The notes beneath the pieces are model-generated. The model was given only the letters and a program-made list of their open reading frames with translations, was not told the DNA's origin and searched no databases. Positions 1-64,000 of a stretch of DNA of 64,000 bases are shown here, piece by piece. The translations under genes and the position numbers were made by a program. Positions within the stretch are counted from its first letter, which is position 1, and the number at the start of each line of letters is the position of its first letter. Source of the DNA: Negaprion brevirostris (Eukaryota); NCBI GenBank assembly GCA_030324005.1, contig JARDVH010000001.1:136654419-136718418 (forward strand). The letters are read 5' to 3'.

Positions 1-2384
1 GAACTGATCCACTTCAGATCAGCCATGATCTTGTTGAATGGCGGGGCAGGCTCGAAGGGCTAGATGGCCTACTCCTGTTCCTATTTCTTATGTTCTTATG
101 AAGCATGCAAAATGAATCAGACAGTTATCTAAAAAGGATGAATTACTGGGGAAGGCAGGAGATGGGCCAAACAGCCTCCTTGTGCGTTGTAACATTCCTA
201 TCATTCCGGAGATAACAAAGACATGATTGAGGGTTTCAGAAGAGCTGAAGCAGATAATGTTACAGAGATGGAAATAGGCCATCTTGGTATATAGTTAAAA
301 AACTCATCTCAAGGTCAAATATAACACCAGACAGCTTGGTTTAATCTCAGCATGATACTAAAGAGAGAGGTGGAGTCAGTAGCTAAGGAATGGAGATTAT
401 GGCAGCAACTGACAACACTACCTTCAGACTTCCTAATATTTATTTGGAGGAAATTTCCATTCATCCAGTATTGGATCTCAGACAAGCAGCATTACCATTA
501 GAAAGGACCAAAGAGGTGGTGAGGTAGAGTTGGCAATTGTCAGCTTACTTGTGGAAACTGACAATGTTTTTCAATGATCTTGCCATGGGACGGCATGAAG
601 AGGAAAAAGAGGAAGGGGCTAAGAATAGATCCTGGGGCGTCAGAAGCAACAGTACAGGAGGAAGAAGAAAATTAACTGGAAGAGGCGTACTGGAGGAGGA
701 TGGTGTGGTCATCCATGTCAAAGGCTGCACACAGGTAAAGAAGGATGAAGAGGGATAATGTACCTTTGTCATAATCCATTTTACATCAATTCTTCTGTCA
801 AGTTCTCAACAGAAAGGCGTCACCAAACCAATAAAATGTTGTAACAGAGATCTGATGAACATATTACAATTTAATATTGATATATTTAGCATCACCATAT
901 TTACAATCAGTTCTATTTACAATACAATCACTGCATTACTGGCTAAACAGTGCAATGAAAGAATAAAATTTTAAAAACAATTCAGCAAACAACTTACTGC
1001 CTAAAAGTAACATTATTGGAGAGACAATGATAGATTATATCTGCTGCAAGGTGACCGTCACTGTTGCATATGAAGTGACCTGGTAAGATTTCAGTTCCTG
1101 AAATTTAACAGAAACTTTGAGGACTGAAACAAACAAACAATAACACTGAAAAGTGTTTCCAAAACTAATGTTACTGTTAACAATACACATAGGGGATTGT
1201 TCTATTTAATATCTTCCAGGAAGGATTACACAATATTAACAAGATTTTATACGTACATGATGTTAATAAGATGTCAAAAATTGATATGTCTCAATAAAGT
1301 GTACGTTAGCGCACACAGATGGCAAATATACTTGTAAGATTCATGTATTAACATGTTCATAGAATACCTACAGTGCAGAAGGAGGCCAGTCAGCCCATGA
1401 AGTCTTCATCGAATCTGACAGAGCATTTCACCCACAGGCCCATGCATCCACCCTGCCAATCTTCCCCAACTTATACATCCCGGGACACCAAGGGGCAATC
1501 CAGCATGGCCAATCAACCTAACCTGTACATTATTAACCTACAAAACATATGGGCTTCTGGTCCAAACCAGATATTTTATGATGACAAATCTAAACAATAT
1601 TGCTTGTTCAGAAGGAGATTTTAAAATCAATGTGCCCGTTATTACTAAATTTCACAGAAAATGGAAGGAAAAAAATACATTTTTATATTAATTGTAAACA
1701 CATGTATAAGTAAATTATGAAAAAATCAGGTGGGAGAATATCTCTTTCCAGATTTACTGAACTATCACAAGGCATATTTCAAAATTGATTTTTGGATTCA
1801 GTGCCGATTTCCCAAAATCCATTAGATGTTGCCTGAACTACCAATCTACATTCAAGATGGGTACAGGTGGAGTGCATGAGGGAAGGTTGGGGGAGTTGGT
1901 GGGTGAAACTTTCATTCTAGATAATTTTAAAAGAATGGCATTTTTACCTATCATTTTCAAGCTCTAGAAAAGAAGGGTTTTAAAATTACATCTCTCAACT
2001 AACATTTAAAAGAAGTATACTCATACCGGTATTTACATATTATAACAGGGCTTTTTGCAGGACAGTGGGGGTGAAATTGCACAAGAGTTCTCCCACTCGT
2101 CAACTATGTATTTGGGGGAAGATGCACGGAAATGTGGGGAAACAGGATAAAATTTCTCTGTACCACTTCTCCAGGGTTCCCATGAATCATCTACTGAAAT
2201 CACAGCAGATGATGGAAAGAAGTTAATGCCTTTACAGTAACATGATCAGTTCTTATTCTTTCTCCCCATCAATAAAATTGATTGCCAGTTCCACTACTGC
2301 TTCGAAACATAGTATTTTACTACTATAAAATAGCCATGGTCAGGAATAATACATTTGCTTTTCAACAGGCTTTGGGTAGCTTCT

Positions 2385-2518
2385 CTAGGCTGAATCAAAG
2401 AAGGCCATGAGACTTTTAGAATCATAATTATCTAAAATCTCCAGCAAAAGAGGAACCTTGGTTTTCACGTTGGTGCCTTTGAATTTGAATTTATCTATGA
2501 AGAGATCAGTTATCATGC
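2385..2518 (-). CDS. BBS7: BBS7 exon 19 (coding part), [43 protein letters not shown]
   Basis: Acceptor aaatag|; TAG stop at 2385-2387; 134 nt. Confidence 0.97.
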
Positions 2519-3552
2519 CTATTTGAGGAAGAAAAAAGAGAATTAGTATGAATATAAAGATACATCTAGATTTTACTGTTAAACTACTCTGGATTTTAAT
2601 TTGCAATGTAACAAATGGAAGTTTATCACAGAACAATATAGCACAAGCAAGCCAATCGGTCCTCTATGCTCTTTTGTAGTACTTCACTGTAGCCATTACT
2701 GTGACGTAGAAAATGCACTGAGTACAGTTTTTGAACATTTGATAATGATGTAGAAAGTCCTTGAACATGATGTCACCTTCCAATCCAAGCTCACCTTTTC
2801 TAAATATATCTGAAACATTCCATTGGGTTTCTGTCCTGCCAAAGTGTGGAACACTTGTCATCAAAGTCGCAAATGATATCTTAGGTGACAGTGACTGTGG
2901 CCTTACCCCTTTCTATATCTGTAACCTTCTCACCCGACAAGTCTTCATGATCTCTGCACTCTTCCAATTGCGGCTGCTTTAAGCATTCCACCACTGATGA
3001 CATTGCTTCCTGTTGCCTAGGTCCTGGAACTCCTTCCTAAACCTCTCAAGTTCACTTTCTCCCTTTAGGATGCTTATTTTTCTTCATTTAAGATTTTGGT
3101 CATCTGAACTAATATGGCTTAGTGTCAAATATTTCATTGATAATCACCCTTAATGTTAAAACCACTATATAAAAAGATGTTGTTAATTAAATATTTACGG
3201 GTACAAAGGATGATCCTCACCTGTAGACCAATACCCCACCAATGCTGCAAAGGAAATCATTTCATGGCTAGGTTTGCGTTTTTAGGAGCTTTAATCTTCC
3301 CTGAGGCACCTGAGAATATTTGCACTGGAACATGGCTTCCCATTAAGAAGAATTTCAAAAGTATTAATATTCCAAGTCATACTGAGACTTAAAAAGCATG
3401 ACTCGTTTTTTAAAAAGTGGAGAAATTAATAGCAATGGAAAAGATCCCGGGTAGTGCTGTGTAACCTGCACTTACAAGAGACATTATTAGCATAATTCAA
3501 TATTTTCAATTAATCATAGTATTCCTTTTCTCCAGTTATATATAGTACTTGC

Positions 3553-3676
3553 CATACAATCTCTCCAAGTGAGCAGGTTGTTTTTTATACTCGTCCAGCA
3601 GATTATCAGCTTCCTCTAAAATGCAACGATATTCTGGTATTAGGAAATCCACATTGCCTTCATACAGTTGCAGTTC
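3553..3676 (-). CDS. BBS7: BBS7 exon 18, [41 protein letters not shown]
   Basis: Acceptor ttgcag|, GC donor |gcaagt; 124 nt. Confidence 0.95.
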
Positions 3677-5706
3677 CTGCAATGAAATGGATCACCTGTT
3701 CATACAGATCACTACTTAGTTCCAGAGACCCTTGATAGTTTACTATTGCCATTAACATAACAACTTGTATTTATATGACATTTTTAACTGAAGAGAAATA
3801 TGCCAAAACAAAAACATAGTCACACAAAAATTGGCATTGAACCAAAGCAGAGAATCTCATGATGGCAACTAAACAAAATAGATTTTAAGGAGGATTTTAC
3901 AGAGATGCAGGTTGCGATACAGCAAATATTAGGAAATTATTCAAGAGATTTGTGTCAGACAACAGATGTATGTTTAAATAAGCACAGGAGCAATGGTGGG
4001 GTAAATGGAGTGCATGATACACAAGAGACCAGTTTGTGGAGTAGTCTACAGAGATAAGTAGTATGGAGGCCATGAATGGATTTGAAATTTACTTTTGAGA
4101 TGTTGGTGGTGGGACTTGCAGATACAGAAATGATCGATGAGTGGGACCTAGTGAAAGTTCAGATCTGGGCAGCAACCTTTAAGATAATGCTCATGTTTCA
4201 GGAATCTTCTGCAAAATGCATGAAAAACTAAGTAGTGCCTGCTTTGACCAGTCTTTCCAGTTCTACAGTCACCAAAACAGCAGTCCTTAATAAGGACTGT
4301 TGAAAGACGTTGAAGACATGGCAGGGAAAACATTTCACTGTCCCACTGCAGACCATGGAAGATTAGGATTGCTTTTCCAAATCCTTTGCGCTACTATGTC
4401 CAGCCTACACTCAGCTCTAATGCATCTCCTTCATCCATGTATTGGAGCTCGTGATGCACAATGAAAATCATCATTCTCTATCCTCTTGTTCTTTCACCCA
4501 TGATTGGGAATAATCTTTCACTATTCACCCAGGTTTCATTCACTTCTTTGCTGGCCGTTCCTCTCTCAGCACTAAAACTGCTCACCATGTTGCTGCTGCT
4601 ACGACTCTTGGTTCTGCAGGAAATGCTTGTGCATTTTTATCCCCCCATCCTGCGAAGGCTCCAATTGTCCTGATTTCCAGCATTCCTCACTATCCATGCC
4701 CAAATTGCCTCAACAGCCCCAATATGCACCCTGCTTCCCCCAATGTCCAAATCTCAGTGTCCCCCTATCTCACAAGTCCCAATCTAAGTTTAATTGGACA
4801 ACTCTTTCAAACAGCTGCTACAGGCATGGTGAGATGAATAGCTGCCTTCTAAGCTGTAAAATTCTTTGATACATTTAGGAGATGACTCCTTTGAAGATCA
4901 CTAATAAGGGACAATTGTGGAGTTATCCAAGATGGATACAAACCTGGAATCGTGGCAGGAAAGTTCAAAGGCAGAGGCGTAGTGAAAGATTAGAAAGTGG
5001 GTGGAGGGGAGGGTCTTGGGGGAGAAGTACCCAGGAGGGGACGATGTCATGACTTAAAAAAAAAGAAAATAATACAAATCAAAAATGAGAAAAAGTTAGA
5101 AGTCAGGACATCACTCCAGTATCTTAAAAATATTTTTGTATCAGTGGCCATGCCAGTTTATGTTGGTGGTGCCCAAAATTTAGCCAATAGCAACCCCTAT
5201 ATAAACTTGCCAGACGTGCTAAAATAGCAATGCTACTACTCAAATAATACAGCACTCCTGTGTACTGGCAGGGAAATGAAGCTACAGAGTACTTGGAGCT
5301 GCGAGGTGCAAATTTGAAATGTGCCACTTTTCCCAGGCTGTTAGAAGCAATGTCCCAGAGTTTTATATCCCACTCCAGGGCCACACATTAAATACCACAC
5401 TACTTTACAGAATGTGCATTTAGAAGAGCAACTACACTTGATTACTGAAGGTCAATTGCTATCCAATATGGTTGCATGGTGTTTTTCATCCAGGGAATTT
5501 AGTAGAGTCAGTAATCAGCCTTGGAAGATTAACCAAGCCTAATCTGGTTTTGCAACTCAATTTGTTTTGATTTCTTATTTAATTAGTAGAAACAGACTTC
5601 TTTTACATCTTCAAGAACTGTTTCCTATTAGAAGCATTCAATACAACAGAATTTCTGACAATCCTGCCATAGCTTTGAAAGGATTATTCTAAGATGCACA
5701 TCTGTT

Positions 5707-5711
<5 letters not shown>

Positions 5712-5738
<27 letters not shown>

Positions 5739-5790
5739 CTGTGAGAGAGAGAGAGCGAAAAAGAACGAGAGAGAGGGAAAGAGAGAAAAC
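5712..5790. repeat. (TG)n/(AG)n compound microsatellite
   Basis: Directly visible. Confidence 0.95.
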
Positions 5791-5873
5791 AGACTGGAGA
5801 GTATGTCTGCTTGAGAGATTCACTCATGAATTAATTTAGTCATCTTATTTGTTACATTATCTGTGCAACTTGC

Positions 5874-5977
5874 CTTCAAAGCATCGATCAGCTGGACTTT
5901 CTTTGCTAAAAGCAACTGATGTTCCAGTTTAGGATGAATCAAATTTAATGTGTAGTTTATGGATTCCTCATTAACAT
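5874..5977 (-). CDS. BBS7: BBS7 exon 17, [34 protein letters not shown]
   Basis: Acceptor ttcaaag|, GC donor AAG|gcaagt; 104 nt. Confidence 0.94.
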
Positions 5978-6077
5978 CTTTGAAAAAGAAAGACAAATTT
6001 TAGGAAAACATTTCATAAATAATGAAATTCTGGAATCTAAACCAAAACATTCAATTAAATTGTGGATTGGTTCTCAC

Positions 6078-6187
6078 CATATGAGATGCTGAGATTGATT
6101 TTTCTTTTTGTAGCTTCTTTTGTTAATATATCTTTCAGGATGGAAATAGTAGAGATATTGTCAGATTTAAAAATTCCTTCACCTTTT
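6078..6187 (-). CDS. BBS7: BBS7 exon 16, [36 protein letters not shown]
   Basis: Acceptor ttttag|, donor |gtgaga; 110 nt. Confidence 0.96.
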
Positions 6188-7140
6188 CTAAAATCAAATT
6201 CAAAGATTAATAATTAAATACTTATCAAAAGCAAAACTGTTGAAAAGAAACCAAAATAACTCAGAGCAAGGTTGCTATTCTGCAACAAACTGTTACTGAT
6301 TTAATAAACATTTTACATAGCCCAATTCAGTTCTGAACTAAAGATAATGAAACCTAATTTGTCAGAAGTTTAAAAAAAGTGTACAAACCACATACAAATG
6401 TTGTTGATGACAGTAAAAGTAAATAAACTAATCTAACAAATCAGTGTTTCCATTCACAATAGGCCAACCTTTTAAATTGCCACAAAGGGAGGACCAGAAG
6501 CAGACCGGCTGGAGGTTTCCTGTTTTGTACCAACATGTTCTTGGGGGTGGGGACTGATTAGAAAAACAATTTGATTCAAGAAACCATGGATAGAAGTGTC
6601 TTTTTTTCAAAGTGATTCACTACATCTATTATCAAAAACTTACAAAACAGATGTAGCTCCTTTAATGGAATAGCATGAAGATAATTATGGACTTCAAACC
6701 AAAGACAGGTAGGTTTTAAGATGCATCTTACAGGTGGAGAGAGATGAAGGCAAAGGGAGAGAATTTCAGAGTTTTTGTCCTGTGCAGAACTTCTGCTAAA
6801 ATTTCAAAAGTCTCCTGCATGCCCCAGGGACACTGTGATTAGTTTAAGAATTAAGTGTCAGTGACATTACCACTTTTGTATTGATCCAACGTGGCTTTTA
6901 ATGTGCACTTATGCAAAAGCGCCAGCATAACTCCAGAGCACACTGAAGTCCTGAGAATGAGACCCCTTCCAGCATGTTTTGTAATGCTACCTTATGCTTG
7001 TCAGTATATATTATAGCCTAACTCTGCTGTAAACAAATAGTTTATTTGGCACAGGTTATTTTCAATATTATGTTAGATTATATAACTGCTGATTGCTCGT
7101 TGATCAAGCTATGCTTGAAGAGTCAAATATAGATCATAAA

Positions 7141-7358
7141 GGCAAAATGCTGCAGCTGCTGGAATCTAAAACAAAAACAGAAAATGCTGGGAAATCTCAG
7201 CAAGCCTGACAACATCTGTGGGGAGACAATAGAATCAATGTTTTGAGTCTAGATGATCCTTTGCGACAAAGGGTCATCCAGACTCGAAACATTGACTCTA
7301 TTGACCACATTGACCAGAGATTGTCAGACCTGCTGAAATTTGCCAACATTTTGTTTGT
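7141..7358. mobile_element. Second palindromic PLE-like repeat family (aaaatgctgg...tctcagca...gcatctgtgg)
   Basis: Inverted halves around a decayed gacaaagggtcatccagactcgaaac core. Related copies near 10305-10535, 11020-11095, 14165-14330, 21240-21335 and 28820-28950. Confidence 0.65.
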
Positions 7359-7484
7359 GTAAGTATAGATCATAATAGTTAATAAAAGGATAGCTTTATT
7401 AAAAATTAAAACAATCAATATTTAGTTTACTATTCAATAAACAAATCAGCAATGATATCCAGCCAGTGTAGTTATTTCTCTTAC

Positions 7485-7649
7485 TTGTAGAAACATTCCA
7501 ATTGCGTTTCCAGGAATGTGTTTTGAAAGTAAAACGTGACACTATCACCCACTGGAACTTTATCTGGTACTTCTGGTAGGCAGAAGACAACCCAGGAATG
7601 AATTTCTGCAAAGCTGAACTGTCCTGTGAGTGTCAGCGTATTCACTGGC
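7485..7649 (-). CDS. BBS7: BBS7 exon 15, [30 protein letters not shown]...QLECFY
   Basis: Acceptor actcag|, donor |gtaaga; 165 nt. Confidence 0.97.
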
Positions 7650-9958
7650 CTGAGTTGTAGAAAAGAGTGAAAAAAAGGCAAAAATAACTACCATGAAAAG
7701 TTAAAATGATATTCCGTCTGCAATTTTCTGCCATTGCCCACTTCCTTCTGAAAGCAGTGACGGATACAATTCATCAAATGTTAATTTCAAGTGTGAGGTT
7801 ATACAGTGAATATCAGCTCAATTACATGAACATTAGCCTGAAATGTAAACTGGCTCGATAGATGCTGTCAGACATAACTGAGTATTGCCAGCAATTTCTA
7901 TTTCAATGTCAGTGATAGCAGATGAGGTCCCTAATCACCATATATAATATGCAAACTTTCAAAAGCGGTTATTACATAAAAACTCTACATTTTTCTATCC
8001 CAGCCAAACTGTAGCCTCGAGACAGGAGCTCCAGCTGAGATCAGCTGCAGCATGTTATGTTCTTCGTCCTGCTTTTCCATCGTGTACCCAACTTTCCATA
8101 TGTAACCTTCCATACTATCCCTTTCAATATGTCTTCCTTTGTCCTCAACTGAGAATTCTTCCCCCCATCCTATGGCTGACAGGGCCCTTCACTGTGCCTG
8201 ATCTACTTCATGTTCTTCTGTTTTTATCCCTTCCTCACAGAAACATACTAGGGTTCCCCTACTCTTCACCTTCAATACCACCAGCCTCTGTATTCAGTGG
8301 ATCATTCCCTACCATTTTTTTTCCCTCCAGCATGATGACACCACAAAACACAGGGCAGCTGGTGGAACGTAAACTCTAGAATTGAAAACTACTCTCAGTG
8401 ATCATCAGGAAAGGAGATTTAGGGAAGGAAATCTGCTGTCCTTACCTGGTTTGGCCTACATGTGACTCCACATCCACAGCAATGTGGTTGACTCTTAACT
8501 GCCCAAAAGGCCTAGCAAGCCATTTAGTTCAAGGAAAATATGAATGGGCAATAAATACTGGCTTTATCAGCGACACCCAAAATGGTTATCAATATCATGC
8601 CCAAGTAACCATTCTTTGCGTGAGAGAATACACTTTGAACATCAAGGACACCAAATGCTGATTCTATTCTCATCTACATTCAAATACAGTTACATATCCT
8701 GACGGGTGTCACTTAATAGTGATCAATAGCAGGAACATTTTTCCTGAGTATCAAACCCAAGACCATCCTTGTCTAAATAGTTCATCTGCACCCACTATTA
8801 ACAGCACACATTTAAGTGAGCTATTAAGAGTTAAATGGACCAACTTTCTACTTAACAGTAATTACATGGCCCACAGAATCTTCTAAAAATCCTCTTTCTA
8901 GACCATTAAGCAACACTTGTACATTATTAGCACTTTACTGTGGACCTTCTACATCAATTCAACATAAAATGGGAATAGTTTCTGACTGGCATATTGTGTT
9001 GTTTCTGGTAACTGCAAACTACTCTATTCAGAGAGTTCCTTTAACTGTTTTTAAACAGGAAAATATTTGATTAATATAAATACCTGCAAGTCTCAATGAA
9101 GCAAAACAATTCAGTCAGGGAATGAAAACTAGTCTCAGTGATCATCATAAAAATCCACTGGGTTCATGAATATCTTTCAGAATACCATGCAAATACAACA
9201 GACTAGAATTTTTTCAAAACCCTTTCTTCGCGGCTTCTTTTTTCTTCAAAAGAATACTTGAAATGTCTATGGAAACAGGATTAGAAATCATCTAAAACCT
9301 CAAACCATCCAGAGTTACCACACAGTGAAGGATCTGCGACCAGGTTCCACCATTCAATTTCATCATGGTTGATCTACATCTTAATTCCATCTGTCCACTT
9401 TGGTTTCATTATCGTCAATATCCTTGCCTAACGGAGTTTATTTTTGAAATTTCTAGTCTCAGTGTTTTGGGGGTGGGATGCAGGTAAATATTTTCATGTG
9501 GTGGAGTGCTTCCGGACATAATCCCCAAATAGCCTAATGCCCCCAAGTTCAGGGATCCCACACCAGTGAAAACAGCTCATTACTATCTACTTTATCAATT
9601 CCTCTAACCATCCTAAACATTCCAATTAGGTCATTCCTTTATCTTCTATACTTAAGGGAATACAAACCTACTGTATTCAACCTGTCTTCATCATTTAACA
9701 TTTTTGTATAAGTCTAATGAACTTCACTACATTCCCTCAGAGGCAGAAATATCCTTGCTGAGGTGCAGAACCCATTTGATAAGATGAAATACATTCTATA
9801 AAGCATACTGAAAATCCCAATTTTTACTGCTACATTAATAAACTGCAATGAAAAGTCATGCTGATAAGATGCTGGCTCATTGAAGTGATTTATCTATCAT
9901 AAAAGTTGAAATGTTGCTCATGCTTCAGTCATTTCTACTGATCACTTTATTAACCTAC

Positions 9959-10098
9959 CTGTTGGGATCAATAACATGTATCCTCTGATGAAGCGAGAGT
10001 GGTTTGATCTGATACTGATGGACCTGGCATGTTTTAGGTTGGAGACGTGGGGTAATGTAGGCTTGCAGTGTTCCATGTTGTCCTTCTATGGAACGAAT
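9959..10098 (-). CDS. BBS7: BBS7 exon 14, [46 protein letters not shown]
   Basis: Acceptor ctacag|, donor |gtaggt; 140 nt. Confidence 0.97.
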
Positions 10099-11544
10099 CT
10101 GTAGGAAGAGGAGCAAATTNNNNNNNNNNNNNNNNNNNNNNNNNNNNNNNNNNNNNNNNNNNNNNNNNNNNNNNNNNNNNNNNNNNNNNNNNNNNNNNNN
10201 NNNNNNNNTGATCCTCAAGTCTCCAACACTTTTTAAGAATGCAGAGAATAAACAGAAAATCTGGATTTCACTTTCAGCACAGTTATGTCTCTAAGTGAAG
10301 ACAAAATACAAAATACTGAGGATGCTGAAGTCTGAAACAACAGAAAATGCTGGAAAATCTCTGCACGGCTGACAGTATCTGTGGAGAGAGAATCGAGCCA
10401 ACATTTTGAGTCCTTCAAAGGGTTATCCAGACTCAAAAAGATAGCTCTAATCTCTCTCCACAGATGCTGTCAGACCTGCTGAGATTTTCCAGCATTTGCT
10501 GTTTTTGTTTCACGTTCCAGCATCCACAATATTTTGCCTTTATCTTAGTGTTTAATTCACTGCTACTTCTCTTCCAGGAATGCCATCCCTGAAGTACTGC
10601 TCTAATCTGACAGAATTTTCATTTGTCTCTTTCACTTTATCCACCTTCTTGGTTTCCATTTCCTTCCTGGTGTTCAACAAGTTTTTTGTCAAAACTCGCT
10701 TTCATAGCCATATTTCCTTCCTCAGCAACTGTCTCNNNNNNNNNCCCCATGGATTCCAACTGAAGTTCCATTCTTCATCCTTCAAATCCACCCAGGATTG
10801 CAGGTATTTCCATACAACGCTCCTTGGACTGCTGTTCTCACCATATCTGGAGATCCGTACTCAGTGCCATGTGCTGCCATATGCACATGCTCGAAATCTC
10901 TCTCCAGCAGCACTGAAGTACTCCATCTCAAAGCTGTCCTGATGTCTCATTTCACTTCATTCTTTGTCCCATCTGGTGCATTAACAAGAAACCTTTTCTC
11001 TTCCTTTCAGGTGTTAAGAAAAGCAGCTCAAAACTTTGGCTCTATCCTCTCGCTCCACAGATGCTGTCAGACCTGCTGACAGCATTTTCTGTTTTTCTTG
11101 AGTCTCTAAGTGGCTTATCATCAATTAATGCAATGGCAGTTTTGGAAAAAAAGTAAAGTATTCTGGTAAAAGTCTTTTTTTTCAGTTATACAGAAATCTG
11201 AAGCTCATTACTTAACCTAAATGTGCAATACATCTAATTCAATATTGCATGAAAGACTGCAATCAATTAAACATTTCTCATTTCCATTTTCAAGACTCAT
11301 TAAGGCAACTAAGGAGTTCAAGAAGAAAGGTTTGCACTTATAAAGCACCTTTCACAACTTTAGAAGTACTTTGAAGTGCAATCACTGTTGTCATGTAGTA
11401 AAAACAGCAGCTAATTTGTATGTGTGAACAGTATTGACTAAATAATCCGTTATAATGTTCCTGTTTGAGAGAAAAATATTAGCTAGAACAGCAAGGTTCT
11501 TCTTTAGGTAGCATCAAAGAATCAGTTACATCCACCTTGTTGTT

Positions 11545-12320
11545 TTATTCATTCATGGGACATGGACATTGCTGGCTGACTAGCCAGCATTTATTGCCCA
11601 TCCCTAACTTGAGGTGGTGGTGGTGAGCTGCCTTCTTGAAGCACTGCAGTCCACATGCTATGGGTTGACCCACAATGCCATTAGGGAGGGAATTCCAGGA
11701 TGTTGACCCAGTGACTGCAAAGGAACAGCCATATATTTCCAAATCAGGACGGTGAGTGACTTGGAGGGGAACTTGCAGGTGGTGGTGTTCCCATGTATCT
11801 GCTGCTCTTGTCCTTCTAGATGGAAATGGTTGTGGGTTTGAAAGGTGCTGTGTAAGGATCTTTGACGAATTGCTGCAGTGCATCTTGCAGATAGTACATA
11901 CTGCTGCTACTGAGCTTTGGTGGTGGAAGGAGTGGATGTTTGTGGATGTGGTGTCAATCAAGTGAGCTGCTTTGTTCTGGTTGGTGTCAAGTTTCTCGAG
12001 TGTTGTTGGAGCAGTACCCATCCAGGCAAGTCACACTCCTGACTTGTGTCTTGTAGATGGACAGGCTTTGTGGAGTCAGAGGGTGAGTGACTCACTGCAG
12101 TATTCCTAACCTCTGACCTGTTTTTGTAGCCACTGTGTTTATGTGGTGAGCACAGTAAGAAGTCTGACAACGCCAGGTTTAAGTCCAACCAATTTATTTG
12201 ATCGGTTGGACTTAATCCTGGTGTTGTCAGACTTCTCACTGTGTATACCCCAGTCCAACGCCGGCATCTCCATGTCATGACTTTATGTGGTGAGTCCAGT
12301 TGAGTTTCTGGCCAGTAGTA
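11545..12320 (-). mobile_element. LINE 3' fragment (related copy about 22955-23190)
   Basis: Minus-strand ORF with LEKLDTNQNKAAHLI...SFHHQSSVAAVCTICKMHC...WNSLPN motifs typical of a LINE RT C-terminus. Confidence 0.75.
12151..12281. mobile_element. Short palindromic PLE-derived insertion
   Basis: Hairpin cacagtaagaagtctgacaac...gttgtcagacttctcactgtg; TSD tttatgtggtgag at 12138-12150 and 12282-12294. Confidence 0.8.
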
Positions 12321-12329
12321 AGCCCAACA

Positions 12330-12462
12330 GGTGACATGGTGGCATAGTGGTTAGCACTGCTGCCTCACAGCACCAGGGACTGGGTTCAGTTATAGCTTGG
12401 ATCACCGTCTGTTTGCACATTCTCCCCTTGTCTGCATGGGTTTCCTCCAGGTGCTCCAGTTT
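12330..12462 (+). mobile_element. V-SINE 5' part, running into a gap
   Basis: tRNA-like head and start of the V core. Confidence 0.8.
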
Positions 12463-14443
12463 NNNNNNNNNNNNNNNNNNNNNNNNNNNNNNNNNNNNNN
12501 NNNNNNNNNNNNNNNNNNNNNNNNNNNNNNNNNNNNNNNNNNNNNNNNNNNNNNNNNNNNNNTCTGATCATAATCCAGGGATTATAACCTGTGAGATCCT
12601 CTTCTTTAATTTAGGGTGTACTTTCTAGTACATTCAAAGCAGGACATTTTGCTTACTCTTCCCATATTGCTTGTCCCAACATGAATCACTACGACTGAAT
12701 CGTCCCATTTCATCTTCAATATCCATTCAAGACAGTTTGCGATGTCACTCACTTAGACATCAGATAGGTAACATTATATGTTGGACTCTTGATTCTGCTT
12801 ATAAAAGATGCTACTTGAGCCTCAAAGTTATTGAATATGCCACAACTATCACATTACATTTCCTGTCCTCTTTTTCCAACCTTTGGACAGTCTCCTGCTC
12901 CAAAGCGTCATGACTATCCTTCTAACAGTCTTTATTCTTATCCTTACAGGTAGCAAGAACATTGATCTGAGCTGTAGACATCAACCCTGAACTGAACCTG
13001 TGCCACTTTATAGCAGTGTAATTGATGTCTGGAGTCAACTATCTAAATACTTCTCCCCCTTTCTCACATGCTGGAGTGTCTCAATCATTCTGAGTGAGAA
13101 ATATTCAAGACCGAGAAACTAAAGTGCTTACCCAGAACATGTTTTGCTGTCCACAGACTCTACTTACTGCATTCCAGATACACAACATGCTTTGCCAAAT
13201 CTTAGTCTAGATGCTGACCTTGCTGGTCATATTCCATGAATAAATACATTTGTAAACAAAAATTGCACTACACACTTCAACACTGGACAAAAATGTTAAA
13301 CACTTCTTACGAATTAGGAGGGGTATGTCACTCAAATCTGCTCCATGTTATTAAATCATGATCAAGTGAAATGCCACCAATATTGAAGGCATAAAACAGC
13401 ATCTCCTTCCCCTCAACAACAAATTCCCAACTTCTGTATCCTATTTTGGATACATTCCTTTTAATTGTCTCTTCTGTAGGATTCACTAACAAACAACACA
13501 TATTTATATGGTGCCTTAATGTAATGAAATGTCCAACGTCACTGCAGTTTTGTAAAATAAAGTATGAACCAAGGAAATATAGCATAATCAAAGGTTAGAT
13601 TTTAAGCAGCAGAACAAAGGAGGAGAGCCAAGTAGAGGCAGGAAAGGTGTAGGGATGATCTTCCAGAGCTTGAGGCCCAAGGCAACTGAAGGCATGGCCA
13701 CTAAAGATGGAGCATTATAACTGGTAANNNNNNNNNNGGCCAGAATTAGAGGAGCACAGAATGTTGTGGGCTGCAGGAGATTTCAGAGATTGGGAGGGAC
13801 TAGGTCATGGAGGAATTTTAAAAACAAGAATGAGAATTTTAAAATTATGTTGCTTAACTGGGAGTCAATGCATGTCAGTGAGCGTAGAGCTGATAGAGTA
13901 ACTGGGCTTTATGCAAGTTAAGGAATAATAGCAGAGTTTTGAATGACCTCAGGAACTCAATAGTAAAATACATTAATGCAATTACCTTACTCTAACGCAA
14001 ATTGATTCAAAAATTTGGAAATTGATTTAGAAAATAATTCAGTCAAGTGGAAAATGCTGGATGATGTATAAAGGTTATCTCTATCAGGCCTGTGGAAAGG
14101 AAAATATTCAAAAAGATGAACAAATTCAAGATAAACAGGTGCAAAGTGGAGTCTCCTGAGCAAATACTCAGGAATGCTGAAAATCTGAAATAAAAACAGA
14201 AAATGCTAGAAATATTCAGTGGCCCTGTCAGCATCTGTGAAGAGAGAAACAGAGTAATGTTTCAGTTTGATGACTTTCTATCAGTTTTGAGGAAATATTA
14301 ATAATGTCTCTATTTCCAGCATTTTCTGTTTATAGTTTGGCAAATACTCTGCATTGGGTAAGTTCTCATAACATTCAAAAATAGTGCAATGCTGGGTTTG
14401 AATCAGTCAGTAGTTAGAAAAAGCAATCACCAATTCATCGTAC

Positions 14444-14506
14444 CTTTAGTTCCAATCTGGTGGTATTTGCTTGGCATCGATAAGTAGCCAGAAGAAAATT
14501 ACCATT
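14444..14506 (-). CDS. BBS7: BBS7 exon 13, NGNFLLATYRCQANTTRLELK
   Basis: Acceptor caacag|, donor |gtacga; 63 nt, one codon shorter than the human segment as I recall it. Confidence 0.94.
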
Positions 14507-15091
14507 CTGTTGAGATAAAACAAACTAATGAACAATTCATGAACGTTGTAGAAACATATGAAAAGTATGCCATGCAGTTATCTGGCTACACTTTTAAACA
14601 ACTCGACTGTAAGCCAGTTTCCAGGATTTCTCAACACACATGGTAAAGAAGCCATGGAAAATAGGGATGTAACAGTGCTGATGCTTAAACACTCACTGGC
14701 ATATTCCCCACCCCATGCAACTCTGTAGCATGCAACTGCAGTTAAATCGCTGTTCTGCCTGGGAAGTACTTCATGCCTTCTAGCTGCTAAAAAAGGTCAC
14801 TGGCATGAGATTTGGGAGTAAAAAGGCAACTGACCCCATAACTAGAATGAATAGTCTTTGTCCAACGTCTCCATAGAGGCCTTTTATAATTTTAAAGCCT
14901 TTGTTAAATCTCCTCTTTACCTTTTCTACTCTGGTGGAAATACTGCCAGTGTCTCATGTTCATCCTCCTACCTAAACTTTTCCATCTCTGCCATAATCCT
15001 GAAGGTAAGTTTTAAAGATCTCTGTAACTTTGATATCCTTTTTATAATAGGGAGCCCAAAAATCTCACAGGCCTAGGAATTCCTCAGAACT

Positions 15092-15358
15092 GCACGGTGG
15101 CACGCCATGGACCCGAGTTCAATTCCTGGCTTGGGTCATTGTCTGTGCGAATTCTGCATGTTCTCCCAGTGTCTACATGGCTTTCCTCCACGTCTTCCAG
15201 CTTCCTCCCACAGTCTGTACTGGTTAGGTGCATTGGCCATGCTAAATTCTCCCTCAGTGTAACCGACCAGGCACTGGAGTGTGGTGACTAGGGGATCTTC
15301 ACAGTAACTTCATTGCAGTGTTAATGTAAGCATACTTGTGACATTAATAAATAAACTA
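15092..15358 (+). mobile_element. V-SINE variant with cacagtaacttcattgcagtgttaatgtaag tail
   Basis: V core plus a distinct tail also seen at 55515-55805 and 63031-63297. Confidence 0.8.
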
Positions 15359-17567
15359 TAAGCTTTTTGCCGGAAACGTAATGCAAATGGGGTTTCCACA
15401 ACGTTTTCAGTGAACTTATGATGGAGAAGCAGGGGAGCAACGTCAAAGAAATTATAAACCAAAGCGCTCTAAATGTGGCCTATCCAATGTTTTGGATAGG
15501 CCACATTTATTGCTTCCTTACTCTGGATATATTTTGATATAAATTAAGATGTGACTTGCACTTTTTGTGGCTTTATCTGGCATTTGCACTTACAGGGAAT
15601 TAAGATACTTCAATAATTCAGTGCTAACCATACAGATCAGTGTCTTTCCAGGTAACATTTTTGGTGACTGAATCACAAACTAGATTTGGATATGCATTAC
15701 CATGACCAGATGGCTGGTGATTACACCTACTTTTATTCAATGTATTTGCTTAGCAGTTCTACCCCTCAATTGTGTTGCCATTTGTGTGTTGTATATACTC
15801 ATTACTTTTTCCACCAAAAAATAAATGACCTCCCACTGATTCATAGTAAATTGCATCCGTCAACCACCATCATTCCATTAACCTATGTTTGCCTGGAGCT
15901 TGTTTGTCAAACCCTTTACTTTTGTGCAGTCAGCAAATTTTTAGATTTTATCTCAAATTATGGATTCAGAGTTTTCCTCCAATTGTCATTCAATTGTCTA
16001 TAGTAACGTGGTACACTCTTTTTCCTTCTTGAATTTGCTATTCTAACAGCATAGTTTGCACGATAAAGATGATTGCGAAATTGTCACCAGACCACTAATG
16101 GGTTTCCTCTGTTTTTTTGCCCAACAATCTAGGAATCATGCCATCAGAGTCTGATGACTTGTTCATTTCTGATTCTGATAACTTTATATCACAACTAGTT
16201 CCTTTCCTATAGTTAGATCTGGTTCCATACCATGCTGTTGTAAATGTACACGGACACTTTCTGCATCATTGAAAACATTGCAAGGGCCGTAAATCTGTGT
16301 CTCTTCTGAAAAATAATAGTAGTAATCTTACAAATTAGACTAGAATACAGATGAGCTGAGTTCAACGCTTTACCAGTAATTGGGACAACAGCACAAACAG
16401 CAGCATGTTTGAAGGTAAGACCGTGAGACTTGATGTTTCTTCATCAAAAGTTTAACAACGAAGTGTGAGGCAAGTACACCAAATAAAAATAAGTGTATTC
16501 ACCTGCCATCTGCTCAAAGTAGGGGACATACAGCAAATCAAGTCTGGACGTGATCTGGACACCCAAAATTGTTGCCCGAATTACTTAAATGAGGTGATAT
16601 CTTAAGAACAAAAGGGTGGCTAGGGGTAAAATCGGTCCTCTCAGGGACAGACGTGGGGAATTGTGCTTAGAGGCNNNNNNNNNNNNNNNNNNNNNNNNNN
16701 NNNNNNNNNNNNNNNNNNNNNNNNNNNNNNNNNNNNNNNNNNNNNNNNNNNNNNNNNNNNNNNNNNNNNNNNNNNNNNNNNNNNNNNNNNNNNNNNNNNN
16801 NNNNNNNNNNNNNNNNNNNNNNNNNNNNNNNNNNNNNNNNNNNNNNNNNNNNNNNNNNNNNNNNNNNNNNNNNNNNNNNNNNNNNNNNNNNNNNNNNNNN
16901 NNNNNNNNNNNNNNNNNNNNNNNNNNNNNNNNNNNNNNNNNNNNNNNNNNNNNNNNNNNNNNNNNNNNNNNNNNNNNNNNNNNNNNNNNNNNNNNNNNNN
17001 NNNNNNNNNNNNNNNNNNNNNNNNNNNNNNNNNNNNNNNNNNNNNNNNNNNNNNNNNNNNNNNNNNNNNNNNNNNNNNNNNNNNNNNNNNNNNNNNNNNN
17101 NNNNNNNNNNNNNNNNNNNNNNNNNNNNNNNNNNNNNNNNNNNNNCCCACATCTTGCCTTGTCAACTCTATGGTACATATTTCAACTTGTACATTGTTCT
17201 TTCCGGATGAGAAATATCCGCAAGAACCTACCTCTTGCTTTAATTATGATTCCTTTGGGAACCATGACTTCCAGGAATACAACTACAACTTTAAGTGAGG
17301 ACTTAGAGTAAATATTAATCCAGTAATTGGTCATTGGTCCTTAAACAGCAAAAGACAATGTAATTGACTAGTAATGTGTAATGGTTTAGATGCATTATAG
17401 AGCATTTTATCCAGTGGATAAAATCCTCTTCTGCATCCAACAGTATGGACAATCAGATATTGATGACCTTGGAGACTTTGTAGCTTGATTTTCATATTAA
17501 CTTAATGTCCTGACATCTTTTGAGCCTCTGAAGCACCCATCTATTATCCATTAGGTGCAGAACCAAC

Positions 17568-17781
17568 GGGTGGGATTTCCAGCCCCTCTCCACCCCCAAC
17601 AGTATGTTTTGTAGCAGCAGAAGAGCTCATCATTGGCAGTTGGGAGATTCATCCCGTCCTGCTAACATATTCAGCATTTTGTGTGGCTTGCCCATCCCGC
17701 CCCCAGAGAACCCATTGCAAGGAGGTTGCCTTTGGCAGGACCAGAAGATCTTGCTAGCAGGAAGGGCTGGAAAATCCTACC
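17568..17781. mobile_element. MITE-like element
   Basis: TIRs gggtgggatttccagccc and gggctggaaaatcctacc; related pieces near 46680-46800 and 34258-34353. Confidence 0.6.
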
Positions 17782-18902
17782 TAATGGGATAAAAACATTG
17801 GCAAGTTTTTGAAATGATCATGAAATAACAAAAACTGCCTTTCAGTATCCACTCCAAAAAAAACTGCCCCTCTTACAAACACACAGAAAAAATCCCAGGT
17901 ATTCATTCTCCCAATGAAAAATACTTTAATCCATTTATCTCCTAATCTTGCCCAAATAAACAAACAGGCATTTAAAAACCACTTCAAAGAAAGATAAATT
18001 TATTACAAAGTCAGCAAACGGTCAATGAAACAAAGCCAGCAGTCCTTTCAGAGCTGTGTAAACATTCCATTGGAAATTCTTGGAGCTCAGATACGTGTTA
18101 ATAATGAGATTACATTTCATAAATGTATCAACAGGCTGAACAGATGGCCAGACATCTGTTCTTCCAGAAAGCCTCAGCTCTAAGACTCAATCGTGGATTC
18201 ACAACTCTGAAGGGGACCATTAGCTTTGTTTCTCTAATAGTTTGGTGAGCTTGCAGTAAGTTTATTTTCTCTGATTTATTTGGGACAGGATGAAGAGATT
18301 CGTGAATTAAAAGTATTTTTCAATGGGTATGATTTATTATTTCATAAGCTTTTAAGGGGAGCAATTTTTTTTCAAGAGGATTTTTGGGAGATTGATCAAA
18401 ATGCTCATGGTGTTGTAATAACGACTATTATTATTATATGCTATAATTATGGTTCATGAGTTTTGTACCAAATAAATGTTGGGAGATACTGGGGAGAGTG
18501 CATGGGAATTGAGGAGACATGGAGGATGTAGCATGGCAAGGTCTACAGGGCCTATTAACTGCGAATAGAACTGGACTAACGTTCCAGCAAACAAAGGCCA
18601 AAACTTTTAACCTGCCAACCTTATCATACTCAACTTCTGATGCTGCCTTGAGTCTGCCTTGGGCAACAGTAGCCCCAACTCCAGCCCACACCCAAGTCTT
18701 GGAGACCAAAATTTCAGGTAAATGGGCTGACTTTCCAAAGCCAGGAATGCAACGTCAGGAAATAACCTGACTCTCACTTCCCAAACTGGAGACGAAAATT
18801 CAACCTAAAGTGTCATTTAGTAGCGATCAATTGTGTCCTCTCTAGAATCAGCAACAGTCAGCACCTTTCACGGATGCAAAGTTCGATCAGCCAACAAATG
18901 AT

Positions 18903-20000
18903 GGGAGGATGATTCTCCCCACTAATTCTGACCCGCTAATTTTTTGGCGGGTCGGACCAAGAGATTTGCACATGTGCTGATTCGCAGGATTTGCACATGA
19001 GCATCTCCCAGCAACGGATATCCAGCGCGGTTGGGACCACACCAAAAACTGGCAGGAACAGCAGGTAAGTAATTTTAATCTTATTTTAATGTAATTTGAA
19101 TGCGATTATCGGGCCCGGGACTGATTCTCCAGGACTGATAGCATCTCCACCCCACGAGGGGAACTAGCAGGAGACCCCGCTGGGGGGAAGGAGGAGCCAA
19201 TCAGGGCCCATACTGGCTTGGGCAGTGCCCCCTGGGCATGGGCACCGTAGCAATGCCAGTCTGTGCTCTCTGGCATTTCCCAAGAGGCAAAGTGCCCATA
19301 TCCAGGGGGCACCTTGGCACTGCCCCCACTGGGAATTGGGTAGTGCCAAGCGGGTGGGCCTATTGGGGTGGGGGAAGGGTCGGGCTGGCTGAGGACAGAG
19401 CCGAGGGGGTGATTGGTGGGGTGGGATGTCCCGTTGCTAGTCTACCATTTGGATTGATCAGGGCTGGAGGAAGGCTAGCGATTTGGGTTGGGGAGTAGTC
19501 TGCCGGGGAGGGGGCATGTGCCACCCATTTGGAAGGGACATCTGCCTCCTCTAGGTGGGAGGGGGGCTACCAGGTTAGAGGGATCATCACTGCTTGGAGG
19601 GGAGAGGGGATTTGGAGATGGGGGTGCTCCTGGACGGACAGACGGGTGGTGGGGTTGGGGCTAGCCCGGGAATGCTTGCAGGAGCTGCGATCGGGCCATG
19701 GGGGGGTGCTGGAGGGGCATCACTGCAGGGGTCCCAGGATGGCCAGTGATCGAGCTGACCAGCAAACTGCAGGCTGACAGCTCGGAGCCACCGTGCATGC
19801 GTGCGCAGAGGCCCGGAACTGTCGGACTCTGGTGTGAATAGGCTCTGCCCCTCGTACTTTTAATGATAATCACGATTGTGACCCCTGCAGAGAACACAAT
19901 GTGGGAGATTTGCGTTTGAACTCCCACTGAAAAAATAATTGTTACTTATAATATTTTTCCTGCAAATTCAGCACTTAGAACTTTTTTGGGAAAATCACCC
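18903..20000. mobile_element. GC-rich non-autonomous element with imperfect terminal inverted repeats
   Basis: Starts gggaggatgattctcccc and ends gggaaaatcaccc; sharp GC contrast with the flanks; no credible ORF. Confidence 0.5.
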
Positions 20001-20299
20001 ATATGATATTCAGTGCTGTGTAATGAGACAATTTCATTACTGGATCAGGAATTGGATTCCGATCAAAATGTTAAAACGACCACTTGGTTCCTTTTAAACA
20101 TCTCTGGTTCTCACAAGAACCATTCAGCCACAATCAAAATGATACAAAATGAAAGTGAAATAAATTGCATGTAATCATGATCTAATGACTGCATTCAGAG
20201 ACAATAGGAAAACAAACTCTTCGAGTATTATAATTTACCATCAGCTTCAATTTTTTTTCAAATATAGTAACTTGTCAAAAAACCATTTGTGCTTCTTAC

Positions 20300-20374
20300 C
20301 TCTGCATCACACCCACTGAAGCTGACCACTGCTGAATTTTTGTCCACATCCAGTAGATCTATTGGGACATCACT
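20300..20374 (-). CDS. BBS7: BBS7 exon 12, [25 protein letters not shown]
   Basis: Acceptor gcgtag|, donor |gtaaga; 75 nt. Confidence 0.96.
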
Positions 20375-20531
20375 CTACGCAGAAACAAATAAATAGGGCA
20401 AAAGTATCAAAAGTTGTGTCCAAAATGAAACTGAATTTTAGATTTACACTTGAATACAAAAGCAAAAACGTCTTTCACATTTTTTCTCGGTAATATGTGA
20501 CTGTCCTAAACATTTGCACAGCTGCTTTTAC

Positions 20532-20724
20532 CTGGAGTAACACATTGTCAATAGCTGTCTGCACTTCCACTATAAGACTGTAGCTTGCATCATCACGATT
20601 CAGAGTAAATTTATCATTCACACTAAACACCGGCACTGCTGAAACTGTACCACTTGATTGTGCTGATTGCTGGTATTTTTCACGCTCTTGCAGCACCTTC
20701 ATCTGTAACTGCTCCAACTCTAAC
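20532..20724 (-). CDS. BBS7: BBS7 exon 11, [19 protein letters not shown]...[12 protein letters not shown]
   Basis: Acceptor cactag|, donor |gtaaaa; 193 nt. Confidence 0.97.
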
Positions 20725-23714
20725 CTAGTGAAGAAGAGAATCCTATAGTCAACTTCATACTTCGTACCAAGGAGAAGGCAAGGAGTAATGAACACTTCTA
20801 CTGAAACCTATAACAGATCCTCTTATCTGATTATCAGAGTTACAAATGCTCCAGTTTACTCATTACCAGCTATCTCTAACAGTTAGCTATATTTGAGAAA
20901 GCAATGGCATAGAATTTAAACAAAAGCCAGAATGGCAGTTTGAAATGTGAAGATCATCAAATCACTAAGCATTGGAATATGAATAAAGCCATGTTTCAGA
21001 ACGTAAGGAAGAACAAATGCCACCATGCAACATATTGTTTAAAGTGATTCTAAACTGTTATGTCAAAAACGAGGATTGATTAGTGACCTAGAATATCAAC
21101 ATCAAAATTAATTAAGTTGGAAAATTACCATAGCAAATTTGGCAAAAGTACAAACATTTTACAGTGGTCGTGAAAAGAAAGTATGGAGGGTAGATTCCCA
21201 ACTGGAACACTCCAAATAGTTCTTCAAGGCTTATCTAGCTTTGACAAAGAGTCACCTAGACTAGAAATGTCAGCTCTTTTATCTCCTCACAGATGCTGCC
21301 AGACCTGCTGAGATTTTCCAGCATTTTCCCTTTTCAGATTTGCTTTTATTTAGTTCACCGAGGTTAGTTGTTTACATGATGCTATTAATCCGAGCAGAGA
21401 TAGCCAAGACCAGGTTTAATAAAGGTATTGTAAATTATAAAAGGGTTTTGATAGCACGGAAAGGGAAAGATTCTTCTGCTTGGACAGTCTGTGACAAGGG
21501 GGTATCAATTTAAAACTACTACAAAGATAAGTTTGGAAAAAACACTGGACAAAAATTTTTGGAAACATGGAATTATTTGTCTCAGCCATTCCTTGTGACA
21601 AAGATAATTGCATTTTTAAGGGAAAATTAGATAAACACTTCAAATAGAAATTTATTTGATTTGGATTATTAAAGCCCTGGCATAGATGTAATGGCTGAAT
21701 GGCCATCAATACCACCAAATTCTGATGTTTCACTTGTATCTTGTAGACGTGACAGAAATGAGCACTACTGCATTAATACCTTAAAAAATTGATGGGCTGG
21801 GTAACTGAGGTTCGTTAGTACACTAATGGTTTAAAATAAACTGCCATCTCAATCCCAATTTCAATGATGAAAAAGCATGATTATAAAAACATTGTTCAAC
21901 ATTACACAAAACTGGTTTATAGCTTGAAGGCCCCACCCATATCTAATCTAAAAATTGCTGTAAAAGGAAAAAAAACAGAAAATAATGGAAACACGCAAGA
22001 GACAGGTAGCATCTTTAGAGATAAAAACAGAGCTAATGGCCAGAATATTGATCGAAGGCCTAAAGTCCCATCACAGTGACTGAAAGAGGATCCAAAGTCC
22101 ATGTGGTTTGGCAGCGTGATACTGGATGGGTTTTAAGTAGCGGCAACCAATTAAGAAGCTATCACTGAGGCTGCTGTCCAATTGTGGACAGCAGCCTAAC
22201 TCTAAGAGCTGCCAGCCCAATCAGAAGGCTGACAGCTCAGCAATGCCACCAATAGAGGTGGCCAATGCCAAGGCTGCAGGGAAAAGGAGAAAACTCTTCT
22301 ATGTTCTGGTGTTCTCGAGGATCAAATACACGTTGTTTTAATGTGCTAAGGCTAGGTAGATCTGCCTGGGCTACCATTTCAGCCTGGGAACTCCGCTGTG
22401 AGCTAAAGAGCAGCCATAAAAGAAGACATCCCCTTCTGCCCCTCAGAAACCCATTGGGAGACTGCTTTGAAATACCTAGCATCTTCTGAAAGGATGGAGG
22501 TTGGTTCCTATGTTGGTAAAGTGGTGGAGGTTGGTTCCTATGTTGGTAAAATGGTGGAGGATGGGGGAAGCGGTCATTAATTGGCTGCCAGATTGCTGTC
22601 TTGCTGTCAGTCTGGCTTCAGAGAATATGTCGTGGTGCAAGGAAGAATTTGGGTTTCCCTATTGACACTTTCCACTGCCATTTTACCAGCCCTCATTGAT
22701 AAACACACAGATGTGTATCCAAGTTGCAATACAATCAGGCTCCGAGGCCAAGAATCCCTTGATCATATAGTCTTCTGATATACAATGTCCAAACACTCAC
22801 ATGGAATTGTCAATTACATAAGATGTTCCAGAACTATAAGCTCCAGTGGCATTGCAAGCTACAAAAAATAATGCAGGAAATTGACAAAATATTTCACAGA
22901 AATTTATCAAGCTGCTTCACTGATACTGAGGAAAACCTGAAATTTAACATTTTTTACACATTTGTGGGATGTGGACTTTGATGGCTAGTCCAGTATTCAT
23001 TGCCCATCTGCAATTGCCCTTGAGGGTAGTGGTGAGTTGCCTTCTTGAACTGCTACAGTCCCTGTGGTGTAGGTATACCACAGTGCTGTTACAAAGTTCC
23101 AGGATTTTGACTCAGTGACAGTGAAGGAATGGTGATATATTTTCAAGTTAGGAGAATGAGGCTTGATGGGGAAGTTCCAGGTGGTGGAATAAATTAGCTG
23201 GATATGAATAAATATATTAGGTGGAATAAAGCAATCAAATTATAAAGATGAATAGTACCATGTCTGCAGTAAGTGCAGGTTGCTGGAGGAGCTCCAGCTC
23301 AAGGTAGATGAGCTGGCCTCTGAGCTACAGACANNNNNNNNNNNNNNNNNNNNNNNNNNNNNNNNNNNNNNNNNNNNNNNNNNNNNNNNNNNNNNNNNNN
23401 NNNNNNNNNNNNNNNNNNNNNNNNNNNNNNNNNTCTTATTGAATGGCGGGGCAGGCTCGAAGGGCTAGATGACCTACTCCTGCTCCTATTTCTTATGTTC
23501 TTATGTTCTGCTGCAGGAAAGGATTCTTGCTCAATGGAGCATAGATTGAAGAATTGGATGTGAGGTGAGTACACATGATTCATTCCAATTCTGATTGAGT
23601 TTCTGCCAAGTAAGCTTCTGAATTAACAGTAGAGCCACATAAGACATATCTTAATATGTTTCAGTGGTACAGATTTGACTTGCCCTGTATCTTTAATATT
23701 TAACATATTGAGTA

Positions 23715-24570
23715 GTGTGTTAGGGTAACAGAATGGAAATCCCAAAGTATGTTATGAAACCAGTCTAGACGCTAACTGTTTTTTATATTTTGGCATTACC
23801 GTGAGGATAAGGTGTTTCACTCCAGGTCTATTGACACACTAGGAAGGTTTTATCAAAACAAACTTAACGATACAGTTTAACCGTAAAAAAATGAATTATC
23901 TGAACATTTACCGATTCAACAATACTTAAAGATGACAAGATGCAGTTTTTAATTGCTAACCTATCCCAATTAGTTTCAAATCACCAATTCAAGCAATATT
24001 CCTCTTATGAGCTTAAATTCCTTTTCAAAATCAGTTAGCAACACACAGGCTTAACATGCTTGTACTTGGGTTGCCAGTCCTCATTTTTCCAGAATACCTC
24101 TGGGGGGAGAGAGAGAGAAAGTGATCTATTTCTCATTGCAGGTCCCAAACAGCAGCCTCCAAAGAAAAAGAGAAATAAAGAGAGAGCCAGAGATAGAGAA
24201 AGAGAGAGCCAGAGATAGAGAAAGAGAGAGGGGGGGTGGTCTTTCAGAACACAGCACTAACTGTAAGCTTAGTTTCTCCCCTTAAGCACATGGCTGTGTC
24301 AATCAACCTAATCAAAACCCTATTCTGAAACATCAGGGGAATAACCATATAAACAAAAAAGCATTCGTTCGAATTAAAACAAACACATCCCTAACTAAAG
24401 GGCCTGTTCTTGTGTTGTAATTTTCTTTGTCCTAAAATTAATCATTAGCCTGCATTGTGAGCTGCCTGATGCCTAGACAAATCTGCAGCGTGTAAAACAG
24501 AGCTGAATTTTAAATATACCAAACAAGAAACATGATATAAATGCATTTGTTAAAGGCACAGTATCATCAC
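23715..24570. repeat. Dispersed LTR-like repeat; diverged sibling at about 25310-25990 on the other side of exon 10
   Basis: Shared blocks ttggca...gtga.gata.g...ttcactccagg, cagttagcaac and agctgaatttt. Confidence 0.5.
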
Positions 24571-24612
24571 AAGGGTTTTTTTAATATTAAAAATGGTACT
24601 AGAATTTCAGAC

Positions 24613-24715
24613 CTGATATTCATGATTCTATTCTGCATCTCATGGTTTATCTTCAGATCATCAGAAGGCCCTGCTTCTCTCTGAATTGGTTCCGTTGTTA
24701 GACCCATCACCCAGC
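24613..24715 (-). CDS. BBS7: BBS7 exon 10, [33 protein letters not shown]
   Basis: Acceptor tcttag|, donor |gtctga; 103 nt. Confidence 0.95.
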
Positions 24716-27700
24716 CTAAGAACCAAACATGTAAATAGCAACACAACAAACATTAGCTATTAAAATAATAATCCTGGTGCAAACATCCACAAACAAACTC
24801 AAGCTCAGANNNNNNNNNNAGTTCGAACTATAAAGTCTAGCATTTTTTGTATTTGGCAGATAGTTGCTACAGTACTACAACTACTAATTCATCTGAAAAA
24901 AAAACAGACTTCCAAGAGGTAACACACAGATGTGTTAGATAGGTCTACTTCTTTTGGTCAATTTTACCTTTTCATTTGATCAAATAAGGACATGCTGAAC
25001 TAAAAAGAAACATTACAAATCAGATATTATGCATTACTTCAGAATGAATTTAGCCCACCAAGCTTCTAAGGTTTCCTCACCTCGGTTTAGACTTACAGTT
25101 TTCTAATTTATTCCTCATTTCCTCACCAAATCCATCTTTCCCCCGGGACCCACACCTCCAACTCTATTCTTACTAAACTGCTGACCACTCACCTTCATTT
25201 CCCGTTCACCATGGTAGCTGATATTGTAAATTATTCCAACTTCCTAAAATCAGCTTTTATCATCCCTTACTCAAAAACACACTTCCAGTTCCTCTGCAAT
25301 ATAAACTATTATTAGGGTGCTGAATCAGAACCCCAAGCTACCTTAGGGTGCCCGACAATTTTGGCATAAATGTGAAGATAGGATGGTTCACTCCAGGAGT
25401 AATTTCACTGACAAATTAGAGATTTTTCATGGTAAAACAAATTTTATTTAATAACACAGTTTAAATGTAACAAATGAAGAAGCTTAACTATCAACAGTTG
25501 AACAATATTTAAAAATGTAAAGGAAACAACTTTAATTTCTAACTTATCACTGTTTCAATTCCAAATAAGCAACAGGCCTCTTACAGACTGAAATGCCATT
25601 TAAAATACAGTTAGCAACCATAAGTATACTTGCTATAATGAGTATAGACAGTCTTAAAGCTTTCAGAGAGAAAAAGAGTAATTCCAAGCTAGAACTACAA
25701 TTCTAATCTGCAAAAGCCTCTTTCACTCTGCTACAGATCCAGACTGCATATAAACCACATCATCGCGTGGATGTCAATCACTCTAATCAGAAATCCAGGG
25801 GAACCTAAGTAAACAAAAATCCATTAACTACTTAAAATAAACACTTGCAAGGCTGAAATGTGTAATTATCCTGCTCTCTCAGCATCTGAGATGTATTCTA
25901 TCCAAACATACCGACTACCTGTAGAATAAAGCTGAATTTTTAAGTATTCTTAAACATAAAAAAAGACATCAATTGCACTATCACAGTAATATTGCACACT
26001 CAATTTCCAATTCCTCTCCAAAGTACTTGAATGCATGACTGCCTTCTTATCCATGCTTAAACATCTACAGAAAGATTTTACCCTAGCATAAAGCTGAAAT
26101 GGCCCTTACCAAAGTCATAAAAGACATCCTCTTGTACTGTGATATATTATCCTGCCTCATCATTCTGAACCTACTTAAAGCATTTGGCAAAACTATCCAG
26201 TTTCCTCCTCTAATGTATTTCCTACATTTTCAAGCTAAGTTGGTACTATCCTTGCTGGATTTCATTCTTTTCAATTCTTTGTAGCTACAAAATATCCTAC
26301 AATAGTTTCTCTCCTCACCCTACAGTATTATCTTCCGAGTTTCACAAGAATTGATCCTTGGCCCATTCATACTTCTCATCTGCATTTTGCCACTTGGTGA
26401 CATTAGGAAGTCAAGATTCACATATATGCTGATCTCTCTCGCTGATTCTATTCTACCTCATCATCTCCTTGTGACCTATCCACTGCCTCTATATTGTCAT
26501 ACTTTTTATTCAACATCCAGTTCTGCATGAGCAAAAAATAATATTGTTTACATTTAAACAATATTAGAAATATTGAACCCTACAAGCTACATTCCTTAAC
26601 CACCAATTCCACATTTCCCTGGGCACGATCAAGTGAATAGTCAATCATGCCCTAATTTAGTCACCTCTCCTCCTTTAGTTCAATGTAAATTTTTGTCAGA
26701 TTATAATTCTGTGAAGCACCTTGGTATGTTTTACTGCAACAAAGACACTATACGAATATTGTTGTTGTTTAAATTCTCATCATTTAAAACTTCAAAAGTT
26801 TATTTTGGAATTAATATTTGTGTCAAAAAAAGATGAGTTATATAAACACTCTAGCCTTTTTAATTATGGTATTATTAGTTGCTGGTTTAATTTCTATTAT
26901 TGCCAAACTTCTTGACAATTTTAATCAGGAAAAAGCCTACCCAAATAAAACCTGTACAGCCAAAAAAAAACTATTCCTCAATTTCCTTTTCTTTAGGCAA
27001 AGAGATATCTGAAATTGCAGCTCTACAATTGATGACTATATCATGACCATTCTTCATACACTGATTTAATCAGAGTATCAGCAGACTATTTCATCATTAG
27101 AGATAACAAATCACAATCCTGTCTTAGCATTAGCTATGAGGAGAGGTTGGAGAAACTTGGTTTGTTCTTACTGGAGCGATGGAAGTTGAGGGGAGACCTG
27201 ATAGAAGTCTACAAGATTATGAGAGGCATTGACAGAGTGAACATAAGAACATAANNNNNNNNNNNNNNNNNNNNNNNNNNNNNNNNNNNNNNNNNNNNNN
27301 NNNNNNNNNNNNNNNNNNNNNNNNNNNNNNNNNNNNNNNNNNNNNNNNNNNNNNNNNNNNNNNNNNNNNNNNNNNNNNNNNNNNNNNNNNNNNNNNNNNN
27401 NNNNNNNNNNNNNNNNNNNNNNNNNNNNNNNNNNNNNNNNNNNNNNNNNNNNNNNNNNNNNNNNNNNNNNNNNNNNNNNNNNNNNNNNNNNNNNNNNNNN
27501 NNNNNNNNNNNNNNNNNNNNNNNNNNNNNNNNNNNNNNNNNNNNNNNNNNNNNNNNNNNNNNNNNNNNNNNNNNNNNNNNNNNNNNNNNNNNNNNNNNNN
27601 NNNNNNNNNNNNNNNNNNNNNNNNNNNNNNNNNNTCATAGACCAGGTAGAATGCTTTTGTTCTTTGGAAATGACTTCAACCATCAAAATCTGATAGTTTC

Positions 27701-27830
27701 GGATCTATGCTTCTGTACCACTTTAGCTAAAGCATTTGGACACAATCACTGAAGTAGTTCTTCACATTAATTTTTGTTTCATTAAAGTATAGCAAACTCT
27801 AAAAATGGAAAAGTCAACTTATTTTTTTAC

Positions 27831-27915
27831 CTGTATATGTGGCAGTCAAAACTTCATCATATCCCTCTTTTCCAACACATCCTCCTTGAATGGAAGTGAT
27901 GCTTTCAGACAAAGT
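27831..27915 (-). CDS. BBS7: BBS7 exon 9, [28 protein letters not shown]
   Basis: Acceptor ttctag|, donor |gtaaaa; 85 nt. Confidence 0.96.
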
Positions 27916-29920
27916 CTAGAATGCACACAAAAACATTTAAATATCCATAAATATTTGAATTTATGGCTCTTCATTTCCTCAAATAAATACAAAAATTTTT
28001 TTTTTACAGTTTGGAAGTTGTTCTCTTCAGGATTAGTTATCCATTTCTCATTCCATTGAAATGGTCAGCAAACCCATTTCAATGTCTTTAAATGTGAATA
28101 AAAAGGAGTAGCTTGAATATAATTCCAATTGTCACATCTCCTCCCAATAGCTAGGGAAATTGGTGTGCAGCTACAAAGCATCAGTGATTGAGGGGCTGGA
28201 CACTGAATCCAGTGGCAAGGGTGAACAATTGACACGCCTTGTCCTTTCAGGTTTCTTTAGTATTGCTGCATCAGCACTCATCCAGACATGTGGCAAATAT
28301 ATCAGTACGTGTCTAATTTGAGCCTTATAGGTGGTGAAGAGGTTTTTGGGATCAAGAAGTTCCCCAGGTCACATACAGACTGTCTCATAGGTTGGGGAAC
28401 AGTAAAGCAATGAACTGAACTCCTGTGAACCAGAAATGCGAAAGAAGCAGCTGACAAGGCCCNNNNNNNNNNNNNNNNNNNNNNNNNNNNNNNNNNNNNN
28501 NNNNNNNNNNNNNNNNNNNNNNNNNNNNNNNNNNNNNNNNNNNNNNNNNNNNNNNNNNNNGCTATTATTTCTATCCAACTTTCACCAAATTATTCTTTCA
28601 GTTACTCTGTCTCTCAGCATCTCATATTTCATGTATTTCATTATACCTCCCATTTTCACGTTAACTCCACTTCAGCTACTTAATTATCATATTTTCCATT
28701 TCAGCATGTTACACATCATTCCATCACATGAGCAAGAGTGAGAACATGTGAAATTGTGCATTTTTGCTCCCATCTTTGTATTGTTCCTTTTTAAATGCTG
28801 TTCATCTTTAAATTCTTCCAATTTTGATGAAAGGTCTACACCTTAATCATGAACTGATCTGTTCTCTAATACGAATGCTAACTGACCTTCTGGGTGTGTC
28901 CAGTAATTCTTGCTTCATTTTCACAATTCCAACATTTCAGTTTTTGCTTTTGGCTTATATCAACTTTTAATCTTCATTACAGTACTTTACTATACTTGCA
29001 GTACACAAAACTGAGGGAAACTCATGCAATGAACACAAACTTGGTTATCTATTGAATCTTTTAAACCCGGCTCCCTGGTGCTGTGAGGCAGCAATGCTAA
29101 CCACTGTGATTGGCAAAATAATCAATGATTATATGAAAAATACCTTTCTTAATGCAGAGTGAGTAGCTATGAATGGCAATGCAGAGTTTGAAGGGATGGG
29201 GGAAACAGATTTATTTGTGGCTTACAAGATAATTAGATAAGTACTAGAAGAAAAAATAAATTGCAGGGCTAAGGGATAAAGGTTGAGGTGTGAGGCTAGC
29301 TAAATTGCTCTTAGAGAGCCAGCACAGGTTCAATGGGCCACAAGCCCCTCTTCTTGCTGTAACTATTTATGATGCTGTAAATGTGCAGCACAAGGATTGC
29401 ATAGGTTAGAGAAGAATATTAATTTTGCATTATCCATTCTTTCAACTGTTAATATTTCACACTTGCATTAATAACTGTCAGAGGATTCTAACTAGTTATA
29501 TACATCTTTTGGGATGTCATGACATTTGCTCCGTATTAGAAACTGTTGACAAATTACATCATAGGTTTATAGTTCTCCCACATAACCCATCATTACTGCC
29601 ATTTAAGTAATACAATGGCTGTCATAGCAAATGGTCTTTTTAATTTAGCTGGCCAAAGATATCATGGAAATCTAGTGCTCTAAATACACCAAAAGAATGA
29701 AAACAATATTCATGGCAAAGACCAAGAGAAAAAATTGCAGTAACAAGGGACAAAGGCAGAAAGAAAAGATAAAAACAGTAACCAGACAGAAAAAGACCAT
29801 GTAATGGCTATATCAATGGACAATTCCATTTCAAAACAGGAATTTATGTGTGTAAGTTCATTCTGTACATTTTGGAGTTCATTTATCTATATTTTATCTT
29901 CTCAAGGAATGAAGACTTAC

Positions 29921-30051
29921 ATGTTCAAATCGAAGGACAGGCTCATTGTTGTTATCAAACCCATAGATTTCCACTATTCCATCATCACGGCCAACAAGTA
30001 GCTCTTTGACTCCATCTCCCAGAATATCATAGTAGTCAACACACAGAGCAC
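29921..30051 (-). CDS. BBS7: BBS7 exon 8, [43 protein letters not shown]
   Basis: Acceptor ctgtag|, donor |gtaagt; 131 nt. Confidence 0.97.
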
Positions 30052-30834
30052 CTACAGTCCATACAAAAAAAGCTGAGTCAATTTTTCTCCCCTGAAGAAT
30101 TATTCTTTGCAATTTACCAATTATACACACAATTCTGCTTCCCAATTCTGATTCAAGTATCACACCATTCTGATATTGTAATCCCTTTAAGAACCTAATT
30201 AGGATCCTCAAATTTTATACTTAACACATTGGTGGGAATGTGCTTCCACAAAGACTGCATTAGATCAGGAAGGTCCATCACTACATCTTTTCCGACTACA
30301 AATCAGGCTTTGCCATGATTGTCCACATTTTAACAAGTAATTTAAAAAATATGGACCTGAGATCTGATGTATTTACCCAACTACACAATAAGCTGGGCGG
30401 GTCAGCCAGAAATTCCCCACACTGGGCCACTTTTCAGGAGGCAAGTAGAGCAGGGTGAAGACAACTGTCTTCAAGCTGGTAGACAGCTTGTTAAAATAGT
30501 TGAAAGGTCTATTAAGGTTGATCAGGAGCCAACTAGAATCTTTTAGTCTCCCTGCAATACCCAGACCAGACATGCCTGGAGGCAGTCTCCCAGCGACAGA
30601 CTATGGAATGATGAGGGCAGCGCACCAGGGCTAATTTAAGGACCCCACCACCCTCACAGCTGCCATACCTACATGGTCACAGCTGCAGTCACAATGGTGT
30701 CCAGTAGCTATAGCCATTTCTGTACAAAGTGCTAAGACACGTCCGCTCATCATTTCCTGCTTTTTCAGATTGCAGCTCCTTCAGTGCTGGAGAGTATACC
30801 ATTGGCTCTTCAGCATCAGGCGTGGAAATTTGGC

Positions 30835-31355
30835 ACGTCAGCCATGACTCTCACCAATTTTTACAGATGCACCATAAAAAGAACCATTTCTGGATGTATC
30901 ACAGCTTAGTATGGCTCCTGCTCTGACCACAACCATGGGTAACTGCAAAGCACTGTGAATGTAGCACAGTCCTTCATGCAAACCAGGCTCCCATCCATTG
31001 ACTCCATCTACACTTCCCACTGCTTCGGAAAAGCAGCTAGCATAATCAAGATCCCACACCCCAGACATATCGCGTCCATCAGGAAACAGATACAAAAGTT
31101 TGAGATCACATACCAACCAACTCAATGGCACTGAATCCCCAATGGCCGTCAGCATTTGTTCTATATCAGGCTTTTGAATGGACCTATCATATGTTAAGCT
31201 CATCTTTCTCTATACCCCAGCTATGATAGTAACACTGTATTCTGCACCAGCTTTTTTCCTTCTCCCCTATGTACTCTATAAACAGTATGCTTTGCCAATA
31301 CAGAAACAATACTTTTCATTGTATCCCAATACATGTGACAATAATAAATCAAATA
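30835..31355 (+). mobile_element. 3' fragment of the same Rex1/Babar-like LINE
   Basis: Similar to 35640-36145, including the aataaatcaaat tail. Confidence 0.8.
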
Positions 31356-32766
31356 TTAAGTTGATCTTTCTCTACACCNNNNNNNNNNNNNNNNNNNNNN
31401 NNNNNNNNNNNNNNNNNNNNNNNNNNNNNNNNNNNNNNNNNNNNNNNNNNNNNNNNNNNNNNNNNNNNNNNNNNNNNNNNNNNNNNNNNNNNNNNNNNNN
31501 NNNNNNNNNNNNNNNNNNNNNNNNNNNNNNNNNNNNNNNNNNNNNNNNNNNNNNNNNNNNNNNNNNNNNNNNNNNNNNNNNNNNNNNNNNNNNNNNNNNN
31601 NNNNNNNNNNNNNNNNNNNNNNNNNNNNNNNNNNNNNNNNNNNNNNNNNNNNNNNNNNNNNNNNNNNNNNNNNNNNNNNNNNNNNNNNNNNNNNNNNNNN
31701 NNNNNNNNNNNNNNNNNNNNNNNNNNNNNNNNNNNNNNNNNNNNNNNNNNNNNNNNNNNNNNNNNNNNNNNNNNNNNNNNNNNNNNNNNNNNNNNNNNNN
31801 NNNNNNNNNNNNNNNNNNNNNNNNNNNNNNNNNNNNNNNNNNNNNNNNNNNNNNNNNNNNNNNNNNNNNNNNNNNNNNNNNNNNNNNNNNNNNNNNNNNN
31901 NNNNNNNNNNNNNNNNNNNNNNNNNNNNNNNNNNNNNNNNNNNNNNNNNNNNNNNNNNNNNNNNNNNNNNNNNNNNNNNNNNNNNNNNNNNNNNNNNNNN
32001 NNNNNNNNNNNNNNNNNNNNNNNNNNNNNNNNNNNNNNNNNNNNNNNNNNNNNNNNNNNNNNNNNNNNNNNNNNNNNNNNNNNNNNNNNNNNNNNNNNNN
32101 NNNNNNNNNNNNNNNNNNNNNNNNNNNNNNNNNNNNNNNNNNNNNNNNNNNNNNNNNNNNNNNNNNNNNNNNNNNNNNNNNNNNNNNNNNNNNNNNNNNN
32201 NNNNNNNNNNNNNNNNNNNNNNNNNNNNNNNNNNNNNNNNNNNNNNNNNNNNNNNNNNNNNNNNNNNNNNNNNNNNNNNNNNNNNNNNNNNNNNNNNNNN
32301 NNNNNNNNNNNNNNNNNNNNNNNNNNNAATCTCTCTACCTCTACCCTATCCATCCCCTTCATTATCTTATATGTCTCTATAAGATCCCCCCTCATCCTTC
32401 TAAATTCCAACAAGTACAAACCCAGTCTATTCAGCCTCTCTTCATTGTTCAACCCTCTCATCTCCGGTATCAGCCTAGTGAAGAGCTGATGAAATGATTT
32501 GAAGCATACATGCCTAATGCTGGGCATTTCTTGCCAAATATTGAAATTAAACACATGTTATAAGATATCTAATTGCTTTATCCCAGTTTTAACCCTAATA
32601 TTCTAAGTCTCCAAACTTGATTTGATGTACCTTTGGTTCCCTTGTCAAATCTCAAGTGATGGAAGATGTACTATATGACAATAATGCAACCGCTTCCCTT
32701 TTAGGGAACAAAAACAATTAAAAACAATTAAAACAAAATGTTTTAACAATACAAAGCAGTTCTTGC

Positions 32767-32883
32767 CTCCTCTTTTTTTCTCATTGGAGATTTCCCAACG
32801 ACGCAATGAAGAGCTTTTTGTGATCTGGACTAGTCCTAACTTCCCATCAGATGTTCCATACAGTACCTCCTCCCCAGAGTCTC
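32767..32883 (-). CDS. BBS7: BBS7 exon 7, [38 protein letters not shown]
   Basis: Acceptor gtttag|, GC donor |gcaaga; 117 nt. Confidence 0.94.
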
Positions 32884-33896
32884 CTAAACAAATGGAATAA
32901 TAAGTCAATATTACAGTTTACTGTCCTTCAAACATAACAGTATTTAGAAAACTGATTTAATCAAAATAAACACTTCAATGGAACAATTAAAACAGATACT
33001 GTTGGGAGAAAATACACAACTTGATTACTCTGGTCAAAGACACAACATGAATAATGATCATATTGCCACAAAAAGTAATCACTGGACACTAATTGAAAGT
33101 ATTTTCCTTTCTTGTTTACATACAAAATGTTTCCTGCTGGATATTATCCATTATGACTGGAGACTAAATGGTAATTAGAGAAAAATGAGAACAGATCATT
33201 TGAGCTCATGATACTCACATTGCTTTATTTATGGCATGAATTTAGGAATTCTGCACTTGGGAACATCCTATGTAAGACAATGTATAAACGCAAGTTACTG
33301 CTTACAACATTATTTAGTTGAATATTATGTAGGGAAAAGCTATGGCTAAGGCCATACTTCTGCCAGTCTTCTCAAGTAGCTGGCAAAGGACTTCCAGTGC
33401 AGGAAGGTTTTTTGACCCAGTATGTAGATAGGCCAACTAGAGGTGAGGCTATATTGGATTTGGTGCTGGGAAANNNNNNNNNNNNNNNNNNNNNNNNNNN
33501 NNNNNNNNNNNNNNNNNNNNNNNNNNNNNNNNNNNNNNNNNNNNNNNNNNNNNNNNNNNNNNNNNNNNNNNNNGGCGTTTAAGAGATCCGTGGATAGGTT
33601 TATGGACGAAAAGGGATGGGTTTAGGTTAGTGGGTCATTGTTTTTTAACTCGTCGGCGCAACATCGTGGGCCGAAGGGCCTGTTCTGCGCTGTAATGTTC
33701 TATGTAATACATGTGCATACTGTATATGAAGCACCATATAGTGAATTTGGGTAAAAACAACCAGTTACAGTAGCTGTTATTGGACATTATTAAAGTACAA
33801 TGATCATGGCTCATCTTGTAATTTACATCCCAACTGTATCACTGCTGCAGGATAAACCATAATAATAATCATACATAACACCAACATCATACTTGC

Positions 33897-33969
33897 CCCC
33901 ATTTCCGTTATGTAATGCCAGGACCTTGGGTGCTCCAGAGACCTCCACTTCATACAACAGGTCAGATCC
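33897..33969 (-). CDS. BBS7: BBS7 exon 6, GSDLLYEVEVSGAPKVLALHNGNG
   Basis: Acceptor aaccag|, non-canonical GC donor |gcaagt; 73 nt. Confidence 0.94.
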
Positions 33970-34472
33970 CTGGTTAAATATATCAAGACTATCAAATATG
34001 TTAACCAATATGTAATCAGAGACAATTTTAAATGTCATAAAGGCTTCTATTTCCACAGATCAATAAAAAAATGAAAATGGAGCCAACTGTAATTTGCCAA
34101 TGCTCAAGAATCAAAAAGATTAAAATCCTATAACTGAAAAATACTTAGCCACTGAACCATAGAGGTTTACATCAAATAAGACCATTCAACCTACAATATT
34201 GACTTTTATTCAAGCAATCCAAACTAATCTCACATACCAACCTTCCCCTATAACTCAGCGGCCGGAATTTTTCCAGCTCACAGAATGGAATTCTCCGTTG
34301 GGCTCAGGCGGGATTCTACGAGCTTCGTCCAAGCGAGGTCGTAAAATCCACCCAGTATCCTTCTTAATTCAAATATTGAGGGTGACTCTTATTTTTCCTT
34401 CAGTATTTTTCCATTAGTCATCTGCATCCAAGCTATGCCTCATCATTTAACTATTTTATAATTTTATCTAAC

Positions 34473-36145
34473 AGCTTTCTCGAAGGTCAACCCACAGAAA
34501 GTGACTGGCCCAGATGTGGTCCCCAGACAAGCACTCAGAACCTGCAACGTTCAGCTGGCAGGGATACTCGTAGACACCTTCAACCTCTTTTTGCAACAAT
34601 CTGAGGGTCCCTATCGGCTTTAAGAATACAACCATCATCCCAGTGTCTAACAGAAACCAAGCAGCATGCCTCAATGACTATTGTCCGGTAACTCTAACAT
34701 ACATCATTAAGAAATGCTTCAATAGGCTAGTTATGGCACGAATCAATTTCAGCGTCCCAGACTGCCTGGATCCACAACAGTTCGCCTTTCACTGCAACAG
34801 GTCTACAGCAGACGCCATCTCCCTGACCCTGCACTCAACTCTGGAACACCTAGATAACAAAGACACCTATGTCAGACTCCTATTTATTGACTACAGCTCA
34901 GCCTTTCAACACCATTATTCTGACAAAACTCATTTCCAAACTCCATGGCCTGGGCCTCGGCTCCTCGCTCTGTGACTNNNNNNNNNNNNNNNNNNNNNNN
35001 NNNNNNNNNNNNNNNNNNNNNNNNNNNNNNNNNNNNNNNNNNNNNNNNNNNNNNNNNNNNNNNNNNNNNNNNNNNNNCATTATTCTGACAAAACTCATTT
35101 CCAAACTCCATGGCCTGGGCCACGGCTCCTCGCTCTGTGACTGGATCCTGAACTTCCTAGCTTACAGACCACAATCAGTAAGGAATGGCAACAACGCCTC
35201 CTCCACAATCATCCTCAACATCGATGCCCCACAAGGCTGTATTCTCAGCCCCCTACTGTACTCCTTATATACCTATGATTGGTGGTCAAATTCACCTTCA
35301 ATTTGATTTTCAAGTTTGTTGACAGCACCACCGTAATGGGTCAGATCTCAAACGATGAAGAGACAGATTTCAGGAATGAGACAGAGAATTTGGTGAATTG
35401 GTGTGGTGACAGTAATCTCTCCCTCAATGTCAACAAAGCGAAGGAGATTATCATCAACTTCAGGAAGCATAGAGGAGAACATGCCCCTGTCTACATCAAT
35501 GGGGATGAAGTAAAAAAGGTCAAGAGGTTCAAGTTTTAAGGTGTCCTGATCACCAACAACTTGTCCTGGTCCTCCCATGTCGACACTATAGTTAAGAAAA
35601 TCCACCAAAGCTTCTACTTTCTCAGAAGACTACGGAGATTTGGCATGTCAGCTTTGACTCTCACCAACTTTTAGAGATGCACCATAGAAAGCATTCTTTC
35701 CAGTTTTGTATCACAGTTTGGTATGGCTCCTGCTCTGCCCAAGACCACAAGAAACTACAAAAGGTCATGAACATAGCCAAATCTGTCACGCAAACCAGCC
35801 GCCCATCCACTGATTCTGTCTACACTTCCCACTGCCTCGGCAAAGCAGCCAGCATAATTAAGGAACCCACATACCCCAGAGGTTCTCTCTTCCACCTTCC
35901 TTCTTTCGGGTCTGAGGTCACGTGCCAACTGACTCAAGAACAGCTGCCTCCCTGCTGCCGTCAGACTTTTGAATGGACCTACCTTGCATTACATTGATCT
36001 TTTTCTACGCCCTATCTATGACTGTAAGACTACATTCTGCACTCTCTCGTTTCTTTCTCTATCAACAGTATGCTTTGTATAGCGTGCAAGAAACAATACT
36101 TTTCACTGTATGCTAATACATGTGACAGTAATAAATCAAATCAAA
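34473..36145 (+). mobile_element. 5'-truncated Rex1/Babar-like LINE, decayed reverse transcriptase
   Basis: Broken ORFs [10 protein letters not shown]...[13 protein letters not shown]...[11 protein letters not shown] and APQGCILSPLLYSLYT; ends in aataaatcaaatcaaa. Confidence 0.88.
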
Positions 36146-36887
36146 AATTATTTAACAAAACTCAATTCTACAAAAATGCAGTTACATATCACAACACCAA
36201 TTCTTATTTTACTTGGCTCAGGTAGTCTGTCCTATGCAGAAATTTCTCCAACATGTATTACTCATGCTCTCTCTGCAGCTCTCCACTAGTTAACCCATTA
36301 AACTCTTTTAGCTATAAAACAATATTGCTCTGTTACATTACACTCTATTCTACATCCTCATTGCCGAGTCATCTTGCTTGACAAACAAATAAATCCCAAC
36401 AATTTTCTTTCAAAGCCTGGTCAAAGATTGTTCTCACAGCTTTCCACATATATGACATACTTTCCATATTAACAGAGAGTAGGAAGTACCAGTCATTCAT
36501 AGGTTGGCAGGCTGTGACTAGTGGTGTACTGCAAAGTTCAGTGCCTGGGCCCCAGCTATTCACAATCAATACCAATGATGTGGGGACCAAATATAATATT
36601 TCCAAGTTTGCTTATTGCGCAAAACTTGATGGAACGCAAACGTAAGTTAGGAAGAAGTCACACAGAGGCTTCAAGGAGATTTAGACAAGCTTCGTGAGTG
36701 AGCAAGACCATGGCAGATGGATTATTATGTGGAAAAAAATGAAGTTATCCACTTTGGGAGGGAAAAACAGAAATGCAGAATATTTCTTAGATGGTTAGAG
36801 ATTGGGTGTTCTTGTTCATAAGTCACTGAAAGTAGATGCAGCAAAGAATTCGGAAGGCAAATGGCATTTTGCTCTTTATTACAAGAG

Positions 36888-37230
36888 GCATAGTGGTTAC
36901 CACTGCTGCCTCACAGCACCAGAGACTCGGATTCAATTCCAGCCTTGGGTGACTGTGTGGAGTTTGCACATTCTCCCCATGTCTGTGTGGGTTTCCTCCA
37001 GGTGCTCTGGTTTCCTCCCATGGTCCAAAGATGTGTGGGTCAGGTGGATTGGCTATGTTAAATTGCCACTTAGTATCCAAAGATGAGTTAGGTTAGGGGG
37101 ATTGGAAGGCTAAATGCGTGGGGTTATGGGAATCAGATGGAGGTTGGTGCTGGTAAGATGCTCTGATGGATAATCAGTGCAGACTCAATAGGCCGAATGG
37201 CTTCCTTCTGCACTATAGAGATCTTATGAT
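36888..37230 (+). mobile_element. V-SINE (HE1-like) inserted in a CR1-like LINE fragment (about 36477-37410)
   Basis: SINE head and core interrupt the LINE RT 3' sequence, which resumes at ggagtacaggagtaaag. Confidence 0.8.
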
Positions 37231-38419
37231 TGGAGTACAGGAGTAAAGACAGCTTATTGCAATTGTATAGAGCCTTGGTGAGGCCGCACCTGCAGTACTC
37301 CTTACCCAAGGAAGGATATTCTTGCTGTACAGAAAGTTAACAAAGGTTCACCAGACTGATTCCTAGGACAGCTGGATTATCCTACAGAGGAAAGATTAAG
37401 GAGACTGGGTGTATTTTTGTCATGGAAAACAGGGAAATCATGTCATGTATGTTTGAATAACAAGTGATCTCACTGAAGCTGTTGCAAGACCAGATTTACC
37501 TTTCCATCGGATAACGTTCAGCATGTCCTGGAATTTCAGCACATGCGAAGACCAGGCTGATCATATGACCCAAGAGAAGGGCACCACAATCGGAAAAGAG
37601 TCATCAACAGAAGATAGGGAGACATTCCAAAGTGAGACTCAAACGCCAAGGACAGTAAAGGCGTGCATTTAAAGAGAAATAACCAAGGTAAAAACTACCA
37701 GGGAGTGGAGCAAAGGAAGAATGGGTTCAAAGCAGAAAAAGGCTGCAATTAGCACACTATTGAGGGTATGGGGGAAGCCCTGGAGATTGAAGAAGGCAAA
37801 AGGTTGGTAATTCTATGCTGCGGCCATTAGGGCAGTTAACATGACATCTGTTGTAGGGAAACTGATAAAATCCACTATTAAGGAAGGTATAGCATGGCAA
37901 TTAGAAAATCTCAAAGAAAAATCACGTTTGACCAATTCTCTGGAGTAGTCGCATTCTGTTCATCACAGCTTAAGAACTGAAACTGGTTGGTTGTTGGTGC
38001 TGGAGTGCAACTTGGCAATCCAGAGGAATGGAGTCTTGGAAGATGAAATTGAAATCCTGCAAGGTGCAGTTATTGAAGTGGTCCAAGACAGAGGGACTAT
38101 TGGAGGGAATCTAGAGATCTTTGAAGACTGGAATCTCTTGAGAGGGGGATACAGGGATAGTGTGAGAAAATGGCTTTGACATAAGTCAGCTACAATCTAA
38201 GTGAATGGTGGAGCAGGTTCAATGAACCAAAAAGCATTTTCCTATTCTTATTCCTTATGCTCATATGTAAAACGTGACTGTTTCAGTTTTAACATCCAGT
38301 GTTCATGCAGGGAGGGAAGAATATCCATGTTACGTGTCTAGAACCAGAGGCTTCTCAATTTAATACATACAGAGTTCATCATTTGCCAAGGCATGCTAAC
38401 AAATCGCTTATTATTTATA

Positions 38420-38732
38420 GAATCATAGAATACCTACAGGGCGGAAGGAGCCCATTCAGCCCATCAAGGCTGCACCAACCACAATCCTACCCAGCCCTAT
38501 CCCCGTAACCCCACGGATTTACCCTGCTAGTCCCCGACACTAACTGGCAATTTAGCATGGCCAATCAACCTCACTTGCACATCTCCGGACTGTGGGAGGA
38601 AACCGGAGCACCCAGAGGAAACACACACCGACATGGGGAAAATGTACAAACTCCACACAGACAGTGACTCAAGCCAGAAATCAAACCCAGGTCCCTCACG
38701 CTGTGAGGCAGCAGTGCTAATCACTGTGCCAC
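38420..38732 (-). mobile_element. tRNA-derived V-SINE (HE1-like), near full length
   Basis: tRNA-like head (ggtggcacagtgattagcactgctgcctcacag...), V-domain core (gtttcctctgggtgctccggtttcctcccacagtcc) and ttctatgattcta tail. Confidence 0.88.
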
Positions 38733-38927
38733 CTTATTGCCCATTTATAATTGTTGATGAAATAATTTCAAAGCTTAACTCACTATGATTTTACCATTCT
38801 TCTCAATGCTTTTTATCTAAACTTATGTGAATATGTTAAAAACTCAACATTTAAAAGTAACTATTTTTCTAAACCCAAACTGTGAAAAAAGGTCAAAAAT
38901 TATGCAATAACAAATCTGTCGTATTAC

Positions 38928-39114
38928 CTTTAAAACTCTGAGTACCCGATCTTGGCAGGCTAATATCGGTGTAATATGATCTACTTTTTCCACTGGTAAG
39001 CAGATTATATCATTGATCTTGTCACTAGACAGGTAGTAGTCCTGATCTTTACAATCACAATAGTGATTATAGATATAATTGGCACATAAGAAAAGGTCTG
39101 CACCAGACACATAC
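38928..39114 (-). CDS. BBS7: BBS7 exon 5, [24 protein letters not shown]...[11 protein letters not shown]
   Basis: Acceptor ttacag|, donor |gtaata; 187 nt; lies inside ORF 38844..39185. Confidence 0.97.
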
Positions 39115-39909
39115 CTGTAAAGAATCAATATGCAGTGAGAATTTATTGAACATTTTAAAGTGAAAAGGCAATTCAACATGAACAAATACTTTTTCAGTGG
39201 AACAAATTAAACAAAACACCATATTCTGTATACTGGTAGCCTTCTGTTTCATAGAAGATGAGTGATGGTCAACTCTGTGTTAGACATTGCCTAATGCAGC
39301 TCAGGCACCTGACACTGGCATGGAGGGGCTGNNNNNNNNNNNNNNNNNNNNNNNNNNNNNNNNNNNNNNNNNNNNNNNNNNNNNNNNNNNNNNNNNNNNN
39401 NNNNNNNNNNNNNNNNNNNNNNNNNNNNNNNNNNNNNNNNNNNNNNNNNNNNNNNNNNNNNNNNNNNNNNNNNNNNNNNNNNNNNNNNNNNNNNNNNNNN
39501 NNNNNNNNNNNNNNNNNNNNNNNNNNNNNNNNNNNNNNNNNNNNNNNNNNNNNNNNNNNNNNNNNNNNNNNNNNNNNNNNNNNNNNNNNNNNNNNNNNNN
39601 NNNNNNNNNNNNNNNNNNNNNNNNNNNNNNNNNNNNNNNNNNNNNNNNNNNNNNNNNNNNNNNNNNNNNNNNNNNNNNNNNNNNNNNNNNNNNNNNNNNN
39701 NNNNNNNNNNNNNNNNNNNNNNNNNNNNNNNNNNNNNNNNNNNNNNNNNNNNNNNNNNNNNNNNNNNNNNNNNNNNNNNNNNNNNNNNNNNNNNNNNNNN
39801 NNNNNNNNNNNNNNNNNNNNNNNNNNNNNNNNNNNNNNNNNNNNNNNNNNNNNNNNNNNNNNNNNNNNNNNNNNNNNNNNNNNNNNNNNNNNNNNNNNNN
39901 NNNNNNNNG

Positions 39910-40200
39910 ATACATGGATTTGGGCCTGTGTCTGTGGGAGTTTGCGTATTCTCCCTGTGGTTGCGTGGGTTTCCTCCGGGTGCTCTGGTTTCCTCCCACA
40001 CCCCAAAGATGTGCTCTTAGGCTAATTGATGTAATAAATTGTCCCTAAATTATTCTCCCCTTAGTCTGGTTTCCAATGGGGATACCATAAGCATAGACAT
40101 GGGTCAAGGATGGAGGAGGAAAAACACATTGTTAAGATGGCGGCGCTGGCTCATTGGGCCGAAGGGCCTGTTTCCCGTGCTGTGTTGTTCTTTGTTCTTA
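39910..40200 (+). mobile_element. V-SINE 3' part after a gap
   Basis: V core and gggccgaagggcctgtt tail. Confidence 0.75.
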
Positions 40201-40842
40201 TCTGGGTGTCTTGGTACAACAATAGGGACAAATTAATATGAAGGTACAGCAAATGATTAGAAAGGCAAATGGAATACTGGTGTTTATTGCAAGAGTAATG
40301 AAATATTAAAGAGGGAATGTTTTGCTATGACTGTACATGGGTATAAGGTGCTGGCTAGACCATATTTACAGTACTGTGCACAGTTTTGGTCTCCTTATTT
40401 AAGAAAGGATATAAATGCATTAGAAACAGTTCAGAGAAAGTTCACTCAACTGACCTTATCTGTTGGAGTTTAGAAGATTGAGAAATTATCTTATTGAAAC
40501 ATGTGAGATACTGAGGGATCTTGATAGGTGGATGCTGAATGGATTTTACCCCTTGTGAGAGAAACTGGAACGAGGAGATGCAGATTTTTTTAAAAAAAGG
40601 GGTTGCTCATTCAAGATGGAGATAAGAGGAAATGGTTCCTCTCAGAAGTCATAAATCTATGGAACTCTCCTCCTCAGAGCCTGGAGGCAGGATCAACAAA
40701 TATTTTTAAGACAAAGGTGGATAGGTTCTTGACTAAACAAGGGAGTCAAAGATTATTGGTGTTAGACAGAGTGTGCAGTTGAGGCCACAATCAGATCACA
40801 CATTATCTCAAGGTGTCAAATAGCCTACTCCTGCTCCTATTT
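40200..40842 (+). mobile_element. CR1-like LINE 3' fragment
   Basis: Similar to 53850-54617; ends cctactcctgctcctat. Confidence 0.8.
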
Positions 40843-41274
40843 GTTTAAATACCCCTCCAACCATCCAGAAGTCACAGCCATCACAGCTGTCTCTAAGTTG
40901 TCAGTGTCAATGTCCACCATTTGCATATCTCACTTGCAGGTGTCCAATGAACATTGCCAAGACAGCCCAGATATTGTTTGCTTAATGATGAGTGTATGGA
41001 ATCGGCACACTCTAGGACCTCTGAATTGGTGACCTTGTCCTGCCAAGAGATACCAAGGATATGTCCAAGATCGTGAAGGTGGAAACTGTTTAACCTTTTC
41101 ACTTGTCAAACACATTGTCCAGGTCTCACTAGTGTAGAGGAATGCACTGAGGACACAGGCTTGATAGACCCGCAGTTTGGTGTTCTCAAGTCAGGTTACT
41201 GTTGTTCCACACTCCTACTCAACTTGGACATGACAGCTACAGCTTTGTCTATTGATATCAGCAAGTGACAGATC

Positions 41275-41583
41275 ATAGATCATAGAATTCTACAGCATAG
41301 GAGGCCATTTGGTCCATTGAGTCTGTACCAACCACGAACCCACTCAGGCCCTATCCCCATAATCCCATGCATTTCCCCTAGCTAGTCCCCCTGACACTAA
41401 GGGGCAATTTATCATGGCCAATCCACCTAACCCAAATATCTTTGGACTGTGGAAGAAAACCAGAGCACCCAGAGAAAACCTATGCAGACATGGAGAGAAC
41501 GTGCAAACTCCTCAGACTGTGACCCAAGCCAGGAATTGAACTCGGGTCCCTGCTGCTATGAGGCAGCAGTGCTAACCACTGTG
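41275..41583 (-). mobile_element. V-SINE (HE1-like)
   Basis: Same head, core and tail as 38420-38732. Confidence 0.85.
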
Positions 41584-41945
41584 CAGTAGAGTCTAGATGT
41601 GTGGAGCCTAGATAAGTGATGCTCTCAGCAATCGTCAGTTTAATGTTGTTAATGCTGATAGATGGCATACATATATTCATTCCATATCTTCAAATGTAAA
41701 TCCCTGAGTATGTGGCTGCAAGATAAACAGTATTTCACTCTTCTTCTAAAACAGAATGGAGGGTAATTAGTGTTTCCTCAAAAGCAGCACATAGGGAACT
41801 TGTTGGTGGAGAGGAAGAGCAGATATTTGATTAACACTTGGATAACAATCAATGAAATGCTGTGTGGAACAGCAAGCAGTAAATCTGGAGAAGGAAGCCT
41901 TACTTCGGAACAAAAAAAGATGGGTACAATTCATGGATGACTTAC

Positions 41946-42121
41946 ATAGCTCGAATGATTTCTGTAAGGTTAGTTTCAAATGACAGGAACTGCTTTCCCT
42001 TCTTAGTGAAGCCTCGCACCTCTGAGCCAACACTTATAAAGATTTTCTCCTGTGGAGTACCAATGGCTCCTCCTAGCTCCAATCTGGAAACTTTTTGTCC
42101 TGGCAAGGTCTTGAACACTGG
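41946..42121 (-). CDS. BBS7: BBS7 exon 4, [18 protein letters not shown]...[12 protein letters not shown]
   Basis: Acceptor cacag|, donor |gtaagt; 176 nt. Confidence 0.97.
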
Positions 42122-44147
42122 CTGTGTGCAAGTGAAATTACATATTTGACTTCCACCAACACAAAAGATTTTTGCAACTTACATTAAAGCATATCAGCAT
42201 TTCACTTACTGGGGACATTTTCAAACAAAATTTATATTATCAGCTATTTTAATGAAACTATCTATAGTAAAAAAGCAGATTAGTTGAACAACATGTGCCC
42301 CACAACGGCAATTAAATTAGTGGTGTGCTATACTACATGATCACTCCTCAGACTGAAGCAAAGAAACTTTGCCGCCAGTTCCAACTGAAAGAATTCTATC
42401 CTAATCAGAGTCTTTCATCCAAAGATAACTTCACCGACTCCAAGTAATCAAAATAAAAGTCTACATGATGGCCATGTTACAAACATCATTTAACTTAAAA
42501 AAAATCTACTGTAAATTAGCATTATCAATTATAATAGGAAAATTTTAACCATCCCAGAAAAAGAGGTGGGTTTGGGATCAGGGTTAATTCTAACCCTAAA
42601 CTACCCATTTCCAGTTTTAATATTTTATTTCAAAATATTAGAATGATCCACATTTTAATTCACTATTTAAAATTCAACCCTGGCCAGCCGTGCCACACCC
42701 CAATGTTTGCTCATTCTAATCAAAATGAAAGAAACAAAAACTGTTGGTTTAATTTTTCAACCGAGTGGAGAAACTGGGGTTATACATGGGGTCATTACAT
42801 GGGGATAGATGGAGCTTAGTGAGAATCTTTGTTTTGAGTTTATTTCTGTGAATTCAGTTAAGACCTAGCCATCAGGCAAGACTGGTTGACAAAAGCACCT
42901 AACAGACTAGCTTTGGATTTTATGTAATTATAGCTCAAAGGATAAAATAAAATTAAGTGACTGATATTCAGTACAAGAACAAAGCTGAAATGGGGAAAAA
43001 TGACTGGAAGATTTGTTTAACTAGAAGCTAAAGGAAGAAATCTACAGTAATCCTCAATAAAAGGCAGTTAATCTTGTTGCAATTGGAGTTGTGGAAGAAA
43101 TCAACTTGGTTGCATTTTGAAATTGTCTGGAAACCAAAAAGTGACTTCCAATATTTTAAGCCACTGCACAGGAGTTGCAGGAAAACCCATGTTGGAGCTG
43201 TGGAATCCAGAGTTACTGAGGTTGATAAAGAAGCTGGAGGGTCACCTAGTCAAAAGCTAATGAAAAGACACCCATGAAATTTTGTACCTTGACTAATAGC
43301 TGGAGCACTGAAGAGAAATCAGAATGAATTCTGGACAGCGGTGATATACCTTTGGGTCAATCCCTGGAAATGAATGAACCTTACAAGATTTCATAAGATA
43401 AGGGGACTCTTGAGGGGAGTTAAAAGAAACAGAACTGAATTAATAGCATAAGCTGTAATGTTAAGTTAACAGAGCTTACTTCATTTAATTCTGATATACA
43501 ATCAATTTTGTTTTTGTTTAAAACTGTGAAATCTTGTGGCATAGCTCTGTCAGTTAATTGCTGGCTGTTTGGATTTCTTCTTTAAATGTTAATGGTCTCT
43601 AACCAGATCAGAACAGTTAGTGAAGAGTAATGACTCAAGATTCGACAAACAGGGGGCACAGATGAAGGTGATTAGCAAAAGAACCAGAGACAACATGCGT
43701 GTGTTATAAAATGAGAGGTTAAGATTTAGAGCGCATTGCCAGATAGATGATGGATAAGGATTCAGCAGTAGTCTTCAGAAAGGAATTGGATAAATACTTG
43801 AAGGAGAAAACAATTATGGGAATATATAGGGAAAACTCTGAGAATAACTGAATTCCTATCGAAAGAGTCAGTACGGACTCAGTAAGTTGAATAGTCTTCT
43901 TCACTGTACTATTTATGCTTCTATGCAAAGGCTCTTTGAATTAACAGAAATATTCTTTTTCTCCAACATTTTTCATTTTTATTAAACTGATTTTTTTTTA
44001 AACTGCATTTTATATTTTATAATTGGGAGAATGCCAGGCCTGGCAGAGATACAATGTTAATTTCAAATGTCCAATTTCTCAATGCTACAATCTCACTCCC
44101 AAAATATTGAAAAATACTGTAAATCATAACCTTGAGCTGATACTTAC

Positions 44148-44210
44148 AACTGGCTCTCCCTTTTTAATTCCGAAACAAGTAACCACTCCATCATGATCTG
44201 CAATTACCAC
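44148..44210 (-). CDS. BBS7: BBS7 exon 3, VVIADHDGVVTCFGIKKGEPV
   Basis: Acceptor atttag|, donor |gtaagt; 63 nt. Confidence 0.96.
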
Positions 44211-44503
44211 CTAAATGGTCAAAGCATAAAAAAATTCAAAAAACTAAATAGTAACGAAGATGTTCAAAACAACTATATAAAAACAAACATAAAAGTTCTC
44301 GCAAAGTGCAGAAATGCTGCCATTAAGGCAGCCAGGAAGGTTAAAGTTTTGATTTTCAATAATATCACAACATACAATAAATCTACCCTTGCTGAGAAAG
44401 CTTGGTCAAGGATAGGAAATTATTTTTCTCCTCTTCTTCTTGCTTCTACACTTTTACCTGGAACTAGAAAAATAAATGATCATTTTGACAGGTAGAAATT
44501 AAC

Positions 44504-44569
44504 CTTTTGGATTGCTCTTCGTCCTGATGCAGGTAGAAGCCGCATTGTCTTTTGGGAAGTCACTCCCAC
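44504..44569 (-). CDS. BBS7: BBS7 exon 2, VGVTSQKTMRLLPASGRRAIQK
   Basis: Acceptor tcttag|, donor |gttaat; 66 nt. Confidence 0.96.
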
Positions 44570-46182
44570 CTAAGATAAAATAAAAAGAAGTTACAGCACT
44601 ATCACAATAAAGACATGTTAATTATCTAATCTATGAATCTCACCCTAGGGTGATCAAAGGAAAACAAAGTCAAACTATGGTAGTGTACTAAGAAACTTAA
44701 TTTGAAATTTAGGACAACAGTGCACTGAGTGAAGATCAAGAGGTACTACCTTGGCTTACAACACTCCACTAAACTCTCACAAGCTCAATATAGACATGGA
44801 TGTCCTGTTGCCTTATTCTAATTCACTCAAACAAAAAGAAGCATTTTTCTTAAGTGATTCCAAAGTTTTTGCATCCAGTCCAAGGGCGGAATGGTAGCAC
44901 ACTGGTTAGCACNNNNNNNNNNNNNNNNNNNNNNNNNNNNNNNNNNNNNNNNNNNNNNNNNNNNNNNNNNNNNNNNNNNNNNNNNNNNNNNNNNNNNNNN
45001 NNNNNNNNNNNNCAGCTGCTATTCTCTATTTTACCACCAGAGGGAGAGCTGTTGTTAGTATCCGCACTGGAGCAACAGCGGCAACAACAACGACATGCAT
45101 TTATATAGCACCTTTTTATGTAGCAAAGCATCCCGAGGCATTTCACGGGAGTAATTATCAAACAAAATTTGATCCCAGGCCATAACAGGAGACATTAGGT
45201 CTGACAGCCAAATATTGGTCAGAAAGGGAGGTTTTAGGGAACATCTCAAAGAGAGAGGTAAAGAGGCAGAGGGGTCCAGGAAGCTCATTCCAGCTAAAGG
45301 CACACTCTAAAATTGGAGATACTCAAGAGGTCAGGATTGGAGCAGTACAGATATCTTGGAGGGGTAGTAGGGCTGGGGGAGACGGGGAGGGCAGAGACAA
45401 CGGAGGGATGTGAAACCAAGATTGAGAATTTTAAATTCAGGGACCTTCTGGGTCAATGTAGGTCCGAGAGCACAGGAGGTGACAGGTGAATGGGAGCTGG
45501 TGTGATTTAGGATAGGGGCAGCGGTGTTTGGGATGAGTCCAAGGTAGCAGCCTGATGTACAAACATGCAAAAGAGGAGCAGGAGTCGGCCACCCAGCCCC
45601 TCGAGCCTGCTTCACCATTCAATAAGATCATGGCTGATATGTTTGTGTTGAGTTGCACATTCCTATCAATCCCCGTACCCTTAGATTCCCTCGCCTAACA
45701 AGGATTTATTTACTTCCGACTTAAAAATATTCAGCGACCGCCCCCCCCACACTTGCACCACCTTCCGAGGCAGAGAGTTCAAAGACGCCCAACTCTCCGA
45801 GAGAAAAAAAAATCCTCATCATTGTCCTGGGAGGGTGACACTAATTTTAAAACAGACCCACAAGATGAAACATCGTTTCCACATCCACCTTATCGACCAT
45901 TCAGAATGTTAAACACTTCAATCAGGTCGCCCCTCACTCTTCTAAGTTCCAGTGGAGACAAGCCCAGTCTGTCTGAGTTTTCCTCATGAGACACCCACTC
46001 ATTCCAGCTATCAATATGTTTCACTGAATGCTAAAGCATGTGACATTGATAAATCAAATCAAATCAAACCCAGTAAACCTCTTCTGAACCACTCCCAATG
46101 CATTCACATCCATCCTTAAATAAGACCAAAACTGCACACAGTATTCGAAAGGTGGTTTCACTAATGCCCTGTATATCTGAAG

Positions 46183-46387
46183 TAATAGTAAGAAGTCTCA
46201 CCGCACCAGGTTAAAGTCCAACAGGTTTATTTGGCAGCACGAGCTTTCGGAGCGTTCCTCCTTCTTCAGGTGAGTGAGGACAGAGCAGCGCTCCGAAAGC
46301 TTGTGCTGCCATATAAAGCTGTTGGACTTTAACCCGGCATTGTGTGACGCCTTACCGTGCCCACCCCAGTCCAACGCCAGCATCTCC
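46183..46387. mobile_element. Short palindromic PLE-derived insertion carrying a minimal hammerhead motif
   Basis: Same family as 12151-12281; TSD atatctgaag at 46173-46182 and 46388-46397. Confidence 0.8.
46238..46272 (-). ncRNA. Minimal type-I hammerhead ribozyme motif
   Basis: CAC-CUGAAGA-A-GGAG-GAACG-CUCC-GAAA-GC-UC-GUG: catalytic core, helix I and helix II pairing, and a palindromic AGCU in place of helix III. Confidence 0.6.
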
Positions 46388-47095
46388 ATATCTGAAGCAT
46401 AACATCCTTACTTTCATTTTCAATTCATCTCATAATTAAGTACAGCATTCCATTAGCCTCCATGATTACATGCTGCATCTGCATACTAACCTTTTGTGAC
46501 TCATGCACTAAAACACCCAGATCCCTCTGCACCCTGGATTTTGCCATTGTTCTCCAATTAAGTCTTTCTTTAAATTTTTCCTGTCAAAGTGAAAAACCTC
46601 ACACTTTCCCACATTATTCTCCATCTGGGTGATTTTTACCCACTCAGTTCACCGATTTACATCCGTCTGCAAACTCTGTGGGTGGGATTTTCCAGCTGCA
46701 CTCGCCCCGAGACCAGAAAATCCTACCTGACGTCAACGTACCTTTGCAATGGTGCTGTCCCACCCACAATGATTCCCGTGGCAGGTGAGACAGGGAAATT
46801 CTGCTCTGTATGTGTTCTTCACAACATACATTGCCACCTATCATTGTATCACTTAGTGACTGTGCCTTCACTCCCCTCATTTAAATCATTGATATAAATT
46901 GTAAAATGTTGAGTCCCAGTACAGACCCCGACAGGACCCCACTCCCCACATTCTGCCAATCAGACAAAGACCCTTTTAGACATACTCTCAGTTTTCTGCC
47001 AGCCAGCCAATCTCCCTGCACCGTGAGCCTTTTTTTTGCAATAATCAAAAAGAAACAAGTGTGGAAACACAGGAAGTAAGTTCAGTTTTCCTTAC

Positions 47096-47317
47096 CTTTC
47101 GTGTCCCCGAGTCCCAGCTGTCCGCAGTTATTTCTTCCCCAACCAAACACCGCGCCGGAGAGCGAGAGAGCGAAACTGTGTGCTCCTCCAGCAGCCAGCT
47201 GGGCTACGGGGATTCCAGCCAGCGATGTGACACATCGGGGCTTCAGCATCCAGTGGCCAATTCTGCCAAGGCCCAGCTGACCCCGAGTATTCTGTCCCCA
47301 GGCAAAGACTCGACCAT
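47096..47317 (-). other. Isolated small-HERC (HERC3/HERC4-like) RCC1-repeat exon inside BBS7 intron 1
   Basis: 222 nt, phase 1-1, open frame (D)[73 protein letters not shown]. Acceptor ctctctgtcgtttctgctaccag|, donor AAG|gtaagg. Confidence 0.9.
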
Positions 47318-47409
47318 CTGGTAGCAGAAACGACAGAGAGAAATTTGTTAACGTTACTCATTGAAAAATAAACCTCCCTGAGATTGGGCACATCTGGCTG
47401 CTTATCTCC

Positions 47410-48025
47410 TGATGTGGAGACGCTGGCATTGGACTGAGGTAAACACAGTAAGAAGTCTCACAACAGGTTTAAGTCCAACCAGTTTATTTGATAGTAATCC
47501 CACTAGCTTTCGGAAACGGTGTTCCTTTGTCAGGTGTGTAGAAGGTTCTGGTCAGAGGAAAGGTATATAAAGACACACACAGTTTACAGATTACTGATTA
47601 GGATGCGAGTCTTTACAGCTAACCTGCTATTCAGGTCTTAAAGATGCAGACAGTGTGAGTGGAACTTGGCTAGTATCAAGTTCCGCACACACGAGGACGG
47701 CCTCAACCGGGAACTGGGGTTCATGTCACGCACTATCAGTAACCCCCATGACTTGCCTGAACTTGCAACATCTCACTTACTGTCCCATCTGGACACAATA
47801 CACATCTCTTTAACCTATGCTAACGCTATCTCCACTCACACTGTCTGCATCTTTAAGACTTGAATAGCAGGTTAGCTGTAAAGACTCGCATTCTAATCAG
47901 TACTTTGTAAACTGTGTGTGACTTTATATGCCCTTCTGTGATCAGAACCTTCCACACACCCGAAAGCTTGTGGGTTTATATCAAATAAACTGGTGTTGTG
48001 AGACTTCTTACTGTTTTTAACCCCA
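47410..48025. mobile_element. Penelope-like element remnant with long inverted arms
   Basis: Arms of about 200 bp (47440-47663 and 47831-48020) are reverse complements. The centre encodes KFRTHEDGLNRELGFMS, resembling the C-terminus of a PLE GIY-YIG ORF. Confidence 0.8.
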
Positions 48026-48115
48026 CGGTGACGGAGTTAATTCTCATTTACTGGATTTAAACCGTCCGACTTATAAAACAAAAAAGCCCAGTGATGGCGG
48101 GGTCGGCCCTCCCAC

Positions 48116-48151
48116 CTGCAGGTAGTCGACGCGGTTTAAGTTTAACTCCAT
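48116..48151 (-). CDS. BBS7: BBS7 exon 1 (coding part), MELNLNRVDYLQ
   Basis: Strong Kozak GCGGCC-ATG-G; donor CAG|gtggga; 36 nt. Confidence 0.96.
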
Positions 48152-48335
48152 GGCCGCCGCGGTCTCCTGTGGAAAATCGGGCGCAGCGAGGGCGGGATCG
48201 GCGTTAAAACACCAGTAAAGTGTCAGCACCACGCACAGAACTCATGGCCGAAGCTGCTGGACACTCGGCAGGCCGAAGAGAGAGAAGGAGCCGTCAAAAC
48301 AAACCACTGGTTCCAAACCAGGCCCCGCCAGTCCC

Positions 48336-48349
48336 GTTACTAAGGAGAC
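48336..48349 (-). promoter_or_regulatory. RFX X-box in the BBS7 promoter
   Basis: GTCTCCTTAGTAAC on the minus strand, about 185 bp upstream of the ATG, fits the 14-bp X-box pattern typical of ciliary genes. Confidence 0.8.
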
Positions 48350-51328
48350 TGTAAGCGCCTCCTAACACCGCACACCATTGGTTCCGGTAACCGCACCGGC
48401 GTTTAAGCTCAGCGCCCATTGGCAGCTGGAGGAGCCAGTCTCGCTCCCCGGCTTGAGAAATCCTTTCATCTGTATAGCGCCTCTCACAACTACCAGCCCC
48501 TTCAATGTGCTTTATAACTAATCAAATGTAGTCGCTGGTATAATGTGGGAAGTATAGTAGCCAAAATATGGCAAGATTCAAGATCGAGGAAATTTGGGCG
48601 CAAATAATTTATTCTGTATAATGTTTTGCATCTTCGCCCTCTTCCCCCCCCCCCCCCCGTTATGGAGAATGCGCATCTCCTGTATTCAACGGGTTGTGAC
48701 TTTACATCTAAAATTTTTGGAGTTGAAGCCGTTATTGCATGAGTAATTGAAACGCTTCCACGATAACATTTTCTAACCTGCAGGATCTGATCTGCATAAA
48801 TTGCCTCAGACTTTAATGTTCAGAAAGAGAGGGAATATGGTTTAAATTCCACACATTCCTTCGCCACGTTGTTTAGGCTGATCTCTGTTTACTTTTGGCT
48901 GTTGTTACCTTCTGGTGTGAATGGTATAAATTTTGGTATCTGATGACAAAATTGGCAAAAATGTCAATTGAAACACTCCTTTTATGTTTCTCAGTAACAG
49001 TTCTCTAAATATGTTTGTGGTACAATTCATCTTTCTCCTGGGAAAGCAAAACGGAATCTGTATTTATTGTAATAAATTTGATGTCACTGTTCAATAATTG
49101 AAATCTGACTCCACATTGGTAACAGTGATGGTTTTTACTGAATCACAACTGAGACTAAATATTCAGAGTATTCGAGCAGCAGTTTACAAGGACAGTGGGT
49201 GCAGGGGAGGGGTAGCACCATTAACAGCTGCTCTATTCAGAGTGGCTGATCCTCACTTTCACACATTTCAAGTATTGGTCCTCACCTTCACATGCTTCTC
49301 ACTTATAGACCTAAGTAGTCGTTAGCACACGACAGCTGTTTTGGCAGTGATATCACTGGTCTCCGGACGAGATCCACTAATTTGTAAATTCCCAAACAAG
49401 ACCCCAATTTTGTTAAGCTCCGGGGTGAAAATAAATGAGCTGGCTTCCCTTCTTTATGCAACAAGTTAATTTAAATTGGGATCCCTTCCCTTCCTTTCCA
49501 AGTTCAAATGTATTTTTTTTAGATGGAGCCAATTTAACCAAGCTTTTTTGAGTCAAAGAAAGAATAAGTTTAATAGCTTATAAAACCCTGAAAACTAATA
49601 ATAATGCAATACACACACACACATCAGAACTGAACAGAGTCCANNNNNNNNNNAAAAGAGAGTGTGCAAATCAATGCTTGGCTTGACTGTGAGGCATTGA
49701 TGATAGTACACTTATGGCTTTGGTAGTTTAATAGTTTGGAGACACTATTTGCAGGGTGGCTAAAAAGCTGTCCTATTTCCTTCAGCTTGTGGCTTTCATT
49801 GAACCATGCTCACAGCAACAGGGAGAAAGAGATCCTTTGCATTGGGATCTGTCTCTAGCAATCTAGACTCACCTTGCCACTGGACCAAGATGGGTCAGGA
49901 AGAGAGAATGAAACTTATGATATACACCTTACTATAATCCAATTCACATGCAAGTCATGTTCATAATCTTTTACCAGTCATCCATCATTTATCTGTTGCA
50001 AGACCTATGGCAATGTGTGTGTAATATAGCAGCAAGTGTGGATTCACTGAAAGCTGCAGCCGTGAACCTGTACCCAGGTGGCTCAAACCATTTTTCACCA
50101 TAATAAAGAAGTGAGGGGAGGTGAGCAATGTGATCTTGAAATATAAAGAAGAGGCTAGACAAAGTTTCTTAAACATTGTCTGCTTTACCTCTTTTGCCAT
50201 GAACCATCCCATCCATAAGTTGACTTGCCTTCCTATGAGTGTCAATGATTGTGCTTAATGATGGTGCTTAAACTCCCCCTGTATGGCAACAGACAAGCAA
50301 ATCTCATTTTGTATGCTCCAACATGACCAAACCTGATGAATGCAAGGGTAAGTTTGATGATGTCCTCAAGTCCTTGAATACTACGGTGCTAAAGTCAGAT
50401 ACACTCATTAATCTTGGTGACTTCCATACAAGTGTTAATGCAGATCACCAGGAAAGGAATAATTGAAAAGAATGGGGTTAGTAGTTGTAACAACAATGTC
50501 CTCCTCTTTTTGAAGATGTATGTTGAACATTAGCTCTTGATCATCCACACAGTTTCTCGCAACAAGACATCTTGGACGTATCCCTATTCTGTGCATTGGT
50601 ACCTATTGACTATCACTAGGCAGAGGGAGAAACAGGATATGCGTGTAATGAACGCAAGTGCCATGTTGACTGGTGGAGTAACCATTATCTTATAAGCTCA
50701 AAATTAGACACCCCTTAAAGGCCCTCAGGGAAGTTGCAGAAATATCTCAAGGCTCTAACAGGCAGCCATGAAGAAATCTTTCTCAGAGAACCTTGTTTAC
50801 TAAAATTGGGCACTCATTGCATAGTGTCATAATGATGGACGAAAATCCCAAATCATGTACAGAAATATGGAACTTTAAATAAGACCTCTGGTTTTATGGC
50901 TGAGGATGTAAATTCAGTTACTGGCTGAATTGCTGGTGAGTGATACTAAGAGAGAGACAACGGAACCACACCTTTACTCCAAACAAAACCACAAAAACCA
51001 TACAGAAACAAACAGCTATCTCCTATAGAATTCATGGGAACTGATTATCATCTCAGCAGGAATGATACTCTATATGCAGTGTCCCAGAGCGGTTTGTGGG
51101 TTTTTGCCTTCCAGGAATACATAAAGACTGGGATAAAAGCCAGCTGGAAAACTTGGTCAGTGTCGACTAGTGCTGATGTATCAGCGTGACACAGGAAGAA
51201 AGACTACTGCAGATCCTTGCAAAAGTTTTATAGGTGACTCTCCCTGATTGCTAAAGTGAGTCAACTCAGAAAATCCAAAAGTGAAAAGGAAACAGGGCAG
51301 CTTCTCAGCTAAACTGCAGAATGCTGGA

Positions 51329-51783
51329 ATCATAGAACTCTACAGTGCAGAAAGAGGCCCTTCGGCCCATCAAGTCTGCACCGAACACAATCCTACTCAG
51401 GACCTACTCCCATGTTATACCCACTAATCCCTCTAACCTACGCATTCCTGGACACTAAGGGGCAATTTCTTAGCATGGCCAATCAACCNNNNNNNNNNNN
51501 NNNNNNNNNNNNNNNNNNNNNNNNNNNNNNNNNNNNNNNNNNNNNNNNNNNNNNNNNNNNNNNNNNNNNNNNNNNNNNNNNNNNNNNNTCTTAGCATGGC
51601 CAATCAACCTAACCCGCACATCTTTGGACTGTGGGAGGAAACCAGAGTACCCAGAAGAAACCCACGCAGACACGAGGAGATTGTGCAAACTCCACATAGA
51701 CAGTGATCCGAGCTGGGAATCGAACCCCGGACCCCTGGAACTGTGAAGCAGCAGAGCTAACGACTGTGCTACTGTGCCACCCG
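51329..51783 (-). mobile_element. V-SINE (HE1-like), interrupted by an assembly gap
   Basis: Same head, core and tail. Confidence 0.85.
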
Positions 51784-52708
51784 CATGGTAGCACAGTGCC
51801 AGAATTCCAAAATCGTCAATTTACCTGCTGAAGTCAGTACTACTGGGCATCACAAATCACAACAGCTGCATCTACTTCTCATGCACAAGTCAATGACTGA
51901 TTTGTATATATTTTTGGATTCAATTCTCATTTCTAACCTGTGTGAATGTATGTGCATGTACTTTATCATTTTCCTCACATTTAATAGCTAATAAACTCAC
52001 TCTTAGCTCAAAAAGCCTGGTTAAATTGGCTTCTTTTAAAATATAAATATTGGGCTGGGGAAAGGTATCTACAAAAGGAGGGACCCTTTTTAAATTAATC
52101 TTGCTGTGACCAACCGAGAGGGTTGAATAAAGGAAAGAAGCCTCCTCAGCTAGGGTGACAAACCTGGGGAACCTCAACTAGGGACTGGTCATAACAGCAT
52201 TGAAGATGGCAGGATGACCTTCACGGATTTAGTGTAGCCCTGTGCTTTGGAGGCCGTTGACTCTACCTTTCTCAAGCATCAAGATTGGTTTAATGAAGCC
52301 AGTCAGGCAATCTAGAAAATACTACGAGGAGAAACATCACCTCTACAAGGTTTACCTCAATGACAATCATCACAATGCCTACCAAAACATCTAGAGACAG
52401 ATGCAAGACACTGGCTGAATCAGACAGCAAACTAATTTTAGTCATGTGCAGACCACAAATACTGGAAGAGATCCTGCAATGCTTTGAAGTTTATTCACAG
52501 GCTCCAATCTACTGAATCAACACTGCTCACAAAAAAAGCTCAAGTTAGAGAAAGGTGCCTGTGCACTTTAACCACATCCTAAATTATCTTTATGTAATGA
52601 AGAAGCAATCAACGGGCTGCCACAGGTTACCATCAATCATTCTCTTGCTAACTCTGCTATACTATTAAAAACACAAATGCAATCAAACTACTGTCTAGCA
52701 GCAAAGAT

Positions 52709-52912
52709 GTGGAAATGCCAGCATTGGACTGGGGTAAGCACAGTAAGAAATCTCACAACACCAGGTTAAAGCCCAACAGGTTTATTTGGTAACACAACTT
52801 TTGGAGTGTCGCTCCTTCTTCAGGTGAATGAGGAGTTGTGTTCATAAACAGGGCATATATAGAGACACAAACTCAATTTACAAGATAATGGTTGGAATGC
52901 GAATCACTGAAC
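52709..52912. mobile_element. PLE-derived insertion, same family
   Basis: Starts gatgtggaaatgccagcattggactgggg; TSD ctagcagcaaagat at 52695-52708 and 52913-52926. Confidence 0.8.
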
Positions 52913-53849
52913 CTAGCAGCAAAGATCCAGGGAGCTGATGTTATCCCAGCTGAGATTTACATGGCTGAAGATTGATGCCTGGTCAAAAAGCTCACTGAAC
53001 TCTTTTGGTCAATGTGGGAATAAGAATAAAAAGATACCTCCATTGTCTACCCATACAAGTGGAAACTTGCCAATCTGGCAACAACTATCGAGGAATCTCA
53101 CTTTCTCTCCAATGCTGACAAAATCTAGGCTTCTGAACTACTTAATGCAACATCTGAAAGCTTTGCTGCCAAAGTGTCAGTGCAGTTTCAGAAAAGGTCA
53201 AGGAACGCCAGATTTGGTGTTTGCAGTTTGACAGAGCATGATCCTCCATGCCATGTTGACCTGACCAAGGCCTTTGTCGTAATCAGCTATGAGGACCTTT
53301 GGAAGGTAATGGAAAATTTGGCAGCCTGAAAAATTCATCACAAAGGTTTAAAATTTCCATGTTGACATACTTGTGCATATCCTGAGTCTTCTGGGACATT
53401 CCCAGTCACTAACTGAGGTAAACAGACCCTTGTGCAATGCTAACTTTTTTTAGCATGTTTTTCACTGCATTGCTCTCTGATGCCCTCAGTGATGGTGATC
53501 TAGGCATCAAAAAATCAGATATTGCATGGACACAAAGCTGCTCAATCTGAAATATTCTTTGTGATTTCCTGTTTCCCGATACTGTGCAAAGCTGCCAGTT
53601 CAAAGCTAGACACAGTATGTAACACAGTATGGACTTGTTTGCCAATGTACATGACAACTTCAGCCTTCTGATCAACATGAAGAAAACTTATGTACCAGCT
53701 TGCACCAGGAAAGGCCCTTCTTGAGCCCATGGCTCCAATTCATGACCAGAACCTGTTAACAGCAGACAAATTCATTTATCTCAGCAGCAAACTCTCTCAA
53801 GTCGTCTATTAACGACAAGACAAATGCAAGTGTTGCAAAACTAAGTGTA

Positions 53850-54617
53850 GGCTAGGAGAATGGGCCAAAATTTGGCAAATGGAGTTTAATGTGGATAAAT
53901 GAGAGGTTAAAGGCAAATTATCTAATTGGAAAGCAGATTCAAAGTGCATCAGTGCAGAGGGATCTGGACATCTTGTTCAGAAAGTTGGAATGCAGGTACA
54001 GCATGTAATAAAAAAGGCAAATGTAATGTTAGCATTTATTGCCAAAGGACTGGAGTATAGGAGTAGAGAAGCACTGTTGCAATTGTATAGGGTGTTGGTG
54101 AAAGCACATCTAGATATTGTATCCAGTTTTGGTCCCCTTATTTGAAGAAGGATGTGCTGGCACTGGAGGTAGTTCAGAGGAGGTTCATCAGATTCCCAGG
54201 ATAAAAGCGTTGATGTATGAGGAGAGATTAAACACTTTGGGCTTATACACATCAGAGTTTAGGAGGAACCTGATTAAGGTATATAAAGTACTAGAAGAGA
54301 TTGATAAATGTAGACCAAACATTTCCCTTTGTGGGACAACTTATAACAAGTGGTAGATTCAAAACTGAGATGAGGAACTACTTTTCTCAGAGGTTGGTGA
54401 ATTTGTGGAACTCGCTGCCCCATAATGTAGTGGAGCCTGAATCATTAAATGGTTTCACAAAGGAGATAGATATATTTGATTTAAAAATGGGTTATAGGGA
54501 TACAGGGAACAGGTAGGGTGGTGGATTTGAGACAAGGGAGAGATCAGCCAAGATCTGATTGAATGGCAGAGCAGGGCTCTAAGGGTTGAATTGCCTATTT
54601 CTAATTTATATGTTCCT
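53850..54617 (+). mobile_element. CR1-like LINE 3' fragment
   Basis: Decayed RT C-terminus (YEERLNTLGLY, RNYFSQRLVNLWNSLP) plus the family 3' tail. Confidence 0.85.
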
Positions 54618-55399
54618 CACATTCAGCAGACTTTGGACATCAGTCTGGGAATTAAGCAAAGTATGGCTCTCCAACTTAAATTCTATACTGCAATAGTCCT
54701 TTCCACTCTATACACACAAGAATTGGATTGTCTACCACTACAATGCCAAGAGGATCAACAGCTTTCACTTGAGCCGCCTTCAGAAGCTTCTGAAGATCAC
54801 ATAGCAGGACAAATTATCAGAGACTGAAGTGCTCATCCAAGCAGGCTTGATTGTATCCATACCAATATTAAGACAATGTAACCAAAATGCTGACACTCAA
54901 CTACCTAAGCAAAGCCCGAGAGCACATGGCCCATCAGGGTTCTGAGTGCAGTTCATGAGATACTTCGTTCAGCCATTGCCATATTCCACTAGTTTGTATC
55001 TGCATAGCTTTATGCCTACCAGTATGACTGAAGTGATAGGCACGTAAAGCAAGGGCATGAAGTAACGTGCATGCTGATTGCCCACATTAGACTGACAAAG
55101 CTGTGTGCTTCCTTTGCATTCAATCCCACATAAATATTTACATTGTTTTTGACACTTGAAATTGATACTAGTTCTCTTAATATTTTGTACAACACATTAT
55201 GAAAAATTCAGTATATCTCAAATGTATTAAATCTTGTTCAAGGATCATAGTTTCAATCTTGTGGCCATTCATGGCCCACATACTATTCTAGGTTACCTAT
55301 TATTGTTCTTTGGAGATGTTGAGTCTGGGTGCATGCTTGTGGTGGTCAAAGGAAATGCCGCAACAACATTCCGAAGGTTTCAATTAGCAGTGTTGATCT

Positions 55400-56115
55400 T
55401 AGAATCGTAGAATTCCTACAGTGCAGAAAGACGCCATTTGCACCAATAACAATCCCACCCAGGCCCCATCCCCGTAACCCCATGTATTTACCCTGCTAAT
55501 TCCTCCGGTACTAAGGGCACAGTGATTAGCACTGCTGAACAGTGTCTGGGACCTCAGTTCGATTCCCAGCTTGGATTACCATCTGTGTGGACTGTTCAAA
55601 TTCCCCCCCATGTCTGCACGGGTTTCCTCTGGGTACTTCAGTTTCCTCCCACAAGTCCAAAAGACATGCTGGTTAGGTTGACTGGCTATGCTAAATTCTC
55701 TCTGTATCCGAACAGGCGCCGTAATATGGTAATTAGGAGATTTTCACAGTAACTTCATTGCAATGTTAATATAAGCCTACTTATGACACTAATAAATAAA
55801 CTAAACCAAGGCCAATCAACCTAACCCGCACATACTTGGAATTGGGAGGAAATCAGAACACCCAGAGGAAACCCACGCAGACACAGGGCAAACGTGCAAA
55901 CTCCACACACACTGACCCAAAGCCTACACATGCCATGTTTGTGAACTAACCTCCACTCATCAGATGAAGGAACAGAGCTTTGAAAGTTTGTGATTCCAAA
56001 TAAACCTGTTGGACTTTAACCTGGTGTTGTGAGACTTATTACTATGACACAAGGCCTGAATTGAACCCAAGACCCTAGTGTTGAGAGGCAGCAATGCTAA
56101 CGACTGTGCTGCCAC
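55400..56115 (-). mobile_element. Nested cluster: minus-strand V-SINE containing a plus-strand V-SINE (55515-55805) and a PLE fragment (about 55930-56045)
   Basis: The outer SINE sequence resumes after each insertion. Confidence 0.75.
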
Positions 56116-56284
56116 CTGACTTTCAAAAGAACCATGACCACCTTCGTGTCAAAGGACAAACAAGACATGGGCCAATTAAGAATCACATTATATCATTGAC
56201 TTTTGGATAGATGGTGTAGTCAGTTTCTCATACCTCCTACACACATATGCTTGCACATTAGTCAGTTGTTCTCTTAGAATACTA

Positions 56285-57370
56285 AAAACAGGAACAGAAA
56301 TAGGCCATTCAGCCCCTTGAACCTGCTCTGTCATTCAACAAAATCATGGATGATCTGATTGTGACCATAACTCTACTTCCCTTCCTGTCTGCCCCTCCAT
56401 TATTCTTGACTCCCTTGAAGATCAATAACCCAGTCTCCACTGCTTTCTGCAGAATAGAATTCTAGACTAAGTCTTTTGAGAAAATAAATCCCTTGTCTCT
56501 GCCTTAAATGAGACACCCCTGAACCACGTACTCTAGTTCTAGGTTCCTCCATGAACAGAAACATCCTCTATCTATTCTGTCAAAACCTGTAAGATCACCT
56601 TGTTCTTCTAAATTCCAATGAGCACAGGTCCAACCTGATCAACCTTTCGTTAGGCAACACCTTCATCCCAAGTACCTGACAACTTTCTCTGAACTGTCAA
56701 TGCAAGTACATCCCTTCATACACAATACACTATGATTACCACCAATGCTCTGTACAGTTGTAGCAAGAGTTACCTACTTTTATCCTTCAACCCCTTGCAA
56801 TAAAGGCCAACATTTCATTTGCTTTCCAAATATCATGCTAGACCTGCATATTAACCTTTTGTGATGTGTCGAACACCAAATTCCTCTGTGCCGTAGTATT
56901 CTGCAACCTCTGTTTAAACAATATTCTGCTTTTCTTCCTGCTAAAGTGGACAATTTCACATTTTGCCACATCATACTTGATCTACAATTTTTTTGTCCAC
57001 TCACATAATCCATCCATATCCCTTGGCATCCTATTCAAGTTGTTTTCCTATCTTTCTATCATCGGCAAACATAACTAATGACTCATCTATCCTTACTGTT
57101 TCTTCTTAGTTAGCCAATCCTCTTTTCATTCTAATACATCACTCCCAACACCATAAGCTCTTATTTTTGTGCAGTAATCTTTTATGTAGTACGTTAGTGA
57201 ATTCCTTCTGGAAATCCAGATGCACAAAGATACACCCCTCCCCCCGGCTTGTCACGTCCTCAAAAAACTCCAATAAATTAACACAATTTCCTTTCACAAA
57301 GTCATGTTGACTCTGCTGGATTGTATTAGCATCTTTTAAAATGTCCTGTTACTGCCTCATTAATGAGAAT
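56285..57370 (-). mobile_element. CR1-like LINE 3' fragment
   Basis: Reverse complement of the same RT C-terminus and tail. Confidence 0.75.
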
Positions 57371-59469
57371 GACCAAATGCCTTGGGTTAAACCCAAATCT
57401 TGTGTAGTCCATAACTGTATTCTTGAGCACTCTGTCTCAAAAGATAATAGTCAAGTCCCAGCCTTTAACATCTACATTACGTCAACCAGTTCACAGTCTG
57501 GGTCTGTACTATGGAATAGACAATGCAAAACAAATATTTCTGGAATAAGTTATTTTTAATTAAGAAGTGGCAAGAAATTACAAGCACCTGAAAATACTGC
57601 TGTACAGTAATTCCAGAATACACGATCATGCAGATTTACCCCTTTAGGTTCAAGCGATTGTAAACAAAAACTTCATAAGTGTAAACACAAGCGAGTGGTC
57701 AGTTTGGCAATGATTCAATTTAGTTATTTAACTGACACCTGAACAAGTTGCTTCCTAACTGTGGCAGGAAGAGCCTTATGCCGTTTTACACTTTTTTTCC
57801 AAGAAAGCTGATCTTAATACAAAATATCCAATAACTTTTGAGTTCTTTATCTAAATCCAAGCTCTCCCTCAAGTTCAGTTCCTGATCAATAGGTTGTTTC
57901 CCACTTAAATTATATTATCAGACTTAACGCTTTGTACCAGCTAGTCTCAGTAGTTCACTCTTGCCCAAATGCTTCCTTATCTGTGAAAAACAGCTGGCAA
58001 TGTTCAGAAGCTTTTACTTTGAAAAGGTTATTTAACATTAAGGTGCTAGTAAAATTTGATTGAGTTTTGTGCTTTCCCCAGTTGTACCAAAACCTGTTTT
58101 CATATAACCCTAGCACAAGCCAACGTCGTCATCGTGTTGTGACATTAAATGTATGTGCATAAGTTTTTGAAACAGCTGGATCCCGGACTACACCATCAGC
58201 AGTCACACAGTCCAAAAACCAGGGACACCTGTTTACAAACAGAATTCATTGCAGTTCTGCTTAAGAGTTCAAATTTAGCAAATCATTGGTCATTAATAAA
58301 TTTTAAATGGACAGAAAGAAACAATGTACACATTTACATTAGTGGGTGATGAACTAATAAAGCCGTCAGTGTTAAGGTCTGACTCCTTAAGAATTGCATC
58401 CAGTGATGTCAGTTCACCTAAATTTAAAATCAAGAAGAATCAAACACCATTTTGCATTTCCCATTCCCTTCCCCAAGTTTAAAAACTTGAAAGTGTTTAT
58501 TCTTAGGAATTGAAAATAAACTAAATTAGTATTAACTTAAAACTATACAGAGAAGACAGCATTTTAGGTTCAATACCAATAGTTTTTAAGCATTTTCTGA
58601 AAAGAGCTTTCCAGCACAAACAAACAATTAAACCAACAGTATCACTTCAAATCTCCAAAAAAAAACTAACTTAAATCATTAATAATTAACAAAACTCAAA
58701 ACTACCACTGTTTATGATACTCTTGACAATTAAGAATTTTACTATGGTCATAATAAAATTCTAGAAGTTAGTTAATCTCAATATTTAACAATTTAATTCA
58801 GACCAATTCGTTATTAACTAAGCACAGATCAGAGAAAATAAAACAAGATGTCACATGCTTACAAAAGACCCAGTAAATGTCATTTTTTTCTCCTTCTGCA
58901 GATAGTTTGTCAAATGACTGAACATAACTAAAGAAATTAATCTTCAGGCTGTAAAAAGAGTTTTGCCTCAAAGAGGAAAAAAGCTTTGAAGGGATATAGG
59001 CTAATCAACGAAAGAGCTTTGGTAACTTGAGGCAATAGAAAATTGATAGGAAGAAGGGCCAAAGAAGTCAGAGGTATTTACCACCCTCAGTGAGGAAAGA
59101 GAAAATAATTTCAAAGATCAAAAATTAATTTGTCATGGAGTTTTTGAAGATTTAGGCTTATGAGCCACATTTCACAGTAATTATGGGATTCTCCCAAAGC
59201 AAATTCAGAAATAAATACCCCATATATACCACAGTATGATTGTTACAGCAATAGGTTTTAAGTTAGCTCATCATAAACTGTTGTTACAATACCTTGGATG
59301 GCAGAGCTACAGAAGGCCTTCCGATGACGTCTTTCATCATGTCGCAAATTATGAGGCATCAAAGTATCCATATTTTTATCAATGTTTGACTCTAGACAGG
59401 ATAGCAAACATTTCTTTCCCTCTTTACACACAAATCTGATGTCGCTGATAATTTTAAAGGAATCACAAA

Positions 59470-59638
59470 GTACAGTATTTCAAGTCAAATATTTATTGAC
59501 AAGCATTTTTTAGTACAAAACACGATTAATGCAGCTGTTATTCATTGTGGTATTGATGAAGTCCAAAGTGCATCGTGTTTCATCTAAATTGGCTTCCATC
59601 TCTCAAAATAATTCGAATTATTGGTCCTAATCTTCATA
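59470..59638 (-). other. OST4: Probable OST4 terminal 3'-UTR exon
   Basis: Pyrimidine-rich acceptor tttttattttacag| (AG at 59639-59640) and minus-strand AATAAA at 59492-59497. The 3' end is estimated. Confidence 0.65.
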
Positions 59639-60779
59639 CTGTAAAATAAAAACCATAATATAATTCCTGTATACTACTGTTACAATCCCTGTGATGGAGC
59701 AGCAAACAAAATAACCAAATTTACTGAATGGCCCCAAAATGAAGACAACACCAACAAGATTCCACTTATTGTAGCTTTTACTTTAACATGGTTTAGAACC
59801 ATGCAAAGTAAACATGAATTAACAGGAAAATGGTACTTAAAATAAAACGTAAATCTCACTTTAACTAGTCAATAAAACAAATCTATGTCTCACATAATCA
59901 CAAATATTGGCCTTCAGAATATATGGGATTATGGAGATAAACAATATGTTGTTATTAATTCACACTAAGTTGGTCAGGTGTCCTCACCAACAAGAGATTT
60001 CGCTCCTGGGTTTCAAGATTATGATTATCCCCAGTAAGTCACATTTCTACAAACATTCTCCCCTTCAGTCATAACAGTCCCAATGGTGTAGCTTTTAACA
60101 GTTCCTTTTGAACCAACACTTCAATTCACATTTGGCTACATTCAGGAAAATATACAGCTCTTCAGTTCCTCTGAGCTATTTACCTAACGTTCCAAGTTTT
60201 AGACCTTTTTAACTATTTACAACAGCTTGAGTCTCTTTTTCTGCCAGAGTGATTTTCTTTTTCTTGCAAGAATTCAGTGCATTCTTCTTTTTGAATTGCT
60301 TGCTTTCTCGGTATCTGCGTTATGCATTTAACAGCTCCACCCCCCAGCTCCTCTGCTGCATCTCTCCTTTGTATCTGTCTGCCACATAGCTTTTTTCTTA
60401 ATTTCCTCCCTCTTGGTACTCCTCACAGGTCAAGGCGCCACATCACCTGATCAGTATTTCTTATTTTCCAAGAAAATTACAATTGATGAAAACTCTTAAA
60501 AGTCCCTTCAAATATATTTTAAAACTGCTGACTTTAAATTAAATTATAAAATTTCCTTATATATTGCTTCTAAGTCAAAGGTCATCACAACTAAAGGTGG
60601 CAGTGGGCCTCAGAGAGTATGTCATATTAAGAATTCACAACATTATTTTAAAACTTATGAAGTTATGCATTATATGCCCTCATCAACTATCAGCGTAATA
60701 AACTTTAAAATATCCTTGATTATTCTATGTAACTCATATTTCAATACCTGTCACAATACGACACTCCTGTGCAACTCCA

Positions 60780-60920
<141 letters not shown>

Positions 60921-63030
60921 TCAAAAATAAGTGTAAAGATTACAATGTGTGTGCATATTAAATACCTTCTATTCTGGGATTAATGTATATATGTTACTGG
61001 TGTCAAAGCTGGAGGGATGAAAATTGTGATCATCTCAAAGCTCTTCCAGTTTGAAATCATAGCGCCTATTAAACAGTATTGTGCTTAGTATTAGTGCAAA
61101 TACTCTTTTGAAAACAAACAATGTGCTTTAATTGTTATAAGATCAGAAGGGAGGAATAAGAATAGGTAGGCCCCATAACCTTTGACTCCCTTGGAGATCA
61201 GAAAATCTTTAACTCAGTCTTGAATATATTCAATGAACCAACTCTGTTCATCTGAGGAAGAGAATTCCAAAATTGGCGACTCACTAGAAAACAAATTCCT
61301 CCTCATCTGTTAAATTATTTTTAAACTGTGCTGTCTGATTCCTCCAAGAAGAGGCACTTCCTGACAATATGCTTTGTGCGTTATACAGAATGATAACAGC
61401 ACAGAAGAGGCCCCAACAAGTCTGTGCCACTTTCCTGTCAGATCAATTAGCTAGTCCAGCCCCTGGTCCTGCAAATTTTCACTGTTCAGGCACTTATCCA
61501 ATCCCCTTATGAAAACCACATTTGAATTTGCCTCTACTAGTCTTTCGGGCAGTGCATTCTAGATCCTAACCACTAACTAAATAAAAAGACTTTTGTCCAT
61601 TTTATTTTTAGTTCTTTTGCCAATCTCTTTAAATTTGTCTTCTGGTTCTCAATCCTTCCACCACTGGAACAATTTCTATCAACTCTTTCTAGAGCACAAG
61701 ATTTTGAATGCCTATACAAATCTCAACATCATCTCTAAAGAAAACAACCCATTACATAAATTCATCACTTCAAATTAGCATAGGCATGTAAACATTATGC
61801 TGTACTGAAATCTTTGCTTTAAAGCAGACTCCACGACCACTATTACATTGTGCAAAATCCTGAAGAAACCGTGCTACCAAACTGGCACTAGTTCTCAATT
61901 AACCAGCCTCCCTCCAACCTTTCTCAAATGAAGGTGGAGCTTCCCACCTTCGACTGCGTTCAGGACAGGTCAGGAGTTAAATATTTTTTAAAAACTTGTT
62001 CTCAGGGCATGGGATAGACCACATTTATTGCACATCCTTCGTCACCTTTAAAATGAAATAGTGACCTTGTTCATAAATGCAGGTTTTGTGCCGATGCTGA
62101 ATAAGGAATTCTAGGATTTTAACCTCGTAACCACACAGAGTGTTCATACCGAGAGACATTTGGAGGGGAATTCGGAGATGATGTGGGTTCAGGGGAGCTA
62201 TTTTCTGGTGGATATGCCAACTGAACACAGCCACTTCTCTAAATGTAAAGTGAAGCAAATTGACTGGATACTTGCTTGCTAATCAGTATGTTGAGACACT
62301 CAAATGTAGGCCACAGCAAGGAAGCAGTTCCATCCTCTGAGAAGATTAGTGCGACAGCATTGTGTTTTGACAATCATCCTGCTTTTTTTCAGGTATTAGC
62401 CGATAAACAACATTTAGTGGGAATTAATCTCAATTTCTGAGTTGCTGGTCGAATAGCAATAACGTAGGCAAAGTTTGGTCTCTGTTGTAGGAGGCTAAAT
62501 TCTGTCATCACCCTGAACATATTTCTGGAACCAAATGCTTCACTGTCACTGGGTCAAAATTCTGAACTCCTTCCCTAACAGTATCGGTGAGTACTTCTAC
62601 TTCAAAACAGTTTAAGACGGCTCATCAGAGCCTACTTAAGGGGAAAGGGGGATGGACAATAAATGTTGGCCTAGACAGCAACACAGCCTGTAAATGAAGG
62701 AATAAAATAAAACCTCAGGTGATGCTGTGCATGATTCACAAACCTGTATCGCTGCCATTAAATGTCCACAACTCAAATAATAGTAGGTAGGGGCCCAGAT
62801 TAGGTGACCTTCAACCTAACCATCCTGAAGTCCTTGCAAGAGAGCTGGCAGCTTGGTATTAAGAAAGCTATGGACTAGATGACAAGTCCCACCTGATTGA
62901 CTTGGAACCACTACATAACCACTACACATCTCTTGTAACTCCTACAACATACAGCATCTTAAAACTGGCAACTTTGGGACACCTTCTGTGCCAGATGCCA
63001 ATCTGAGTCAAATGGTTTGGGCCAGGTTTT

Positions 63031-63297
63031 TGGGGCAGCACACTGGTCAGCACTGCTGCCTCAAAGTGCCAAGGATCCAGCTTGGGTCACTGTGTGAGAT
63101 TTTGCAAATGCTCTCCGTGTCCACGTGAGTTTCCTCTAGGTCTTCCACTTTCCCCCCACAGTCTTAAAATGTGCACGTTAGGTACGTTGGCCATGCTAAA
63201 TTCTCCCTCAGTGTATCCGAACAGGTGCTGGAGTGTGGCGACTAGGATATTTTCACAGTAACTTCATTGCAATGTGAATATAAGCTACTTATGACTT
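63031..63297 (+). mobile_element. V-SINE variant
   Basis: Same family as 15092-15358. Confidence 0.8.
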
Positions 63298-63551
63298 TTA
63301 TTTCTGGTTGGATCAAGGATTACAGATCACACTAAATGCCAGAAAAGATAGGCATACCACAGTACCAATGCAGGCCTCAAGTCATTAAGCTATTTTACAC
63401 ATTCAATAATAATTATAATTCATACATGGTAGCTTAAAAAAATTGCTTAATTTTCAGTTAATCAGATTTGAAACTCTATCTGTAGCCAGTTGAGTTCATC
63501 AAATCCTTTTAGCATCTTTAACATCTCAATTAAATATCTATTATTTGTAAT

Positions 63552-63636
63552 GATGTGGAGATGCCAGCATTGGACTGGGGTAAACACAGTATGTCTTACA
63601 ACAGACTTTAACCTGGTGTTGTATGACTTCTTACTG
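63552..63636. mobile_element. Minimal PLE-derived insertion, same family
   Basis: TSD tattatttgtaat at 63539-63551 and 63637-63649. Confidence 0.8.
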
Positions 63637-64000
63637 TATTATTTGTAATTCAGGGGATACAAACCAAGTTTACCAAACCTATATAAATTTTAACACTACA
63701 ATCTGGTATGTCTCTGATGAAGCTACATTTTACACCCTTCCAAAACTAATACTGAGGTACCATACCCCAAACTGGAAAGCAGCAATCCAGATGCTGGCCT
63801 GATCATAACCACCTCACCCCTACCACTGTAATGTTCAGTTAACTTTTTGACCTGCCTACCAATTTTCAGTGATTTCTGCAGGCACAGGTGAAAACAATGA
63901 AGAACCATAAAGACTCAATCAATGTCTGTGCTCGAAGCTTCGCCTACCCGAAATCTCACTTCAGAACTTTTCCCTAGTTATTACCAAAGCCACGGATTTA

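Follow-up and report, generated by a model that had tools for sequence, protein, structure and literature searches.

The RCC1-repeat exon found in intron 1 of BBS7 in the Negaprion brevirostris assembly is an ordinary, intact exon of a small-HERC E3 ligase gene, most likely brought to this place by a chimeric contig that was joined through a repeat. The exon was detected in a window of 64,000 nucleotides (the whole stretch of DNA that was analyzed; positions without a scaffold handle refer to it). It is the sole assembled copy of residues 149-221 of a shark small HERC and not a stray copy, and it belongs to a gene at G000:C1:166.76-166.80 Mb, in which it fills these residues. The orphan exon is therefore probably not new biology. 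An earlier note on this DNA, made from the letters alone, had named a mis-join as the refutation of its proposals. A mis-join is now the best-supported reading, as judged from short contigs and repeat comparison rather than from long reads.

The exon and its parent gene

A pyrimidine tract with a terminal CAG precedes the exon (47317-47096 on the minus strand), and GTAAGG comes directly after it. The exon is read as 2 nt, 73 open codons and 1 nt, and displays no decay; re-reading of the sequence agrees with the earlier description of an intact 222-nt exon with acceptor, donor and 73 open codons. The encoded peptide matched the Pfam RCC1 (E=1.5e-20) and WD40_RLD (5.1e-18) models. We compared it with proteins of other sharks. 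The whole-peptide protein search was ranked by multi-repeat proteins, and hence a narrower query (exon residues 15-54) was used, which gave 8 matches among 114 candidates, including two orthologues: Mustelus asterias P0122 (named 'putative E3 ubiquitin-protein ligase HERC4', 1538 aa) and Heterodontus francisci P0123 (named 'probable HERC3 isoform X2', 1425 aa). The whole peptide is identical to P0122 at 69 of 73 residues (94.5%, four residue differences) and to P0123 at 58 of 73 (79.5%). The identity with the RCC1 repeats of small HERCs, proposed in the earlier note, is thus confirmed by the Pfam match and by P0122, a protein with RLD and HECT domains. Exon numbering is taken here to follow HERC3. 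At window position 47252, exon residue 22 is Trp, and Arg is found in sequencing runs X2 and X9 and in Mustelus; the Trp is a lineage-specific change in a variable loop.

A second near-identical copy of the exon was absent from the assembly in both protein (56/56 and 92/92 candidates scored) and DNA (4/4 candidates scored) searches. The next-best protein matches in the genome were paralogues at 72%, 68% and 66% identity (from the set of 56 candidates), and the next-best match of the exon-alone DNA search was also at 72% identity. This copy count applies to assembled sequence, in which a copy inside the parent gap would be invisible, and it rests on the exon-alone query; a DNA query including the Penelope-like repeat resulted in 3,429 candidates, 40 of which were scored, and was dominated by the repeat. 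When six full-length HERC proteins were used in tblastn over 564 kb around the exon (86,047 bases, or 15%, are N), zero matches were obtained outside it, as expected from its earlier characterization as an orphan within BBS7 intron 1.

The P0122 orthologue maps exon by exon to G000:C1:166,759,439-166,802,792 on the plus strand, 30 Mb from the window. The exons of this locus are colinear with P0122 at 78-100% identity (55-67% in repeat-rich blocks). Residues 123-221, 253-295, 560-618 and 1347-1538, among others, are missing there, and the HECT exons for residues 1218-1346 are present. Two gaps, of 1,396 N and 4,399 N, interrupt the locus from the exon for residues 70-122 to that for residues 222-252. 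The last base of the orphan exon together with the first two bases of the next parent exon encodes Val, as in P0122. Similar to P0122 and P0123, the next exon therefore joins in phase and the rest of the gene is colinear; unlike in these orthologues, where the peptide lies within one complete protein, the exon is here assembled 30 Mb from the rest. The search for a parent locus that had been proposed earlier thus yielded the gene, but not a parent copy of the exon, which is replaced there by gaps. For residues 123-148, 253-295 and 1347-1538, no exon of orthologue identity was detected anywhere in the assembly (92/92 and 47/47 candidates), and no exact end overlap was found between the exon contig and the edges of the parent gaps. 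A HERC5/6-like cluster at C1:160.79-160.87 Mb, in which the same exon is missing, was also considered as the parent and rejected, since P0122 maps to 166.76-166.80 Mb at much higher identity.

Repeat-induced chimeric and misplaced contigs occur in fragmented short-read assemblies. Across the 734 kb fetched from this genome, contig N50 was 3,066 bp and 18.8% of the sequence was N. Other HERC exons are misplaced in it as well. The exon for residues 556-618 of the same parent gene (59/63 identical) is located at G000:C59:114,481,843-114,482,031, on a 4-kb contig between two 100-N gaps, and a HERC3 exon (100% identical to P0119 residues 235-265) is missing from the HERC3 locus and sits at G000:C140:24,030,479-24,032,201. 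The end of the latter contig and the border of the HERC3 gap share 45 identical bp, correctly oriented; these bases belong to a repeat, and terminal matches of 25-55 bp also arise by chance. Gaps of 100 N border both of these misplaced exons. An overlap of flanks of at least 20 bp was observed at 10 of 73 such gaps and is not discriminating. The orphan exon resembles repeat-induced chimeras of fragmented short-read assemblies in the join through a very high-copy repeat, the donor gap, the single-copy depth and the misplacement of exons of the same family. The way in which the assembly was made is deduced here from its gap pattern only.

As for the host gene, all 19 exons of BBS7 are present and conserved, as judged by mapping of shark BBS7 proteins. 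The HERC exon lies in sense orientation about 800 bp from BBS7 exon 1, and a single contig without N (45013-49643) carries both. Simple misplacement of a contig was therefore rejected, and the error must lie inside the contig. Splicing of the exon (phase 1-1) into BBS7 mRNA, whose intron is of phase 0, would lead to a stop after 24 codons, which sits badly with a complete and conserved BBS7. Downstream of BBS7, minus-strand exons of cyclin A2 were observed some 57-79 kb to the left of where the window starts. As cyclin A2 is the usual vertebrate neighbour of BBS7, the BBS7 region itself appears plausibly placed. The length of the sequence between the exon and the 100-N gap downstream of it fits the 4,399-N parent gap, and no join is indicated within this sequence because the hairpin that it contains has its own 10-bp target-site duplication. 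The earlier statement that repeats flank the exon holds in that Penelope-like hairpins lie on both sides; the remaining downstream flank, which has high depth, is presumably LINE-derived. Near the contig end, positions 45032-45050 form a putative CTCF-like site. A literature search on BBS7, HERC and shark returned nothing relevant, its single match being an unrelated clinical paper.

Table 1. Coordinates in the window of the HERC exon, the neighbouring BBS7 exons and the repeats and gap around them
Feature	Position	Strand	Remarks
HERC RCC1-repeat exon	47096..47317	minus	222 nt, phase 1-1; corresponds to residues 149-221 of Mustelus asterias P0122
Penelope-like hairpin, exon-side arm (arm R) with tail of ~35 nt	47407..47663		Distal part closest to the arm at the parent-gap edge
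Conserved arm stretch, putatively the likeliest place of the chimeric join	47615..47663		1/49 differences from arm L
BBS7-side arm and body fragment (arm L, short end)	47677..48019		Likely a separate insertion in BBS7 intron 1
Second self-contained Penelope-like hairpin	about 46183..46392		Own 10-bp target-site duplication
BBS7 coding exon 1	48116..48151	minus	36 nt, phase-0 donor
BBS7 exon 2	44504..44569	minus	Mapped with shark BBS7 protein
Sequence downstream of the exon, up to the 100-N gap	45013..47095	minus	Likely HERC intron
100-N gap without flank overlap	44913..45012		Likely a second, unsupported join back into BBS7 intron 1

The Penelope-like repeat and the sequencing runs

The HERC exon is separated from BBS7 exon 1 by a high-copy hairpin (47407-48019). 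The hairpin family is characterized by inverted arms, a tail of ~31-37 nt on one arm and target-site duplications of 9-16 bp, which are the structural features of a Penelope-like element, and the short body fragment of the hairpin presumably corresponds to the Penelope endonuclease end. The family also matches the Penelope structure as given in PMC3846280. A target-site duplication was detectable in 22 of 33 pairs of a tailed and a short end, the window pair being among the 11 others. In the fetched loci, all 22 duplication-confirmed insertions consist of one tailed and one short end; none of them has two tailed ends, and neither of the two tail-plus-tail pairs has a duplication. For this genome, the rule can serve as a convenient check on chimeric joins.

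An arm of the same family (C1:166767786-166767986) borders the 4,399-N parent gap on its left side, and the contig there breaks off within this arm, at a position homologous to 47614. This parent-edge arm shares 9 of 17 minority variants with arm R (the next copy of 88 shares 6), and one variant of these two arms is common to no other of 30 copies; arm L shares 3 of 11. With 9 differences over 167 positions, the parent-edge arm is the closest to arm R of 30 long copies, compared to 12/140 for arm L, and the two arms form the second-closest of 918 pairs. Their outer flanks match at 9 of 10 positions in the manner of a target-site duplication, a level reached by 7 of 3,000 random flanks, and those of arm L and arm R match at 6 of 8 positions at best. 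Over 47538-47614, arm R differs from the parent-edge arm at 3/76 and from arm L at 9/76 positions, and the following stretch is nearly that of arm L (Table 1). This suggests a sequence switch in arm R near 47615, with a heterogeneity test that was not significant (p=0.19).

The pairing of the arms speaks against this reading. Arm L and arm R represent the usual short-plus-tail form and are divergent at 13/189 positions, within the natural range of hairpins, whereas arm R and the parent-edge arm are both tailed. When the true partner of arm L was sought by a sequence pattern, 20 matches were obtained versus 13 in the control; 3 of the 20 have the element tail and none is convincing. No outer target-site duplication was found for the repeat-exon-repeat unit (ends 46187/48019). 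Capture of the exon by Penelope is not supported, because the 10-bp duplication at the left hairpin is that hairpin's own and none is seen for the outer pair. The repeat evidence ties the upstream flank of the exon to the HERC gap, but by itself it does not tell an assembly switch from a real recombination.

A total of 24 public sequencing runs were listed, and four of them (X1, X2, X9 and X11) were compared over 43500-51488. All sampled words were present in X1 alone, which is possibly the source sample. In this run, the exon (46984-47439, no differences) and BBS7 exon 1 (47991-48641) fall on two different unique contigs, and 47439-47991 is not bridged by any of the 32 pieces listed (of about 320,000). 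The depth of the repeat between the exon and BBS7 exon 1 is about 10^5. Exon depth versus that of other listed contigs was 5.0 vs 5.36 in X1, 4.45 vs 7.12 in X2 and 21.3 vs 21.68 in X9, and is thus single-copy in three of the four runs; in X11 it was 7.95 vs 4.21 for its neighbours, about 2x, in a contig that includes repeat sequence. Among the pieces listed, positions 47047, 47252 and 47343 are each covered by a single contig in X2 and X9, as are 47047 and 47252 in X11. An X9 contig of 640 nt spans the exon and continues with 221 letters unlike the window, and some contigs extend for about 220 letters beyond position 45013. In X1, an extra depth of 7.6 at 47252 is without explanation.

A probable assembly chimera and competing explanations

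We infer that the join is an artefact lying near 47615-47663, and that 45013-47095 represents HERC intron. The assembler would have passed from the repeat copy in the BBS7 intron into the copy in the HERC intron just upstream of the HERC exon, and would then have continued across the exon and some 2 kb of HERC intron; the position of the resulting contig would have been set by BBS7 exon 1, with the 100-N gap linking it to the remainder of the intron. In the living shark, splicing would put the exon between those for HERC residues 123-148 and 222-252, where it would contribute roughly one and a half RCC1 blades to the substrate-binding propeller. Several observations count against an artefact: the contig is N-free, no listed piece (32 of about 320,000) shows the true neighbour, there is no exact end overlap, and arm R pairs tail to tail with the parent-edge arm while arm L and arm R have the usual form. 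The p value of 0.19 for the switch signal, the ~2x depth in X11 and the extra depth of 7.6 in X1 also count against it.

It is unlikely that the hybrid hairpin is real, that is, that a 30-Mb inversion fused BBS7 exon 1 to the HERC exon and disrupted both genes on one chromosome or, less likely, that the exon was copied in as a BBS7 poison exon. The inversion, by ectopic recombination between two Penelope-like copies in opposite chromosomal orientation, is itself quite improbable. The window would show one of its breakpoints, for which this animal might be heterozygous. The same hybrid hairpin, an N-free join and single-copy depth are all expected from such an inversion, and the orientations fit it, as BBS7 is on the minus strand at 136.7 Mb and HERC on the plus strand at 166.8 Mb of one scaffold. 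However, such an event would break both genes, and BBS7 is complete and conserved, the HERC exons are intact and a BBS7-HERC fusion is out of frame. The reciprocal junction was found neither at the edges of the parent gaps nor as the partner of arm L, and the misplacement of other HERC exons onto other scaffolds of the same assembly further argues against it. If the join were true, it would be a rare documented case of a megabase inversion mediated by Penelope, and the shark genes affected would be a ciliopathy gene and a likely immune ligase.

A recent duplication or transduction, which the earlier note had put forward, would have carried the exon and its intron flanks into BBS7 intron 1 through Penelope and left the original hidden in the 4,399-N gap. 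This is highly improbable, given the single-copy depth in X1, X2 and X9, the one contig over 47047, 47252 and 47343 (X2, X9) or over 47047 and 47252 (X11), and the absence of a second copy. Hairpins do lie on both sides of the exon, but no target-site duplication is shared by the outer ends 46187/48019, and the left hairpin is framed by one of its own; moreover, a strong exon on the sense strand would poison BBS7. On the other hand, other parent exons are absent from the whole assembly, so the original could be hidden too, and the depths in X11 and at one site in X1 are in its favour. Copying of genes with their introns by Penelope has been described in a rotifer: in Adineta vaga, host sequence with introns likewise lies between Penelope terminal repeats (PMC3846280). 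A target-site duplication encloses the rotifer unit, and an additional copy results, neither of which is seen for the shark exon. Two further proposals, an exon of a HERC gene interleaved with BBS7 and a relic of a former, rearranged HERC locus, are extremely improbable. The N share (15%) of the 564 kb could hide exons; nevertheless, six queries detected no other HERC exon there, the neighbouring exons of the matching gene, 30 Mb away, are at 166.76-166.80 Mb, and a relic is at odds with an exon that has not decayed. The assembly chimera that we favour serves as a warning that intact orphan exons arise from mis-joins even inside gap-free contigs of this assembly, and other orphan exons here therefore need to be checked against parent-gene gaps first.

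The parent HERC and its heptad insert

Both P0122 and P0123 are complete proteins with one RLD and one HECT domain. In a HECT tree of 38 rows, they group (100/99) with paralogues from turtle, bird and teleost, and fall outside HERC3, HERC4 and mammalian HERC5/6; their source names, HERC4 and HERC3, respectively, do not fit this tree. The parent gene was also considered as a HERC3 orthologue, in line with the likeness to HERC3 given in the earlier note. This assignment was dropped, as the exon peptide is 71% identical to shark HERC3 compared to 94.5% for P0122, and the HECT clades are separate. True HERC3 is located at C1:160.94-161.0 Mb. The parent group is likely the non-mammalian HERC7 subfamily, based on a 38-row tree without a labelled HERC7 sequence. 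The HERC7 subfamily (of Li et al.) is placed in elephant shark and other non-mammals by PMC10003058 and PMC11277259, and salmon HERC7/9 is placed beside HERC3 by PMC12234341. Like these non-mammalian small HERCs, the parent proteins have a single RLD plus HECT. Unlike them, the shark gene is 6 Mb from the HERC3 cluster rather than adjoining it, and contains an insert of ~350 residues, made of Thr/Gly/Asn/Asp heptads, before the HECT domain.

The heptad insert lies between the spacer and the HECT domain (~745-1110 in P0122 and ~715-1050 in P0123) and was observed in the Negaprion genome at G000:C1:166,796,121-166,796,753 and on C84362; 27 and 10 copies of the heptad motif were counted. It is common to Mustelus, Heterodontus and this genome, and had zero Pfam matches. 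This insert is probably more interesting than the orphan exon itself, and the exon helps to rebuild the gene model of the shark small HERC that carries it.

Besides the parent gene, a tandem HERC5/6/7-like cluster was observed at G000:C1:160.79-160.92 Mb, head-to-head with HERC3, in which some RCC1 exons are present in three copies and in jumbled order. Further exons of the HERC family were seen on C1125, C2852, C5793 and C9495, as well as at C132:96.59 Mb and C110:50.5 Mb.
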